This document shows, piece by piece, positions 1-64,000 of a stretch of DNA of 64,000 nt (within the stretch, counting starts at the first letter, position 1; each line of letters starts with the position of its first letter). The notes beneath the pieces are model-generated. The model saw only the letters and a list, made by a program, of their open reading frames with translations. It ran no database searches and was not told the DNA's origin. Location: positions 49,681 through 113,680 of the forward strand of contig CAZDTP010000004.1 of assembly GCA_964508365.1 (NCBI GenBank). Reading direction: 5' to 3'. The position numbers and the translations under genes were made by a program. The stretch is from an uncultured archaeon (GTDB lineage Archaea > Asgardarchaeota > Lokiarchaeia > Sigyniarchaeales > SOKP01).

Positions 1-78
1 AAGTGTTGTCACAATTGTTTTCCCTACTCCTCCTTTTCCCGTAATAGCTACAATCAGTGGAATTTTTTTTAACTCCAT
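1..78 (-). CDS. cooC: CooC/AcsF-type nickel-insertion ATPase (MinD/ParA superfamily), 5' part only; runs off the window start
   Basis: Not in the ORF track. The reverse strand from ATG at 78 reads MELKKIPLIVAITGKGGVGKTIVTTL, with the deviant Walker A GKGGVGKT. It lies directly downstream of an ACS-like gene. Confidence 0.7.
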   Translation of the reverse strand, partial: MELKKIPLIVAITGKGGVGKTIVTTL

Positions 79-103
79 TCTTTGAATCCTTCCATTCGTA
101 ATT

Positions 104-871
104 TTAATTTTTTATCTCTTCTCGAGAAACTAATACTTGTTTGACATCATAACATTCTTCTTGATACGGACATACTTCACAACCCCAATCGTAATCACAA
201 TCAATTCTCTTTCTCCACTCTTCAATTTTTTTTTTCCACTTCTCCCTAACTTCAGCTAAAATTTCTGAAGAGAGCACGATAAATTGATCAATAGAACTTG
301 GATAAGAATTAATAAAAATAACTTCAACCGATTTTACTAGATCAGGGAACTTTTGTTTATACAACTGGACAATTGCGTTTCCCAATATCTCGAACGAAAA
401 TCCTTTTTGGAGAGCGGAACTACTGATTCGACACCAAAATCTACGAGGAATGGTACGAATTGAGAAACCCTCTATTCCATTTGATATAAAATTTAATTGT
501 CTTAACTCATCTTCATTTTCAGTAGTATTTTTATTTATCCCGATTAATAAAATAATCCCAAAATCAATTTTTGGCTCTTCAATTCTATTTACTTCTATTC
601 CTAGCAACGAGATTCTTCCGTGATTGATTAATTTAATTTGTTCAATTGGAATTACAACTGAGAACGATTTTTTATTCATCCCACCAAGTTCTAAGCCTGT
701 TTCCTCTTCAAGTATTATTTCTTTAAATCCATTCAATCCAATCTTAATTTTATTATCGACATGTGAATTGATCTGGTTATTAGTTGATTCATATGTAAAT
801 AGGATTTTTCCAGTATCTTGTTCCTTCTCTAAGAACTCTCTTATCTTTTCAATCGCAGTTTTGGGTTCCAT
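104..871 (-). CDS. Stand-alone acetyl-CoA synthase (CdhC/AcsB) middle-domain homolog with a C-terminal Cys cluster
   Basis: ELGG..SF, GRISLLG and EGFSIRTIPRRFWCRISSSALQKGFSFEILG..KFPDLVKSVEVIF match the ACS middle domain. It ends in CDYDWGCEVCPYQEEC and has no A-cluster domain. Confidence 0.7.
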   Translation of the reverse strand: MEPKTAIEKIREFLEKEQDTGKILFTYESTNNQINSHVDNKIKIGLNGFKEIILEEETGLELGGMNKKSFSVVIPIEQIKLINHGRISLLGIEVNRIEEPKIDFGIILLIGINKNTTENEDELRQLNFISNGIEGFSIRTIPRRFWCRISSSALQKGFSFEILGNAIVQLYKQKFPDLVKSVEVIFINSYPSSIDQFIVLSSEILAEVREKWKKKIEEWRKRIDCDYDWGCEVCPYQEECYDVKQVLVSREEIKN

Positions 872-1050
872 TAAAACAATACCAATCTAAATTAATCCAG
901 TATTAAATTATAATGAAGGGGTATTAAACTTTATTTAGGTTTTAATGGTTTTTAAAGAGTTTTATTCTCAATATTGAATTCATAAATTTAATTTCTGAAT
1001 TCTTATTTAATGAATTATTTAATAATAATAATAATAAAAAAGGATAAATT

Positions 1051-1764
1051 ATGACGATTCAACCTAGTAATAGTAGTGAAAAGGATCCAACCTGTCATCT
1101 CTGTAATAGCTATAAATATTGTGTTTCTGGGAGACCAAATAAGAATTTAGAGAATTGTCCGATGAAGACCTCTCCAGAGATCGAGAAACAAGCTCGTGAA
1201 CTATATGAAAAAGATGATTTAATAAAGAAATCGGTACGTATAGCGTCTATTGTTGAGGCTACAGGATACATAAAATGGCCAAGATTGAGAGATACAATTG
1301 AATACGCGAAAGGAATGGAGTATAATAAATTAGGAATAGCATTTTGTGTAGGGTTGCTCAGTGAAGCAGAACAAATTGCCAAAATCTTAACAGATTACGG
1401 GTTTACGGTAGCTTCGGTCTGTTGTAAAACAGGAAGCGTCAAAAAAACGGATATAGGAGTCCCTAAAGAATACACAACGGTTTCTAAAACTGGGTATCCA
1501 ATTGGAACAATTACTTGTAATCCTGTAGCTCAAGCTCTTTTGCTAAATAAAGCTGAAACTGATTTAAATCTCATTGTAGGATTATGCGTAGGACACGATA
1601 CAACATTCACTAAGTTATCGAAAGCACCAGTTACTACCTTAATCGCAAAGGACAGATCTTCACCTCACAACCCCGCTGCGTGCTTGCTCAATCACTATGG
1701 TAAAACTTTCTTTTCAATGGATCTTAGTGAGATGAAACGAAAAGAATTTGAAAAAAAGAAGTAA
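1051..1764 (+). CDS. DUF1847 family putative metal-binding protein
   Basis: Motifs LGIAFCVGL, SVCCK, CNPVAQALLLN, GLCVGHD, KDR..HNP. Confidence 0.85.
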   Translation: MTIQPSNSSEKDPTCHLCNSYKYCVSGRPNKNLENCPMKTSPEIEKQARELYEKDDLIKKSVRIASIVEATGYIKWPRLRDTIEYAKGMEYNKLGIAFCVGLLSEAEQIAKILTDYGFTVASVCCKTGSVKKTDIGVPKEYTTVSKTGYPIGTITCNPVAQALLLNKAETDLNLIVGLCVGHDTTFTKLSKAPVTTLIAKDRSSPHNPAACLLNHYGKTFFSMDLSEMKRKEFEKKK

Positions 1765-1859
1765 AATAGATAAATTTGCTCTTAAGATTCTTCTAACGAA
1801 TAGTTATTAAAATTTGGAAATTTAACATATATAGAAAAAATAAATTTTAGGTTATATAA

Positions 1860-2282
1860 ATGATTTCAATTCAAAAAGGGGAGGATTTGCTCTCAATTTC
1901 CTTAAGTACCATTTTAAGCTACAGGAAGGACGAGCCTGAATTTGAAAAACTTGTTTTAGATTGGAACAAGAAGATTTTAATTGAGATTGTAGATTTTTAT
2001 CCAATTGAAACTATATTTGATCACGATGAAATTAGATTCAAAGTAAGTGATATTGATAATAAAGTAGATCTGAAAGTTAGTATGAACATCTATACTCTTT
2101 TAGATCTAGCTTATGGAAGGGTAGGCCCTATAAAAGCCGTCTTTCAACGTAAAATAAGAATAAAAGGGTTATTCAAATTTGGAATTCTTTTGAAATTTAT
2201 AAAAATTTTTCTGAAAAGTATGCAAATGGTCGCTTCAGAACCTAACAATAATTATTACGAATTAAATAAACAAACTAGGTAA
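1860..2282 (+). CDS. SCP2 sterol/lipid-binding-domain-like protein
   Basis: 140 aa. DLKVSM...LLDLAYGRVGPIKAVFQRKIRIKG resembles the SCP2 C-terminal pattern. Confidence 0.65.
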   Translation: MISIQKGEDLLSISLSTILSYRKDEPEFEKLVLDWNKKILIEIVDFYPIETIFDHDEIRFKVSDIDNKVDLKVSMNIYTLLDLAYGRVGPIKAVFQRKIRIKGLFKFGILLKFIKIFLKSMQMVASEPNNNYYELNKQTR

Positions 2283-2300
2283 GATGGTGGAAGAAAACAT

Positions 2301-3776
2301 ATGACTGAAACAAAAAAAGGAAATTTGTACGAGAGGATTAGTAAAGAGGATGTGCTTAAAATATTAGAGGGGATATTTGGAAGTAAGAACGTAACAGATA
2401 AGTCGGTAGATTTATATCCCTATTCGTACGATATGACGGAATGTCAGCCTCATATGCCTGATTTCGTAGTAATTCCTGAAAATTCGGCACAACTAATAGA
2501 ATTGGTGAAATTTTGCAACAAGAATTCAATACCAATTGTACCTTACATATCTGGGAATAATGTAGGTGGTCTAACGATCCCAGAACATGGTGGTATCGTT
2601 GTCGATTTTGGGAAGAAAATGAATAAAATTCTTCACATCAATGAAAATATGATGTATGCTCTCCTAGAACCGGGAGTTACCTTCGGAGAACTAAAAAAAC
2701 ATTTAGACGAAAAGTATCCACATCTAAAATATAGTTACCCGTTCGCTCCACCTTACGCCGGAGTTGTTGGAAATGTAATTCTGAGTGGCATGAACAATCT
2801 TTCGTGTAAATTAGGCTCAATGGGTGATTCTATTAATGGTCTGGAAGTTATTACTGCTGATGGGGAACTTGTTCGAATTGGTTCTTGTTTTTATGGAAAA
2901 GACGAAGCGGATAAAGATAGTTGGTGGAGTAGGTATCCAATGCCAGACTTAATGGGCTTATTTATAAACTGGCAAGGAATGTCAGGGTTAGTAACTAAGT
3001 GTGCAGTTCAATTATGGCCCAATCCTCCCTTTCAAAAAACCTATCTTGGAATCGTTTTTGGTTTACCAGATATCGCACCGGTTATGAGAGAAGTTGGAAG
3101 GACAGAAATTGTAGATGACATTTCAGCGGTGAGCATTGAAGTAGTAAAGATGACAATAGAACTTCCAGAGCCTAAAAAAATACCAGGTGAACCCGATTTT
3201 GCTGCGCTCTTTTCTATTTCTGGCAGAACAGAAAATTTGTTCAGGGCAAAAGAAGAATATTTAAAATTAACTATAGAAAATCTGAAAAAACAAGGGATTA
3301 AAATTCTTCTCGTAGATGTTGACGAGTTTAGCAAACTATTTAGTTTAAGAGTAAGATGCCATTTGGATTTACCCGCAGTAATTCTATCGTTAGTAGAATA
3401 TTCTGGTCTAACATGGTTTGGATCCTATGCTCCTACACATAAACTCGAAGATTTGATTCCTAAGGTGAACGATTTATTTTTGAAATACAACGTTCCCCCA
3501 TTTATTTACATGAAAATCATGAAGCATTCTCATTACGGAATTTTTCGCCCGATCCTTCGATATAATAAATTCAAAGATGAGGATAAAATCCATAATCTAC
3601 TGAACGAAATTGCCGATCTATGTATCGCAGAGGGTTGTATCCCCTATAAAACGCCTGCTTGGATGACAGAAAAAATGCGAGAAGTAATTAATCCTGGTTG
3701 GCTAAAATTATTTGACAAAATTAAAAATTGCTTAGATAAAAACAATATTTTCAATCCCGGAAGGTGGAACACATAA
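2301..3776 (+). CDS. FAD-binding oxidoreductase (VAO/PCMH, GlcD/D-lactate dehydrogenase-like)
   Basis: PDFVVIP, GNNVGGLTIP..GGIVVDF..MNKIL, EPGVTFGEL, GLEVITADG, C-terminal LDKNNIFNPG. Confidence 0.9.
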   Translation: MTETKKGNLYERISKEDVLKILEGIFGSKNVTDKSVDLYPYSYDMTECQPHMPDFVVIPENSAQLIELVKFCNKNSIPIVPYISGNNVGGLTIPEHGGIVVDFGKKMNKILHINENMMYALLEPGVTFGELKKHLDEKYPHLKYSYPFAPPYAGVVGNVILSGMNNLSCKLGSMGDSINGLEVITADGELVRIGSCFYGKDEADKDSWWSRYPMPDLMGLFINWQGMSGLVTKCAVQLWPNPPFQKTYLGIVFGLPDIAPVMREVGRTEIVDDISAVSIEVVKMTIELPEPKKIPGEPDFAALFSISGRTENLFRAKEEYLKLTIENLKKQGIKILLVDVDEFSKLFSLRVRCHLDLPAVILSLVEYSGLTWFGSYAPTHKLEDLIPKVNDLFLKYNVPPFIYMKIMKHSHYGIFRPILRYNKFKDEDKIHNLLNEIADLCIAEGCIPYKTPAWMTEKMREVINPGWLKLFDKIKNCLDKNNIFNPGRWNT

Positions 3777-3904
3777 ATTGTTAAATTTTTTCTAATTAAA
3801 AATTTAGAAAATGAGATTCGATCGTTAAATAAGAAATAAAAGAGAAAGATAAAAATTACTTTTAAAAATTCTGTTAATTTATTCAAATAAAGGTGATATA
3901 TTAA

Positions 3905-4936
3905 ATGATAGAAACAAATATTACAAAAATGTTTGGGATAAAACATCCTATATTTAGCGCTCCAATGGGTCCCTTTTTTACCCGCGATTTAGCCCTTGCT
4001 GTCAGTGAGGCTGGTGGTTTAGGAGTGTTATCAAACGTTAACATCATCGGCACAGATCCCGTTGACGAACATAAGGCAAGCCTTGAATATATGATTGAAC
4101 ATACTGACAAGCCATTCGGACTTAATATCCTTACATCTCGGAATAATCCTGGAGTGAGACAAATGGTTAGATCATTACCAAGAATAGTCATGGGTAATGT
4201 AAGAATGCGAGATCAATGTAAATATTGGCTAACTTCTGCAGGTTCTTCAAAAATTCTTGCAGAATCGAAAAGTTTTCAAGAATTAAGAGAAAATTCAGAA
4301 GTTAAGCACTTTCATGTAGCTCCAGCTGTATGGTTGGCTCAAAAGTGTGTAGATTCAGGAGTGGATGGAATAGTGGTAACTGGTACTGAAGGTGGAGGGC
4401 ATCAATCATATGAGAGAGTCAGTACTCTTGTTTTACTCCAACAGATTAATAAGAACTTCCCTGATTTACCAAAGATTGCTTGTGGGGGTTTTGCTACTGG
4501 CGAATCTTTAGCTGCGGCAATTTCTTTAGGTGCAGGAGCAATAGCAATGGGATCAAGATTTATAGCTTCTAAGCAGAGTGAATTTCATGAAAAATACAAA
4601 GCGTTAATTCCTCCGGGTAGCCCGCAAGATACGGGGCTCTATACTGGATCTTTCGGACCTATTCGCTTGTATAAAAACGAATATGCATTATCGCATCCCG
4701 CACCTAGCAGTAAAGAAGAAATGATCGCTTACGAAAATTCTATATCTCCAGAACAAAGAGTAAAAGATTTAGGTGCCTATGACAGGGTATATAACGGAGA
4801 TATTGATACTGGGGCTGTTCTACTAGGTCAATCAATAGGAATTATTGATAGTATAGACAATGTCAATGATATTATTGAACGGATAATAAATAAGGCTGAA
4901 ACTGTTATCAGAAGGAATAACTCTATGTTGAAATAA
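3905..4936 (+). CDS. Nitronate monooxygenase / FabK-like FMN enoyl reductase family protein
   Basis: HPIFSAPM, GGLG, EGGGH, ACGGFATG, GAGAIAMGSRF. Confidence 0.85.
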   Translation: MIETNITKMFGIKHPIFSAPMGPFFTRDLALAVSEAGGLGVLSNVNIIGTDPVDEHKASLEYMIEHTDKPFGLNILTSRNNPGVRQMVRSLPRIVMGNVRMRDQCKYWLTSAGSSKILAESKSFQELRENSEVKHFHVAPAVWLAQKCVDSGVDGIVVTGTEGGGHQSYERVSTLVLLQQINKNFPDLPKIACGGFATGESLAAAISLGAGAIAMGSRFIASKQSEFHEKYKALIPPGSPQDTGLYTGSFGPIRLYKNEYALSHPAPSSKEEMIAYENSISPEQRVKDLGAYDRVYNGDIDTGAVLLGQSIGIIDSIDNVNDIIERIINKAETVIRRNNSMLK

Positions 4937-5026
4937 GACCCTATGTATACTTAATATAACCGATTTTATAATTTCTTTATAAATTGAACTAAAATTTGAT
5001 TTATTTGAACGAACAAATATTGGAGA

Positions 5027-5443
5027 ATGAATATTCTTAATATCGAATATCCAGATGATTTAATTTCCTTATCATTGAAGACTGTTTTCATTTCGAGGAA
5101 AGATGATAGGAAATTTATAAAACACGCGAAAGATTGGAATAAAAAAATCGTGCTTCACATCGAGCCATTCTATCCAGTGACAGTAGTCTTTGACGGTAGC
5201 GATATAAAATTTGAAAGGAAAGAATACCCTAACCCAGACATGAAGGTTAAAATTCATATCAACACCATGCTTGATATCGCCAATGATTGATTAAACCCAT
5301 TTTTTGCAATAGAAGAAGGGAAAAGGGAAATTGAAGGTTTGGGTGAAGATAGCGAAAAAATTCTGCGGTTTTATAATATTTTTGTAGTGTCTATGCAGAT
5401 GGTCGCTTAAGAGCCTAATGTGAATTACTATGAAATAAATAAA
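5027..5443 (+). pseudogene. SCP2-like pseudogene, paralog of 1860..2282, with two in-frame stops
   Basis: The frame continues past TGA 5288-5290 and TAA 5408-5410 as ...MLDIAND*LNPFFAIEEGKREIEG...SMQMVA*EPNVNYYEINK. This aligns to LLDLAYGRVGP...SMQMVASEPNNNYYELNK of the intact paralog. Confidence 0.85.
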
Positions 5444-5527
5444 AATATTTTGTTTCTAACACTTCAATTTCCCAGACACAAAACTGAATAGTATTAAAAT
5501 ACAAAAAATAACAGGGGTGTAATAAAA

Positions 5528-6931
5528 ATGGAGAAAAAAAGTAATAATATTAAAAATTTATTTGTAATTAGGTATTCTAGTGAGGATATTCAAGAATGGA
5601 AAGATTTATTTGAGAAACTTGGTAGTTTTAGAGCCATAAGTCGTTATTTGCGTGATCGAAATGATGGAAGAGGTCCTTCTGCACCAACGATTATATCACA
5701 TTTAAAAAACAAATTTTGTCAAGAGGGAGAAGATTTTGATGATTGGATTAATCAGAATAGGAAAGGATATTCCGATGATGAGATTCAAGAATGGAAAAAG
5801 TTATACGAGCGTTTAGGTAGCTTTAGAGCGGTATGTAGACATATACGCAAAAAAAATAATAATCCAAACCTTTATTCATCTACAGTTGCTAATAGAATAA
5901 AAACTAAATCTTACAGAGAAAATTGGAATTTTGACAAATGGGTTAACAAATTTAAGAAAGGGTATTCTAGCGAGGATATTCAAGAATGGAAAGAATTATT
6001 TGAGCAGTTGGGAAGTTTTAGAGCAGTAAGTAGATTGATACGGGAAAAAAAAAGCAAAAAAAGTCCTAATGCTTCTATCGTTCATTATCGTTTAAAGAAA
6101 TTGTTTCAGTCAGATGAAAAAAATTTTAATAGATGGGTTGAGAAATTTTCACGAGTTGATGAAATATTGAAACAACAACATTATTCCCGGAAGGAAATGC
6201 AGGAATGGGAAAATTTATTTGAGCAACTTGGTAGTTTTAGTGCAATTAGTAAATATTTCAATTATCAAGAGGGGAAAAGTGCTGTTACATCAACAATTAT
6301 AAAGAATTTACGAAAGAAATTTAAAAAAGAAGACAGAAATTTTACCGAATGGGTAAACGAGTATTTTTCACCAGAATCAGGGATTGCTTCGAATATTGGT
6401 AGATTTGTACATAATGTTTTAGAGTTGTTGTTCATAAAATTTTGTTTAAAAAATGATTTAGATGCTTTTTATGAAGTAAGTTATGACAATGTAATTATTA
6501 GTCCAGATGAAGAAATCAAATTAATTATTATAGATTATACCATTGCAAACGATATGAGGAAAATAGTTGATAAATGTTTTAGAGGATATCATGGACCAGA
6601 AAAAAAGTTGATTATTGTTGTTTTTCTTTCAGATAAAATTATTACTCTCCCAAAGAATAGAAATATTCCATTTATTGAAAATATTGAAATTTTAAATGCT
6701 AAAGAATTTGCTAGTTTTATGGGATATACAGGAAAAGATCTATATTTGTATGAATATATTCGATATTTAGGACGAAAAGCTTTTTATGATAATAACGCAT
6801 ATGAAGAATTAGAAGAATTAAGCAGAAATGCCCTAAATGATTTAAACAGACTTGCAATAAAATATTCCTTTCGAAAAGAAGATTTTGAACGATTTATCTC
6901 ATTAAAAGGGTTGGGTTATTTATTTGAATAA
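5528..6931 (+). CDS. Protein with four tandem ~65-aa HTH-like repeats and a C-terminal possible PD-(D/E)xK-like nuclease domain
   Basis: Repeats follow YSxxxxQEWxxL[FY]ExLGSFxA[IV]xxx...T[IV]...F..W[IV]. The C-terminal part has H..LE..YE..DN..IIIDYT..K motifs. Confidence 0.6.
   Translation: MEKKSNNIKNLFVIRYSSEDIQEWKDLFEKLGSFRAISRYLRDRNDGRGPSAPTIISHLKNKFCQEGEDFDDWINQNRKGYSDDEIQEWKKLYERLGSFRAVCRHIRKKNNNPNLYSSTVANRIKTKSYRENWNFDKWVNKFKKGYSSEDIQEWKELFEQLGSFRAVSRLIREKKSKKSPNASIVHYRLKKLFQSDEKNFNRWVEKFSRVDEILKQQHYSRKEMQEWENLFEQLGSFSAISKYFNYQEGKSAVTSTIIKNLRKKFKKEDRNFTEWVNEYFSPESGIASNIGRFVHNVLELLFIKFCLKNDLDAFYEVSYDNVIISPDEEIKLIIIDYTIANDMRKIVDKCFRGYHGPEKKLIIVVFLSDKIITLPKNRNIPFIENIEILNAKEFASFMGYTGKDLYLYEYIRYLGRKAFYDNNAYEELEELSRNALNDLNRLAIKYSFRKEDFERFISLKGLGYLFE
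5573..6367 (+). repeat. Four intragenic tandem repeats (units start at 5573, 5768, 5963, 6182; 65/65/73/62 aa)
   Basis: Visible in DNA, e.g. tattctagtgaggatattcaagaatggaaagatttatttgag (5573) versus tattctagcgaggatattcaagaatggaaagaattatttgag (5963). Confidence 0.95.
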
Positions 6932-6936
6932 AAAGG

Positions 6937-8130
6937 ATGGTTAAAATGACAGAAATAAAGATACCGGATGAGATAATAGGAAAACAATTTTTAGAACTTT
7001 CATTTGAAAGATGCATTAAGTGCAGTACGTGTAAGTACAGTTATAAGGACTTCGAAAAATCGTGCCCGAGTGGAGAAAAATTCCTATTCGAATCGTATTG
7101 GGCATCAGGACGAATAAGAACTATCAGAGGTCTACTGTTGGGAGATTTGGAATGGACGGAGGATTTAATAGATCCTATATTTGCTTGCACAACTTGTGGA
7201 GCATGTATGGACGCTTGCCAAGCACCTCACGCTGATTATATAGTTGATATGATAGAAGCACTTCGAGAATTAGCCGTTCAACATATTGGTCCTGCGAAAA
7301 ATCAAGAACTGCTCGTATCGCGTTGCAATGAGCATTGCAATCCATATGGAGAAGAGAATTCTACGAATGAAGATTTAAAAACAAAATATAATCTTCCAGA
7401 CAAAGCTGAATGGGTGTATTTTATAGGTTGTACATCAAATTATCGGCAGCAGTCACTTAGAGATGCAACCCTAAGATTTTTAAAGAAAGCGGGGATAGAT
7501 TTTACTTTAATTGATGAGCATTGTTGTACAAGCCCGATGATTCGAACAGGTCAGTTATCTATCGTAAATGAATACATGAACTACAATAATACGGAAATTA
7601 AAAAAGCTGGAGCAAGTAAGGTGATTACCAGTTGTGCTGGATGTTATAGAACCTTGAGAAAGGATTTTGAAAAATATGGTGTGAAGCATGATTTTGAAGT
7701 ATACCATTCACTTGAGTTAGTGAAGAATCTCTTAGACGAAAAAAAGATAGAATTTAAATCTGAATATAATAAAACCGTTACCTACCACGATCCGTGCCAT
7801 CTGGGAAGGCATATGGGAATCTATGAGTTACCAAGAGAGGTTTACAAACAGATACCTGGATTAAATTTAGTAGAAATGAAAAGAAATCGAAATTTTGCAT
7901 GGTGTTGCGGTGCGGGTGGCGGTGTGAAAATAGGATATCCTAATTGGGCTCTTGAGATTTCAAAAGACCGACTTGAAGAAGCAAAAGAGACAGAAGCTAC
8001 TGTAATTTCTTCTACTTGTCCATTTTGCAAAACTAATTTAAATGATGCGAATGTAAAATATAATTTTGACTTCCAAGTTTTAGATTTGATGGAGATATTA
8101 GATCAAATTGAAATAGAAGTTAAGAATTGA
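6937..8130 (+). CDS. (Fe-S)-binding protein, HdrD/GlcF-like (ferredoxin-type Cys motifs plus two CCG domains)
   Basis: CIKCSTC, CTTCGACMDAC, FIGC, HCC, SCAGC, YHDPCHLGR, WCCGAGGG, STCPFC. Confidence 0.9.
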   Translation: MVKMTEIKIPDEIIGKQFLELSFERCIKCSTCKYSYKDFEKSCPSGEKFLFESYWASGRIRTIRGLLLGDLEWTEDLIDPIFACTTCGACMDACQAPHADYIVDMIEALRELAVQHIGPAKNQELLVSRCNEHCNPYGEENSTNEDLKTKYNLPDKAEWVYFIGCTSNYRQQSLRDATLRFLKKAGIDFTLIDEHCCTSPMIRTGQLSIVNEYMNYNNTEIKKAGASKVITSCAGCYRTLRKDFEKYGVKHDFEVYHSLELVKNLLDEKKIEFKSEYNKTVTYHDPCHLGRHMGIYELPREVYKQIPGLNLVEMKRNRNFAWCCGAGGGVKIGYPNWALEISKDRLEEAKETEATVISSTCPFCKTNLNDANVKYNFDFQVLDLMEILDQIEIEVKN

Positions 8131-8160
8131 ATAATATTTTAAATTTAAAACTACATTTAA

Positions 8161-9441
8161 ATGGTTATTATGACCAAAATTGAACCAATAGATAAAAGTT
8201 TTTATTCAGCTTTTAATAAAGATGCTTGTACTGTTTGTGGTGAGTGTTTCCATAGATGCCCGATTATGGAGCTCACTATAGAAGAATCTGTTAGGGAGAT
8301 GAAAAAACTACTCGATGGTGAACCAACTAAAAGAGTACTGACAGAATGCCAAAGTTGTTACTCATGTAATTTTTACTGTCCTGAAAATGCTTATCCTGCT
8401 AGTTTAGTTCTACAACGCTGGAATGAACAGTATAAAAAAGAAGGTTTAAAAAAAAGAGGTAAATTTTATATGACCTTTTATCCTCATTATCCCAATTTTC
8501 GTTCTTATGTTATGGAACATTTGCCTGAGAAAACAATAGATTTAGTAAAAAACTGGGTGTCTTTAGAACCATTAGCAGGAGATACTCTAACCTACCCGGG
8601 ATGTAATGTGATTACATTTGCGGAACTAACTCAAGCGTCATTTTTTACCGACCTTGATATTCGAGGTAGATTGGAATATTGTTGTGGGGAAACTTTATTT
8701 CGAACGGGATACCGAGATGAATTATATCAAGTCACCAAAAGATTAGATAAATGGTTTAATATTCTGAAACCTAAGAAATTATTAGTTCTGTGTACTGCTG
8801 GAACTAACATGTTTAAGAATATTTTACCGCATTATGGATTAACTTACAAATTTGAAGAGATAAAATCATATATAGAATATTTATGGGAAAAACTTGAAAA
8901 TGGAGAGATTCAAATTAAGAATAAACTCAATATGACTATGACTATTCAAGACTCATGTTATTCTAAAATGTTTGGAGATGATTACATGGATTTACCACGC
9001 AAAATTTTAACCAAAATCGGAGTTAAAGTTATTGAAACAAATGCTTGTAGAGAAAATATGAGATGTTGCGGTATAGGTGCTGGTTTCTCAGTAGATTCTG
9101 CGTACCAACCGTTTAAGATCCGAAGTTCCACGCTTCGTAATTTTAAAGATATCAAAAAGACAAAAAGTGATGCGGTATGTGTTTATTGTGCTGGATGTTT
9201 AGCAACCTTCACAGCAAATAAAAAACTTTACTTTAAAAAATTAAAAGTATATCACATTATTGAGCTTATACAAATGGCAATCGGAGAAAAACCTTGTTTG
9301 ACTAAAAAAGCGAAAAAGAAAAGAGCAAAACATTTTTTCTGGGGAACCATGAAAAAGCAAGTCCCCATGATCAATTCGAAAGACACCTTTCAGTTAGCAG
9401 ATATTCCAGAAGACCCCCCATCATATGAGGAAGCGTGGTAA
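8161..9441 (+). CDS. (Fe-S)-binding CCG-domain protein (HdrD-like)
   Basis: CTVCGECFHRCP, CQSCYSCNFYCP, YPGC, YCCGE, QDSC, RCCG, YCAGC. Confidence 0.85.
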   Translation: MVIMTKIEPIDKSFYSAFNKDACTVCGECFHRCPIMELTIEESVREMKKLLDGEPTKRVLTECQSCYSCNFYCPENAYPASLVLQRWNEQYKKEGLKKRGKFYMTFYPHYPNFRSYVMEHLPEKTIDLVKNWVSLEPLAGDTLTYPGCNVITFAELTQASFFTDLDIRGRLEYCCGETLFRTGYRDELYQVTKRLDKWFNILKPKKLLVLCTAGTNMFKNILPHYGLTYKFEEIKSYIEYLWEKLENGEIQIKNKLNMTMTIQDSCYSKMFGDDYMDLPRKILTKIGVKVIETNACRENMRCCGIGAGFSVDSAYQPFKIRSSTLRNFKDIKKTKSDAVCVYCAGCLATFTANKKLYFKKLKVYHIIELIQMAIGEKPCLTKKAKKKRAKHFFWGTMKKQVPMINSKDTFQLADIPEDPPSYEEAW

Positions 9442-10805
9442 GATTGACAATCGGAAAAAGGATTTCTGGGTTTAGAGAGGACCTATGTGATTTATGTGGA
9501 GAGTGTTTTCATCAATGTCCTGTTTTACAGCTCTCAATTGAAGAATCAAAACAAGAAATGCAGAGATTAATTGACGGAAAAGAATCTAAGTATGTCCTCT
9601 CAAAATGTAATACTTGTTTAAGTTGTAACATTTATTGTCCTCAACAAGCAAACCCTTATCAATTAATTTTAGAACGATGGAACGATCTTTATAATAAAAG
9701 AGGTGCACCTCCACTTTATCGGTTTGTTTGTCCTACTGAAGAACCAAATATTTGGCAACTCCTAAATATATTTTTATCCGATCAAGAAAAAAAATGGGTT
9801 GATAACTGGATCAGCCACATCCCTAAAGCTAATGAGCATATTCTTTTAATAGGGAATTATACACATCTATTTCCCTTCGTTATTGGTGGAAGTGAGCTTT
9901 TAAAGTATTTTACACCTATCTCAAGGATCGATCAATGGGAAGGTGGGGCTTACTTATATCAAGGGGGATACTTAGACAATGTCCAAAGAATTGCTGCTCG
10001 ATGTGCTAAGGATTTTAACTCTTGGGGTGTAAAAAAAGTAACCCACACTCTAGATGCGGTGCATTACATCTTTTCAGAAGTGCATCCTAAAGAAATGTTA
10101 GTGAATCATACGCAAGAATTCATTAATTTTAATGAATGGATATTAAAACAGATAAATAATGGAACATTAAATTTGCCCAAAAAATTAGGTTTAACGATCA
10201 CTGTACATGATAATTGCTTTTCAAAAGCACTTGGTGGAGCATATTGGGATGTCCCACGCGAAATTTTGAAAAAATGTGGTTGTAACCTAAAAGAAATGAA
10301 ACATATTAAAAAAGATTCGCTATGTTGTGGGTTTGGTGCAGGAGCGTCGTGGGTTAAGAATATGTCTATTCCTTTTGACATTATATCAGAGGGTATAAAA
10401 AAGTTTAACGAAGCAGAAGAAACAGGAGCAGATGCATTAGTAACTTACTGTGGTGGTTGTCTTTATCTCTTATGGGCAACAAAGGAATTATTAGGTTACG
10501 ATATAGATCTTTATCATATTATAGAAATCGTCCGTATGGCTATGGGAGAGAAACTCCTCTACCCTAAAGCTCATAAAAAACGCGCTTGGGATATTATTAC
10601 AATAATTACTTATCAATTACTTGTTTCTATTGTTCAAACTAATTTTTTTATAAAAAAAATCACATATGATAAAGATATGAAAACATTTTGGCCTAAAAGA
10701 TATCTTGTTCTTAAGATCATTAGAGTATTGTTTAATGTCTCACCTATACGCAAAATGTATCGTAAAATGTTTGTGGTATTAATGCGGTTAATAAAAACCA
10801 GATAA
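9435..10805 (+). CDS. (Fe-S)-binding CCG-domain protein, tandem paralog with a degenerate first CCG domain
   Basis: CDLCGECFHQCP, CNTCLSCNIYCP, HDNC, LCCG and YCGGC are present. The first-domain cysteines are replaced (IGNY, QWEG, TLDAV). Confidence 0.85.
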   Translation: MVRLTIGKRISGFREDLCDLCGECFHQCPVLQLSIEESKQEMQRLIDGKESKYVLSKCNTCLSCNIYCPQQANPYQLILERWNDLYNKRGAPPLYRFVCPTEEPNIWQLLNIFLSDQEKKWVDNWISHIPKANEHILLIGNYTHLFPFVIGGSELLKYFTPISRIDQWEGGAYLYQGGYLDNVQRIAARCAKDFNSWGVKKVTHTLDAVHYIFSEVHPKEMLVNHTQEFINFNEWILKQINNGTLNLPKKLGLTITVHDNCFSKALGGAYWDVPREILKKCGCNLKEMKHIKKDSLCCGFGAGASWVKNMSIPFDIISEGIKKFNEAEETGADALVTYCGGCLYLLWATKELLGYDIDLYHIIEIVRMAMGEKLLYPKAHKKRAWDIITIITYQLLVSIVQTNFFIKKITYDKDMKTFWPKRYLVLKIIRVLFNVSPIRKMYRKMFVVLMRLIKTR

Positions 10806-10830
10806 AATCAAAAATGAGTTCAATTACTCA

Positions 10831-11049
10831 TTACCACGCAAAATGTTTAAGTATCGCATTAGTAGGACATGCGTCTTGGCAAGCTAAACATTCAATACAT
10901 TCAATAATATCTTCGGCAACAACTTTACCGTTTACAAGGCTATAGACCTCTGCGGGGCAAACACTTACACAATTCGCTGCTCCTACGCAGAGATCTAAAT
11001 CAACTTCTACCCAATTATCGCCATCTTCCCATCTTTTTACATTTACCAT
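10831..11049 (-). CDS. 2[4Fe-4S]-type ferredoxin
   Basis: CVGAANCVSVCP and CIECLACQDACP. Confidence 0.9.
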   Translation of the reverse strand: MVNVKRWEDGDNWVEVDLDLCVGAANCVSVCPAEVYSLVNGKVVAEDIIECIECLACQDACPTNAILKHFAW

Positions 11050-11241
11050 ATTATTTCTTTAGTGTCTTTTTAATTTATATATAATTATGTTGGTTGCATC
11101 TGAAATTAAAGATTTATGTTTTTAGTTTGAAATCAGAGTTTTTCCTCTCTTTTTATTTTCATTAATATTATGAAGTATAATCGAAGTATTTTAATAAAGA
11201 AAGTAAGAAAAAAGAAGTAAAAATTTTAAAAATTTTATCAA

Positions 11242-12342
11242 CTAAGCACTTTGAGCGTTAGCATTTACACTGCCAGTTGATGTGCCTAATGAAAATAGAT
11301 ATCTATACATCGCATCTCCGTAGTTTAAAGTAGAGTAAACGCTTCCAAAACTTGTGATCTCCATAGTTGCATGAGGCGTGTAATTAATTGATCCTGTGCT
11401 AGTTGAGCTTATGAATCTAACATTAGTGTTGTTTAAATTGTCTCTATAAAGCACATCAATGCTTCCTGTGGAAGTTTTCCAACTACCAGTTACATTTGCG
11501 CCCATAGTTATATACTGATAAAGATCTGCATCAATACTACCTGTTGATGTCATAAGGTTTAAACTAATGTCTTTTGTGTATACCATATTGTAACTCTTAA
11601 AGTTCACACTGCCTGTGGAAACTGTCCCTATTAAGTTATCGCCCATTAGACAATTGGTATAGTTTAACGATAATGAGCCAGTTGATGTTAGAGCTCTAAA
11701 ACCACAAGTAAAATTTGTTTTAGCAGCAGAAGATTCTACACTACCCGTGCTAGTCTCGAGTCTAACTTTCCCTCGAAATTCGTTATTACCTAATATATTC
11801 AATTTGACTGAGCCTGTACTCGAAGTTAATGATGTTCCATTTAGGATAACACCATCGGAAACCTGCATTTCAATAGATCCTGTAGATGTTAAGGCTGTGA
11901 GATCGTATACTACATCTGTTCTTAATGTAACAGCGACAATGATGTTATAGGATTTAAACCAATGCGAAGGATCAAACCAAATGTCTGGTGAAGTTAGTAG
12001 ATTAAAAGTAGCAGTCGTATTGTCCCACCACTCTGTATTTGGATGAAAGAAATCCTCATAAGTCTTTCCTTCCATATACAAGCCCATAATTTCTATATCA
12101 ACATCGATTTTTGCATAATAGGTCGTTGGAGAATTATTATACTTTAAGAGAATTTTTCCGATATCAACATTGAAGGTAAGATCTTCTATAGGATCGGGAG
12201 AACTTGGTTCGTACTTAAAATTAAACGAATTTTCGATAACCCCTCTAGTTACGAAACCGTAGATAATGAATCCTAAACCACCACCAACAATAAGGACAAC
12301 AGCAACAATTAGCGCAATTTTATAATTTCTCATTTTTTTCAC
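11242..12342 (-). CDS. Membrane-anchored DUF4097-like beta-repeat surface protein
   Basis: N-terminal TM helix and about nine TSTGS[IV]x[LV] repeats. Confidence 0.7.
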   Translation of the reverse strand: MKKMRNYKIALIVAVVLIVGGGLGFIIYGFVTRGVIENSFNFKYEPSSPDPIEDLTFNVDIGKILLKYNNSPTTYYAKIDVDIEIMGLYMEGKTYEDFFHPNTEWWDNTTATFNLLTSPDIWFDPSHWFKSYNIIVAVTLRTDVVYDLTALTSTGSIEMQVSDGVILNGTSLTSSTGSVKLNILGNNEFRGKVRLETSTGSVESSAAKTNFTCGFRALTSTGSLSLNYTNCLMGDNLIGTVSTGSVNFKSYNMVYTKDISLNLMTSTGSIDADLYQYITMGANVTGSWKTSTGSIDVLYRDNLNNTNVRFISSTSTGSINYTPHATMEITSFGSVYSTLNYGDAMYRYLFSLGTSTGSVNANAQSA

Positions 12343-12515
12343 ATTAATTTTGTTTTTTTTATTTGCTTTATAATGAAAATTTTTGGATTATATTTAAATG
12401 AAATTTAGACTGATTTTTATTACTAAATATAGTATTATAAAATATTAATGTAAAATTTGCATCTTTAACAGTGTTTTATTATGAGATTTCATAAATAAAA
12501 TAAAAAAAGAAGAAT

Positions 12516-13043
12516 TTAGAGATTCTTCACTAAAGAAATTGCAAAATTCTTAGCGTTTTCGAGATCCTTTTCATTAGGGCGACCTTTAATTTTTTCTCTA
12601 TCTTTTTTCGCTTCCTCTCTTTGGTCTTCGGGCAATCTTTCTAACATAGCTAACTGAGTTTCTAAGGGAATACCTAAATTCTCGCCTACACAATCAAATT
12701 CACCTATAATTTCGCTATTATGCTTTTTAATAATATCAGTTATCCGTTTAAATGGTTCTTGATATAATTTTAAACTTGCATGCGTACAAAAATAAACAAA
12801 TTTTGCAGGGAGTTCAGGAACAGCCATTTTTATTATATTTAATATCGATTTATCAGTTCTGCTGGCATAAACTCCTGAACCTAAAAACAAAATATCATAT
12901 GAACTCAATGTTGTAGGGTCCACATCATTAGCAGGAATTAAGTCTACATCGCAGTCTGTTAACCCATCTTTCATGCTATTAGCCACTTTTTCGGTATTTC
13001 CCGTATTTGAAAAGAATGTAATTAATATCCTCAACATAATCAC
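12516..13043 (-). CDS. Flavodoxin family protein
   Basis: FFSNTGNTEKVA phosphate loop, LFLGSGVYA, FCTH. Confidence 0.85.
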   Translation of the reverse strand: MIMLRILITFFSNTGNTEKVANSMKDGLTDCDVDLIPANDVDPTTLSSYDILFLGSGVYASRTDKSILNIIKMAVPELPAKFVYFCTHASLKLYQEPFKRITDIIKKHNSEIIGEFDCVGENLGIPLETQLAMLERLPEDQREEAKKDREKIKGRPNEKDLENAKNFAISLVKNL

Positions 13044-13134
13044 TAATCTCTTTTAATTAGTATAAAAATAAAAAATTATTATTATTTTTAGAATTTTTTA
13101 AAAGAAAAGCAATCTATAGATTTATGTCCCGAAA

Positions 13135-14037
13135 TTATAATTTTAAAGCATAGAAGTTTATAGCGTTCTCAACAGTTATTTTACTTACTTCTTGTTGAGA
13201 GGTATTGTGAGAATAAGCTATTGCCGCTATAGAGTATTTTACATTTAAAGGCACATTTATTGGCCCCCTTAGATAAGGGTGTTGGTAGTAACTATCTGTT
13301 TCTGTAACTAAAGCAGATAATGGAGATGGTTTTGTTACTCTACGCCATTTGTTAATCCCGTAAGCTGAACTTGGAACAGATAATGTGTAACCTTGTTTGG
13401 GCAAAAGTATTCCATACTCATCTGGACCTGAGAAACAATGCCACATTATGTGTTTAGGATTTATATTAAAATCTTTGACTATGTTAAGAATTTCTTTTGT
13501 CGCGCCATCCCTTTCATTATAACGGTGTTTAGGGTGGTCTCGATCGAACTCGTGTTCAGCCGCGTTTCTAACGTGCAGAACATACGGTTTATTAAACTCC
13601 TTTGTTAATTCGAATATTTTTTTTAGTTCTGTAACCTGCTTTTCTCTTTTTTCGAGAGTCTTTGCGTGATGAAAATCCAAACCAATTTCTCCAATTGCCA
13701 GAAATTTTTCTTGATAAATTTGAACATTTTCAACCCAGTCTTTCCAATCTCTATTATATAGGGATTTAGGTGTGAAGGTGACAGTTTGAGGTGCCCAACC
13801 AATTGTAAAACCAATTTTCTCCTTTCCTTTAACAAAATTTAGGATTAATTCAAGAGTACTGTTATTGATCGAGCTGGTTACTAAGTATACACCTCCATTA
13901 TTCAAGAAGTCTCGATATTGCTGCTCATCAGAAGGTAACCTATCGTTTTTTTTAGGTCGAGGGAATGGTAGATGACAATGAACATCGACAATTTTCAGAT
14001 TTTCTTCTGGTTCTGGGATGTTGATTTTCTTGGGCAT
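13135..14037 (-). CDS. tatD: TatD family metal-dependent nuclease/hydrolase
   Basis: VDVHCH, AIGEIGLDF, VLHVRNA, WHCFSG, ETDS. Confidence 0.9.
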   Translation of the reverse strand: MPKKINIPEPEENLKIVDVHCHLPFPRPKKNDRLPSDEQQYRDFLNNGGVYLVTSSINNSTLELILNFVKGKEKIGFTIGWAPQTVTFTPKSLYNRDWKDWVENVQIYQEKFLAIGEIGLDFHHAKTLEKREKQVTELKKIFELTKEFNKPYVLHVRNAAEHEFDRDHPKHRYNERDGATKEILNIVKDFNINPKHIMWHCFSGPDEYGILLPKQGYTLSVPSSAYGINKWRRVTKPSPLSALVTETDSYYQHPYLRGPINVPLNVKYSIAAIAYSHNTSQQEVSKITVENAINFYALKL

Positions 14038-14166
14038 AATGTCTCAAAACTATAATATGAAATTTATTTTATGATGAAGTTGTTCTAATAATTTAATCTT
14101 TGTTCAAATATCAAATTAAGGAGGGTAATAAAATTTTTAATCAATCAACTTTATTTAGATGATATA

Positions 14167-14580
14167 ATGACCGAACAATTAGATTCGAAACTAAAAGAGT
14201 TAGAAATTAAAAAACAGGAGTTACAACCTAAAATTGATGAGATTGAAACAAAAAAAGCTGAGGAAATGCAAGAATTAAACAGAAAATACGATCACATGAT
14301 CCAGGACGCTAACAGTGAAGTAGATGATTTTGAACAGCAAATTATGAACGAAATTATTGAATTATTTTCTAAAGCCGTGATGGATGAGTTTGACGCGAAA
14401 AGAAGTACAAGTGAATATATGGTTACAGAAGATTTTAAAGATTTTAGGAATGGTGTTTCGAAAATTGATCTTTTTCCAAGAGATTTAATAGATAGATTAG
14501 ATGATATCATCGAAGGCGGCCTTATAGAAAATATAGCCTACGACATAGAAAAAATAGAAGCAAAATATAAGAGAAAATAG
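14167..14580 (+). CDS. Hypothetical acidic coiled-coil protein
   Basis: 137-aa ORF with a heptad-rich N-terminal half. Confidence 0.6.
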   Translation: MTEQLDSKLKELEIKKQELQPKIDEIETKKAEEMQELNRKYDHMIQDANSEVDDFEQQIMNEIIELFSKAVMDEFDAKRSTSEYMVTEDFKDFRNGVSKIDLFPRDLIDRLDDIIEGGLIENIAYDIEKIEAKYKRK

Positions 14581-14893
14581 AAAAGAAACTTAATTTCGTT
14601 TTTTTTTTATTCATAATTATAACCGACTTTTAGGCTCATTCTTAGTAATACGTAGATAATAGTATGTTAAATATGCCTTTGTGAGGTTTAGCTTTTCAAG
14701 ATTAAGAAATAATAAGGAATTCGGTAAAATGGAAATATTTGAAGAAGAAATCGAGATTTATAATGCTAAAATGAGATTATTAACCTGGTTATACGACGAG
14801 ATTAAAATCCAATCAGATATATCCAAGGATTTACTTAACGAAAAAGGTCAAAAACTACCACTTAATCATTAATTCAATCGATTACTTATTTTG

Positions 14894-15457
14894 TTAACAT
14901 AAATTTAAAATTTCTTCAACAATTTTCATAATATAATGTAAGAAATCCTCTAATTTACCATTTCTTGGAATATGAATAAAAATCACAGGGTATTTATTTT
15001 TTGAAATATCTAAAGCCCAATAGTATATATAATTACATAAATAGAATCCAGGAAAATAAGAAATAGAGAGCTTTAAGATATATTTAAGAGCTTTATAAAT
15101 TTCTTTTATATTTAAAATTGTATTGAATTTTAAAGATTTTTTTATATTAATAAACCCCATTTTATAAAATCCATCCACATCTTTACCAAAAACCCAATTT
15201 AAGGATCGTTTTTCTAAATAAATTCTTTTTTTTGAATGGATTCCCATAAGTATAACTAAATATGGTTTTAATTTAATTGACTTAATATAGTCCAAATACG
15301 ACTCAACGCTCCTTTTCCAACTAACAGGTAAAATGATTTTTTCAACAGAATATTGTTGAAATTTATCATCAAAGTTTCTAACAATATCACCACTAAGATT
15401 TGAAGAAAGTTTACCGAATTTCTCAAAACCAGTTAAAAGGATCGTTTTTTTTATCAT
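14894..15457 (-). CDS. pcp: Pyroglutamyl-peptidase I (peptidase C15)
   Basis: LLTGFEKF, LPVSW; catalytic E (LEKRSLN), C (YLCNY) and H (FIHIP). Confidence 0.8.
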   Translation of the reverse strand: MIKKTILLTGFEKFGKLSSNLSGDIVRNFDDKFQQYSVEKIILPVSWKRSVESYLDYIKSIKLKPYLVILMGIHSKKRIYLEKRSLNWVFGKDVDGFYKMGFINIKKSLKFNTILNIKEIYKALKYILKLSISYFPGFYLCNYIYYWALDISKNKYPVIFIHIPRNGKLEDFLHYIMKIVEEILNLC

Positions 15458-15507
15458 TTATCCATAAAGTGTAAAAAAAAGAATAAATATAATAAATATA
15501 AAAAATT

Positions 15508-15924
15508 TTAGCTGACTTGTTCTTTTAATTGCTCAGCTTCTAATTTGTCTAATTTTTTCATTAAAGCTCTTATATCTGTATCATAAGATTTTATTTTAGT
15601 CTTCTTTTCTTTAAGAATACTATCTAGTTTCTTGTTTAAGGCTTTAGCCTTTCCCTTAACTAAATTATCTAATTTTTTCTTTAATGAAGCTACTTCCACC
15701 GTTAACTTATTCATTTTCTTTGTCCATTCTTTAGATTTTTCTGTAGCTTCCTTTAAATCTACTTCTCCTACTTCGAGTTTAGATTTAGTGTCGTCAATTT
15801 TATCGTCAAAATCAGCTTCGATTTCTTTTTCAGCCGAAGCTTCTTTTTTAGAAGCATCTTCTTCAACTCTCGTGATTTCATCTTCCTTTTCAGAGATTTG
15901 AGATCTTATATCTTGTTCTGACAT
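15508..15924 (-). CDS. Hypothetical all-helical coiled-coil protein
   Basis: 138 aa, K/E-rich, continuous heptads; acidic N-half and basic C-half. Confidence 0.6.
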   Translation of the reverse strand: MSEQDIRSQISEKEDEITRVEEDASKKEASAEKEIEADFDDKIDDTKSKLEVGEVDLKEATEKSKEWTKKMNKLTVEVASLKKKLDNLVKGKAKALNKKLDSILKEKKTKIKSYDTDIRALMKKLDKLEAEQLKEQVS

Positions 15925-16079
15925 TATTATTTCTCATTTATTATTTCTTTTTTCTATATATTTGGATATATTCGCTACCTTAAAAATTATTAAGATTGAA
16001 TTCTAAATAGCTCCGCTTACAAAAGATAAAAAGAAAAAAGGTCTATATTTAAAATACCGCAAAATTTTTATTGCTTAAT

Positions 16080-17108
16080 CTATTCCAAAGATTCTCCGAG
16101 TGCTAATCGGCAGAGATCACTAAGGATATAATTTTTCAACCCTTTTCGCTCAACTTTCGAGCCTAAGCTTTCCTTACACAAAGAACAATTATACACACAT
16201 GCTTCAGCATCATGGTTTATCATATCGTTTATGTTATCGTCTTGAGCTTTGCGTACTAAAGATTTTTTCCCAACAGTTGCGAAAATACCTGCACAGCACA
16301 TAGCATTTTCTCGATCATATTCTCTCTGCACCCTCTCAACACCAATTAAATTGCATACTTTATCAACCCAATCATCAACTTCAGGTATAAAACGATTTGA
16401 GCAGGATCTTTGATAGGCTATTTTCATACCTAACGGTTTAATATTAGATTCATGTTCTTTTAAGTATTTATAGAGATATTCGTAGATATGAATTGGTTTA
16501 AATCCTGGTGGAAGCTCAATGTTGTTACGAGGACAATAAGAAGCATAGAATCCATAGCATTCGTCGTGAAAGCAAATCATTTCTTTAATACCTTGAGCTT
16601 TGATATTTTCTAATATTATTGGAGCCCTTTCTTTAATGACAGAATCTCTTCCGTAATGATGATACATCAAGTTGCAAAAAAAGTCAAGACCACTAACATA
16701 TTGAAGATTTTCAAAGAGCTGCCCTTCCATCTGTTTCGCATTCACTTTACTAAGTCCACACTTATTTAATACTGGTTTATTAGGGTCAATTTCCTTTAAT
16801 CTCAATTGATCGTGTGGAGCAAATCTATTAATTGTACTCTCAAGAATATTAGGGTTTATGTTTAAAGAATTATATTTTTCTTGTAATTCTGTTATTAGAT
16901 CGAAGGGATGAGATTCATAAGGACAATATTCATCACACGCAAAACAAGTAACACAATCAGATAACACTCGAGATTCCTCTCCGTTAATCATTTTAGTTTT
17001 TTCTGCTCGTGCTTCTTCAACATTGTTAAATTCCATCCATTGACACCGAGTCAAACAGTCTACATTTTCGCATTTATCACAATTAGATTCGTCGAAAATT
17101 TTCTTCAC
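16080..17108 (-). CDS. (Fe-S)-binding CCG-domain protein
   Basis: CVTCFACDEYCP, FHDECYG, QRSC, MCCAG, NCSLC. Confidence 0.8.
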   Translation of the reverse strand: MKKIFDESNCDKCENVDCLTRCQWMEFNNVEEARAEKTKMINGEESRVLSDCVTCFACDEYCPYESHPFDLITELQEKYNSLNINPNILESTINRFAPHDQLRLKEIDPNKPVLNKCGLSKVNAKQMEGQLFENLQYVSGLDFFCNLMYHHYGRDSVIKERAPIILENIKAQGIKEMICFHDECYGFYASYCPRNNIELPPGFKPIHIYEYLYKYLKEHESNIKPLGMKIAYQRSCSNRFIPEVDDWVDKVCNLIGVERVQREYDRENAMCCAGIFATVGKKSLVRKAQDDNINDMINHDAEACVYNCSLCKESLGSKVERKGLKNYILSDLCRLALGESLE

Positions 17109-17202
17109 CCTTTTACATTTTAATTTGATTTGTGTATATGAATTTCTCTATGTTATTAATAATTACGATGGAATAAAAAAAAAAGAAAAAAACAAGGTAA
17201 GC

Positions 17203-18231
17203 TTAATATTCCAACTTTTCCCCTAAAGCGAGCCTTGCTAAGTCACTAATAAAATAAGATTTCATTCCCTTAGCAATGACCTTCTTTTCTATCGTATCTT
17301 TACACGCGGGGCAATTGAATATACAAACCTCAGCACCATAGTCTACCATGTCCTGAACATTATCATTTTGAGTCTTCCGAGCTAGATCTTTATGACCTCT
17401 CATTGAAAAGGCTCCGGCGCAACATACACCGTTTTCTCTATCGTATTTCCTCGCAACCCGTTCTACCCCGATAAGTTCGCATATATCATCAAGAATTTTA
17501 TCAGTCTCAGGAATGTAACGATTGGAACAGTTTCGCTGATAAGCCGCTTTTAAGTTTAATTTCTTAATATCGGATTCATGATCCTTAAGATAATTATAAA
17601 CGTATTCAAAAATATGGACAGGTTTAAAAGGCACTTCAAGTTTGTTCCTTTGACAATATGAGGTATACAATCCATAGCATTCGTCATGCCAACAGATAAC
17701 TTCAGTATCCTTATTAACACCAGTTTTTATGAAGTTTTCAAGAATCTGTGGTACCCTTTCTTTGATTATGGAAGGTTTTGCTACGTGTTGATATACTAAT
17801 TGACAAAAGTAATGTAAACCACCAACTGATTGCAGATCATCAAACATTGGCCCACTCATTTCCTTTGCATTCGTTTTAGGGAATGCACATTTATTTAAAA
17901 TAGGTTTTTCAGGATCAATCGGGCGCGGTACAAATTCTTTCTTTGATTTATATGTATCGATTGTCATTTGAGCTACTCCAGGTGAAATATTTTGAGAATT
18001 ATATTTCTCTTGCAACTCATTTATAAGGTCAAAAGGATGTGAATGATATGGGCAATACTCATCACAAGCAAAACACAGCATACAATCCTTCAAAATGCGA
18101 CAATCCTCATCTTTGTTAATCAATTTAGCAACTTCTTTCTTAGCAGCTTCGATACTCTCAAAATTGATCCATTGACACTTCATCATACAAGCAACTGTTT
18201 TACATTCTTCACAATGCGATTTGTCAAACAT
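17203..18231 (-). CDS. (Fe-S)-binding CCG-domain protein, tandem paralog of 16080..17108
   Basis: Same length (342 aa); CMLCFACDEYCP, WHDECYG, QRNC, VCCAG, NCPAC. Confidence 0.8.
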   Translation of the reverse strand: MFDKSHCEECKTVACMMKCQWINFESIEAAKKEVAKLINKDEDCRILKDCMLCFACDEYCPYHSHPFDLINELQEKYNSQNISPGVAQMTIDTYKSKKEFVPRPIDPEKPILNKCAFPKTNAKEMSGPMFDDLQSVGGLHYFCQLVYQHVAKPSIIKERVPQILENFIKTGVNKDTEVICWHDECYGLYTSYCQRNKLEVPFKPVHIFEYVYNYLKDHESDIKKLNLKAAYQRNCSNRYIPETDKILDDICELIGVERVARKYDRENGVCCAGAFSMRGHKDLARKTQNDNVQDMVDYGAEVCIFNCPACKDTIEKKVIAKGMKSYFISDLARLALGEKLEY

Positions 18232-18325
18232 ATTAATACAGCTTTTTGTTATTTTGAATAATTATTATTATTTTTTTATTAGTTTTAATCGTACTACAAC
18301 CATTATTAAGTTTATTTATGGGATA

Positions 18326-18841
18326 TTATTCTTCAACAGTGAATTCCCAGGCACAATAATAGTTATCAGGATGTTGATCAGGGGGGCAACATATGCATCT
18401 TGTTTGAATTCTTGGATCAATAGTTTTAGCAAAATCTCCGTATTCAATGACCCCCACTGGTTTACATGGAAAATCTGGAAGGTTTCTAGTTTTTCGGGCG
18501 TGTTGAACCCGGCAATTATTCATTCGAAACACACATCTATTTTCAGATACTTCCACAATTTCTTGTATGTTGATATTAGCATACACTCGGAATTTAAGAG
18601 CTTTGGTTAATGCTAGGATTCCTCCATTTTCTGATAGATTAAATCGCTTCATTATCCTTTTTGCTTCAATAACGGTGAAGCGTTTCCACTGTGCAACATC
18701 AAGCTCAATAGCTTTATCCAATCCAAACTCTTTCTCAACAATCTGGAACCAAGTACCGTCGATTGCAAGCCAATTCTTACTTAAATCTTCAATATAATCC
18801 ATCAATTCTTCTTTTGAAAGTCCTTCTAAATCCTGTTTCAT
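18326..18841 (-). CDS. DUF6125-like protein (V4R/ATC-hydrolase-like fold, Cys-rich)
   Basis: WLAIDGTWF, CRVQ..R...FPCK.VG..EY..FA..ID.RI...C..CPPD....CAWEF. Confidence 0.75.
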   Translation of the reverse strand: MKQDLEGLSKEELMDYIEDLSKNWLAIDGTWFQIVEKEFGLDKAIELDVAQWKRFTVIEAKRIMKRFNLSENGGILALTKALKFRVYANINIQEIVEVSENRCVFRMNNCRVQHARKTRNLPDFPCKPVGVIEYGDFAKTIDPRIQTRCICCPPDQHPDNYYCAWEFTVEE

Positions 18842-18864
18842 TATTTAATCTCTCTTCTTTATTT

Positions 18865-20580
18865 TCATTCTTTTTCTTTCCATAACTCGCGCAATAAATG
18901 TGCTGCTATTTTAGGTCTTCTATCTCGAGTAAACACGCCTTTATAGTTAATCCCCCCCATTCGAGTAATTCCTTGAGATGTTTTAAAATCACACAGATTC
19001 CAAATATGCTCTCCAATAACATAAGATTTACTCCGACAGACTTCAATATATTTTTCTATGAATTCTTTTTGATATTCCTCGCTAAACATTTCAGGGGGTT
19101 GAGAATGCCATCCAGGAATCGTATCCGCTCCAAATTCGCTCAAAATTATCGGTTTCTGATATTTTTCATATAGTTTATCCATTTCTTTTGAAAGAATCTC
19201 GCTACCTTCATCAATATTTCCTGGTTGCGTGTACCAACCATAATATCGGTTTATACATAATATGTCACAGAATTCAAAAGCTTTTTCTCTCACACCCATC
19301 ATGTTAACAACTGTTATGGGTCTTGTATCATCCAATTCTTTCGTTCTGCTATATAATGTTTTAAAAAATTCTCCAGATTTCAAACTGTTATGGGGTTCAT
19401 TTGCCAGGCTCCACATTATAACGCTTGGATGGTTTTTATCTCTCTTTATCAATTCCTCAATGTATTGATTGCATAATTCTAGTTGTCTATCAATTACATC
19501 TTTACTAAATGTGAGACCTACAGCAGGAATTTCGTCAATGACTAAAAAACCAAGACGATCTGCTAAATCCATCATTTGTTCTGAGTACGGATAATGCGAA
19601 GTTCGGAAGGAGTTAGCTCCGATCCAATTCATCAAAGAGTAGTCTTTAATTATTACTGCAGGAACATATCCCCTCCCAGTAATTGGAAAATCCTCGTGAC
19701 GCCCAAATCCTGTTAAATAAACGGGTTTACCATTTAGTAGCAACTTGTCTCCATCTACTTCGATAGTCCGAATTCCTACTTTAAGCGAATAAGAATCTAT
19801 TATAGTATCCTCCTTAATAATGTCAACGGTTAGATCGTATAAATTGGGCGATTCTATATTCCAAAACTTCGCTCCTCCATTTACTTCTAAAATCATTTTT
19901 TGAATATTGTGCTCTATTTTCGAGGTATTAGTTATTTCTGATCCAAATCCTTTTAGATAGAGATTCACATAGGCATCATTAACACCCGTAGTTTCTATTG
20001 TAACATCTAAAATTCCCGTCATATCGTTTATAGATGTTCTAACAGTTATGTCTCTTATTCCTTCGTTAGGAATAGAATATAACAATACCGGTCTATGAAT
20101 TCCGCAGAATGGATAAAAGTCATAGTTAGTTTGAGGATTGTTCATTGGACGCCCACTCGGTGGTACGTATTTGTGAGATAATCTCCCGTCTACTCTAACA
20201 ACAAGAAGATTATCTTCCGATACGATATTGTTAGATATATCATATTCGAAAGGTAGATGTCCCCCTTCGTGATGTCCTACGGGTTCTCTATTTAACCACA
20301 CATCGGATAAGTAATTAACCGAACCAAACCTAATCATGGTTTTCTTTGAATCCCATTCCCAGGGTTTCTTAAATCTTAGTTGATACCAAGCAGGTCCTAA
20401 AAAATCTCGGTCGTCAGCAAATTGATCGTTCCAACTGGCAGGTACGGCTATTGGCCATCCATTTTTAAATCCCTTGGTCCAATCTTCTCTAACTCCTTTA
20501 TCATCGGGGTCAAATCGAAATTCCCAAAATCCAGATAGGTCAAAAAAATGACGATACTTATTTCCTTGTGGATAAAGCAT
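18865..20580 (-). CDS. uidA: Beta-glucuronidase (GH2)
   Basis: GFGRHED, RTSHYPY, acid/base WSLANEP, nucleophile SEFGADT, WNLCDF, NxKG motif (NYKG), FTRDRRPK. Confidence 0.9.
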   Translation of the reverse strand: MLYPQGNKYRHFFDLSGFWEFRFDPDDKGVREDWTKGFKNGWPIAVPASWNDQFADDRDFLGPAWYQLRFKKPWEWDSKKTMIRFGSVNYLSDVWLNREPVGHHEGGHLPFEYDISNNIVSEDNLLVVRVDGRLSHKYVPPSGRPMNNPQTNYDFYPFCGIHRPVLLYSIPNEGIRDITVRTSINDMTGILDVTIETTGVNDAYVNLYLKGFGSEITNTSKIEHNIQKMILEVNGGAKFWNIESPNLYDLTVDIIKEDTIIDSYSLKVGIRTIEVDGDKLLLNGKPVYLTGFGRHEDFPITGRGYVPAVIIKDYSLMNWIGANSFRTSHYPYSEQMMDLADRLGFLVIDEIPAVGLTFSKDVIDRQLELCNQYIEELIKRDKNHPSVIMWSLANEPHNSLKSGEFFKTLYSRTKELDDTRPITVVNMMGVREKAFEFCDILCINRYYGWYTQPGNIDEGSEILSKEMDKLYEKYQKPIILSEFGADTIPGWHSQPPEMFSEEYQKEFIEKYIEVCRSKSYVIGEHIWNLCDFKTSQGITRMGGINYKGVFTRDRRPKIAAHLLRELWKEKE

Positions 20581-20679
20581 TAAAATTCCTCTTTATGAGT
20601 AATAAATTACAAAAAACTCCTTAAAATATTAATATAATTAAATCCTCTCAACTAAAGTAAAGTCTGAACAAACAAACGT

Positions 20680-20820
20680 TTAAGAGGTTTGATGCCAATT
20701 ACCGTTTATAGCCAACCGTTCTTTAGTTAAATCTTCAATGTAATTGATTATTTCTTCTTTAGAAAAACTTTCTAAATTTCTTAAGCTATTAAATACTAAT
20801 TTAGACTTTTAAATGACCAT
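20680..20820 (-). pseudogene. 5' stub of a DUF6125-like gene, partial duplicate of 18326..18841
   Basis: Reads MVI*...NLESFSKEEIINYIEDLTKERLAINGNWHQTS* versus DLEGLSKEELMDYIEDLSKNWLAIDGTWFQ. By hand, 20695-20777 and 18749-18831 match at about 63/83 nt. Confidence 0.8.
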
Positions 20821-20940
20821 TTTATTACGGAGTGTTTTAATCTTTATACATATTTGTTTAAAACTTATAAATTAATTATTCCTATCTTTATTATATATTG
20901 AAATTCAAAATATTTTGTTTAAGAGAGAGTTAGGAGTTTC

Positions 20941-21564
20941 ATGAGCTCGCAAATAAGTTGTCCGAAGTGTGGTAAGGTAAATCTTATTAAAAATAAATAT
21001 TGCATCGAATGTGGGTTTCGATTTGAAGGAAATGATCTTGTTGAGTTTCAAATTCTTGAAAATTTAAAAACAAGTCTCTATTCAAGCATAATATGCATCT
21101 TGATTTTTGTCGCTTTTATGATCTTTGTAACTGTTGGATTTATTTTTCAATTTGGCTTATATGGATGTATTTCAATTTTAGTAATTTGGCCAATAACTAT
21201 AGGTTTTTTAGTGTGGGCAAAATATTATTTCAAAGGGCTTTCAAAGGATAGGAGATTTACAATTACTAAAGATTTTATTGAAATAATTGTTCCTCTTAAG
21301 CCTGCCTTTCAAATAAGATGGTCTGAATTTGATTCTATTGAAATCACAAAACGAGACTCAATGACAACAATACCAACTGGAGATGGAATTATATTAGGAC
21401 CTAGTTTTGTATACTTTACCTTGATTTTTAAAGGAAAAAATATAGATCGCAGTTATGAATTTGAGTCAGGGAAAGATTTTAAAGTGAGATCGAGAAAAAA
21501 AATAGTAATTGCTTTAGAACAATCCTCTAAAGAAAGAGGAAAGGATTTTACACGATGGAGATAG
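20941..21564 (+). CDS. Zinc-ribbon membrane protein
   Basis: CPKCG..CIECG, two TM helices, then a small soluble beta domain. Confidence 0.7.
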   Translation: MSSQISCPKCGKVNLIKNKYCIECGFRFEGNDLVEFQILENLKTSLYSSIICILIFVAFMIFVTVGFIFQFGLYGCISILVIWPITIGFLVWAKYYFKGLSKDRRFTITKDFIEIIVPLKPAFQIRWSEFDSIEITKRDSMTTIPTGDGIILGPSFVYFTLIFKGKNIDRSYEFESGKDFKVRSRKKIVIALEQSSKERGKDFTRWR

Positions 21565-21646
21565 TCGAACAGGAAGCGGATAAAAAAGGCATATATTTAG
21601 TATGTAAAGGATAGTTAAAATTAAATATTTTAGATTTAAAAGAGAT

Positions 21647-22933
21647 TTATAGTAATGTCTGAGTAAATAATCTAATCTTATCCTTGATGATTTTTTCAGA
21701 TGTCATCCGTTTATCTCCTACATCTAAATCAATAAGGAGCATCGGGATTCCTACCTCGTCTCTTAAAGCCTCTCTAAGTATTTGGGGCACACTTCCGAAT
21801 TGCTTACAGCCTAAATGAGAGGTAAAAATATAACAATCAGCGGAGAACTCTTTAGCTAAATGAACACACTCATCAATGAAAGAGTAATAAAATTCTGCAG
21901 ATTGTTTTACCATTGGTGCTTCCATGGTCTTAATTGCCATCCCATTAAACATCGTTTCCAAATCTGAGGTAGTATTAATAGGTTCTGCAAAGTTATAATT
22001 GAAAATATCAAACAAAATAGACATCCCTAGCTCACGATCTAACCACTCACACAATCCTAAATCGAAAAAAATGATCATGTAGGGCCATATACTTCGAATT
22101 TTTTCTTCTCCGCCATGATGTTCTTTTAATTTGTATCTTTTTTTTGCTAAAGCAAGCATTTCTTCATAGAATGTAATCTTTTCTGGACGCCCAGATAAAT
22201 ATATAGCGGCAGCGGCAGCCATGGCATTGAACATGTTTTCAACAGGACAAGGTAATGCTTTTTTCAACTCAAATATCTCCATCTGCATGCTAAAAATTTG
22301 ATTTTCAATTTCTATAGCTCTTCGTAACTTGTCATAATCGGGTTCTTGTCCAATTACCCTACCTAATTCTTCCAAACCCAATTTGATTTGTTTTCCGAGA
22401 TAAGGATAGCTCTTTTCCTCTTTTAGAAATGGTAAATCAGGCGTGATAACAGGTATTTTTTTATAATAGCGGAACCATGGATATGACGCATAAGTATTAT
22501 CGCAGGGAGCTGTAGGAGTAATAATTGCATCAAATCGAAATAAATCATCTAAAGTCATTCCCATTGTTCCTTTTTGTGAGGAACATGTATGAAATGGATG
22601 TCCCCAATGTGTAATTAGATCATAATATGGTTCTGAACCATCAGGTAATAATGCAGAAAGTAAATATGATGTCGCTTCAATGCATACCGGAACACAGTCA
22701 AAAGCATATAAAAATTCCGTGGGAAATGAAAAATGATGACCTATTACGGGCAATCCTTCTCTTTCCTTTATTATAAAATCATTTATAACCGATTTTACGT
22801 GTTTTAATCCCGATCTTAATGATGGAATTCCATAGTGTGGTAAAATATTTTCGACTAAACTATGCGTTACAGAGATGGCTTCATATAACATTTGATATGG
22901 AATTATTCTGTTTTTTTGCTCTTGAATAACCAT
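21647..22933 (-). CDS. 2-hydroxyacyl-CoA dehydratase family subunit (HgdA/FldB/BcrB-like)
   Basis: HTCSSQKG, TAPCD, GCKQ, LIDLDVGDKR. Confidence 0.8.
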   Translation of the reverse strand: MVIQEQKNRIIPYQMLYEAISVTHSLVENILPHYGIPSLRSGLKHVKSVINDFIIKEREGLPVIGHHFSFPTEFLYAFDCVPVCIEATSYLLSALLPDGSEPYYDLITHWGHPFHTCSSQKGTMGMTLDDLFRFDAIITPTAPCDNTYASYPWFRYYKKIPVITPDLPFLKEEKSYPYLGKQIKLGLEELGRVIGQEPDYDKLRRAIEIENQIFSMQMEIFELKKALPCPVENMFNAMAAAAAIYLSGRPEKITFYEEMLALAKKRYKLKEHHGGEEKIRSIWPYMIIFFDLGLCEWLDRELGMSILFDIFNYNFAEPINTTSDLETMFNGMAIKTMEAPMVKQSAEFYYSFIDECVHLAKEFSADCYIFTSHLGCKQFGSVPQILREALRDEVGIPMLLIDLDVGDKRMTSEKIIKDKIRLFTQTLL

Positions 22934-22999
22934 TATAGACCTAATCCAAGTATCGTTACTATCATAAGGTAATATTATATATTAGTTATTGCAAGTAAT

Positions 23000-23353
23000 T
23001 CATAGTAAAGAAATAAATTTTTTAAAGCTAATATATAATTCCGGGATACGCCTTTTTTTTATCTTTTCGTAGAGTCTTGTAAAATATTTTTTTTCCAACT
23101 TCATTTGCGAGAATATATAAGTTAAAATAATAATTAAGAGGATTAAAATGAATGAGAGAGAAAGGAATATGAATCCCATAATCGTTCCAAATGGTGTGTA
23201 TATTAAAGAAATTATAAAAACTATTATTAGTACTGAAATAATTAGCATAATCTTGCTTGGTTTACTCTTATATAAAGGTTTTTGGGTTCTAATAACAAAA
23301 AGTATAAGCAATTCGGTAATTACAGACAAAAAAAACTTTTTTTTTTTAATCAT
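23000..23353 (-). pseudogene. Orphan C-terminal fragment of a cation (Mg/Ca-type) P-type ATPase, frameshifted
   Basis: TELLILFVIRTQKPLYKSKPS..YTPFGTIMGF matches the last TM segments. An alternative frame gives YILANEVGKKIFYK. The rest of the gene is absent. Confidence 0.65.
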
Positions 23354-23443
23354 TTTTAAAATTTCATCTTGGGATTTAGAAAAAAGTTTTATATCGTTTT
23401 TGCATAGATTAATTTAATTCTTTAGAAAAATATTTAAAACAAA

Positions 23444-24448
23444 ATGAGTCAAATTCAGATAAGTCTTCCTAATGAACCAAAAAAGCATAAAGAATCCTTA
23501 ATTAGTGCCCTAAATGAGAAACTTAATATTAAAAGTATTGTCTTATTAGAAGGAGCTACCAATTCATTAGTCATTATTCGTTGTCGAGAGAATGCTGTTT
23601 CTAAAGTACTTGAAGTATTGAATGAAATTGGAGTGGGAATCGAATTTGGGATAATAGATATAATAGAATTACAAGTAACGATTCCAGAATTAAAAGACAA
23701 TCAATTAGAGATTTCCGAAGAGTTATCAAGCAGAGTATCTGTAGAAGAAATCGAATTCTCAATAAAGGAAGGAATGGATTTAGATTTAGATTATTATTTC
23801 TTCATAATACTAGCTGCTTTTATCGCAGGATCAGGGCTAATTTTAAATTCTCCTGCGATAATTATCGGGGCAATGATTATATCTCCATTAATGGGTCCTA
23901 TTCTGGGTGTTTCATATGGAATAATAAGCAAAAATTATCAGTTAGTCATTAAAGGAATATTTGGACAATTAATTAGTATTTTTATCGCAATAGGAATTGG
24001 AATTTTACTAGCAAGCTTAGCCTTCCTTATTTATAGTTCACCTTCTCTAACACATGAAATGATGACTAGAAATTTTCCAACGATTTTTGATTTGATCGTA
24101 TCTATCGGGGCGGGTTTAGCGGTCGGATTTGCCATCACGGGAAAAATAGAATCTTCTTTAGTAGGTATTGCTATAGCGGTATCATTGATGCCTCCTGCCG
24201 TTAATATCGGAGTATCTTTAATTTATGGAAATATACTTTTATCATTTGGGAGTTTTGTCCTTTTAACGTCAAATGTTCTTGCTATTAACTTCATGGCAAT
24301 TTTGATATTTAAAATTAAAAAAATAAAAATTTTAGAAAAAAAATACGCTTTTTGGAAGGGACCTGAGGAAAAAGTGGGTCAATTAAGTTTGGGTGCAAAA
24401 ATAGTTAAAAAAAAACCTAAAAAAGCTAAAAAAACTAAAAAACTATAA
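23444..24448 (+). CDS. TIGR00341/DUF389 hydrophobic-domain membrane protein
   Basis: IIGAMIISPLMGPI, GIAIAVSLMPP, SFVLLTSNV. Confidence 0.85.
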   Translation: MSQIQISLPNEPKKHKESLISALNEKLNIKSIVLLEGATNSLVIIRCRENAVSKVLEVLNEIGVGIEFGIIDIIELQVTIPELKDNQLEISEELSSRVSVEEIEFSIKEGMDLDLDYYFFIILAAFIAGSGLILNSPAIIIGAMIISPLMGPILGVSYGIISKNYQLVIKGIFGQLISIFIAIGIGILLASLAFLIYSSPSLTHEMMTRNFPTIFDLIVSIGAGLAVGFAITGKIESSLVGIAIAVSLMPPAVNIGVSLIYGNILLSFGSFVLLTSNVLAINFMAILIFKIKKIKILEKKYAFWKGPEEKVGQLSLGAKIVKKKPKKAKKTKKL

Positions 24449-24457
24449 TTCTCTCCT

Positions 24458-25609
24458 CTAATTAATCATCTCTATAAAAGCTTCGATTCTTGTTTGTAAT
24501 CGTGTGGTATCTGCTTGATAAGATTCACGGTCAATATTTAATACGGGAATATCTAATTCTTTGAGTTCATGAGTAAAAAGCATGTTATCACAACCATGTA
24601 AATCGCAGTTGTTTATCCTTTGTAGAATAACGCCATCAATGTTAGCGTTTTTGATTTCTTCTTTCAGAAATTTAAGTCTATTTTCATGATCATCCATCAT
24701 TCTTGGACATGAAATTCGGTAATATAATCTTTGTGTGAGATTCTTAAGAGGATCTTTGCTATAATCAAGGTCTATCGTATCATGAAAATTCCGCGTACCA
24801 AAACAGATAAAATCTGATGCGACAAATGCCCCTGAGTTTTCAATGAGTTGAATAAAATCTATATTATCTACAACACTTCCGACGAGCATTATTCTTTTTT
24901 TTGAGCTGACATCCATTCCTTTTTTCAATTCTAAATCGTTTAAAATCCTCTTTAACTCTTCATTTGCAATTTCTTTGGGAACTGAAGCATTTGCCATGGA
25001 AATTTGTAAAGCTTCCGTTCCAGTAATTTTAGGAAAATCTTGAATTTGTAATTCATGGAGAACTCTCAATAAATCACGATTTTGATTGTAAATACCTATT
25101 GAATGATTAAGTGTTTCATTTGATATTTTACAATTATATGCCGTCTCAAGTTCTTCACGAAATTCTTCTATTTCTTTTAAATACCAATTGAATCCTTCTT
25201 CAGTAATTATGTGAGGTATTGAAAGATAAAACTTATCAATTTTCTTGTCAATATTATCTTTATTAAATACTTTTAAGTCGAATAATTCAAACATCCTTCT
25301 ACTATGGTCGCAACTATTACAGATGAGAAATCCATCCATGAAATTATATACCCCTTTTAATGCTAAATCTAAAGTAGCTCTAACGAAGGAACATGTAAAT
25401 CTAACCATGAAAGTATCCGCTAGTTCCGTATCTTTATTTCCAGTCGCTCGAATTCTATATGGTAAAATTCCCGCAGCGTGTAATAATTCTTCAGGAATAT
25501 AGGTACAATAATATCCTATAATCTTTTTATTCGAAGCATGCCAACCGTCAATATAAGAATTTCTTATAGAATTTGAAATATTTAGAAAGGGATCATCTTT
25601 TAAATTCAT
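24458..25609 (-). CDS. 2-hydroxyacyl-CoA dehydratase family subunit (HgdB/FldC/BcrC-like)
   Basis: GYYCTYIPEEL, FTCSF, CNSCDH, SCPRM, NCDLHG, TRIEAFIEMI. Confidence 0.85.
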   Translation of the reverse strand: MNLKDDPFLNISNSIRNSYIDGWHASNKKIIGYYCTYIPEELLHAAGILPYRIRATGNKDTELADTFMVRFTCSFVRATLDLALKGVYNFMDGFLICNSCDHSRRMFELFDLKVFNKDNIDKKIDKFYLSIPHIITEEGFNWYLKEIEEFREELETAYNCKISNETLNHSIGIYNQNRDLLRVLHELQIQDFPKITGTEALQISMANASVPKEIANEELKRILNDLELKKGMDVSSKKRIMLVGSVVDNIDFIQLIENSGAFVASDFICFGTRNFHDTIDLDYSKDPLKNLTQRLYYRISCPRMMDDHENRLKFLKEEIKNANIDGVILQRINNCDLHGCDNMLFTHELKELDIPVLNIDRESYQADTTRLQTRIEAFIEMIN

Positions 25610-25619
25610 TCTCTACACC

Positions 25620-26105
25620 TCACGTGCTCTGTTTATACACTTCATGCTTTCCAATCATTAGGCAACGTACCAATTTGATTGCAGCAATATAAGAACCTTT
25701 AATTCTTGCTTTTCCAGGGATTAAATACTTTAAAAGTTTCATCAATCCGAAAAAATTGCTTTTTGAACGAATTATACTACTTAATACTAGCAAAACCTTT
25801 TCTTCTTTAACATTAATAGTAATTTGGGCTGAAGGAGTTTTAGCTTTTTGAACTTGACATTCAAAATTCTGTCTTTCAGAAGTTAAGGTAAATGTGATGT
25901 ATCCATCTAAATCTTTAAGGTACATTTCAATTTCCTTACCTTCATATTTCCCGATTTTTTGAAAGGGTTCATCTAAACCAAATAGATCTACTAACATCTT
26001 TGCTAATCTTGCGATATTAAGAATTTTTGTTTGCTTTACTAATTGCTCTGCCCTAAATGTTCTATCTGGTTCTTCTGAACTTTTCACTTGAGTAATTATC
26101 TTCAC
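25620..26105 (-). CDS. SCP2-like protein
   Basis: C-terminal LIPGKARIKGS; first gene of the dehydratase run. Confidence 0.55.
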   Translation of the reverse strand: MKIITQVKSSEEPDRTFRAEQLVKQTKILNIARLAKMLVDLFGLDEPFQKIGKYEGKEIEMYLKDLDGYITFTLTSERQNFECQVQKAKTPSAQITINVKEEKVLLVLSSIIRSKSNFFGLMKLLKYLIPGKARIKGSYIAAIKLVRCLMIGKHEVYKQST

Positions 26106-26140
26106 CTTTAGAACAATTATGATATCTCTAAAATTGTAGT

Positions 26141-26172
26141 TTATCAGTATAGTAATTTATTAGTATAGTAAT
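26141..26172. promoter_or_regulatory. 16-bp tandem direct repeat in the divergent SCP2/aconitase intergenic region
   Basis: ttatcagtatagtaat followed immediately by ttattagtatagtaat (15/16 identical). Confidence 0.45.
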
Positions 26173-26431
26173 CTTAGGTTTATAAATTAATAAATCTACA
26201 TGTAAAATTGATTCCTATTTACGAAAGGTAAAATTTTTCTTCTTTTTTTAAAACTTTTCAATAAGTATTGATATTGATAAGGGGTTAAAGATGGGAATTT
26301 GATTGAGAAATGTTTAATAGTAGTTCTTATTTACTAAATCTTGCACATTTTTTAGTTTAAATTGAAAGATTTAAAGTTTAAACTGAATCATTCAATTTAT
26401 ATGAAAATTGATTTAAAATCGGTTAAAAATT

Positions 26432-28351
26432 ATGGGAAAGACATTAACAGAGAAAATATTAGAAAAACATCTGATTGAGGGCACTTTAGAAAGAGGTTCA
26501 GATATTGCTATTAAAATTGATCAAACACTCACACAAGACGCTACTGGCACTATGGCATATTTACAATTCGAAGCAATTGGGATCCCTCGTATAAAAACTG
26601 AGTTATCGGTAAGTTATGTAGATCATAACACATTACAAACTGATTTTAAAAATCCCGACGATCATAGATATCTCCAGAGTATCGCAGCTAAATATGGACT
26701 TTATTTTTCGCGCCCAGGAAATGGAATTTGTCACCAACTTCACTTGGAACGCTTTGCACGCCCGGGTAAAACTTTATTAGGGAGTGATAGTCACACTCCA
26801 ACAGGTGGGGGTGTAGGCATGATCGCTATTGGAGCGGGAGGTCTTGATGTAGCTGCTGCAATGGCTGGTGATGAATTTTATTTGAAAATGCCTAAGATTG
26901 TAAATGTGTTTCTTACCGGAAAACTCCCTGATTTTGTGTCAGCTAAAGATGTAATTCTTGAAGTATTAAGGCGAATTGGAGTTAAAGGAGGTGTTAATAA
27001 AGTATTAGAATACACTGGACCAGGAATAAAGACTCTAACAGTACCAGAACGAGGAACGATAACTAACATGGGAACTGAAACGGGAGCTACGACTTCAATA
27101 TTTCCTTCTGATGAAATTACAAAAGAATTCTTGATTTCTCAAGAAAGAGGCGACCAATGGACTCAGATTTTACCAGATGAGGATGCCGTTTATGACGAAA
27201 CTATTAAAATTAATCTAAGCGAACTTGTTCCTCTTGTGGCCTTACCGCATAGTCCCGGAAATGTAAAAACAGTGAAGGAAGTAGAGGGATTAAAAGTAGA
27301 TCAAGTTTGCATAGGTAGCTGCACGAATTCATCATTAAGAGATCTTAAAATTTCTGCTAACATATTAAAAGGAAAAACTATCAACGAACATACTGTTTTA
27401 ACAGTCTCACCAGGTTCTCGCCAAGTTGTTGATCATCTGATTAATTCTGGGGAGATGGCATATTTAATTGAAGCGGGAGCAAGAATCCTTGAAAATGCAT
27501 GTGGACCTTGTATTGGTATGGGATTAGCCCCAAAAAGTGATGCTGTAACCTTAAGAACGTTTAATAGAAACTTTCTTGGAAGATCTGGAACTGAAAGTGC
27601 CCAAACATATCTTGTAAGCCCTGAAACTTCGGCAGTATCTGCTATTTATGGCAAGATTACGGATCCAAGATCTTTTGGAAATTTACCAGAAATTAAAATG
27701 CCCAAGAAATTTATGGTTAATGACAACATGATTATACCACCAAAAGAAGACACCGATTCTATAGAAATAGTTCGTGGTCCTAATATTAAACCTTTACCTG
27801 AATTTAATCCTTTACCAGATAAATTAGAAGGAGAGGTTCTTCTTAAAATTGGAGATGACATTACTACTGATGCAATAATGCCTGCAGGTGCAGAAATTTT
27901 ACCTTTGCGATCGAACATTCCAGAGATAAGTAAATTTGTTTTCAATATTGTTGATCCAACTTTTCCAGAAAGATCCTTAGAAAAGCAGGGCGGTTTTATT
28001 GTTGGAGGAGATAACTACGGTCAAGGTTCCAGTAGAGAACACGCTGCTATTGCGCCAAAATATCTTGGACTTAAAGCAGTTATTGTAAAATCGTTTGCAC
28101 GAATTCATCTAGCTAATCTTATAAACTTTGGAATTGTTCCTTTAACATTTGTTAACAAAGATGATTATAATAAGATTGAGCAAGGTGACAAAATTGAAGT
28201 CGACCTAACAACAATAGACTCTGGAAATGTTACGTTAAAGAATCTCACTAAAGGAACTGAATCCAATTTAGTTCATTCTTTAAGCGAGACAGAGATTGAA
28301 GTTCTAAAAGTGGGAGGAAAACTTCCGTCCATAAAACAAAGACACAGTTAA
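26432..28351 (+). CDS. acnA: Aconitate hydratase (short ~640-aa putative aconitase type)
   Basis: QDATG, DHN, GSDSHT, cluster Cys in IGSCTNS and ACGPCIG, swivel domain GSSREHA in one chain. Confidence 0.85.
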   Translation: MGKTLTEKILEKHLIEGTLERGSDIAIKIDQTLTQDATGTMAYLQFEAIGIPRIKTELSVSYVDHNTLQTDFKNPDDHRYLQSIAAKYGLYFSRPGNGICHQLHLERFARPGKTLLGSDSHTPTGGGVGMIAIGAGGLDVAAAMAGDEFYLKMPKIVNVFLTGKLPDFVSAKDVILEVLRRIGVKGGVNKVLEYTGPGIKTLTVPERGTITNMGTETGATTSIFPSDEITKEFLISQERGDQWTQILPDEDAVYDETIKINLSELVPLVALPHSPGNVKTVKEVEGLKVDQVCIGSCTNSSLRDLKISANILKGKTINEHTVLTVSPGSRQVVDHLINSGEMAYLIEAGARILENACGPCIGMGLAPKSDAVTLRTFNRNFLGRSGTESAQTYLVSPETSAVSAIYGKITDPRSFGNLPEIKMPKKFMVNDNMIIPPKEDTDSIEIVRGPNIKPLPEFNPLPDKLEGEVLLKIGDDITTDAIMPAGAEILPLRSNIPEISKFVFNIVDPTFPERSLEKQGGFIVGGDNYGQGSSREHAAIAPKYLGLKAVIVKSFARIHLANLINFGIVPLTFVNKDDYNKIEQGDKIEVDLTTIDSGNVTLKNLTKGTESNLVHSLSETEIEVLKVGGKLPSIKQRHS

Positions 28352-28377
28352 TTTTTTATTTTTTTCATTTATTTTGA

Positions 28378-29478
28378 TTATTTCAACCCTGCAACATCGA
28401 TTATGGTATTAGCAATAGCTTCAGGTTCATATTCTTCAATAAAATGGTTTGAATTTTCAAAAATCTTTATTTGACCTTTAAGTTGAGGGAGATGATCAAC
28501 CCATTGCTGTAAGACTTCATCCTTTGCTAGTGGATCCAATTCACCAATAACCGCTCGAACAGCGATATTTTGGCCATCAGGACCCCATAATCTTCCAATT
28601 TTATCTTGTATAAGACGATAAAAGGGAGTAGTATCTCGTTCTCCTAATGTCGGTTCTTTATATGAATTTCCATGACCCCATAAAGGTGTTTGAAGCACTA
28701 AGCGTTTTGAGCTTAATGTATTTGGTTTAGATTGGAATTGCTCTCTAAATATTCTTTGACTAACACTTTCGTGTTCCATTAATGTTCCCTTCTCTTTTAT
28801 TGTGGCAAGCATGATTGGCATGTTTGTTAATAATTCATCTGGATTTTCAAGATTATAAAAAATAGCAAACGATGCAAATGCACCCCAATAATTATCAGGT
28901 ATTGTTTTTGGTAATTTACTCCATGGTAATCGCTTCAATGGATAATTCTCAAATGTCATGCCCGTTAGTGGCATTGGGAAAACAGTACTATTCAATATAA
29001 CTAGATTTGATACGCGTTCGGGTAATTTTAGAAATGCTCCAATACCAATTGGGCCACCCCAATCGTGGATAATTAGAGTAACATTCCGTAGATTCAAATA
29101 TCGTATTAATTGAACTAAATTTTGAGCGTGATCCATGCAAACCATTTCGAAAGATGCTTGATCTGATAAACCAAAACCAATGTGATCCATTGCTACAATC
29201 CTAATAGACTTTTTAGCTGTGTTAACTAAGTGCTTTATAACACCTCTATAGGTATACGAGCACTCAGGGTTGCCATGGACAAAAACAATCGTATTTTCTG
29301 GTTCTCCAGTTCCGTGTTTACTATCTCTGAAAAACATTTTTTTTCCGGCATCCATCCCTTCCTCGATTTCATACCAATTTCCACATCCCTGTGGGTAATA
29401 ATCCTCTGGAACATTTTTAATAGGTGAATTATTCGGAAGTGATTTTAAATTTATTTTTTTCACCATGAATAACACCAA
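28378..29478 (-). CDS. Haloalkane dehalogenase-like alpha/beta hydrolase (OleB-like)
   Basis: HGNP, DHIGFGLSD, Asp nucleophile HDWGG, catalytic His in NHFIEE. Confidence 0.8.
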   Translation of the reverse strand: MVLFMVKKINLKSLPNNSPIKNVPEDYYPQGCGNWYEIEEGMDAGKKMFFRDSKHGTGEPENTIVFVHGNPECSYTYRGVIKHLVNTAKKSIRIVAMDHIGFGLSDQASFEMVCMDHAQNLVQLIRYLNLRNVTLIIHDWGGPIGIGAFLKLPERVSNLVILNSTVFPMPLTGMTFENYPLKRLPWSKLPKTIPDNYWGAFASFAIFYNLENPDELLTNMPIMLATIKEKGTLMEHESVSQRIFREQFQSKPNTLSSKRLVLQTPLWGHGNSYKEPTLGERDTTPFYRLIQDKIGRLWGPDGQNIAVRAVIGELDPLAKDEVLQQWVDHLPQLKGQIKIFENSNHFIEEYEPEAIANTIIDVAGLK

Positions 29479-29600
29479 AAATATTATAATGTAAAATCAG
29501 CTTAAATTCCTTGCTATTCATTCATAGGTAATACCCTGATCTAAAGGTATTTAGCGATTTTTAGAAAATATTTAATTCAATTAATTGCTATCGAGACTCG

Positions 29601-30362
29601 ATGAGCTCTAAAAAATATGCTACTGATCCGAAGAAAAGATTTTCTAATAGAGTAGAAAACTATATCAAATACCGACCAAGCTACCCATTAGAAATTATTA
29701 ATTTTCTAAAAGAGAGAAATATACTAGCAAAAAATACTATAATTGCCGATATCGGATCAGGTACAGGAATTCTAACCAAAATATTCTTAGATAATGGTAA
29801 CCAAGTTTATGGGATTGAACCCAATAAAGATATGAGAGAAGCAGCTGAAAAAATTCTCCATGGATATACAAATTTTATAAGTCTTGAAGGTTCTGCTGAG
29901 TCTACGGGATTAGAGGAATATAGTATAGAACTTATCGTTGCTGGGCAAGCTTTTCATTGGTTCTTTGTAGAGAGGACTAAGAGAGAATTTAAAAGAATAT
30001 TAAAACCAAATGGTAATGTAGCATTAATTTGGAACAATCGCGGAAAAGCCGGAACAGATTTTAATAATAGCTATGAAAATTTCATTTTAAAATACGGCAC
30101 GGATGTTAGAGAAGTAAGGAAAAATGAGGGAAATGTGAATCTTTTTTTTAATTATCAAAAAGAAACATTCTATAATTTTCAAGAATTAGATTTTACCAGT
30201 TTTAAAGGTAGGGTCCTTTCATCATCTTACATTCCTTTAGCTGATACTCCTATTTTCCCAAAAATGATATTGGAACTGGAGGATTTATTTAACAAACACC
30301 AACGGAATGGTATTATTAAAATTGAATACGATACCGAAATATACCTTGGTAAATTAGAATAA
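29601..30362 (+). CDS. Class I SAM-dependent methyltransferase
   Basis: RPSYP, ADIGSGTG, GQAFHWF, ILKPNG. Confidence 0.9.
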   Translation: MSSKKYATDPKKRFSNRVENYIKYRPSYPLEIINFLKERNILAKNTIIADIGSGTGILTKIFLDNGNQVYGIEPNKDMREAAEKILHGYTNFISLEGSAESTGLEEYSIELIVAGQAFHWFFVERTKREFKRILKPNGNVALIWNNRGKAGTDFNNSYENFILKYGTDVREVRKNEGNVNLFFNYQKETFYNFQELDFTSFKGRVLSSSYIPLADTPIFPKMILELEDLFNKHQRNGIIKIEYDTEIYLGKLE

Positions 30363-30364
30363 TT
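30223..30364 (+). repeat. Direct repeat, copy 1 (3' end of the methyltransferase gene)
   Basis: 142 bp, 126/142 identical by hand alignment to 31086..31227. Confidence 0.95.
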
Positions 30365-30403
30365 TTTAATACTTATTCATTATTTAATTTTTTAGGTATT
30401 ATT

Positions 30404-31066
30404 ATGAATATTATTGAAGATGAATACCGTAAAATAATTGAATTTTATCCTAATGCAATTGTTGAGAAAAATTGTATTTCTCAAGTAAAAATTCCAGTAA
30501 AAGATAAATTTTTTTTGGAAATCAACTTTAAAAATTACCCAAAAAAACCAATTGTTAATTTAATTAGTAAAGATGACCGTATGTATCGAAAAGTTGATAA
30601 AATTATTCCCTTATTAAATAGATGGGAAAAAAAAAATCCTCCTTTTATTATTGATCTCATTAATGAGATATTAACTTTCATTAACAGTTTGGAATCTAAA
30701 GATATAAAAATTAAAAAAGAATTACTAAATGGACTCTTAGCGTTATGTAAAAATCAACATCCGAGAGAAATATTAGGACTTTTAAGAATCATTAATGGAA
30801 TCGCGATAGAATATATTTTACCTCCAGGAGCAATTACTTCTAACACTTCTGGGTCTCTTATTCCTAGTAGATTGGGTTTTGATTTATCTCTCAAGGGATC
30901 TATTCATTCTCATCCTTCTGGAAATCCTAATCCTTCTCTTGTTGATATTAATAATGTATTTAAAACAAAAAAATTCAATTTTATTATTGCTTATCCATAT
31001 GATTTGAGCAGTATAAGATGCTTTAATAGTAAAGGACGGGAGATTGAGTTCAGCATATTAGATTAA
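30404..31066 (+). CDS. Fusion of a UBC/UEV-like domain and a JAMM/MPN+ metallo-isopeptidase
   Basis: N-half FFLEINFKNYPKKPIVNL...LNRWEKKNPPFIIDLINEI has no catalytic Cys. C-half has E (HPREI) and HSHPSGNPNPSLVD, which is HxHx7Sx2D. Confidence 0.75.
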   Translation: MNIIEDEYRKIIEFYPNAIVEKNCISQVKIPVKDKFFLEINFKNYPKKPIVNLISKDDRMYRKVDKIIPLLNRWEKKNPPFIIDLINEILTFINSLESKDIKIKKELLNGLLALCKNQHPREILGLLRIINGIAIEYILPPGAITSNTSGSLIPSRLGFDLSLKGSIHSHPSGNPNPSLVDINNVFKTKKFNFIIAYPYDLSSIRCFNSKGREIEFSILD

Positions 31067-31085
31067 AAGATTAGAGCCCTTTCTG

Positions 31086-31227
31086 CATCTTACATTCCTT
31101 TAGCTGATAATCTTATTTTTCCAAAAATGTTATTGGGATTGGAAGATTTATTTACCAGACACCAACGGAATGAAATTATTAGAATTGAATACGATACCGA
31201 ATAATATCTTCGTAAATTAGAATAATT
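31086..31227 (+). repeat. Direct repeat, copy 2 (decayed duplicate of the methyltransferase 3' end)
   Basis: See 30223..30364. Weaker similarity extends back to about 31064. Carries a premature TAA (GAA TAA versus GAA ATA). Confidence 0.95.
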
Positions 31228-31322
31228 CAGAAGTTTATTATTTAGAGAATTTGAAAGAAAATCTTTTTAATCCTAAAATTGTTAGTAAAAAATAAGCAAA
31301 TTAACAAATTTAAGGTATAAAT

Positions 31323-31898
31323 ATGAAAGTAGTTGTTTTTAATGGAAGTCCTAGGAGTGATGGTAATACCTCCCTATGTTTAAATATGGTAATGGACGAA
31401 TTGAAGAGTGCCGGAATTGAGACTGAATACATTTGGATCGGTATGGATAAAATCGAAGGGTGTATCTCCTGTTATCAATGTGCTAAGAATAAAGATAAGA
31501 AATGTGGAGTTAAAACTGACAAATTGAACGAATATTTAGAAAAAATGATAGAAGCTGATGGCATAATATTAGGATCACCTACATATTTTGCGGATACTTC
31601 TACAAGAATGAAAGCTTTAATCGAAAGAGCAGGTCTCGTTAGTAAAATGAATGGTGACCTACTTAAACATAAAGTGGGTGCCAGCGTAGTAGCTGTAAGG
31701 CGCGCAGGAGCGACACATGTATTTTCGAGTATGAATTATTTTTTCCTAATTAATCAAATGTTTGTAGTAGGTTCAAGCTATTGGAATTTAGGTATCGGGT
31801 ATAATCCCGGAGATGTGATGAATGACACGGAAGGAAAACAAACATTTAAAAATTTAGGTCAAAACATGGCTTACTTACTTCAAAAACTTAATATATAA
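31323..31898 (+). CDS. Iron-sulfur flavoprotein (Isf, flavodoxin-like family)
   Basis: NGSPR..GNT, CISCYQC..KDKKC, GSPTYF, RRAG. Confidence 0.9.
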   Translation: MKVVVFNGSPRSDGNTSLCLNMVMDELKSAGIETEYIWIGMDKIEGCISCYQCAKNKDKKCGVKTDKLNEYLEKMIEADGIILGSPTYFADTSTRMKALIERAGLVSKMNGDLLKHKVGASVVAVRRAGATHVFSSMNYFFLINQMFVVGSSYWNLGIGYNPGDVMNDTEGKQTFKNLGQNMAYLLQKLNI

Positions 31899-31958
31899 TT
31901 AAGCAGAAAGATGCTGGCTAATTATTTTTATTACTTTTTAGGTAAAAATCTCTTTTAG

Positions 31959-32414
31959 TTATTTATCTTTCAACTCATAAAGCGTATCACAGAAAGGGTC
32001 ACCCTCAGCGAGAGTTTTAATAATTTTTATTCGTACTTTTTCGTTCACAGCAGTTCGGAAATATTCACCGTCAATCTCCATTACCGTCTCACATAATTCT
32101 CTTGAAGTATTTTCTAGCCCAAAAGGACATTTAGTTCCTTGGATTTGGAATTTTTCATCAGAAATTTCAATTACTTTTACATCATTCATATCAAAGCTTT
32201 TAGAAAATGCTGTTGCTACGGTTGATAATCTATTGTCAGGTAATTTCTTTTTTACTTTTAAGCCGAGAGAACAACCCTGCTTCCTACACACATCTTTAAT
32301 TATAGGTAAAACAGCCCTTCCGAATTTTTCATAACAAGCTTTAATTAACATTCCTTGTGCTTCTATTGGATTTTTTGGTAATTCATTTATGTTAATTTTT
32401 TTCAAGGTCTTCAC
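31959..32414 (-). CDS. L-2-amino-thiazoline-4-carboxylate hydrolase-like / V4R-like protein
   Basis: TKCPF, LCETVMEID, LAEGDPFC. Confidence 0.7.
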   Translation of the reverse strand: MKTLKKININELPKNPIEAQGMLIKACYEKFGRAVLPIIKDVCRKQGCSLGLKVKKKLPDNRLSTVATAFSKSFDMNDVKVIEISDEKFQIQGTKCPFGLENTSRELCETVMEIDGEYFRTAVNEKVRIKIIKTLAEGDPFCDTLYELKDK

Positions 32415-32502
32415 CTATTTAATTTTAAAAGCCAATTTAATAGAGTTAAAACATCATCTCTCATTAAAATTGAGTATTTTATAAAAAAAAGATTCTTTCT
32501 AT

Positions 32503-32932
32503 CTAAATGTTATCTTTAGTTATTTTAATTACTAAAGGTCCAATATTAGAAGGAATATCAATTTCTATATATCCATCAGGATCTTCATTAAGTAACCTTG
32601 TTTAAATTCTCAATAGTATAAAGATCTGATAAATATGTTTTGTCGTTCTCAAAATTATATAACCCTATTCCTCCACCGAGTTTTCCATAATGACTGTCAT
32701 GGTATGTTAACCATTTAAATCCTCTGGTTCCATCTAAAAGTTGAACATATCCTCCATTATGAGCAGTGCCCGTTATTCTATCGTTACCTAGTTGATGAAA
32801 ATGATCTGTTGAAAAACCATAAGACGTTTTGACTTTTGCAATTGGATCTGTTAAATGATTACATTTATAATCATAAGCAGGAAATCCATTTTCATCTGTA
32901 ATCCATTCTCCAAAATAACCATTTCCCTTCAT
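32503..32932 (-). pseudogene. Collapsed remnant of a large GH94/cellobiose-phosphorylase-like glycoside enzyme gene
   Basis: 114-aa N-terminus (YFGEWITDENGFPAY...HQLGNDR...GYVQL) followed, in another frame, by a short C-terminus-like tail LLNEDPDGYIEIDIPSNIGPLVIKITKDNI*. Confidence 0.5.
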
Positions 32933-33065
32933 TATGAAATCTATGATGATACTGTTAAATTTTATGTTTTTAATACCATTGTTTAATATTTTAAAATCGT
33001 ACTAAATATTAGTGTTTTTGAATTATTTATTAGTAATAGAATGAAATTACTGAAGTAAGTCGTGC

Positions 33066-35441
33066 TTGAAGGCTTCCAATATGAATGAACGAATCAAGAA
33101 ACTGCGAATGCAAAGTCGTTCTGCAATTCCGTATCTTTCATTGGAACGTGCTTTATTAATCACAGAGTTTTACAAGAAAGGAGCTGCTCAATTATACTCT
33201 ATACCCGTTTTGAGAGCGAAAGCTTTTCAATACATACTAGAAAACAAAGAAATATGCTTCAATGATGGTGAGTTAATAGTCGGAGAACGAGGTCCGGAGC
33301 CAAAAGCGACTCCCTCTTATCCAGAAGTTTGTTGTCATTCGTTAAAGGATTTAAAAATTTTAGATTCTCGAGAGAAAATTTCTTTCAAAGTACAGGATGA
33401 TGTAAGGGTAAAATCAAGAGATATTATCATTCCATTTTGGAAAGGAAAAACAATCAGAGAAAAAATCTTTTCTCAAGTCGATCAAGAGTGGCAAGACGCG
33501 TATTACGCAGGAGTTTTCACTGAATTCATGGAACAAAGGGCTCCAGGGCACACTGTAGCGGGAAAAAATATTTGGAGTATAGGTTTCTTAGATTTTAAAA
33601 AACAAATCAAAGAAAACATTGATAAGCTAGATTTTTTCACCGATCCTAACGCTTTCGCTAAAAGAGAACAGTTGAAAGCCATGGATATAGCAGCTGATAG
33701 TATAATATCTTATGCAATGAGGCATTCTGAAAAGGCTTTAAAGTTAGCTGAAAACGAATCTAATCCAACGAGAAAAAAGGAATTAGAAAAGATCGCTGAA
33801 GTTTGCTCGAATGTGCCTGCTCATGCTCCAAGAACATTCTGGGAAGCGTTACAGCATTACTGGTTTATTCATTTAGGCGTGATTACGGAATATAACACTT
33901 GGGATTCCTTTAATCCTGGTCGCCTTGATCAACATTTATACCCTTTTTACAAGAAAGATATTTCCAATGGTATTTTAACAAAAGAGGATGCCATCGAACT
34001 ACTCCAAGCTTTCTGGATTAAATTTAATAACCAACCAGCTCCTCCAAAAGTGGGTGTAACAGCCGAAGAAAGCGGCACTTACACAGATTTTTGCAATATT
34101 AATCTCGGAGGATTAAAAGAAGATGGTTCTGATGGAGTAAATGAACTTTCTTACATAATTTTAGATGTAGTTGAAGATATGAGAATATTACAGCCTAGTA
34201 GTAATGTTCAAATAAGTGAAAAAACACCAGACGATTTTATTAGAAGAGCTCTTAAAATTATTAAAACAGGATTCGGTCAACCCTCGGTTTTTAATGCAGA
34301 CGCCATTATCCAAGAACTTACACGCCAAGGAAAATCGATAGAAGATGCTCGAAACGGTGGTGCGAGTGGTTGTGTTGAAACAGGTGCTTTTGGTAAAGAA
34401 GCTTACATTTTAACAGGATACTTTAATCTTGTGAAAATTTTTGAAATTACTTTACATAATGGAAACGATCCTTTAACGGGTAAACAAGTTGGATTAAAGA
34501 CGGGAGAACCTACCTCTTATAGAACTTTTAACGAGTTATTAGAAGCGTATACAAAACAAATCAAGCATTTTGTTGACATTAAAATCAAAGGTAATCTAAT
34601 AATAGAGCGGATTTGGGCGCAAAATCCATCCCCATTTTTATCAATTATTATTGATGATTGCATCTTAAATGGAAAAGACTATAATGATGGTGGAGCAAAA
34701 TACAATACGTCCTATATTCAAATTGTTGGTATGGGAAGCATAACTGATTGTTTAACTTCTTTAAAATATAATGTTTATGACAATAATATTTATACTATGA
34801 AACAGATGCTTGAAGTGCTTAAAAATGACTTCGAAGGTTTTGAGGAAATAAGGCAAAAACTGATTTCTAGAACACCAAAATATGGGAATGATAAAGATTA
34901 CGCCGATCTTATCACCCAACAAGTTTTTGAGATTGTTTATAACGCCATTGATAGTCGTCCGAACACTAGAGGAGGAGTACATAGGATAAATCTACTTCCT
35001 ACAACAGTCCACATATATTTTGGAGAAGTAACTGGCGCCACACCAGATGGTAGGAAAGCACATACGCCTTTATCAGAAGGGATTTCGCCAGTCCAAGGGA
35101 TGGATATTAATGGTCCAACCGCGGTAATAAAGTCTGCAGGTAAAATTGACCATCTTCGAACTGGAGGGACTTTATTAAATCAAAAATTTTCACCTAAATT
35201 CTTTTCAAGTGAATCAGGTATTACCAACATAACTCATCTAATACGCTCTTATTTTAAAATGGGGGGTCATCATATTCAGTTTAACGTTGTTTCGGCAAAT
35301 ACATTGCGCGCTGCTCAAAAAGATCCAGTACAATATCATAATCTAATTGTACGTGTTGCTGGTTATAGCGATTATTATGTAAACTTAGGAAAGGATTTAC
35401 AGGAAGAAATTATTAGAAGAACCGAACATTTTTCTATTTAG
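33066..35441 (+). CDS. hypD: Glycyl radical enzyme, trans-4-hydroxy-L-proline dehydratase
   Basis: FMEQRAPGHTV, NTWDSFNPGRLDQ, EESGTYTDF, SGCVE (thiyl Cys), LTGY, LPTT, VRVAGYS (Gly radical). These are the HypD substrate-pocket residues as I recall them. Confidence 0.85.
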   Translation: MKASNMNERIKKLRMQSRSAIPYLSLERALLITEFYKKGAAQLYSIPVLRAKAFQYILENKEICFNDGELIVGERGPEPKATPSYPEVCCHSLKDLKILDSREKISFKVQDDVRVKSRDIIIPFWKGKTIREKIFSQVDQEWQDAYYAGVFTEFMEQRAPGHTVAGKNIWSIGFLDFKKQIKENIDKLDFFTDPNAFAKREQLKAMDIAADSIISYAMRHSEKALKLAENESNPTRKKELEKIAEVCSNVPAHAPRTFWEALQHYWFIHLGVITEYNTWDSFNPGRLDQHLYPFYKKDISNGILTKEDAIELLQAFWIKFNNQPAPPKVGVTAEESGTYTDFCNINLGGLKEDGSDGVNELSYIILDVVEDMRILQPSSNVQISEKTPDDFIRRALKIIKTGFGQPSVFNADAIIQELTRQGKSIEDARNGGASGCVETGAFGKEAYILTGYFNLVKIFEITLHNGNDPLTGKQVGLKTGEPTSYRTFNELLEAYTKQIKHFVDIKIKGNLIIERIWAQNPSPFLSIIIDDCILNGKDYNDGGAKYNTSYIQIVGMGSITDCLTSLKYNVYDNNIYTMKQMLEVLKNDFEGFEEIRQKLISRTPKYGNDKDYADLITQQVFEIVYNAIDSRPNTRGGVHRINLLPTTVHIYFGEVTGATPDGRKAHTPLSEGISPVQGMDINGPTAVIKSAGKIDHLRTGGTLLNQKFSPKFFSSESGITNITHLIRSYFKMGGHHIQFNVVSANTLRAAQKDPVQYHNLIVRVAGYSDYYVNLGKDLQEEIIRRTEHFSI

Positions 35442-35521
35442 AATAAAAACTAAATACGATTTAATGGATTTTGTTTTTATTAAATTTAATCTTATTTCTT
35501 ATTATAATTGAAGGATAACTA

Positions 35522-36730
35522 ATGACATATGAAAAAAGCCCACAAAAGTGGCGTTTCTGGCCCGTTATATTAATATGTTCTTTTTACACCATTAATAGCG
35601 CTTTAATAAGCCTTGGAATTCCAATTTTCTTCTTTCAGAGAGGTGTCAGTATAGAAATCATTAGTTTTTTATCTGCAGCTCTAATAATAGCATACTGTTT
35701 TTCACCACTACTATTCAACAAAGCATCTAATAGACTTGGACGAAAGAAAAGTGTAATATTAGCTATGGTCGGAGTTGGGGGTACTCAAATTACTTATTAC
35801 TTCGTTTTAGACCCTTTAGTTTTTCTCATTGCACGATTTACAGAAGGTCTTTTTTTAGGTTTCTTTGCCCCAAATTTACAGGCAAGTATTTCAGATAATC
35901 CATTGTTAGATCATAGTAAATATCTATCGAGATTAACTCTATCATTTAATTCAGGAAGTTTAATTGGACTCCTTTTTGGAGCACTCTTCTTATTCTTTAT
36001 AAATAATATGATATTAGTTTTTTATATTGCACCATTATTAGTAATAACCACTGCAATTATTGCAATATTCTTCTTTCAAGAGTCTACAAAATTAAACAGT
36101 AACATTGGAATCAAAGAGTCGGTGAATACAAACGAAAAAAATTCGTTCTTAAATAATTATGACATGTCAGATGAAGGTAAATATTATATCCCTATAGTAA
36201 TCCCTATAATATTCTTGTTTGGTTTCTCTTTTGCAATTGGAAGTGCTAATTTTATATATCCTATAAAATCAGAGATTTTAGGATTTCAACCTTATAGTGC
36301 ATATTTACTTTCTTTTTTTGCAACATTTGCTCAAACGCTCTCTACATATAAAACAAGTTTGTGGTCAATTAAAAGATTAAAGGTTGTATCGTTAATTTCA
36401 ATAATTTTAGTATCTCTTTTAATCCTATGCTTTGGTATTAATGAAATTTATTTTGGTTTCATTATACTTTTTGTTATAATTGGATTTTTTGCGGGTATTT
36501 TATACGGAAGTGCTATAAAGTTTTTTATGATCCTTAATCTAACTAAACGTACCTCTATATATAGTAGTATAATGGAAAGCCTTTCTGGCATTACTTATTT
36601 TGCCACCCAAATAACCGCGGGGTTTATCGGTGGAATAAGCTTAGAGCTAGCATTCTTTATACTCTCAATAATTCTTATGGTAATTTTTATGGTAAATCTC
36701 CTTTACATGAAAAAAGTAGTAAAGATATAG
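35522..36730 (+). CDS. MFS transporter
   Basis: About 12 TM segments; motif A-like SNRLGRKK. Confidence 0.85.
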   Translation: MTYEKSPQKWRFWPVILICSFYTINSALISLGIPIFFFQRGVSIEIISFLSAALIIAYCFSPLLFNKASNRLGRKKSVILAMVGVGGTQITYYFVLDPLVFLIARFTEGLFLGFFAPNLQASISDNPLLDHSKYLSRLTLSFNSGSLIGLLFGALFLFFINNMILVFYIAPLLVITTAIIAIFFFQESTKLNSNIGIKESVNTNEKNSFLNNYDMSDEGKYYIPIVIPIIFLFGFSFAIGSANFIYPIKSEILGFQPYSAYLLSFFATFAQTLSTYKTSLWSIKRLKVVSLISIILVSLLILCFGINEIYFGFIILFVIIGFFAGILYGSAIKFFMILNLTKRTSIYSSIMESLSGITYFATQITAGFIGGISLELAFFILSIILMVIFMVNLLYMKKVVKI

Positions 36731-36987
36731 AATTTATGTATTAAGGCTTTAGGAAGCTATGATAAAATTTATCTATAATTGATTAATTTTCCCATTTAAA
36801 CAATTTTAAAAATAATATAAAAATGTAACGTCTATAACCTTTTATTTAAGTTATGCTTCAAAATCGTTAAAAGAAAAAAATTAAATAGAATTAACTAATT
36901 TACAAATGAATTTTTTAGCTATAATTCTTATAGCTATAGTTAAATAGAAATTAAAAAAAAAAAAAGGTTTTCGCTCATAAAATTTAC

Positions 36988-38235
36988 CTATCTTTCTTCA
37001 ATTTTCATATATTTTTTACCTAGCTCACCAATATAACGAAGTCTTGGTCTGATTAATTTGTTATCTTTGAGTTGTTCTATGGCGTGAGCAACCCACCCTG
37101 CTGATCTACTTGCTGCAAATAGTGGCGTGAAAGATGTTGTAGGAATTCCTAGTGTATATAATAGTCCTGCAGAATATAAATCTACATTTGGATAAATATT
37201 CTTAGTTTTAATTATGTAATCCTTGAGAATCTCAGTCATCTCTATTATATAATCAACATCGTCATGAATATCATGTCCGTTATTAGGAATTTTATCAATT
37301 AATTCGCCATTTTGAGCTTTTTCAAAAAAATCCATTGATATATCTCTTAAAATTTTAGCCCGTGGGTCCCAGGTTTTATATACTCTATGTCCAAATCCCA
37401 TAATTTTTTCTTTTCTTTCAAATTTTTTCTCTGCCCATGGAATAACAAGCTCTTTTTTCTTTATCTTACTAATCATATATTTTATAACCGCCTCATTTGC
37501 CCCGCCGTGTAGAGGACCTCTCAGTGTACCTATAGCGCTTGTAATACCACTATAAATATCCGAAAGTGTTGAAACCGTTACACGACAAGAGAATGTTGAT
37601 GAATTAATAGAGTGATCTGCGTGACAAATCAATATATCATCAAAAGCTTCTTCAAAATCCTTGTCTGGTCTACTTCCAGTCATCATATAATAATAATTTG
37701 CAGAATGAGAAAGATCTTCTGAAGGTTCTATAAGAGGCAAATTAGTTTGAATCCGATGAGCAAATGCTAATAATGTTGGCATTTTTGCTAATATTCTAAG
37801 CCCTTTTCTAATATTAGCTGGTTCGGTGTAATCATAATCATCTGGATCATATAAGGAAAGAGCGGAGATTGCTGTTCTTAGGAGTTCAATCCTCGTAGTG
37901 TTCCTTGGAAAACTTTTTAGAATGCTAATTATATTATCTGGAATATTTCTTTCCTTTATTAATAAATCTTTGAACTCATTAAACTCAGAATTACTCGGAA
38001 GTTTTCCATATATAAGCAAATAAGCAACTTCCTCAAAATTGGAATTTTCACATAACTTTTTTAGAGGATAACCGCGATAATATAATTTTCCATTTATTCC
38101 ATCAATATACGTGATCAAACTCTCATCTACATAGACTCCAACCAAACCTTTATATATTTTTGGTCGATCTACCTTAGAGAGCTCAGGCTCAGCATCCTCA
38201 TAATCTTCACTAATTTTTCTTTTATCTGCTTTCAT
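36988..38235 (-). CDS. gltA: Citrate synthase / 2-methylcitrate synthase family
   Basis: GKLYYRGY, ADH, GPLHGGANE, MGFGHRVYK, YPNVD, R..GWVAH. Confidence 0.92.
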   Translation of the reverse strand: MKADKRKISEDYEDAEPELSKVDRPKIYKGLVGVYVDESLITYIDGINGKLYYRGYPLKKLCENSNFEEVAYLLIYGKLPSNSEFNEFKDLLIKERNIPDNIISILKSFPRNTTRIELLRTAISALSLYDPDDYDYTEPANIRKGLRILAKMPTLLAFAHRIQTNLPLIEPSEDLSHSANYYYMMTGSRPDKDFEEAFDDILICHADHSINSSTFSCRVTVSTLSDIYSGITSAIGTLRGPLHGGANEAVIKYMISKIKKKELVIPWAEKKFERKEKIMGFGHRVYKTWDPRAKILRDISMDFFEKAQNGELIDKIPNNGHDIHDDVDYIIEMTEILKDYIIKTKNIYPNVDLYSAGLLYTLGIPTTSFTPLFAASRSAGWVAHAIEQLKDNKLIRPRLRYIGELGKKYMKIEER

Positions 38236-38498
38236 TATTTAGATATCTTATTTGCTTATTAACTCCTAATAATACCTTGAAGTAGAGTGGCAAAATAAAT
38301 ATTTCTTAAGCTTTTAATCATTAATTTTGAAAATAAATAAGAGAAAAAATCAAAAAAAAAAAAGAAAATTTATTGTTTAAATTAAACACACTTCATTGAA
38401 TGAGTTATATTTTTCTGTTTTTATATGTTGTAATAACTAATTTCGCATCTCCCTCTAATAAATAAGAAATGCGTAAAGGTCATCGTTCTATTATTTTT

Positions 38499-38591
38499 TT
38501 AACTACAAATTTTATATACTCCACACACTCCCATGAGTTTATTCTTAGCTTCCTCTCGAATCTCAGTTAAAGTCATTTCTTTTAATATCAT
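38499..38591 (-). pseudogene. 30-codon 5' stub resembling an FMN-dependent alpha-hydroxy-acid oxidizing enzyme
   Basis: GGTGA RBS, then MILKEMTLTEIREEAKNKLMGVCGVYKICS*. Confidence 0.5.
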
Positions 38592-38611
38592 ACTTTCACC
38601 TATACATTCTC

Positions 38612-39991
38612 CTATACCATATTTCTAGGGTCTAAGAGTTCGTCTAAATTGTCAATGTTTAAACCCATCTCTTTAATTACTACTTTACATGTTTTACCTT
38701 CTTTATAAGCCCGTTGGGCAATTTCAGAACATTTATCGTAGCCTATGATCGGTGTTAGGTTAGTAACAAGCATTAACATTTGCTCTAAATCCGATTCGAT
38801 TTGCTTCGTGTTTGCTCTTATGTCTACTAAACAGTTATTGATAAAAGAATTAATTCCACCAATTAAAATGTCAATTGATTCAAGAACATTTACGATCATT
38901 AATGGTTTACTCATATTTAAATCCAAAATGCTTCCATACATTTCTCCACTCGTAACGATATAATCATTTCCAATCACTTGAAGACATACCTGAATTAAAG
39001 CTTCAGATTGGGTTGGATTAATTTTCCCAGGCATTATAGACGATCCCGGTTCATTTTGCGGGAGAATTAATTCTGAAAGACCTGCTCTTGGACCACTACC
39101 CATCCATCGTATATCGTTTGCCATTTTTAAAAGCGATAATGCTAATAATCTTAAATTACTGCTAGCGAAAGCTATAGTATTATGGGAGGATATTCCTTCT
39201 GCTTTTACTGGATTGAGTTTAAAGGATAGTGAAGTTATTTTTGAGAGATGGGATACAGTGAGTTTGTCAAAATCTTTATGAGCGTTTAATCCGGTTCCTA
39301 ATGCAGTACCACCTATTGGAATGTAGGATAACTCATCCAATACCTTATTTAATCGCTCCATATTAATTTCAATTTGTTTTTTGTAGACTTTAAACTCTAA
39401 CGATAATGGTATTGGGATAGCATCTTGTAAATGAGTTCTTCCTACTTTAACAATATCTTTGAATTCTTTAATTTTGGCAACGAGAACTTCTTTTAAATTG
39501 TTTAATACTGGCATTAATTTTTGGATCATATGCACAGTTGATATATGCATCGTACTTGGGATGATATCGTTAGAAGATTGGCTTTTATTCACATGGTCAT
39601 TAGGATGGACTGGATGTTTTTTGCCCATAGGAAATCCTAAGATTTGAGAGGCTCTATTAGCTAGTACCTCGTTCATATTCATATTTGTTTGAGTCCCACT
39701 TCCAGTTTGATAGATATCAATTGGAAATTGATCTAAGTGTTTCTTTTCGTTTAATATTTCGTTAACGGTTTGTAAGATTGCAGCTCCAATTTCTTTATCG
39801 ATTAACCCCAACTCCATATTTCCTAATAGACACGCTTTTTTAAGCTGTGCTAGCGCTATAATAAATATATTAGGGAATTTCTTACCACTAATTTGGAAAT
39901 TCTGGATAGCTCTTTGAGTATTAATTCCCCAATATACATCGATTGGGACTTCTATTTCGCCCAAAACATCTTTTTCTATGCGATATTTCAA
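38612..39991 (-). CDS. fumC: Fumarate hydratase class II
   Basis: QTGSGTQTNMN, HPNDHVN, GRTHLQDA, signature GSSIMPGKINP. Confidence 0.95.
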   Translation of the reverse strand: MKYRIEKDVLGEIEVPIDVYWGINTQRAIQNFQISGKKFPNIFIIALAQLKKACLLGNMELGLIDKEIGAAILQTVNEILNEKKHLDQFPIDIYQTGSGTQTNMNMNEVLANRASQILGFPMGKKHPVHPNDHVNKSQSSNDIIPSTMHISTVHMIQKLMPVLNNLKEVLVAKIKEFKDIVKVGRTHLQDAIPIPLSLEFKVYKKQIEINMERLNKVLDELSYIPIGGTALGTGLNAHKDFDKLTVSHLSKITSLSFKLNPVKAEGISSHNTIAFASSNLRLLALSLLKMANDIRWMGSGPRAGLSELILPQNEPGSSIMPGKINPTQSEALIQVCLQVIGNDYIVTSGEMYGSILDLNMSKPLMIVNVLESIDILIGGINSFINNCLVDIRANTKQIESDLEQMLMLVTNLTPIIGYDKCSEIAQRAYKEGKTCKVVIKEMGLNIDNLDELLDPRNMV

Positions 39992-40118
39992 AATTTAAAC
40001 CAACCAAAAATTGTTTGATTATAAGGTTATTAGAAATAGGTTCATAAAAAAAGTTTATACTAATATTCAATAAAATAATCTCAAGGTTTAAAAATTAATA
40101 TACTAAGAAATAAATTGA

Positions 40119-40994
40119 TTAAGAAATCAAGGCATCGATTATTTCTTCATAATAATTAAAAATCGTAGAATAGTGTCCTTCATTGGGATAAAACTTCCCT
40201 TCGCAATTTGGAATTACTTTGCACATCCCACGACCCATAGCAATAGGTACATTTTTATCAGCGTCTCCATGCCAAATATATACCTTTAGTTTGGGAGATA
40301 TATCTTCTAGGTTAAAACCCCAAGATCTTGCATAAATTTTCACTTCATGATATGCTCCTTTACTACCCTGGCGAAACGCTTCAGCACCTTCCTTAATAAA
40401 GGTAGAAAGAATTTGAGGATCACTAAGTACTTTTCTATCAGCTTCAGGTAGTTTTTTCATAGATTTCTTCATGTTTTTTTCTGCTTTTTCTAAATCTTTC
40501 ATCCCACGAGATTGAATCCATATCGAAAACTTAAATAAAAAAGGAAAAATACGAAAAACGCTAAAAAGTCTAAATTTCTTCTCAATTTCAAGATCTTTTG
40601 AAGCTAAACCACTTATTATTCCACAAGATGTTAATCGCTCAGGAATTTTATAAGCACAGGCTATAGCATATGGTCCTCCCCCTGATATCCCTTCAACTGC
40701 AAATTTATCGATCCCTAAAGCATCGGCTAATTCAACAACATCATCTGGCCAACCTAAGAGCGTGCGATCTTTTTTGAAATCTGACAACCCCATTCCGGGT
40801 CTATCGATACTAATAACTCGGATCTTTTTTATTATTGCTCTATCAGCTAAAAGCGTTGCCTCAAGGCGAGATCCTGGAAAACCGTGAAAATGAAAAAGAA
40901 CATGCTTTGCAGCTTGATTTCCTAAATCAGCATAACCAAGCGTCCTTCCATCTTTTAATTTAATTGTTAGACTAGTCTTATCACTAATAATCAT
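40119..40994 (-). CDS. Alpha/beta hydrolase
   Basis: HGFPGSR, DRPGMGLS, GISGGG, WHGDAD, EGH. Confidence 0.9.
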   Translation of the reverse strand: MIISDKTSLTIKLKDGRTLGYADLGNQAAKHVLFHFHGFPGSRLEATLLADRAIIKKIRVISIDRPGMGLSDFKKDRTLLGWPDDVVELADALGIDKFAVEGISGGGPYAIACAYKIPERLTSCGIISGLASKDLEIEKKFRLFSVFRIFPFLFKFSIWIQSRGMKDLEKAEKNMKKSMKKLPEADRKVLSDPQILSTFIKEGAEAFRQGSKGAYHEVKIYARSWGFNLEDISPKLKVYIWHGDADKNVPIAMGRGMCKVIPNCEGKFYPNEGHYSTIFNYYEEIIDALIS

Positions 40995-41269
40995 CGTTTA
41001 CACCATCGTTATTAAATGATACTTTGATCTACATTAAATATAAACATATATTTTTTTGCTTAATTCCAACTATATGACATGCGGTTATACGATAGTGAAT
41101 ATCGAGAAGAAATTTTTAAAATCTATTAACTATATCCGTTTCCCTCTTTATTGCTCTTTTCACTTTTCTCCTTATTTCAGGAGTAAATTCCATAAGCAAG
41201 TTTAAATAATCTCAACAACGAAAAAAATTTGCAAGAAAAGATAAACATTTTCCTATAAAGTGATAGAGG

Positions 41270-41420
41270 TTGAGCGAAACTTCTCTAAAAATTTTCAGTC
41301 TTGGTAGTCCCGGAGTGGGAAAAACTTCCTTTATCATTCGTCTTTTAAGTGGCTATTTTTTAGAAAATCTAACTAGCGTTAAAATCATCTACATCAGTAG
41401 TAATATATCAACCACTTTTA
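41270..41420 (+). pseudogene. 5' stub of a Ras-like small GTPase
   Basis: SLKIFSLGSPGVGKTSFIIRLLSGYF (beta1 plus G1 box); no G3/G4 motifs follow. Confidence 0.55.
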
Positions 41421-42026
41421 TTATTCAGGATCAGGAGCAAAAACTGCCGTATGAACCAATTTTCCTATTGGTTCTTTATTAATTAACTCTTTCATCCGTG
41501 ATTTGACTTGTTTTTTATGTTCTTTACCTAAAATTTCTTTATAGTAGCTAGTCGCTCTTATTATGCTAAGGAAATACATGAATGTTTTATCAGGTACATT
41601 GTTATTTTGTAAAAGAACTTCCCTTAACTTATTAATAATCTCTTCACTCAGGTCATGATTGAAATTTAACACCGTAAACTCATATATTCTTGCTAATCTT
41701 ACTCTTTTAAAAGACAAATTCATTAAGTTTAAAGACTCTAAATGCTCTGTGAAGAGTGGAAATAAATATTCACCTCTTTTTTTAAAAAAAAATTTTTTAA
41801 AATAGAATGAAATTTTTTTATTCGTGTCGAATTCTGAGATTATCGACAAAGCCCCATCAAGATAAGAGTCTCCCGTTGAAGTGGTATCAATTAAATTCAT
41901 TCTAGATCCAATAATTTCTACTTTCATTTTGATTATCAAATCCATTAATACTGCTCCATATATTCCCGCTTCCTCGATATATTTAGAATTTTTTGCTTTA
42001 AATAAGACATGCATATCGGAAACCAA
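41421..42026 (-). CDS. GPP34 (GOLPH3/Vps74-like) family protein
   Basis: GAVLMDL...TGDSYLDGALSII...HLESLNL...IINKLREVL pattern; start codon uncertain. Confidence 0.6.
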   Translation of the reverse strand: MVSDMHVLFKAKNSKYIEEAGIYGAVLMDLIIKMKVEIIGSRMNLIDTTSTGDSYLDGALSIISEFDTNKKISFYFKKFFFKKRGEYLFPLFTEHLESLNLMNLSFKRVRLARIYEFTVLNFNHDLSEEIINKLREVLLQNNNVPDKTFMYFLSIIRATSYYKEILGKEHKKQVKSRMKELINKEPIGKLVHTAVFAPDPE

Positions 42027-42338
42027 TAATGATGATAATATGATTATCCTCCCTCTCTTTTCACTTAAAACTTATAATATGATTATGAACTAAACAGATA
42101 ATTTAGTATATAAACTTATTAAGACTGAAATTAAATAATGCTAATTATGTTTAATAAAAACTGATAACGATATGGCTCTGGCAATGAAATTAATATAGAA
42201 TAAAAGCTCAATTTTTTTTAACGAAGCGCCAATACCGATATGTAGCGAGAAGTTCATAGAAATTTAAGTAATTGCCGTTCATAAGTTTGAAACAAGAGGG
42301 TTTCACTATGATGATAATACTATTTTATGGAGCGCTAA

Positions 42339-42475
42339 GAGAAATATTTTAGTGAAGCAAGTGAAATTTATTCCAAGAAGGGTGATAAAGAGAGTTTTGT
42401 GAGATTATTATGCCTTATAGCGTCAGCTTCATATCTCCTCATGTCTTATAATATTAATCAAGAAGAATTTTATTT
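42339..42475 (+). pseudogene. Remnant of a TPR/SNAP-like repeat gene
   Basis: Open stretch EKYFSEASEIYSKKGDKESFVRLLCL resembles YELFLKSKEIYSKNSDFNGQARCL of the downstream gene. Confidence 0.4.
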
Positions 42476-42707
42476 CCTCTTAATGAATTTCTGCTCATAA
42501 TACCTAATACTCCTAATTAACCAAATTAGGATACTTCTAATCAAAAATGGACTCATATAATAGTAAAAGAATAAATAATCAAACTAGACTGCTTGCTCTC
42601 AATTTTAAATTCTCCTTAATAACGAAAGTGAAAGTCTTAAATAAAGAAATATTCAATTAATAATTGACTTTAAGTCCTCGAAATTATGAAGAGATGATTA
42701 ATAGGAT

Positions 42708-45700
42708 TTGGAATTAGTCGAAGAGGCAAATAGCAATGAAAGAAGGTTCGAGTGGTTAGAAGCTGCAATTACATATTATCGAATCTCTGAAAGTTTGTTA
42801 GAACGTAAACAATATATTAAAGCAGCTGAATATTATAAAAAAGCTGGAAACGCATTCAAAAATCACGCTAATACTGTAAATAATTCGGAGGATTACATTG
42901 AAAGCAAAATGAAAGCAATAGAGGCCTACAATAAAGCCAGTGGTATTTTTAAACAACAATCTGATAGGGCTCAATTGCTTGAGGTTAATGCTGAGATAAA
43001 TTTAATTAAGGGATTAATACAAACTTCAGTTCCTAAAGCTAAGGAATTCTATCAGAATTCTTATGAATTATTTCTAAAATCAAAAGAAATTTATTCAAAA
43101 AATTCAGATTTTAACGGTCAAGCAAGATGTTTGAATGGATTAGGTTGGACTCTTTACTATAAATGTTTTTGCTGTGAAGATGCTGTGGAAATCGAAAATC
43201 TTGGTTTTTTATTACTAGCTTCAACCAAGGAATGTTGGGATATTTCAAAAAAGATAAATGAAGCGTGGTTTATGGCGAATTCAATGCTTCTTGAATATCA
43301 CATGTCTATTTTCCTCCAATTTATTATTCCTTTTACGCAGGAAAAGACTTGGATCAAAATAATAGAGGATCAAAAAAAAAGATTTGATCAGACTGCTATT
43401 CTATTAGACGATTGTGAAGATTCTAGAGTTTTAGCAACATTATTTCTCACACTTGGTGATTGGTACTGTAATTATGCTTTTTACTTCAATAGAAATGATA
43501 AGGAACAAAGATATTTTGGAGATATTGGATTAAATTATTTTCAAAAAGGTTTGAACTTGGCTAGGATAGCTAAAGACAAATCAATTTTAATAGTAGCATT
43601 AGTTAGAATCAATTATCATTCATTATTTTTAGGCAGATTTAAATTCGTACAAACCAGAGTCGAGGAGGATATAAATGAAAGCGAAAAGTTAGGTCAAATT
43701 TTTAATAACATGCATAATTTTTTAAAGCCTTTATCAATAATGTTAAAACCAATATATTATTCTAATATTGCACAAAGAAGTTTCCTAAATCCAAACCAAA
43801 GAAAATTTTATGCTTTAAAAGCAATTAGCTCTGGAGAGACATGTATCAAAGCATTCAATAATGTTTCTTTTCCTGTTATTGTTCCTATCTATCAATTTTT
43901 AGCATGGGCATATTCTCAATTAGTATATATAACAGAAACGGGTTCGGTTCGTGATAAGTACTCAGAACTGATGTTATTTAAAGCAAAAAAAGCTGCTGAG
44001 ATTAGTCGGGAATATAAAGGAGGACTTGCTAAAGCAGGAGGTTTTTCATCATTATATAAAAGTTATAAAACTCTTGCAGATATAAGTGAGACCAAGGATA
44101 TAAAAATAAAAATGCTTGAGTCTACAATTGATGCTCAAAAGCAATATATGGAACAAGAAATTGAATCACGTACCGGAATACTTGGTGCTTATATAAGGTT
44201 AGGGATATTATATGAAGAACTTGGTATTATCAAAAATAAGGAGGATTTACTAAAAAAAGCTCAAGATTTGTTTAAATACTCCGCTACTGAGGCTGTTGAT
44301 AAGGGTTATGACTCGTATGCTGCCACTGCACATGAATATCTAGCCAGGATTGACGATAGGTTAGGACAGTACAAAAATTCAGCTAAAAATTATGAAATAG
44401 CTCAACAGTTATATGAAAAATCGTTGAGTAATATAGAGTATATCCTTTTAAAAAAAAAAGTAAGAAATAAAGCTAATTATTTACACGCTTGGAGTTTAAT
44501 AGAGAATGCTAAATTTTACCATAAACAAGAAGATCACTTGATTTCGAAGGATTCTTATAAAAAAGCTTCTGAGATATTAAAAAGCACCAGGGGTTTTAAA
44601 TTTGAGGCTCCATATTATTTTGCTTGGACCCTATTGGAAGAAGCTGAGGAATTGAGTAAGAGAGATGAACATGATTTTGCAATAAATCAATATCAAACTG
44701 CTATAGACGGTTTTAAAGGAGCATTAAATATCTTAAATAAATCTGTAAATAATGTGAAAGATAAATTTGAGGTTCAGAGAATCAATAAATTAATGAAAGT
44801 AGCTGAGATCCGAATAGAATATTGTTCTGCAAAAATTAATCTTGAACATGCGAGAAATTTAGCCAAGATCGGTAAGAAAGTGGAAGCTGCTGATAGATTT
44901 GGCACCGCAGCATCGATTTTTAGAAATTTATGTTATCGTTTTAAGATAAAATTTGAGAAAGAAGAACTTGAGGCAATTTATTACCTCTGCAGAGCTTGGG
45001 AAGTCATGGAATTAGCTGAAAAACATAAAGATCCAAATAGATTTGGTGAAGCTTCAGTTTTATTTAGGAAAGCGAGTGATCTCTTTCATGAAGGTAAATT
45101 GAAATTATTAGCCTTAGGGAATTCTGACTTCTGTAAAGCATTAAAAATGGGATGTAAATTCGACGAATTAATAGAAACTGAATCAAAAAAACAACTATAT
45201 CCCGTCATTAAAACTAAATTAAGGAAAGCAGCAGAATCATATAATAGAGGAGGATTTAATAAGGGTTCTCAGTGGGCTTTAGCGACTTCAACTTATTTCG
45301 ATGCAACTTGGCATATAATGAAAGCTGATAAGGAAATTGATTTAGTAGAGAAAGAAAGACTATTAAAATTAGGTTCCAAGATACTAGAATCAACAGCAAA
45401 TCTCTTTAAAAATGCAGGATATAGAGAAAAGGAAAGGGAAATATTGGAAAAAATGTCAATGATCAAGCAAGAAGAAAAAATTATCTTATCTGCATTAAAT
45501 TCAATTCGAAAACCAGAAATATCAAATATCACCACTGGGATTATTGCACCCTCTTGTCCCTTAGAAACAAGTCAATCTCCTCGATTAAGTGAAACTCGTC
45601 AGTTCAGTGATGAAGAAAAACGTGTAGCGATAGAGAGAATAGATAGAAAGAAATATCAATTAGTCTATAGAGATCTGTTAAAAGAACATCCTAAAGTTCA

Positions 45701-46526
45701 TAAAAGCGAGTGTAGAGTTGGTATTGCTCAAATAATTGTATCCGAAACCGAAGATATCATGAAAGAATTATTCGAAATGAAATCTTCAGGACTTCTAAGT
45801 GTTAGAGAGAATAAAATTGAAGAAATAAGATCTAAAGTTAAAATTTTGATTGAAAAGGCACATAATGAGGGAGTTAATATATTGCTCTTTCCTGAAATGT
45901 CTATTGACCTTAATTACATTGAATTATATGAAGAATTATCAGATATAGCCAAATTATACGAGATGTACATAGTTCCAGGCTCTTTTCATGATCAAGAAAC
46001 AAAACGAAATATTTGTAAGGTTTTTGGACCAGAGGGTATTCTTTGGGAACAAGAGAAGCATATTCCGGCAGTCATTAGTACCGGAGCTGGAAAGCACTTT
46101 AAAGAAGGAATAAATGTTATCAGTATGCCACGGAAAACAATTATTTGTAATACCGAATATGGTAGAATAGCAATCGCTATTTGTCGAGACTTTCTTGATA
46201 TGGATTTAAGAGTAGAATTAAAAAATTTCGAACCTCCGATAGATATAATTCTTAATCCTGCCTTTACACCAGTAACAGCTGATTTTAAAGCAGCTCATTT
46301 TGATGCACGCAGATCTATTTATGCTTATTCATTTTTCGCTAATATTGGGGAATTTGGAGAATCTCTTATCTATACACCGGAAAAAGACCGTACTGATCGA
46401 ATTATTCCTGCAAAAAAGGAGGATTTAATCTATAAAGATATTTATCTTTTCAAACTTCGTTCTGAACGCCAGAAATGGGAAAAAGAGAAGAATAAAGAAC
46501 GTTTATTCATCCAAAGCACAAGATAA
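42708..46526 (+). CDS. Large SNAP/TPR-like solenoid protein with a C-terminal carbon-nitrogen hydrolase (nitrilase) domain
   Basis: About 930 aa of helical repeats (AAEYYKKAGNAFK, AADRFGTAASIF), then RVGIAQ, FPE, QEKHIP, AICRDF (intact E-K-C triad). Confidence 0.85.
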   Translation: MELVEEANSNERRFEWLEAAITYYRISESLLERKQYIKAAEYYKKAGNAFKNHANTVNNSEDYIESKMKAIEAYNKASGIFKQQSDRAQLLEVNAEINLIKGLIQTSVPKAKEFYQNSYELFLKSKEIYSKNSDFNGQARCLNGLGWTLYYKCFCCEDAVEIENLGFLLLASTKECWDISKKINEAWFMANSMLLEYHMSIFLQFIIPFTQEKTWIKIIEDQKKRFDQTAILLDDCEDSRVLATLFLTLGDWYCNYAFYFNRNDKEQRYFGDIGLNYFQKGLNLARIAKDKSILIVALVRINYHSLFLGRFKFVQTRVEEDINESEKLGQIFNNMHNFLKPLSIMLKPIYYSNIAQRSFLNPNQRKFYALKAISSGETCIKAFNNVSFPVIVPIYQFLAWAYSQLVYITETGSVRDKYSELMLFKAKKAAEISREYKGGLAKAGGFSSLYKSYKTLADISETKDIKIKMLESTIDAQKQYMEQEIESRTGILGAYIRLGILYEELGIIKNKEDLLKKAQDLFKYSATEAVDKGYDSYAATAHEYLARIDDRLGQYKNSAKNYEIAQQLYEKSLSNIEYILLKKKVRNKANYLHAWSLIENAKFYHKQEDHLISKDSYKKASEILKSTRGFKFEAPYYFAWTLLEEAEELSKRDEHDFAINQYQTAIDGFKGALNILNKSVNNVKDKFEVQRINKLMKVAEIRIEYCSAKINLEHARNLAKIGKKVEAADRFGTAASIFRNLCYRFKIKFEKEELEAIYYLCRAWEVMELAEKHKDPNRFGEASVLFRKASDLFHEGKLKLLALGNSDFCKALKMGCKFDELIETESKKQLYPVIKTKLRKAAESYNRGGFNKGSQWALATSTYFDATWHIMKADKEIDLVEKERLLKLGSKILESTANLFKNAGYREKEREILEKMSMIKQEEKIILSALNSIRKPEISNITTGIIAPSCPLETSQSPRLSETRQFSDEEKRVAIERIDRKKYQLVYRDLLKEHPKVHKSECRVGIAQIIVSETEDIMKELFEMKSSGLLSVRENKIEEIRSKVKILIEKAHNEGVNILLFPEMSIDLNYIELYEELSDIAKLYEMYIVPGSFHDQETKRNICKVFGPEGILWEQEKHIPAVISTGAGKHFKEGINVISMPRKTIICNTEYGRIAIAICRDFLDMDLRVELKNFEPPIDIILNPAFTPVTADFKAAHFDARRSIYAYSFFANIGEFGESLIYTPEKDRTDRIIPAKKEDLIYKDIYLFKLRSERQKWEKEKNKERLFIQSTR

Positions 46527-46575
46527 TGCTTTCTATTAAAAATTCTAAATTTTTTATACATCTATCATCAACTAT

Positions 46576-47072
46576 TTAGTATTTCCTTTCTTTTACTTCA
46601 AATATACCTAATACAACCAGTTTAGTTTTCAAGTCTAAGCCATCCTTTCCGCGATATATCATTAAATGGCTACGCAGTAGCTTCTGCAATGTCTAACATA
46701 GATCTGAGTTCCGCCAAAGGGGCGTTGGGCAATCAGACCTGATTCTAATCTTGAAAATGGCGCACCCATACTTTCAAACTCAACCACGATTTTTGGAGCC
46801 TCCTTATATATGAACATGACTACATCCTGATCTGCAAGATAATCCGAACCTTTTACAGTATCAAAGGCATGTCCTTCTGGTGTGTTTTTTTTGCTCTCTT
46901 CTAAATTACCCAATACTGCATTAATTCAGCCTTGAGCCGCTACTGAATAGCTTCTGATGGGATAAATTTTGCTAATGACCGCGGTGTTCCATTTTTTGGA
47001 TAACTCTGAGCCTGCTCTAAGACCACTTAAACCCGCGCCTACTACAACTACATCAAATTCTTCAACTCTCAT
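46576..47072 (-). pseudogene. sdhA: Succinate dehydrogenase/fumarate reductase flavoprotein pseudogene, internally collapsed
   Basis: [17 protein letters not shown]...[11 protein letters not shown]...DTVKGSDYLADQD...QRPFGG is joined to ELRSMLDIAEATA* and the native C-terminus KLVVLGIFEVKERKY*. Confidence 0.9.
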
Positions 47073-47157
47073 TAAAATGTATTATTCTTATATTAATTAA
47101 AAAGATTTTACCAATAATCTATAAAAAAATGAACTCAGAAGGCGAGCTTGTTTTGGA

Positions 47158-47856
47158 TTAATAATCAAAAATTAAGGCTCTTCCTTTTTTACCAACAACT
47201 TCGATTAAACCCATCTTTCTTAAACAATAGCTCATTTTTCGAGCTAAATTTAATGATATTTTAAGTGAATATGCTAATTCCAAATTAGTAAATGGAGTTT
47301 TTAAACTTGTAGGTTTAAGCATGAGAAAATCCATGGGCGTGTAAAAAGTCTTTTTTTCCAAAACTTTAACTAATTTCCGGTTGTAAATACTCCAACCATT
47401 TCTTCTCCAACTTCCATTCCCGTCATTCTTACGGTATTCTTCTATTTGAACGAGGGGCAATTCAATAGTGAAATTTAGGTTTGAAATGAATTCAGGAATT
47501 CTGATCAATTCTTCGAATATGCCTACATAAGAGTTATGTTTTGGAGATAATCGCTTGCTAATAGCTCTATTTGTTTGAGGTTCTACATTAATAATCCATT
47601 TGTCTTTTACGATTGGGTGTATTAAAAGAATTTTATGATTGGCCATTAGCTTTTCCAGTTTTCTCTTAATGATAGAAAAATTTTTGGTCTGTATCTCAAT
47701 TAGAAGATCATCTCGTACTATGTCAATTATGAAGTTATCAACTGGTGCTTCAAGCTGGTCTTCTGATTCCTTGTACCATAATTTTAAGTCAGCATGGAGA
47801 GAACTCTCATGTAAAGTTCCAATGCTTGATGAGAAATTAATGAATGGCTTGGTCAC
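47158..47856 (-). CDS. Uncharacterised PD-(D/E)xK-like nuclease-fold protein with a C-terminal wHTH
   Basis: GTLHESSLH..LK, IIDIV...LIEIQT; C-terminal FTNLELA..ARKMSYCLRKMG. Confidence 0.6.
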   Translation of the reverse strand: MTKPFINFSSSIGTLHESSLHADLKLWYKESEDQLEAPVDNFIIDIVRDDLLIEIQTKNFSIIKRKLEKLMANHKILLIHPIVKDKWIINVEPQTNRAISKRLSPKHNSYVGIFEELIRIPEFISNLNFTIELPLVQIEEYRKNDGNGSWRRNGWSIYNRKLVKVLEKKTFYTPMDFLMLKPTSLKTPFTNLELAYSLKISLNLARKMSYCLRKMGLIEVVGKKGRALIFDY

Positions 47857-47946
47857 ATGTTAATTTTATTAACGATTTGGATTAAAATGAATATAATATA
47901 GTAATATTCATAACAAAAATGTGCCTATTCAATAAATAAAAAACAA

Positions 47947-48849
47947 TTAATTTGTGAGACGATCAACAAGTAACGTTTTAAATTTTTCGAGGTCTTTCCA
48001 GGAGGTTGCACAACGGATCATATTCCCTTTTTCACTAATTAGAGTTGAGCCATGTTCATCGACTTCAATTTTTAATTCTTCAATATTAAGAAATTCTTCA
48101 GAAAAACCGAGATAAACAGCCATAGTGTCAAATAATATTGAAGTTTCATTTTTTCTGACCATTAATAATCGGGGTAAAATTTTTCTTTTCCATATTTCAA
48201 AATTTTCCTTGATTAATTTGACTACTAAATTGTCACACATCGTAAATCGCTTTAAAAGCGCTCCAGAAAGTTTTACTATTCCACATGTATCCAACGGTGT
48301 AATGGTCTTTTCCCATGGTGCTTTAAAAACATCTCTACATGCTTTAATATTTTTTCTTACATTGTACTCCCGAGAAGGTGAATTTGAGCCCATATATCCG
48401 ATTCTAAGACTTCCGTGCATACCTACAAACCTGGAATTCTCTGTAATATTAGGATTCATTTCAAGTGCTCCTGCAATAGTTCCTAAGGGTCCAATGGAAA
48501 TGAGTATTAATGGATCAGAAGAATTCATTATCGTTGAACAAATTACTTCCATACCGTTTTCATGAACCACACCGGGATATCTTGATATCTCATAATCTTT
48601 AATCCAAGGATACAACCACCCTTTTCTACGATTTTCGGGAGGTCCAATCCCGATAGGGATATCAGTTCGGCCCACCTTCTCGAGAAATTTAGCGACAAGT
48701 TTAGCTTTTAGCGTTGTATTGTCAGATGATGTTGTAATTAATTTTATATCAAATTCAGGACACTTTAATAAAAAACCTAACGCCCATGTGTCATCAATAT
48801 CCAACCCAATATCGGTATCAAGAATTACAGGAATTTTATTGCCATTCAT
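47947..48849 (-). CDS. Inosine/uridine-preferring nucleoside hydrolase family
   Basis: DTDIGLDIDD, IGPLG, EYN, PLD. Confidence 0.85.
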   Translation of the reverse strand: MNGNKIPVILDTDIGLDIDDTWALGFLLKCPEFDIKLITTSSDNTTLKAKLVAKFLEKVGRTDIPIGIGPPENRRKGWLYPWIKDYEISRYPGVVHENGMEVICSTIMNSSDPLILISIGPLGTIAGALEMNPNITENSRFVGMHGSLRIGYMGSNSPSREYNVRKNIKACRDVFKAPWEKTITPLDTCGIVKLSGALLKRFTMCDNLVVKLIKENFEIWKRKILPRLLMVRKNETSILFDTMAVYLGFSEEFLNIEELKIEVDEHGSTLISEKGNMIRCATSWKDLEKFKTLLVDRLTN

Positions 48850-48931
48850 TTTCTTTGCTTTTTTGAAAAAGTCATCTGATAATGTATAATTATAATAAAT
48901 TATTTTAAAAAATTAATATTGGTGTTCTTTT

Positions 48932-50431
48932 ATGGTTAATGCGATTTTAATTATACTCGATACCTTACGACAAGATCATGTTGGTGCTTATGGTAACACA
49001 TGGATAAAAACACCACATTTAGACGAGTTTGCCAAAGAATCCGTGAAATTTACAAGAATGTACCCAGAGTCATTACCGACACTCCCAGCTCGGAAAGCTA
49101 TTTATACTGGAAAACGAGTCTTTCCTTTTACTGATGATAAGCTTGGAAAGACAAAAACTGCGCGGGGAGACTTCATCGCTGATGCTCTCGGTGCTCCTGG
49201 TTGGAGTTCCATTTCGGATTCTCAAGATACTCTAGCAGAGCGATTCAAACGCAAAAAATATGTTTCGGCTCTGTTTTCCGATATATATCATCAATTTAAA
49301 CCAGGATATAATTTCAACCGTGGATTTAATCAATGGAGTTGGATTCGTGGGCAAGAGGAAGATGCATATCTGTCTGGACCAAGGATTTCTAATGATGTTC
49401 TTGAGGAATATCTCACTTCCAAAGGGGATGGGACAACGGCAGGTACGTTATTTGCCCAACATATGATGCGTCGATTTCTTCAAAATGTTCGCTGGTGGCG
49501 CTCCGAAACTGACACTTTTACATCCCAAGTGTTTCGCGCGGCTGGTGAATGGCTGGACATGAATTACGATGCTCTATTAAAAGGAAAAGGATTTATAACA
49601 GTGGAGTCCTTTGATCCACACGAACCTTGGAATCCGCCTCTTCAATACATTCGGTTATACGAAAAAGATCCTGATTGGGAAAAAGGATGTCGAAAAATCT
49701 CGCACTCCCTTTATGGACCAGCGAGTATACTTTCAGAAAAAGAACTCAAAAATTTAAGGACACGTTATGCCGCGGAAGTATCGCTTGTAGACACATGGTT
49801 CGGATATTTCATAGACTATATCAAACGAATTGGTATCTGGAATGATTCTATCATAGTGGTAGTATCCGATCACGGGCATATGTTAGGAGAACACGGACTT
49901 ATAGCAAAAGCTGCCAATCCTCTTAGGCGCGAAGTAGCAGATCTTGTCGCCATGATTCGATTTCCAGAAGGTGAAGGTAGTGGTACAACCTGTGATAAGT
50001 TTTGTTATCATCATGACATCGCTACTACTATTTGTGAAGCCTGTGGAATTAATGCAAATAATATGGATGGTAAGGATTTATTGAAATTGGTTCAAGATGA
50101 TGAATTGATATATTACGATCACATTTCGATAGCTTGGGGTGGCTCTGTAGTAGTTTATGATGGTGAGTATTGGTATAACGGATATGTATGGGACACGGAA
50201 GGAGGAAGTCTGTTTGATGTCGATAAGGACCCAAGATTAACAAAAAATATCATTTTAGAAGCTCCCGATAAGGCAAAAGAATTATTAAAACTTAGTTGGG
50301 GGGATGCGAGAGAGCCCATTGATATGGAATTCATGCGAAAATTCAAAGACTTATTAGGCTGTACACCAGTCTCCAAAACACTTACTAAACAAGATAAAAA
50401 CGATTCAAATTCATCGGAAGCTTTCAAGTAA
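48932..50431 (+). CDS. Sulfatase / alkaline-phosphatase-superfamily hydrolase
   Basis: ILDTLRQDH, TLPAR at the formylglycine position, FDPHEPW, SDHG. Confidence 0.85.
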   Translation: MVNAILIILDTLRQDHVGAYGNTWIKTPHLDEFAKESVKFTRMYPESLPTLPARKAIYTGKRVFPFTDDKLGKTKTARGDFIADALGAPGWSSISDSQDTLAERFKRKKYVSALFSDIYHQFKPGYNFNRGFNQWSWIRGQEEDAYLSGPRISNDVLEEYLTSKGDGTTAGTLFAQHMMRRFLQNVRWWRSETDTFTSQVFRAAGEWLDMNYDALLKGKGFITVESFDPHEPWNPPLQYIRLYEKDPDWEKGCRKISHSLYGPASILSEKELKNLRTRYAAEVSLVDTWFGYFIDYIKRIGIWNDSIIVVVSDHGHMLGEHGLIAKAANPLRREVADLVAMIRFPEGEGSGTTCDKFCYHHDIATTICEACGINANNMDGKDLLKLVQDDELIYYDHISIAWGGSVVVYDGEYWYNGYVWDTEGGSLFDVDKDPRLTKNIILEAPDKAKELLKLSWGDAREPIDMEFMRKFKDLLGCTPVSKTLTKQDKNDSNSSEAFK

Positions 50432-50684
50432 TTGGCTGCAAATTATCCTTTTTTTATTCTAAAATTATATTAGGGGCGGATTTTCAGAATTGAAAAGCCT
50501 TTTTTTATAGTTTATTAAATAAATTAGAATTAACATCCATCTGAAAGTTGAATTTTATATGAATCAACTCTTAAAATATATACAAAAAAGTAAGATATTT
50601 AAACAAGTTGGTAGTTTAAATAACTATCCAATGGTCATCACTTTAAAAATTAAAATACGTTAAAAAAAAATATATGGTTATATA

Positions 50685-50912
50685 ATGAAATGTGAAATTG
50701 GTCCTTTAAAGGGATACGAAAGTAAACTCGTTATTGGTAAAATGGAATGGCGTAGAACAAAAAACTACAAAATTCGAGTAGGAAATGTACGAACAAAACG
50801 AGTTTGTGTCGATAATGAAAAATATAGAACATATAATAAACCCTTTTTCATTAATGGTATGATAATTATTATAATTTTTCTAGCTTCGTACTTAATTAAT
50901 TTATTCTTCTAA
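50685..50912 (+). CDS. Small basic protein with a C-terminal TM helix
   Basis: 75-aa ORF with a hydrophobic C-terminus. Confidence 0.4.
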   Translation: MKCEIGPLKGYESKLVIGKMEWRRTKNYKIRVGNVRTKRVCVDNEKYRTYNKPFFINGMIIIIIFLASYLINLFF

Positions 50913-50985
50913 TAGTCTTAAAGAGTTCATATCATCTATAATTTTTACCAACGGATTATTTTCTCAAATACAATTGTGATAAGCA

Positions 50986-52410
50986 TTATAAACCTAATTC
51001 CCGTAATTTGCGAGTAACTTCTTGTTTTTTGATGCCTTTCAGATCAAACCATTTATAAAAGATTAACGCACCCATACTGCAAAAAACGAAAGGAACTAAT
51101 CCTTGAATTATCCGAAGACCTACTAAGGCATTAACTTGATGAGAAACATCTAATGGGTCATAAAATGTGAGTGCGTGTATAATTGCTATAGTAAAACTCT
51201 GAATAATTACAGAAGTGCGAACGAAAAAATTTCTAATTCCAAGCAAAGTAGTTTGGTGATGTTTTTTTGTTTTCACAGCGATTTCATCGTAACAATCAGC
51301 CAAAACGGGTGATAACATAATTAAGAACAAGGATCCTGATACTCCATTTAGGATGCTTGTTAAATAGAACTGAAACGCATTCACAATAAAGAGGTTTAAT
51401 AATAGACTTACCCCGTAGGAAGCTAAACCAATTGCATAAGTGTTCGAATGTCCTATTCTTTTAGCTAAGCAAGCCCATATAGGCATTGTTATTAAAGAAG
51501 ATAAAAGCATTAAGATTGAACCTATACTTCTTATGTATTGCCCCTCTTGTAGAACATCATCAACAAAGTTGACGGCATTCATGCTCATAAGACCAAACGC
51601 AATCATAAAAGTAAGATAAGTGAATACAGCCAACATGAAATTTTTTTGTTTTATACCCATCTTCATAGTTTTAAAAAAGGAAGTTTTTTCCGAGTTTTCA
51701 TGCCCTACGATAAATCTCTCTTTTATAACTTTATCCTCCTTGGATCCAGGTATAAATACGGCAAGTGAGCATAAAAGTATAATGATGCTGATAAACGCAG
51801 CTATTGTGAAGGATGTTGGATTCCCGGGATCAATCACAAGTGACCAGATCGTAATTGCTAAGAAATTTGCTATAAAGGTAAAAGTCTGAGTCAATATTCC
51901 TCCTTTTCTACGCGTTGTATCTCCCCTAAAATGTGCAGCAAAAGCTCCAAAAGAATGAGTTTGAAGAAGAGAATACGATGTATCGTATAAAAATACGATT
52001 ATTATATAATATATTAGAATAGGCAATGCACTTTCAATCCCTGATACTTGAGGAGGTGTAAATAGGAAGAAAAACAGGATAATTGTAGGAATCGCTCCAA
52101 TAATGATCCAAGGTGTATGAAACCCTCGCTTTTTGGTCCATTTGAAGGGTTTATCTGTAAGATATCCTATAACAGGGTTAATCAACATACCCCATATTGT
52201 GTAAAGCGTATTTGCGATTGCCATATAAATTGGCCATAATGATACTATACTGATTAAACCAAGCTCTCCTTCATAGAATGTCCAGACATAATTATTAAAA
52301 GCTATCATTAAATATGTATTCAAAAAATATCCCGTTGAAAATAATATCATCTTAATAAGACTTGGTTCATCAGGATGAGCCTGATTCACATCATTATTTG
52401 GGGTTTTCAT
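50986..52410 (-). CDS. MFS transporter, GPH (glycoside-pentoside-hexuronide) family
   Basis: NPVIGYLTDK..KRGFHTPW, LADCYDE, 12 TM segments. Confidence 0.85.
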   Translation of the reverse strand: MKTPNNDVNQAHPDEPSLIKMILFSTGYFLNTYLMIAFNNYVWTFYEGELGLISIVSLWPIYMAIANTLYTIWGMLINPVIGYLTDKPFKWTKKRGFHTPWIIIGAIPTIILFFFLFTPPQVSGIESALPILIYYIIIVFLYDTSYSLLQTHSFGAFAAHFRGDTTRRKGGILTQTFTFIANFLAITIWSLVIDPGNPTSFTIAAFISIIILLCSLAVFIPGSKEDKVIKERFIVGHENSEKTSFFKTMKMGIKQKNFMLAVFTYLTFMIAFGLMSMNAVNFVDDVLQEGQYIRSIGSILMLLSSLITMPIWACLAKRIGHSNTYAIGLASYGVSLLLNLFIVNAFQFYLTSILNGVSGSLFLIMLSPVLADCYDEIAVKTKKHHQTTLLGIRNFFVRTSVIIQSFTIAIIHALTFYDPLDVSHQVNALVGLRIIQGLVPFVFCSMGALIFYKWFDLKGIKKQEVTRKLRELGL

Positions 52411-52627
52411 CTTTTAATTCAGAGTTCATTTTTGATATTATTTTATTCATTCTATTATTTATTAAAGTACTCTCCCAAAAAGCAAAAAATAATCTATTGA
52501 TTCAAATTATAGATTATTAAAATAAGTTTTATTAACTATTAAGCGATTTTAAATTTAAATCTACTTTTAATCTTGTTCTCTATGAAATTCAACCAGACTT
52601 TCTTTAAAGGAGGTTATTATCATCAGA

Positions 52628-53761
52628 TTGCTCGAATACGAGAGTAAGGAAATTTTTAGCAAGTTTGACATTCCACTAGTTAAGAATATATTAATTCTAA
52701 AGGGAGAAGATATTGAAGAAAAAGTAAGAGGATTTTCATTTCCTGCAATTGTTAAAGCACAAATCGCTATTGGAAGCAGAAAAAAAGCAGGATTGATAAA
52801 AATTGCTAAATCCACATATGAGGCAATTTCACTATGTGATGAGTATTTTAATATAACTATAGCTGGGTTCCATGTTGAAGCAATTCTTATTGAAGAACTC
52901 GTAACAATAGAACATGAGTATTATTGTTCTATAGCTTTAGATACCTCTGGGAGACAATTCTATCTAATTGCTAGCAAAGAAGGGGGTATTGATATTGAAG
53001 AGGTTTCTAAAACAAATCCAGACGCAGTAGTAAAGGAGAGTTTATCTTTTCAAGAGGGGGTGTCTGAAGTGTTAGCAAATGAAGTCGCTTGTCAATTGGG
53101 ATTTAGTGGGAAACAAATTGTTACAGCTTCACAAATATTCATGAATTTATGGGATATAGCTTTGAACTTAGAGGCACAACTTGTAGAAATAAATCCTCTT
53201 GTATTAACTCCTTTAGGAATATTTGCTGTAGATGGAAAGATGATTTTAGACGATGCTGCGGCGTTTAGGCAACCAATCGTTCAAAAATTACAGCACAAGA
53301 AATTAACCGCACTAGAAAAACTTTCGAAAAAAGCTGGTTTTTCTTTTATTGAATTATCGGGAGATATTGGTATTTTAGCAAATGGAGCCGGGCTCACTAT
53401 GGCTTTATTAGATGTGTTATCTGAATTAGGTTTACAACCTGCGAACTTTTTAGATGTGGGGGGGGGTGCTAGTAAAGAAAGAGTGTATAAAGCTCTAGAA
53501 CTAATCTTTAAATTAAAACCAAAAGCGGTTTTAGTTAATATTTTCGGAGGGATAACGCGTTGTGATATAGTTGCTCAGGCTATAATACAAGCTCTTAACG
53601 ATTTTTCAAATGCCCCACCAATAATTATTAGATTAACAGGGACTAACGAAAAGGAAGGAATTGCCCTGCTTAAAGAAGCAAACATAGAAGCATTTCAAGA
53701 TGTTATGGAAGCAGTTAAAAAAGTAAAAGAGGTGCTAAGCGAGCAAGATGTATATAACTGA
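52628..53761 (+). CDS. sucC: Succinyl-CoA synthetase beta subunit (true start possibly ATC at 52622)
   Basis: LLEYESK, VKAQI..G.RKKAG, EINPL, NGAGL, NFLDVGGGA, NIFGGITRCD, RLTGTN. Confidence 0.92.
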   Translation: MLEYESKEIFSKFDIPLVKNILILKGEDIEEKVRGFSFPAIVKAQIAIGSRKKAGLIKIAKSTYEAISLCDEYFNITIAGFHVEAILIEELVTIEHEYYCSIALDTSGRQFYLIASKEGGIDIEEVSKTNPDAVVKESLSFQEGVSEVLANEVACQLGFSGKQIVTASQIFMNLWDIALNLEAQLVEINPLVLTPLGIFAVDGKMILDDAAAFRQPIVQKLQHKKLTALEKLSKKAGFSFIELSGDIGILANGAGLTMALLDVLSELGLQPANFLDVGGGASKERVYKALELIFKLKPKAVLVNIFGGITRCDIVAQAIIQALNDFSNAPPIIIRLTGTNEKEGIALLKEANIEAFQDVMEAVKKVKEVLSEQDVYN

Positions 53762-54608
53762 AAACTCAAAAGTAATAATTCAAGGTATAACGGGAAAACA
53801 AGGAATTTTTCACACTCATTTAATGGTTAATTATGGTACCAATATTGTCGCTGGAGTTACACCTGGAAAAGGAGGTCAGGAAATATACGGGATTCCAGTA
53901 TTTAATACAATGAAAGATGCAATTCAGGAAACGTGTGCAGATACGAGCATTTTGTTTGTTCCAGCAAGATTCACTTTAAGCGCAGCTATGGAAAGTTTAA
54001 TCGCTGGAATCAACATGACTTGTATCATAACTGAGAATGTACCAGTATTTGACATGATTAAGCTTGTAGAAAAAGCTAGGGAAAAAAGACTACATTTAAT
54101 TGGTCCAAATTGTCCTGGTATGTTAATCCCCGATAAAATCAAATTAGGAATAATGCCAAGCGACATGTGTCAATACGGTGATGTCGCAGTAATCTCTAAA
54201 AGCGGTACATTGTCCTACGAGATAACAAAAGCAATTGGGAATAGTGGTATAGGAGTTTCTGCGTACGTCGGTATCGGAGGAGATCCTGTGAGAGGAACTA
54301 CTATGCGAGAAGCTGTAGCTTATTATTCAGAAGATGCAAACACTAAAATAATCGTCCTTATAGGAGAAATTGGAAGCGATGAGGAGGAAAAAACTGCAGA
54401 GTTTATTAAGAGCAATGTTTCTAAACCAGTTATAGCCTATATTGCAGGAAAAAGCGCTCCGGAAGGAAAGAGAATGGGACATGCTGGAGCCATAATTTCT
54501 GGTGATTTTGGAACTGCAAAAGGGAAAATAGAAGCCTTGAAAGCAGCGGGTGCATTAATAGCGGATTTACCGTGGGATGTTCCAAAAATAATACAAAAAT
54601 TAACTTGA
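53748..54608 (+). CDS. sucD: Succinyl-CoA synthetase alpha subunit
   Basis: QGITG, GPNCPG, SKSGTL, GIGGDP, GEIG, phospho-His in MGHAGA. Confidence 0.95.
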   Translation: MYITENSKVIIQGITGKQGIFHTHLMVNYGTNIVAGVTPGKGGQEIYGIPVFNTMKDAIQETCADTSILFVPARFTLSAAMESLIAGINMTCIITENVPVFDMIKLVEKAREKRLHLIGPNCPGMLIPDKIKLGIMPSDMCQYGDVAVISKSGTLSYEITKAIGNSGIGVSAYVGIGGDPVRGTTMREAVAYYSEDANTKIIVLIGEIGSDEEEKTAEFIKSNVSKPVIAYIAGKSAPEGKRMGHAGAIISGDFGTAKGKIEALKAAGALIADLPWDVPKIIQKLT

Positions 54609-54668
54609 ACAAATAGGTTATAAGAGGGTTAAAATTGAAACACAGCCTACCAGAAAAAGAGAAAAGTT

Positions 54669-55028
54669 GTGATGATAAATAAAGTAAAAGTGATTAAATC
54701 TCATCATTCAGAAGTGTTGATTCCTTTTCAGGCTGAAAAGGGTGAAATTGTCAATGGCAAAGAAAAACGTACTCAATGGGAAGGATGGCTTTATTGTAAA
54801 AATAAGGATGGAATTTTTGGTTGGCTCCCTAAGGCCTTCGTTACTCCAGTAAAGGATTCATCTGAAGAGTTCCAGTTCATCCGTGCTTATAATTCTTTTG
54901 AGATCTCAGCATCAAAGGGAGAATTTGTCAAAATAAAAGAAATAGAAAGTGGATGGGCAAGGATTGTAAATGAAATTGGAAATATAGGATGGATTCCGTT
55001 AGAAAATCTCGATTTTACTGCACTTTAG
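54669..55028 (+). CDS. Tandem SH3-domain protein
   Basis: Two SH3-like units ending GWLPKAFV and GWIPLENL. Confidence 0.75.
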   Translation: MMINKVKVIKSHHSEVLIPFQAEKGEIVNGKEKRTQWEGWLYCKNKDGIFGWLPKAFVTPVKDSSEEFQFIRAYNSFEISASKGEFVKIKEIESGWARIVNEIGNIGWIPLENLDFTAL

Positions 55029-55659
55029 AATAAATTAATCGATATAAATAATATATTGATACAAATAATTCGGGAAGCCAATGTTCAAGTACGATAACAA
55101 AAAATAACGCTCCAATTACAGCTGATAAAAAGAATAAAGATTCGTGAATAATTTCAAATGGAATACCTTTAAAATTGAAATATAATAAAAATATAATACG
55201 AAACACATTTAATAAAAAAATTCCAGATGTTGAAATCGCCAATACCTTAATTTTCCTCCATACAAACTCCTTTTTAATTGAACCTACTTTAGAGGAAGGA
55301 ACTAATAGTATTACTCCAATTATGAAACTAAAGATATGCCCTGCGATGCAATTAATTGTAATAGCGTAAGCTCCATCAAATGGATGATTTGGAATAAAAA
55401 TCGATGGAAAAATATCGTGGTTGGGATAAATAATTACTTGTGAATTAAGATTAAATAATAGATTCAAAAGAAATGAGATAAAGAATGAAGTAAATTCATA
55501 GATCCAGTAGTTCATTTGGAGACTAAGAAAGAAATAAATTAAGATGCATAAAATCGGACTAATAATGAAAAAAGTGGCCAATTGGAGATTTGAAAAATTA
55601 TAAGTTTTGTGATTTAAACATAAAATTGGTCTATCTTGGATACAATCGTTTCCCTTCAT
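55015..55659 (-). CDS. Archaeosortase/exosortase family protein
   Basis: Multi-TM; catalytic-type C (ITINC), R (NVFRI) and H (IIHES) in the usual order. Confidence 0.8.
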   Translation of the reverse strand: MKGNDCIQDRPILCLNHKTYNFSNLQLATFFIISPILCILIYFFLSLQMNYWIYEFTSFFISFLLNLLFNLNSQVIIYPNHDIFPSIFIPNHPFDGAYAITINCIAGHIFSFIIGVILLVPSSKVGSIKKEFVWRKIKVLAISTSGIFLLNVFRIIFLLYFNFKGIPFEIIHESLFFLSAVIGALFFVIVLEHWLPELFVSIYYLYRLIYSKVQ

Positions 55660-55706
55660 ATTAAATTATGTTTTTGATTAATAGAAAAATAAAAAAAAAG
55701 ATTGAT

Positions 55707-56363
55707 TTAATTGGATAAGGAATTTTTCTTGGTTTTTAAATGATATCGATACATTATAATTATTGATAGCATTGCGAACAAACCAAGGAATAATAATGGT
55801 TCGAAACCAGGAATTTCGACATCAGCAAACATTTCTGTAAATGCGTCACTAATTGCATTATTTATAGCTTCACTTATAGCATCTCCTATTGAAGTTGCGA
55901 TAGTCGAGAAAGTGCTGGCTAGAATAATTGGGACACCTATGGCTATTCCGACAATAGCTCCAATAACATATCCACATCCTTCATATCCACCGCCACTCCC
56001 TCCACTGGAACTTGTATTTGCTCCCGCTAACCATAATAAACCCAGAGAAAATGCTACTACAAGAAAGAAAATTAAATATAACTGACCAAATGAAGTTATA
56101 GGTAATTGAAAACCATTCATAACAAAGAAAGAAACGATTAAATCTATTAATGCGACTGCAGCAAAATATATAATAGTCTTATAGGGTATAATCGTTTTAG
56201 TTTTAATTGGAGTTGTAGGGGGTGGTGTGAATGATGTCGATTGAATTGGTGCGGGTGAACTTATCGGCGCGGGTTCTAATAATGAACCACAGTGAATGCA
56301 ATACATTAAATCCTTTTGCACTAAATTACCACACTTGCTACATCGAATCTTATCTTGAGACAT
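55707..56363 (-). CDS. Zinc-ribbon membrane protein with an IPGF C-terminal sorting signal (PGF-CTERM-like)
   Basis: CSKCG..CIHCG, Pro-rich linker, three TMs, then EIPGFEP + TM + basic tail RYHLKTKK. Confidence 0.75.
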   Translation of the reverse strand: MSQDKIRCSKCGNLVQKDLMYCIHCGSLLEPAPISSPAPIQSTSFTPPPTTPIKTKTIIPYKTIIYFAAVALIDLIVSFFVMNGFQLPITSFGQLYLIFFLVVAFSLGLLWLAGANTSSSGGSGGGYEGCGYVIGAIVGIAIGVPIILASTFSTIATSIGDAISEAINNAISDAFTEMFADVEIPGFEPLLFLGLFAMLSIIIMYRYHLKTKKNSLSN

Positions 56364-56515
56364 TTAAGATCACATTATAACATTTTAATTTGGAATTTCA
56401 TTTGTAAAGAAAGGATATAATTATTATTGCATTATGAAAGTATTTATACTTTCATTTTTGTGAGTAAATAGTAATACAGTTTTAGCAAAACTAAAAACTA
56501 ATTCATAATGGTGGA

Positions 56516-56926
56516 ATGCAAGTGAAAATAAATTATAGTTATAAAATTCTTAAAGAATTAGTATACGCTAACATTATTTTTGTATTTGTTCTTTTATATA
56601 TTAACTTGATTTTGATGCTCTGGATAGATGGATATATTAATTTAAGCCAAGTAGTCTATTCATCATTATATATCCTTTTACCGTTTTTTGAAATCTTTAA
56701 ATCTATAATCCTATTAATAACTGCATTCATAACCATACAAATTAACAAATACCAATCAACTTACATTATCATTATAATTCTAAATTTATTTATGGGAATC
56801 ATTTTTAGCTCTCTATTTTTAATTAGATTATTTGGATATGCATGTTATGCTCCCTTATTAAATTTTTTAAGCATTCCCTTTGTAGGTTTATCTTCTATTA
56901 TGATTTTGATAAAAAAAATCAATTAA
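56516..56926 (+). CDS. Hypothetical membrane protein (about four TMs)
   Basis: 136 aa, highly hydrophobic. Confidence 0.5.
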   Translation: MQVKINYSYKILKELVYANIIFVFVLLYINLILMLWIDGYINLSQVVYSSLYILLPFFEIFKSIILLITAFITIQINKYQSTYIIIIILNLFMGIIFSSLFLIRLFGYACYAPLLNFLSIPFVGLSSIMILIKKIN

Positions 56927-56939
56927 TTTCAACATTCAT

Positions 56940-57863
56940 TTAAATAAATAACGCAAATTCTAAAATAAACACCCAAATTAATATCCAAAAGATAGATACA
57001 AATATATAAATAATTAAAGCAATCCTATCCTTAATTTTTTCATTACTAATATTTAGTAGAACGATAAGAGTAATAAAACTCACATACAATAAATGAGCAG
57101 GTTGAATCAATCGCCACAATTTTAAAAAGATATTAATTAGAGAGAGATCTGTTGATGTGTCGGATACTTCAAACCAATTAGACACCATAGATATAAAATA
57201 TTCGGGGAATATGATATAAGGAATGCAAATAAGGATTAAAGGAGTTATGAAATAGGCTAAATGTTTCACTTTTAATTTTTTAACAATTATTAAAATCAAT
57301 GGAAAGATAATTAAAGTCACTTTAAATACTGCTAAGGAAAATAGAATTCCTGAAAGAATTTTTTTTTCACGTTGGAGTTGATAAAATGATTCTATTAATA
57401 ACAATTGAATTAACCAATTCGTATTATTCAAATACATATCAGTAAAATATCCAATAGCAGAAAAAAGAAAGAAAAAGTATAATTCTCGATTATTTGATGT
57501 AATTTTTACTATTTTTAAGGATATGTAAATCGCTGAGGTTAATCTTAGAAAATCCCATAAATATAATGATATTTCATATGGTAATATGTAACAAGGATAA
57601 AAAATAAAATACCAAAAGTAAAGATATATTGCTTTCTCATCTAATAAAGGATTTTCCTCATAATATTGAAATACCCCGTTATACATTAAATCATAATTGG
57701 TTTTAAAATTTAAATCTCTATTTCTCATAAGCAAATCTATAAAAAAAAAACCTGAAAGTTCATCTTGAAAGTAATAAAAGAGAATTCTAGAGCAAATTAA
57801 AACTAAAGTTGTTATAACGACAAAAATTATATATCTCCTTGAAAATGCAGATCTAATTTTCAT
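56940..57863 (-). CDS. GT87/DUF2029-like GT-C fold membrane glycosyltransferase
   Basis: External loop with RNRD..F..Y, YLYFWYFIFYP, NNTNW, GILFSLAVFK; polytopic. Confidence 0.6.
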   Translation of the reverse strand: MKIRSAFSRRYIIFVVITTLVLICSRILFYYFQDELSGFFFIDLLMRNRDLNFKTNYDLMYNGVFQYYEENPLLDEKAIYLYFWYFIFYPCYILPYEISLYLWDFLRLTSAIYISLKIVKITSNNRELYFFFLFSAIGYFTDMYLNNTNWLIQLLLIESFYQLQREKKILSGILFSLAVFKVTLIIFPLILIIVKKLKVKHLAYFITPLILICIPYIIFPEYFISMVSNWFEVSDTSTDLSLINIFLKLWRLIQPAHLLYVSFITLIVLLNISNEKIKDRIALIIYIFVSIFWILIWVFILEFALFI

Positions 57864-58302
57864 TGTATAATTCCATATACTTTTTTAGGTAATATTTCTG
57901 AATTTCTTTCCTAAGTATATAGTACATTATGATGGATGCGAGAAAGTTGATAATAATTGTGATTATATAGGCAAAATTGATGAATAGAAATAGCACTAAA
58001 CCAAAAATAGAGTAGATAATAAATGTAAGCGACAAACCAAATAAAATAAATAATATTAAGATAAAATTAAAATTTAATTCCTCTCTCAATGCAAAATAAG
58101 CGTCAAGATTATACCGAATTAATAATATTCCAAAAACCAATAAAAAAAAAGGAAAGATTGGTTGACTATCTGCCACATCAATTAAAGCAGCAATTAAGAA
58201 ATAAATTAAAAAACTAAAAACGACTGCAAATAGGGAATAATATATTTCCTTCTTTTTGCGAATTATATTAATTGCCCAATTTTTAGGTTTTAAGGCTGTC
58301 AC
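57853..58302 (-). CDS. Hypothetical membrane protein (about four TMs)
   Basis: Overlaps the GT87-like start by 11 nt, so likely co-transcribed. Confidence 0.55.
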   Translation of the reverse strand: MTALKPKNWAINIIRKKKEIYYSLFAVVFSFLIYFLIAALIDVADSQPIFPFFLLVFGILLIRYNLDAYFALREELNFNFILILFILFGLSLTFIIYSIFGLVLFLFINFAYIITIIINFLASIIMYYILRKEIQKYYLKKYMELYNEN

Positions 58303-58558
58303 TGAATATTGTTGTGATGAATATAATTTTTTTATTGAATTTTGTTTTTATCCCTTATTAACTTATTATTTTTTAACTTAAGCTCGAAAAGGATTTATTG
58401 AGTTCTATATTTCATGCTTTTTTTTTTCTTAACGAGTGGTTCTGAGGGAATTACATCCCATATTAATCATGTAGGTAAAATATTTATTAAAGTTGAGTTT
58501 ACACTTATTATAAATCTTTGACATAATGTTAAAATTAATATAAGAGAATGAGAGAAAA

Positions 58559-59848
58559 TTGGCTCAAAAAAATATTTATGAGTACGATGCTAAAAAGCTC
58601 ATAGCGAGCGAATTACCAAAATATTATCCGGATTTTGATTATCATAATAAATTAGTGGTAATTGATTGCGAGACTGATTTAGAAAAAACAATCTCAGATA
58701 ATTCGTGGATAAATACAGAAAAAGTTGTCGTTAAACCTGACCAACTTTTTGGAAAGAGAGGGAAGGCAAATTTACTTTTATTAGATGCAAATTGCGATGA
58801 AATGAAAGATTTCTGTTATAGCAATTTAGATAGAGTCTGCGAAATTGGCAATGTTAGTGGGGCCTTGAAGCGTTTAATTGTAGAACCTTTCATTCCTCAC
58901 GAAAAAGAATATTATGTTTCAATCACCACGGAAAGAAATAATGATGTAATTCATTTTAGTTTTGAAGGAGGGATATTTGTTGAGGAAAACTGGGATAAAG
59001 TGGTTCATGTTCCCATTCCTGTTGAAACTGACATAAATACTTTTGATTTAGAAGAGAAAATTCCAAATCTTGGAGATTTAAAAGATACAATAATCCCTTT
59101 TATTAAGGGGCTTTATCAAGTCTTTATTAATCAAGATTTTACATTTTTAGAAATTAATCCATTTGCTATTACGAAAGATAAAAAAGTTGTTCCTTTAGAT
59201 GTGAAAGCGAGACTCGATGATACTGCTGCATTTCTTCATACTGATACGTGGGGTAATCCTGAAAACCCCATTGAATTTCCAGCAGCTTTTGGCCAAATAA
59301 TGAGTGCTGAAGAAAAGAAAATTATGGAACTTGATGAAAAAACTGGAGCCTCATTAAAGTTAACCATTTTAAACAGGAACGGAAGAATCTGGACTATGGT
59401 TGCGGGTGGAGGAGCGAGTGTTGTTTATACAGATACAATTGCAGATTTGGGACTTGAAAAGGAATTATCTAATTATGGTGAATATTCAGGTAATCCTAGT
59501 CAAGAACATACAGAAATATATGCTCAAACATTAATAGATCTCATAACGGAAAACCCCGATCCTAAAGGACGCGAAAAATATTTTATTATAGGTGGGGGAA
59601 TTGCTAATTTTACAGATGTCAAAGCAACTTTCGGTGGAATTGTTAAAGCTATAAAGAAATCAGTGGATAAATTAAAGAAAGCTAATGTAAAAATCTTAGT
59701 TAGAAGAGGGGGACCCAATGAGAAGCAAGGTTTAGATTTAATGAGACAAGTTGGAGAAGAAACAGGCATCCCAATTGAAATTTACGATCGTTATAGCAGT
59801 ATGACGCGTCCAGTAGCACGAATGGTTGAAAAAATAAGAGGTGAATAA
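58559..59848 (+). CDS. aclB: ATP-citrate lyase beta subunit (ATP-grasp plus citrate-binding domain)
   Basis: VKPDQLFGKRGK, WTMVAGGGASVVYTD, NYGEYSGNP, GGGIANFTDV, VRRGGPN. Confidence 0.95.
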   Translation: MAQKNIYEYDAKKLIASELPKYYPDFDYHNKLVVIDCETDLEKTISDNSWINTEKVVVKPDQLFGKRGKANLLLLDANCDEMKDFCYSNLDRVCEIGNVSGALKRLIVEPFIPHEKEYYVSITTERNNDVIHFSFEGGIFVEENWDKVVHVPIPVETDINTFDLEEKIPNLGDLKDTIIPFIKGLYQVFINQDFTFLEINPFAITKDKKVVPLDVKARLDDTAAFLHTDTWGNPENPIEFPAAFGQIMSAEEKKIMELDEKTGASLKLTILNRNGRIWTMVAGGGASVVYTDTIADLGLEKELSNYGEYSGNPSQEHTEIYAQTLIDLITENPDPKGREKYFIIGGGIANFTDVKATFGGIVKAIKKSVDKLKKANVKILVRRGGPNEKQGLDLMRQVGEETGIPIEIYDRYSSMTRPVARMVEKIRGE

Positions 59849-59851
59849 TAA

Positions 59852-61687
59852 ATGGAAGATTACGAACTTTTTAATGAAAATACACAGGCCATAATATATG
59901 GACTACAAGCAGCTCCAGTTCTCAGAATGTTAGATTTTGATTATGTATGTTGTCGGAAAACACCATCTGTTGCTGCTATGATTCAACCTACTCAAGAGGC
60001 TGCGGTTGCGTATCATAAAGTATTCTGGGGGAGTAGCGAAATTGTTATTCCAGTTTATAAAACGTTAAATATGGCTATAAAAAAGCATCCTAAAGCAGAT
60101 GTAATGATAAATTTTGCATCTTTTCGCTCTGCATATAATACTAGTAAAGAAGCACTTGATTCAGATACGATTCGAGTTGTTGTAATTATTGCCGAAGGAG
60201 TGCCAGAAAGACAAAGTCAATTACTTAATAAGATTGCCTATAAACGTAATAAAGTTATAATAGGTCCTGCTACAGTAGGAGGTATAAAAGCTGGGGCTTT
60301 TAAAATCGGGAATACCGCAGGAACACTTGAAAATATTATTCTCTCAAAATTATATCGTCCAGGGTCAGTAGGTTTTGTTTCAAAGTCTGGTGGTTTAAGT
60401 AATGAAATGAATTTCATGATTGCCCAAAATACAGATGGAGTCTACGAATGTATCGCAATAGGAGGAGATCGCTATCCAGGGTCACGCCTAATCGATCACA
60501 TTTTAAGATACGAAGCAAATCCAAAAATCAAAATGCTAGTTTGTTTGGGTGAAATTGGAGGTACCGAAGAATATGAAATAGTTAACGCCTTAAAGAGTAA
60601 AAAGATCAAAAAACCTCTTGTTATATGGGTAACAGGAACTGCCGCAAGAATTTTACCTAAAGGATTACAATTTGGACATGCGGGTGCGATGGCTGGAAGT
60701 GATAGAGAAACTGCTGAAGCAAAAAATGAAGCACTTAAAAAGGCTGGAGCCATAGTTCCAACTTGTTATGAAGATTTCGATAAGTTTATCAAAGAAACAT
60801 TTGATAAATTAAAATCTGAAGATAAAATTGGATCAATTAAAGAAGTGGAACCCCCGAAAATTCCGCTTGATTATAATGAAGCCGTTCGTCTTGGAATAGT
60901 TCGACGCCAAACTGATGTTATTGTCACCATTTCAGATGATCGTGGAGATGTACCAACCTTTGCGGGTTTTGGACTTGATGAGATAATCCGCGAACATAAG
61001 TCGATAGGATATGTAATAGGTCTTCTGTGGTTCAAGAAAGAGTTACCAGAATTCGCTCAAGAATTCATAGAAATGGTTATAAAACTTACTGCCGACCATG
61101 GACCTGCTGTAAGTGGAGCTCATAATGCAATCGTTGCTGCACGTGCAGGTAAAGATTTAATGGCCTCTCTTGCGTCGGGAATATTGACAATTGGACCTCG
61201 TTTTGGGGGAGCAATTTCAGATGCGGCAAAATATTTTAGAGAAGCATTACAAAAACAAATGACTCCCTTGGAATTTGTGAGTTATATGAAAAATGTAGCA
61301 CAAGCGAATATCCCGGGAATCGGCCATAGGATAAAATCAGTTCAAAATCCAGACATCCGAGTAATTTTACTCAAAGAATTCGTTTTTAAAAATTTTCCAA
61401 AACATCCTCACTTAGATTACGCATTGGAAGTAGAAAAACTCACAACTTCTAAGCGTAATAACTTAATCTTAAATGTTGATGGATGTATTGGTATTACATT
61501 TTTGGACTTACTCGAAAATTTGGATTTCACTAAAGAGGAAATCGAGGATGTAATTGATAGCGAAGCGTTGAACGGTCTTTTTGTACTCGGAAGATCAATT
61601 GGAATGATGGGTCATGTTTTTGATCAGAAGCGTCAAAGAGCTGGCTTATATCGCCAACCTTGGGATGAGATACTATTCACAGAATAA
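59852..61687 (+). CDS. aclA: ATP-citrate lyase alpha subunit (CoA-binding, phospho-His, citryl-CoA lyase domain)
   Basis: IGPATVGGIK, SKSGGLSNE, FGHAGA, ADHGPAVSGAHN, GPRFGGA, LILNVDG, LYRQPWD. Confidence 0.95.
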   Translation: MEDYELFNENTQAIIYGLQAAPVLRMLDFDYVCCRKTPSVAAMIQPTQEAAVAYHKVFWGSSEIVIPVYKTLNMAIKKHPKADVMINFASFRSAYNTSKEALDSDTIRVVVIIAEGVPERQSQLLNKIAYKRNKVIIGPATVGGIKAGAFKIGNTAGTLENIILSKLYRPGSVGFVSKSGGLSNEMNFMIAQNTDGVYECIAIGGDRYPGSRLIDHILRYEANPKIKMLVCLGEIGGTEEYEIVNALKSKKIKKPLVIWVTGTAARILPKGLQFGHAGAMAGSDRETAEAKNEALKKAGAIVPTCYEDFDKFIKETFDKLKSEDKIGSIKEVEPPKIPLDYNEAVRLGIVRRQTDVIVTISDDRGDVPTFAGFGLDEIIREHKSIGYVIGLLWFKKELPEFAQEFIEMVIKLTADHGPAVSGAHNAIVAARAGKDLMASLASGILTIGPRFGGAISDAAKYFREALQKQMTPLEFVSYMKNVAQANIPGIGHRIKSVQNPDIRVILLKEFVFKNFPKHPHLDYALEVEKLTTSKRNNLILNVDGCIGITFLDLLENLDFTKEEIEDVIDSEALNGLFVLGRSIGMMGHVFDQKRQRAGLYRQPWDEILFTE

Positions 61688-61799
61688 CTTAAACAACTTC
61701 AAAGATATTAAAAATCTATAAAGATGCCAAAATAGAGTGATAATTTTTTTATTACTTATTTCTTTTTAATCCTAAAAATTAATAAATTGAGCAATTCGA

Positions 61800-62570
61800 T
61801 TAAGTTTTCTTTTTCTCTTCATAACCTGAACCATACGGTAAACCAAAGATTCCAGGTTTAACCATAGGAGCGTGAAAGTTTCCTTTAGCCCAAGGAGCAG
61901 GAAATCTCTGTGCAATAGCTGATGAGACTAATGCGATTATAAATATAAATATAAATAAAGCGTAATTACCCCAAATAGTTAGAAATCCCAAACTAATTGT
62001 GACATTAGGCAAGTGACAAGCAAAAGTTTTAATGAGAATCGATCTAGGCGTGTCATGCTCTGGACTAACATAAATATCCCAGAAATAAGCTTGTATGAAA
62101 TACTGCCACACCCCAATGCATATATAACTTAAAATATAAACAGCCCAGGGAGGAATACCTGTTAAGCTCCAAAGATGATAAACTGAAAGAAGGAGTCCCC
62201 CAGTACTAAAACCCCAAATTATTCCAAATGTAATTTCAGAACCAAGGTAATATTTACGGTCAAATTTAAGCGTACTGCGAGGCCAAATAATAACATATGC
62301 TAAAAAAACAAATATAAAGCAGAAAATCGCATATAAAATCCAGTAGGGGTTTGAAATTTGTTCAATAGCGAATAACGGTCTTGAAATTATCTGTTCTAAA
62401 GTACCAGAAGCAACGATAAATATATTACAGAAACAAAAGTAGATTAATGCCCGAGTCCATGCAGCACCTGGTTTCCAAACATCAATAGAGACCTTTCTAT
62501 ATTTAATCATATAAATTCCAATCAAACTTCCACCGAATACAACCAAAGAGATAATAAAAATGTGTATCAA
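61800..62570 (-). CDS. Hypothetical polytopic membrane protein
   Basis: About seven TMs; polar motif WDIYVSPEHDT...CHLPN. Confidence 0.6.
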   Translation of the reverse strand: MIHIFIISLVVFGGSLIGIYMIKYRKVSIDVWKPGAAWTRALIYFCFCNIFIVASGTLEQIISRPLFAIEQISNPYWILYAIFCFIFVFLAYVIIWPRSTLKFDRKYYLGSEITFGIIWGFSTGGLLLSVYHLWSLTGIPPWAVYILSYICIGVWQYFIQAYFWDIYVSPEHDTPRSILIKTFACHLPNVTISLGFLTIWGNYALFIFIFIIALVSSAIAQRFPAPWAKGNFHAPMVKPGIFGLPYGSGYEEKKKT

Positions 62571-62826
62571 TGTCTTAAATAAAATTTATTTGTTATTCAA
62601 GTTTTTATTGGCATTAATTAATATTAAACCTCTGGTTTTATCAATTTACATGATTATTAGCTCTATGTAAGAATTAAATATCGATTGCTTAGAACTAACT
62701 TAATTGAGTTAAGGGATATTATGGGAGAAATTGAATCAACACTTAATTAAATACAAATTTTTAAGAGATTAGAAATTTAATTTACTAGAAAAATAAATTG
62801 TATAATTAAAAAAGGAAAAAATTAAA

Positions 62827-64000
62827 ATGGAAGATGTAGTGAAAAAGGCAAAGGATCATTTTGAAGGATTGGTCAGAGCTCAGTTAAAAAGAATTGAGGA
62901 TTTAAAGAAAGGAGCAGATTGGATTGACTACTCGATATTGAAACCACTCATCATAGGAGTAGCTGGCGGAGATTATATTGGCCCAGAAATAACCAAACAT
63001 GCCGAAAATATTTTGAAGTTTCTTTTAAAGGAAGAAGTTGAAACGGGGAAAATTCAATTCAAAGATATTATAGGATTAACAATTGAAAATAGAGCGAATT
63101 TATTAAAAGCAATACCAGATGATGTTCTGACTGAGTTAAAGAAATGCCATGTGATTCTCAAGGGACCTACCCATACTCCTTCTTCAGCTGACGTAACTAC
63201 GGGCAAGTGGCCAAATTTAGAAAGCGCAAATGTTGCTATGCGTAGAGAATTAGATTTATTCGCAAATGTTCGTCCAGTTAAGGTTCCCAAATTGGGCATT
63301 GATTGGATGTTTTTTAGGGAGAACACAGAAGGAGCTTATGCATTAGGTTCAAAGGGAATTAATGTAACAGAAGACTTAGCTTTTGATTTTTGTGTCCATA
63401 CCAAACAAGGTACTGATAGAATCCTAAGACTAGCTTTTGATTATGCTAAAAAAACTGGAGCTAATAGAGTATCATTAATTACTAAAGCAAATGTAGTTAA
63501 AACTACCGATGGAATGTACTTAAATATGGCGAAAAAGATAGCAAAAGAAGAATATCCAGAGATTAAATTTGATGATTGGTACATTGACATCATGGCAGCA
63601 AAATTAATCGATCCTGAACGCCAAAAAGAATTTAGAGTATTTGTAGCTCCAAACTTATATGGTGACATCATAACTGACGAAGCTGCACAAATTCAAGGAT
63701 CCGTAGGAACCGCTGGTAGTGCAAATATTGGAAAACGATACGCGATGTTTGAAGCAATTCATGGTACAGCACCTAGAATGGTTGAAACAGGAAGAACTAA
63801 ATATGCTGATCCAACTAGTATTATTAAAGCTTCTGCTATGCTCTTAAATCACATAGGATTTATTGAAAAAGCCAAAAAACTTGAAATGGCATTAGAGGTC
63901 TGTGCAATTTATGAGAAAAAACTTATTGTTACAGGAAGGGACACGGGAACGACAGGGGAAGATTTCGGTAAATATATTATGGATACGCTAAAGGATCCAA
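62827..64000 (+). CDS. icd: Isocitrate dehydrogenase (isocitrate/isopropylmalate dehydrogenase family); runs off the window end
   Basis: Not in the ORF track. From ATG 62827: LKGPT, isocitrate-type ESANVAMRR, FANVRP, RENTEG, TKANV, PNLYGDI, EAIHGTAP. Confidence 0.85.
   Translation, partial: MEDVVKKAKDHFEGLVRAQLKRIEDLKKGADWIDYSILKPLIIGVAGGDYIGPEITKHAENILKFLLKEEVETGKIQFKDIIGLTIENRANLLKAIPDDVLTELKKCHVILKGPTHTPSSADVTTGKWPNLESANVAMRRELDLFANVRPVKVPKLGIDWMFFRENTEGAYALGSKGINVTEDLAFDFCVHTKQGTDRILRLAFDYAKKTGANRVSLITKANVVKTTDGMYLNMAKKIAKEEYPEIKFDDWYIDIMAAKLIDPERQKEFRVFVAPNLYGDIITDEAAQIQGSVGTAGSANIGKRYAMFEAIHGTAPRMVETGRTKYADPTSIIKASAMLLNHIGFIEKAKKLEMALEVCAIYEKKLIVTGRDTGTTGEDFGKYIMDTLKDP

Follow-up and report, generated by a model that had tools for sequence, protein, structure and literature searches.

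The gene at 30404..31066 on the forward strand of the window (the whole 64,000-nt stretch of archaeal DNA analysed here) encodes a non-catalytic E2 fold joined to an intact JAMM protease, and this fusion is real and conserved. The best explanation, to which a probability of about 0.55 can be given, is that the gene encodes the AfJAMM-type ('type-2') zinc isopeptidase of this lineage, directed against either ubiquitin or one of the ubiquitin-like proteins (Ubls) and equipped with an acquired dead-E2 targeting domain. The individual domain kinds were already known. Their combination is apparently new, as a full-text literature search found no description of a UBC-fold/JAMM fusion.

Architecture of the gene and its product

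The ORF list and the translation give an intact 220-codon ORF, hence a protein of 220 aa, in a region that is as AT-rich as the rest of the window (GC about 0.29–0.34). The features discussed below are the following:

30404..31066, + strand: whole gene, UBC-like (UEVL) domain plus JAMM domain, stop codon included (ORF list, translation and homolog clusters)
30404..30697, + strand: N-domain, aa 1–98, predicted non-catalytic UBC-superfamily fold (UEV/RWD-like), nucleophile column absent (AF2, VIA-align and ESM Atlas)
30536..30550, + strand: Y45-P-K-K-P49, YPxxP flap motif of the UBC superfamily (alignments A1 and A2)
30623..30625, + strand: W74, invariant Trp preceding the long C-terminal helix of the N-domain (alignments A1, A2 and A3)
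30698..31063, + strand: C-domain, aa 99–220, predicted minimal AfJAMM-type MPN+ metalloisopeptidase domain (Pfam Prok-JAB, phmmer and Foldseek)
30767..30769, + strand: E122, catalytic Glu of the JAMM motif, within HPRE (AfJAMM alignment and conservation in A1)
30905..30946, + strand: H168-S-H170-x7-S178-xx-D181, zinc-binding JAMM motif (AfJAMM alignment, A1 and regular expression)

The sequence-only reading had described a UEV/UBC-like domain without a catalytic Cys followed by a complete JAMM motif, and all the motifs that it quoted were found in the translated ORF (F36.LEI.F.NYP.KP.V.L53, L71..W74, E122 and H168-S-H170-x7-S178-xx-D181). Each of these claims, as well as the UBC fold, held up in the analyses reported in the next three sections.

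A minimal AfJAMM-type domain

The C-domain matches Pfam Prok-JAB (PF14464) above the curated threshold (27.6 bits for a cut-off of 25, aa 106–201). A phmmer search against all PDB sequences retrieved AfJAMM/AF2198 (1oi0 and 1r5x; E 3e-16, about 30% identity over aa 100–219) and aligned all five residues E122, H168, H170, S178 and D181 with the catalytic residues of this protein, E122 being paired with the Glu of HPDE and the zinc motif with the HSHPS...PSEED stretch. The same structures rank first when the full-length AF2 model (pLDDT 84) is submitted to Foldseek (E 6e-10, target-normalised TM 0.87–0.90); they are followed by PfJAMM1 (E 2e-5) and then by Rpn11, CSN5 and BRCC36. The motif E...HxH-x7-S-xx-D is thus intact and aligned to AfJAMM; its five residues are at least 90% conserved in alignment A1, where S169 is invariant, and a regular expression recovers the complete motif in 11 out of 11 MPN+ fusions sampled.

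The HvJAMM1-type desampylase equivalog (NCBIfam NF041370) gave 13.2 bits, far from its cut-off of 130. The eukaryote-like Pfam JAB model (PF01398; Rpn11, CSN5, BRCC36 and AMSH) matched seven other loci of the genome but not this gene (C4:80084-80743). Since AfJAMM is the closest relative, NF041370 fails and PF01398 misses the gene, the C-domain can be assigned to the minimal archaeal AfJAMM-type MPN+ domains, and zinc binding and isopeptidase activity are predicted for it. It resembles AfJAMM from end to end, sharing its E, HxH, S and D residues as well as its compact fold. AfJAMM clusters in one group with HvJAMM2, a 'type 2' JAMM required for the SAMP2-dependent proteasomal turnover (PMC4895103), and through this grouping the fusion protein would be related to HvJAMM2. 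Both HvJAMM2 and AfJAMM were inactive when purified alone, and it was speculated that they need partners (PMC4895103). AfJAMM and HvJAMM2 are single-domain proteins of about 120–135 aa, whereas the fusion protein carries in addition the N-terminal UBC-fold domain of 98 aa.

The fold of the N-domain

None of the Pfam or NCBIfam models matches the N-domain. When folded alone (aa 1–100), it gives an AF2 model of pLDDT 90 and pTM 0.81 that starts with a helix and a four-strand meander, after which come two short helices and a long one. In a comparison of this model with 48,161 PDB chains using VIA-align, a method independent of Foldseek, the best 50 matches were all UBC-superfamily folds (UBC, UEV or RWD). 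They include the UEV-like domain of VPS37A (Z 9.7, rmsd 2.4, 89 residues aligned), a Plasmodium E2 (Z 9.1), the UEV domains of Tsg101 (Z 8.9) and Vps23 (Z 8.7), the RWD domain of GCN2 (Z 8.2), FANCL (Z 7.7), BRCC45 and chain D of 9eav, the BubCD-BubB-BubA complex (both Z 6.8), as well as RWD domains of kinetochore proteins. A Z of 7–8 is common by itself, and the assignment to the UBC superfamily is made because the best 50 are unanimous and the coverage is near-full. Every match listed by Foldseek for the N-domain is an E2 enzyme, though with an E of only about 0.05. The shape search of the ESM Atlas gave a TM of 0.80 to a Promethearchaeota RWD/UQ_con cluster and of 0.71 to archaeal UBC cores; its feature search with the N-domain yielded no usable match. 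Taken as a whole, these comparisons place the model of the N-domain among the UBC-superfamily folds.

The subtype is less clear-cut. E2s score at Z about 7–9, and UEVs, E2s and RWDs lie within about 1–2 Z units of each other; with scores so nearly equal, the fold does not tell whether the N-domain is a UEV that binds ubiquitin or a docking module of RWD type. The protein does not match Pfam UEV (PF05743) despite the structural Z of 8.9 with the Tsg101 UEV; a genome-wide search with this model gave zero matches, and the control genomes likewise gave zero. The N-domain does not match Pfam RWD (PF05773) either, in spite of the Z of 8.2 with the GCN2 RWD. Apart from Pfam BRE, which 4 of 35 N-domain homologs match weakly (best E 0.012), no family was matched even weakly by two or more of them. 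The profile of alignment A2, which comprises 35 N-domains including distant ones, retrieved nothing significant among the PDB sequences (BRCC45 appears at E 1.5). In hhalign comparisons, the N-domain profile aligned with the E2 of the same genome at the YP flap alone, at a non-significant level, and its alignment with the Pfam-RWD domain of another Asgard protein, P0155 (see below), was not significant.

Conserved residues and absence of a nucleophile

Alignment A1 shows no variation at Y45, P46, K47 or P49. Among the distant homologs of A2, P46 and W74 are invariant, P49 is 94% conserved, and only Y45, P46, P49, L71 and W74 reach 80% conservation; W74 is invariant in A1, A2 and A3 alike. The conserved residues of the N-domain (YPxxP, W74 and hydrophobic positions) correspond to the structural core and not to a recognisable ubiquitin-binding surface.

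The sole Cys of the N-domain, C24, is not conserved. In the stretch between strand 4 and W74 (aa 55–73), which corresponds to the loop bearing the E2 nucleophile, no column of Cys, Ser, Thr or His reaches 60%, either in the family or in the distant homologs. The HPN motif and catalytic Cys of an active E2 find no counterpart here: the Pfam UQ_con model (PF00179) is not matched and aa 55–73 contain no Cys or His column. The conserved Ser nucleophile of the Bub-type serine E2s, with its His/Asp or Lys/His, is also absent from the equivalent loop.

Distribution and origin of the fusion

A word-indexed search returned 58 homolog clusters, nearly all of 218–223 aa and alike at the N-terminus, whose sources, where named, are MAGs of Lokiarchaeota, of Promethearchaeota or bearing the label Hermodarchaeota. 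In the most divergent family members, identity is about 40–47% for the N-domain and about 46–66% for the JAMM domain; both domains are conserved, in line with selection. An exhaustive representative search gave 282 proteins. About 20 among the matches listed span both domains; many are stand-alone JAMMs of 120–170 aa that align at aa about 100–220 only, and a few have other architectures. Among 201 genomes sampled phylum-wide, full-length matches were restricted to the family of the window's own genome and to a sister family of the same order, matches outside these two families involving the JAMM half alone. This survey, which the sequence-only reading had put forward as a check, therefore depicts a patchy fusion of Lokiarchaeia-type Asgard archaea, confined to one order, apart from one distant fusion labelled Sigynarchaeota in the protein database. 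The distribution is patchy even within the genus: three genomes of 91–100% completeness have no match to the query, which indicates that the gene is dispensable.

In a quick tree of the JAMM domain (122 columns, quick search, SH-aLRT support only, midpoint root), a branch with an SH-aLRT of 89 separates all the stand-alone JAMMs from all the fusions, an arrangement compatible with one fusion event. Because the domain is of AfJAMM type, the distribution is restricted to the own order (bar the Sigynarchaeota-labelled protein) and the fusions group on one side of the tree, the UBC-like-JAMM combination would seem to be a lineage-specific domain accretion.

A putatively inactive paralog

The same genome encodes a 222-aa paralog of the same architecture (G000:C8:66067-66732) that is 33% identical over its full length; its gene is located between hypE and hypD. 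It belongs to a family of at least 133 clusters, none of which carries a precomputed Pfam domain. In this family (alignment A3), HPRE is replaced by HPxK, the catalytic Glu (E122) by an invariant Lys, and (I/V)HSHPSG by an invariant FISRPSG within the motif EGTFISRPSG; the Asp of the motif is lost and two invariant Cys are gained. The paralog is thus predicted to be catalytically dead (MPN-minus). The MPN-minus family forms a single clade (SH-aLRT 100) nested in the fusion group of the quick tree. Among 61 genomes of the archaeal family, the MPN-minus type (at least 48% identity) occurs in four, all of which (4/4) also have an MPN+ copy, and the paralog is absent from the majority of the genomes that carry the MPN+ gene. 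The MPN-minus form, though it parallels the eukaryotic MPN+/MPN-minus pairs, is a late duplication of local extent.

The two proteins might form a heterodimeric deubiquitinase in which the dead-E2 domains dock on ubiquitin or on E3 ligases bearing the same domain. If true, archaea would have arrived independently at the MPN+/MPN-minus pairing of Rpn11-Rpn8 or BRCC36-Abraxas, but such a heterodimer is considered unlikely. A complex prediction of the MPN+ form (A1) with the MPN-minus form (A3) gave a score of 0.00, which speaks neither for nor against pairing.

Other proteins carrying the N-domain

Two larger proteins, P0155 (691 aa) and P0205 (671 aa), each contain three tandem copies of the N-domain. 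The repeats of P0155 are related to the N-domain family by phmmer (E 3e-8) and hhalign (probability 87%, E 4e-6, 88 columns). A fourth domain of P0155, which differs from the repeats, passes Pfam RWD (24.8 bits for a cut-off of 22.8). RING-type models match its N-terminus weakly, below threshold, and its C-terminal Cys/His cluster looks RING-like by eye. On its contig, which belongs to another Asgard archaeon, the P0155 gene is directly downstream of genes for an 84-aa protein that weakly matches ubiquitin, for a ThiF E1, for a UQ_con E2 and for a JAB protein; it occupies the E3 slot in an Asgard ubiquitin operon. This operon is the best evidence for a role of the N-domain family in ubiquitin signalling. 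Two further proteins, P0168 and P0182, carry a zf-AN1 domain and TPR repeats ahead of the N-domain-JAMM unit, and the fusion to zf-AN1 also points toward ubiquitin/proteasome biology.

The only other carriers of the N-domain found in the genome of the window are the dead paralog and a protein of 568 aa whose ABC-ATPase-like region is degenerate, which indicates that the domain is not confined to ubiquitin enzymes. The A2 profile detected no P0155-like RING protein in this genome.

Genomic context and inventory of the ubiquitin system

Among the neighbours of the gene in the window, a methyltransferase gene lies 42 nt upstream of it on the same strand; the others encode an aconitase-family protein, an alpha/beta hydrolase, an FMN reductase and a glycyl-radical enzyme. 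A close relative retains the order methyltransferase-JAMM-glycyl-radical enzyme, and the more distant relatives have unrelated metabolic neighbours. Genes for ubiquitin, E1, E2, ESCRT or the proteasome are absent beside it in all seven loci read (the window and six related ones), and the Snf7 genes are located on other contigs of the genome. The link to the ESCRT system that the sequence-only reading had considered is therefore not borne out by these data.

Carriage of the gene as mobile cargo between 156-nt repeats was considered and rejected, as the downstream copy of the repeat is missing in the relative L011, which retains the methyltransferase-JAMM-PFL order. What is specific to this lineage is not the JAMM gene but the extra segment of about 2 kb that follows it.

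About ten JAMM genes were found in the genome, among which only the fusion gene and its dead paralog are of AfJAMM type. A full ubiquitin operon on contig C3 encodes a membrane RING protein, an Rpn11-like JAB protein (L010:6626-7432, 268 aa), an E2, an E1 and two Ubls that end with Ala-Gly plus a tail. A second JAB-E1-E2 cluster is found on contig C31, and a stand-alone Prok-JAB gene, whose PDB matches are limited to PfJAMM1 (E 0.002, weak), adjoins a proteasome beta gene; several larger JAB proteins are also encoded. Four ORFs belong to the ubiquitin family. One, on contig C1, ends with ...AGG-stop; in the other three (two on C3 and one on C12), Ala-Gly precedes a short tail that may be a pro-peptide (...AG-TFK, ...AG-CYIERI and ...AG-IY). 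These four proteins are candidate substrates of the JAMM fusion protein.

Comparison with known systems

Like the N-domain, two ESCRT-I domains, the Tsg101/Vps23 UEV and the UEV-like one in VPS37A, are Cys-less E2 folds (Z 8.7–9.7, 89–95 residues aligned). Unlike Tsg101/Vps23 and the Asgard UEV-Vps23 proteins, the fusion protein lacks a Pfam UEV match, a Vps23/steadiness-box part and ESCRT neighbours.

The eukaryotic complexes BRISC and BRCA1-A combine an MPN+ protein (BRCC36), an MPN-minus protein (Abraxas/ABRO1) and UEVs (BRCC45), and an equivalent set of parts exists in the genome of the window. In this genome, however, the UEV-like and MPN domains are on one chain, the JAMM is of AfJAMM type and not a eukaryote-like JAB, the MPN-minus form appears as a late duplicate inside the fusion clade, and the distribution is narrow. 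The likeness is convergence, not ancestry. The proposal that the gene might be a 'Rosetta stone' for the eukaryotic UEV-JAMM complexes finds no support: the domain is of the minimal AfJAMM type, PF01398 misses the gene, full-length copies in the genomes searched belong to its own order (bar the Sigynarchaeota-labelled protein) and the fusions fall on one side of the tree. More generally, a distribution so narrow and patchy says little on the direct ancestry of eukaryotic complexes.

In bacteria, the Bub (6E), Bil and type II CBASS systems combine JAB peptidases with E2-fold and E1 proteins, which are sometimes fused (BubCD is a JAB-E1 fusion) (PMC11354881), and the E2-like proteins of Bub/6E, long thought to be inactive, use a catalytic serine (bioRxiv 10.1101/2024.11.21.623953). 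These systems share with the fusion family the association of JAB and E2-fold parts and the Cys-less E2-like proteins. They differ from it in that the JAB is fused to an E1 and not to an E2 fold, that the E2 is serine-catalytic and that they form dedicated Ubl operons, none of which is seen here. In Caldiarchaeum, CsRpn11 is an archaeal MPN+ deubiquitinase that processes pro-ubiquitin and deconjugates ubiquitin (PMC5654768, PMC6043591). It is comparable to the fusion gene as an MPN+ of an archaeon with a eukaryote-like ubiquitin system; in contrast, the fusion gene is separate, unlinked and of AfJAMM type, and its genome has its own operon-borne Rpn11-like gene.

Possible functions of the fusion protein

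The protein most likely acts on a ubiquitin-like protein. Two reasons speak for this: members of the N-domain family occur in a ubiquitin operon, and characterised JAMM/MPN+ enzymes all cleave, to our knowledge, after the C-terminus of a beta-grasp protein. The JAMM domain would cleave the C-terminal Gly linkage of a Ubl of the organism itself, either by trimming precursors or by removing the tag from conjugates. With its size of about 120 aa, this domain would be devoid of the ubiquitin-holding insertions of Rpn11 and AMSH, and it is for this reason that the N-domain is proposed to supply the targeting, through binding either to the Ubl or to some component of the ubiquitin machinery. A built-in docking domain would fit the inactivity of type-2 JAMMs alone (PMC4895103). 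Several data count against this explanation: at least three other JAMM genes of the genome are in dedicated contexts (the ubiquitin operon, the JAB-E1-E2 cluster and beside proteasome beta), the neighbours are metabolic and not conserved, the family is patchy, one carrier of the N-domain is ABC-ATPase-like, the genome has no P0155-like protein, and AfJAMM-type enzymes have no known activity in isolation (PMC4895103).

How the N-domain would operate can be viewed in two ways, both rather tentative. It might be a UEV with non-covalent affinity for ubiquitin, presenting the bound ubiquitin or the adjacent one of a chain to the JAMM site, a single protein being reader plus eraser as the sequence-only reading had it. 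The best structural matches are of UEV type (VPS37A, Tsg101 and Vps23, Z 8.7–9.7), the YPxxP spacing is E2/UEV-like and unlike the YPxxxP of canonical RWDs, and ubiquitin-family proteins are encoded in the genome; yet E2s and RWDs score within about 1–2 Z of the UEVs, the Pfam UEV and RWD models both miss the domain, and its conserved residues form a structural core with no recognisable ubiquitin-binding surface. It might equally be an RWD-type docking module that binds another protein instead of ubiquitin, for instance a second copy of the domain, an E1, an E3 or some adaptor of Cdc48 or the proteasome, and thereby recruits or activates the JAMM domain, possibly together with the MPN-minus paralog. 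The inactivity of type-2 JAMMs alone (PMC4895103), the presence of eukaryotic RWDs (FANCL and kinetochore proteins) among the fold matches, the co-occurrence of the MPN-minus paralog with an MPN+ copy in 4/4 genomes (61 searched) and the recurrence of the domain, in tandem as well as in proteins of the MPN-minus, zf-AN1/TPR and ABC-like kinds, which is typical of interaction modules, are in favour of such docking. Against it, no conserved neighbour gene was found, and the absence of the MPN-minus paralog from most MPN+ genomes indicates that it is not a general partner.

Two other explanations depart further from a targeted isopeptidase. It is improbable that the protein is not a Ubl enzyme at all, the JAMM domain having another substrate (a sulfur-carrier, a metabolic protein or a peptide) or a scaffolding role and the N-domain being unrelated to ubiquitin signalling: the cleavage of beta-grasp C-termini by the characterised JAMM/MPN+ enzymes, the presence of the N-domain family in the E3 slot of a ubiquitin operon and the zf-AN1 fusion all argue against this. 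Metabolic neighbours in all loci read, the N-domain homolog of the same genome within an ABC-ATPase-like protein and the lack of demonstrated activity of AfJAMM (PMC4895103) would be in its favour. A cryptic E2, i.e. a Cys-less UBC fold active through a non-cysteine nucleophile, so that one protein would both transfer and remove a Ubl, is suggested by the catalytic serine of the Bub/6E proteins (bioRxiv 10.1101/2024.11.21.623953) and by the 9eav chain among the fold matches (Z 6.8). It is highly improbable, as all the Ser, Thr, Cys and His columns of aa 55–73 are below 60% in the family and in the distant homologs, and no E1 gene is adjacent.

Significance

This fusion family bears on the wiring of the ubiquitin machinery of Asgard archaea, the closest known relatives of eukaryotes. 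The family shows a dead-E2 fold on a minimal JAMM, accompanied by a conserved dead paralog and by the reuse of the same fold in a RING-like protein of a ubiquitin operon. With 220 aa, the fusion protein would offer a compact, expressible test case, both for the activation of the so far inactive AfJAMM/HvJAMM2-type enzymes and for the question whether dead-E2 domains were already adaptors of the ubiquitin system in archaea.

Surroundings of the JAMM gene

The JAMM gene is flanked on both sides by the copies of a 156-nt direct repeat, which share 87% identity. The features concerned are as follows (window positions):
30209-30364, repeat copy 1, corresponding to the 3' end of the methyltransferase gene upstream of the JAMM gene
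31072-31227, repeat copy 2, beginning 5 nt past the JAMM stop codon
31067-33065, segment of about 2 kb 3' of the JAMM gene, comprising a repeat copy, an FMN reductase and two minus-strand ORFs

The segment of about 2 kb at 31067-33065 is specific to the lineage of the window, since contig L011 of a relative lacks repeat copy 2 and has a glycyl-radical enzyme gene 178 nt after its JAMM gene.

Other JAMM and JAB genes of the genome

Further JAMM or JAB genes are found on other contigs (C numbers) of the genome of the window, G000; L numbers denote the stretches read:
C8:66067-66732 (= L002:1501-2169), dead-JAMM paralog, 222 aa, with the two-domain layout of the finding
C62:2546-3055 and C101 (L014:1420-1929), stand-alone JAMM, 169 aa, identical on the two contigs
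C11:59788-63141, three ORFs with JAB domains, whose open frames span 463, 486 and 281 aa

The JAMM site of the C8 paralog is dead: HPRE is replaced by HPQK and HSH by ISR, and the Asp is lost. Relative to the active JAMM gene, this paralog carries two additional, invariant Cys. Its gene lies between hypE and hypD, and its family, in which the motif EGTFISRPSG is invariant, includes at least 133 clusters. The gene of the stand-alone JAMM, whose PDB matches are limited to PfJAMM1 (E 0.002), adjoins a proteasome beta-subunit gene. The three JAB-domain ORFs of C11 are packed into about 3.4 kb.

Ubiquitin conjugation clusters and Ubls

G000 carries two conjugation clusters and a separate ubiquitin-family ORF:
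C3:60475-66930 (= L010:5475-11928), ubiquitin operon encoding a RING-like membrane protein, JAB, E2, E1 and two Ubls
C31:13500-15450 (L016), second cluster encoding a 464-aa ORF, JAB, E1 and E2
C1:58409-58678 (= L003:1489-1758), minus strand, ubiquitin-family ORF (39 bits)

In the C3 operon, the membrane protein bears its RING-like finger at the C-terminus, the JAB is Rpn11-like (268 aa), and both Ubls have acidic N-terminal extensions and end in ...STAG-TFK and ...SVAG-CYIERI. This region also encodes a membrane protein whose C-terminal end is Ubl-like. The C31 cluster encodes an MPN+ JAB of 167 aa, a ThiF-type E1 of 296 aa and an E2 that retains HPN and the Cys. The C1 ORF reads ...ATQAGG immediately 5' of its stop codon; no ATG, GTG or TTG start gives it at least 50 aa.

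UBC-like domains in other proteins

Domains of the type found at the N-terminus of the finding also occur in the following contexts:
C42:14211-15917 (= L031:1147-2853), 568-aa protein with a UBC-like domain at about aa 150-215
L034:2671-8076 (JGI metagenome contig), Asgard ubiquitin operon encoding an 84-aa protein that weakly matches ubiquitin, a ThiF E1, a UQ_con E2 and a JAB

In the C42 protein, the domain is followed by a degenerate ABC-ATPase-like region; its gene overlaps an ABC ATPase gene upstream and an ORF with a weak Sybindin/longin-like match downstream. On L034, the Ubl?-E1-E2-JAB operon is followed by P0155 (691 aa). This protein matches RING-type models weakly at its N-terminus, contains the N-domain of the finding in three copies and also has a Pfam RWD domain; we read the Cys/His cluster at its C-terminus as RING-like.
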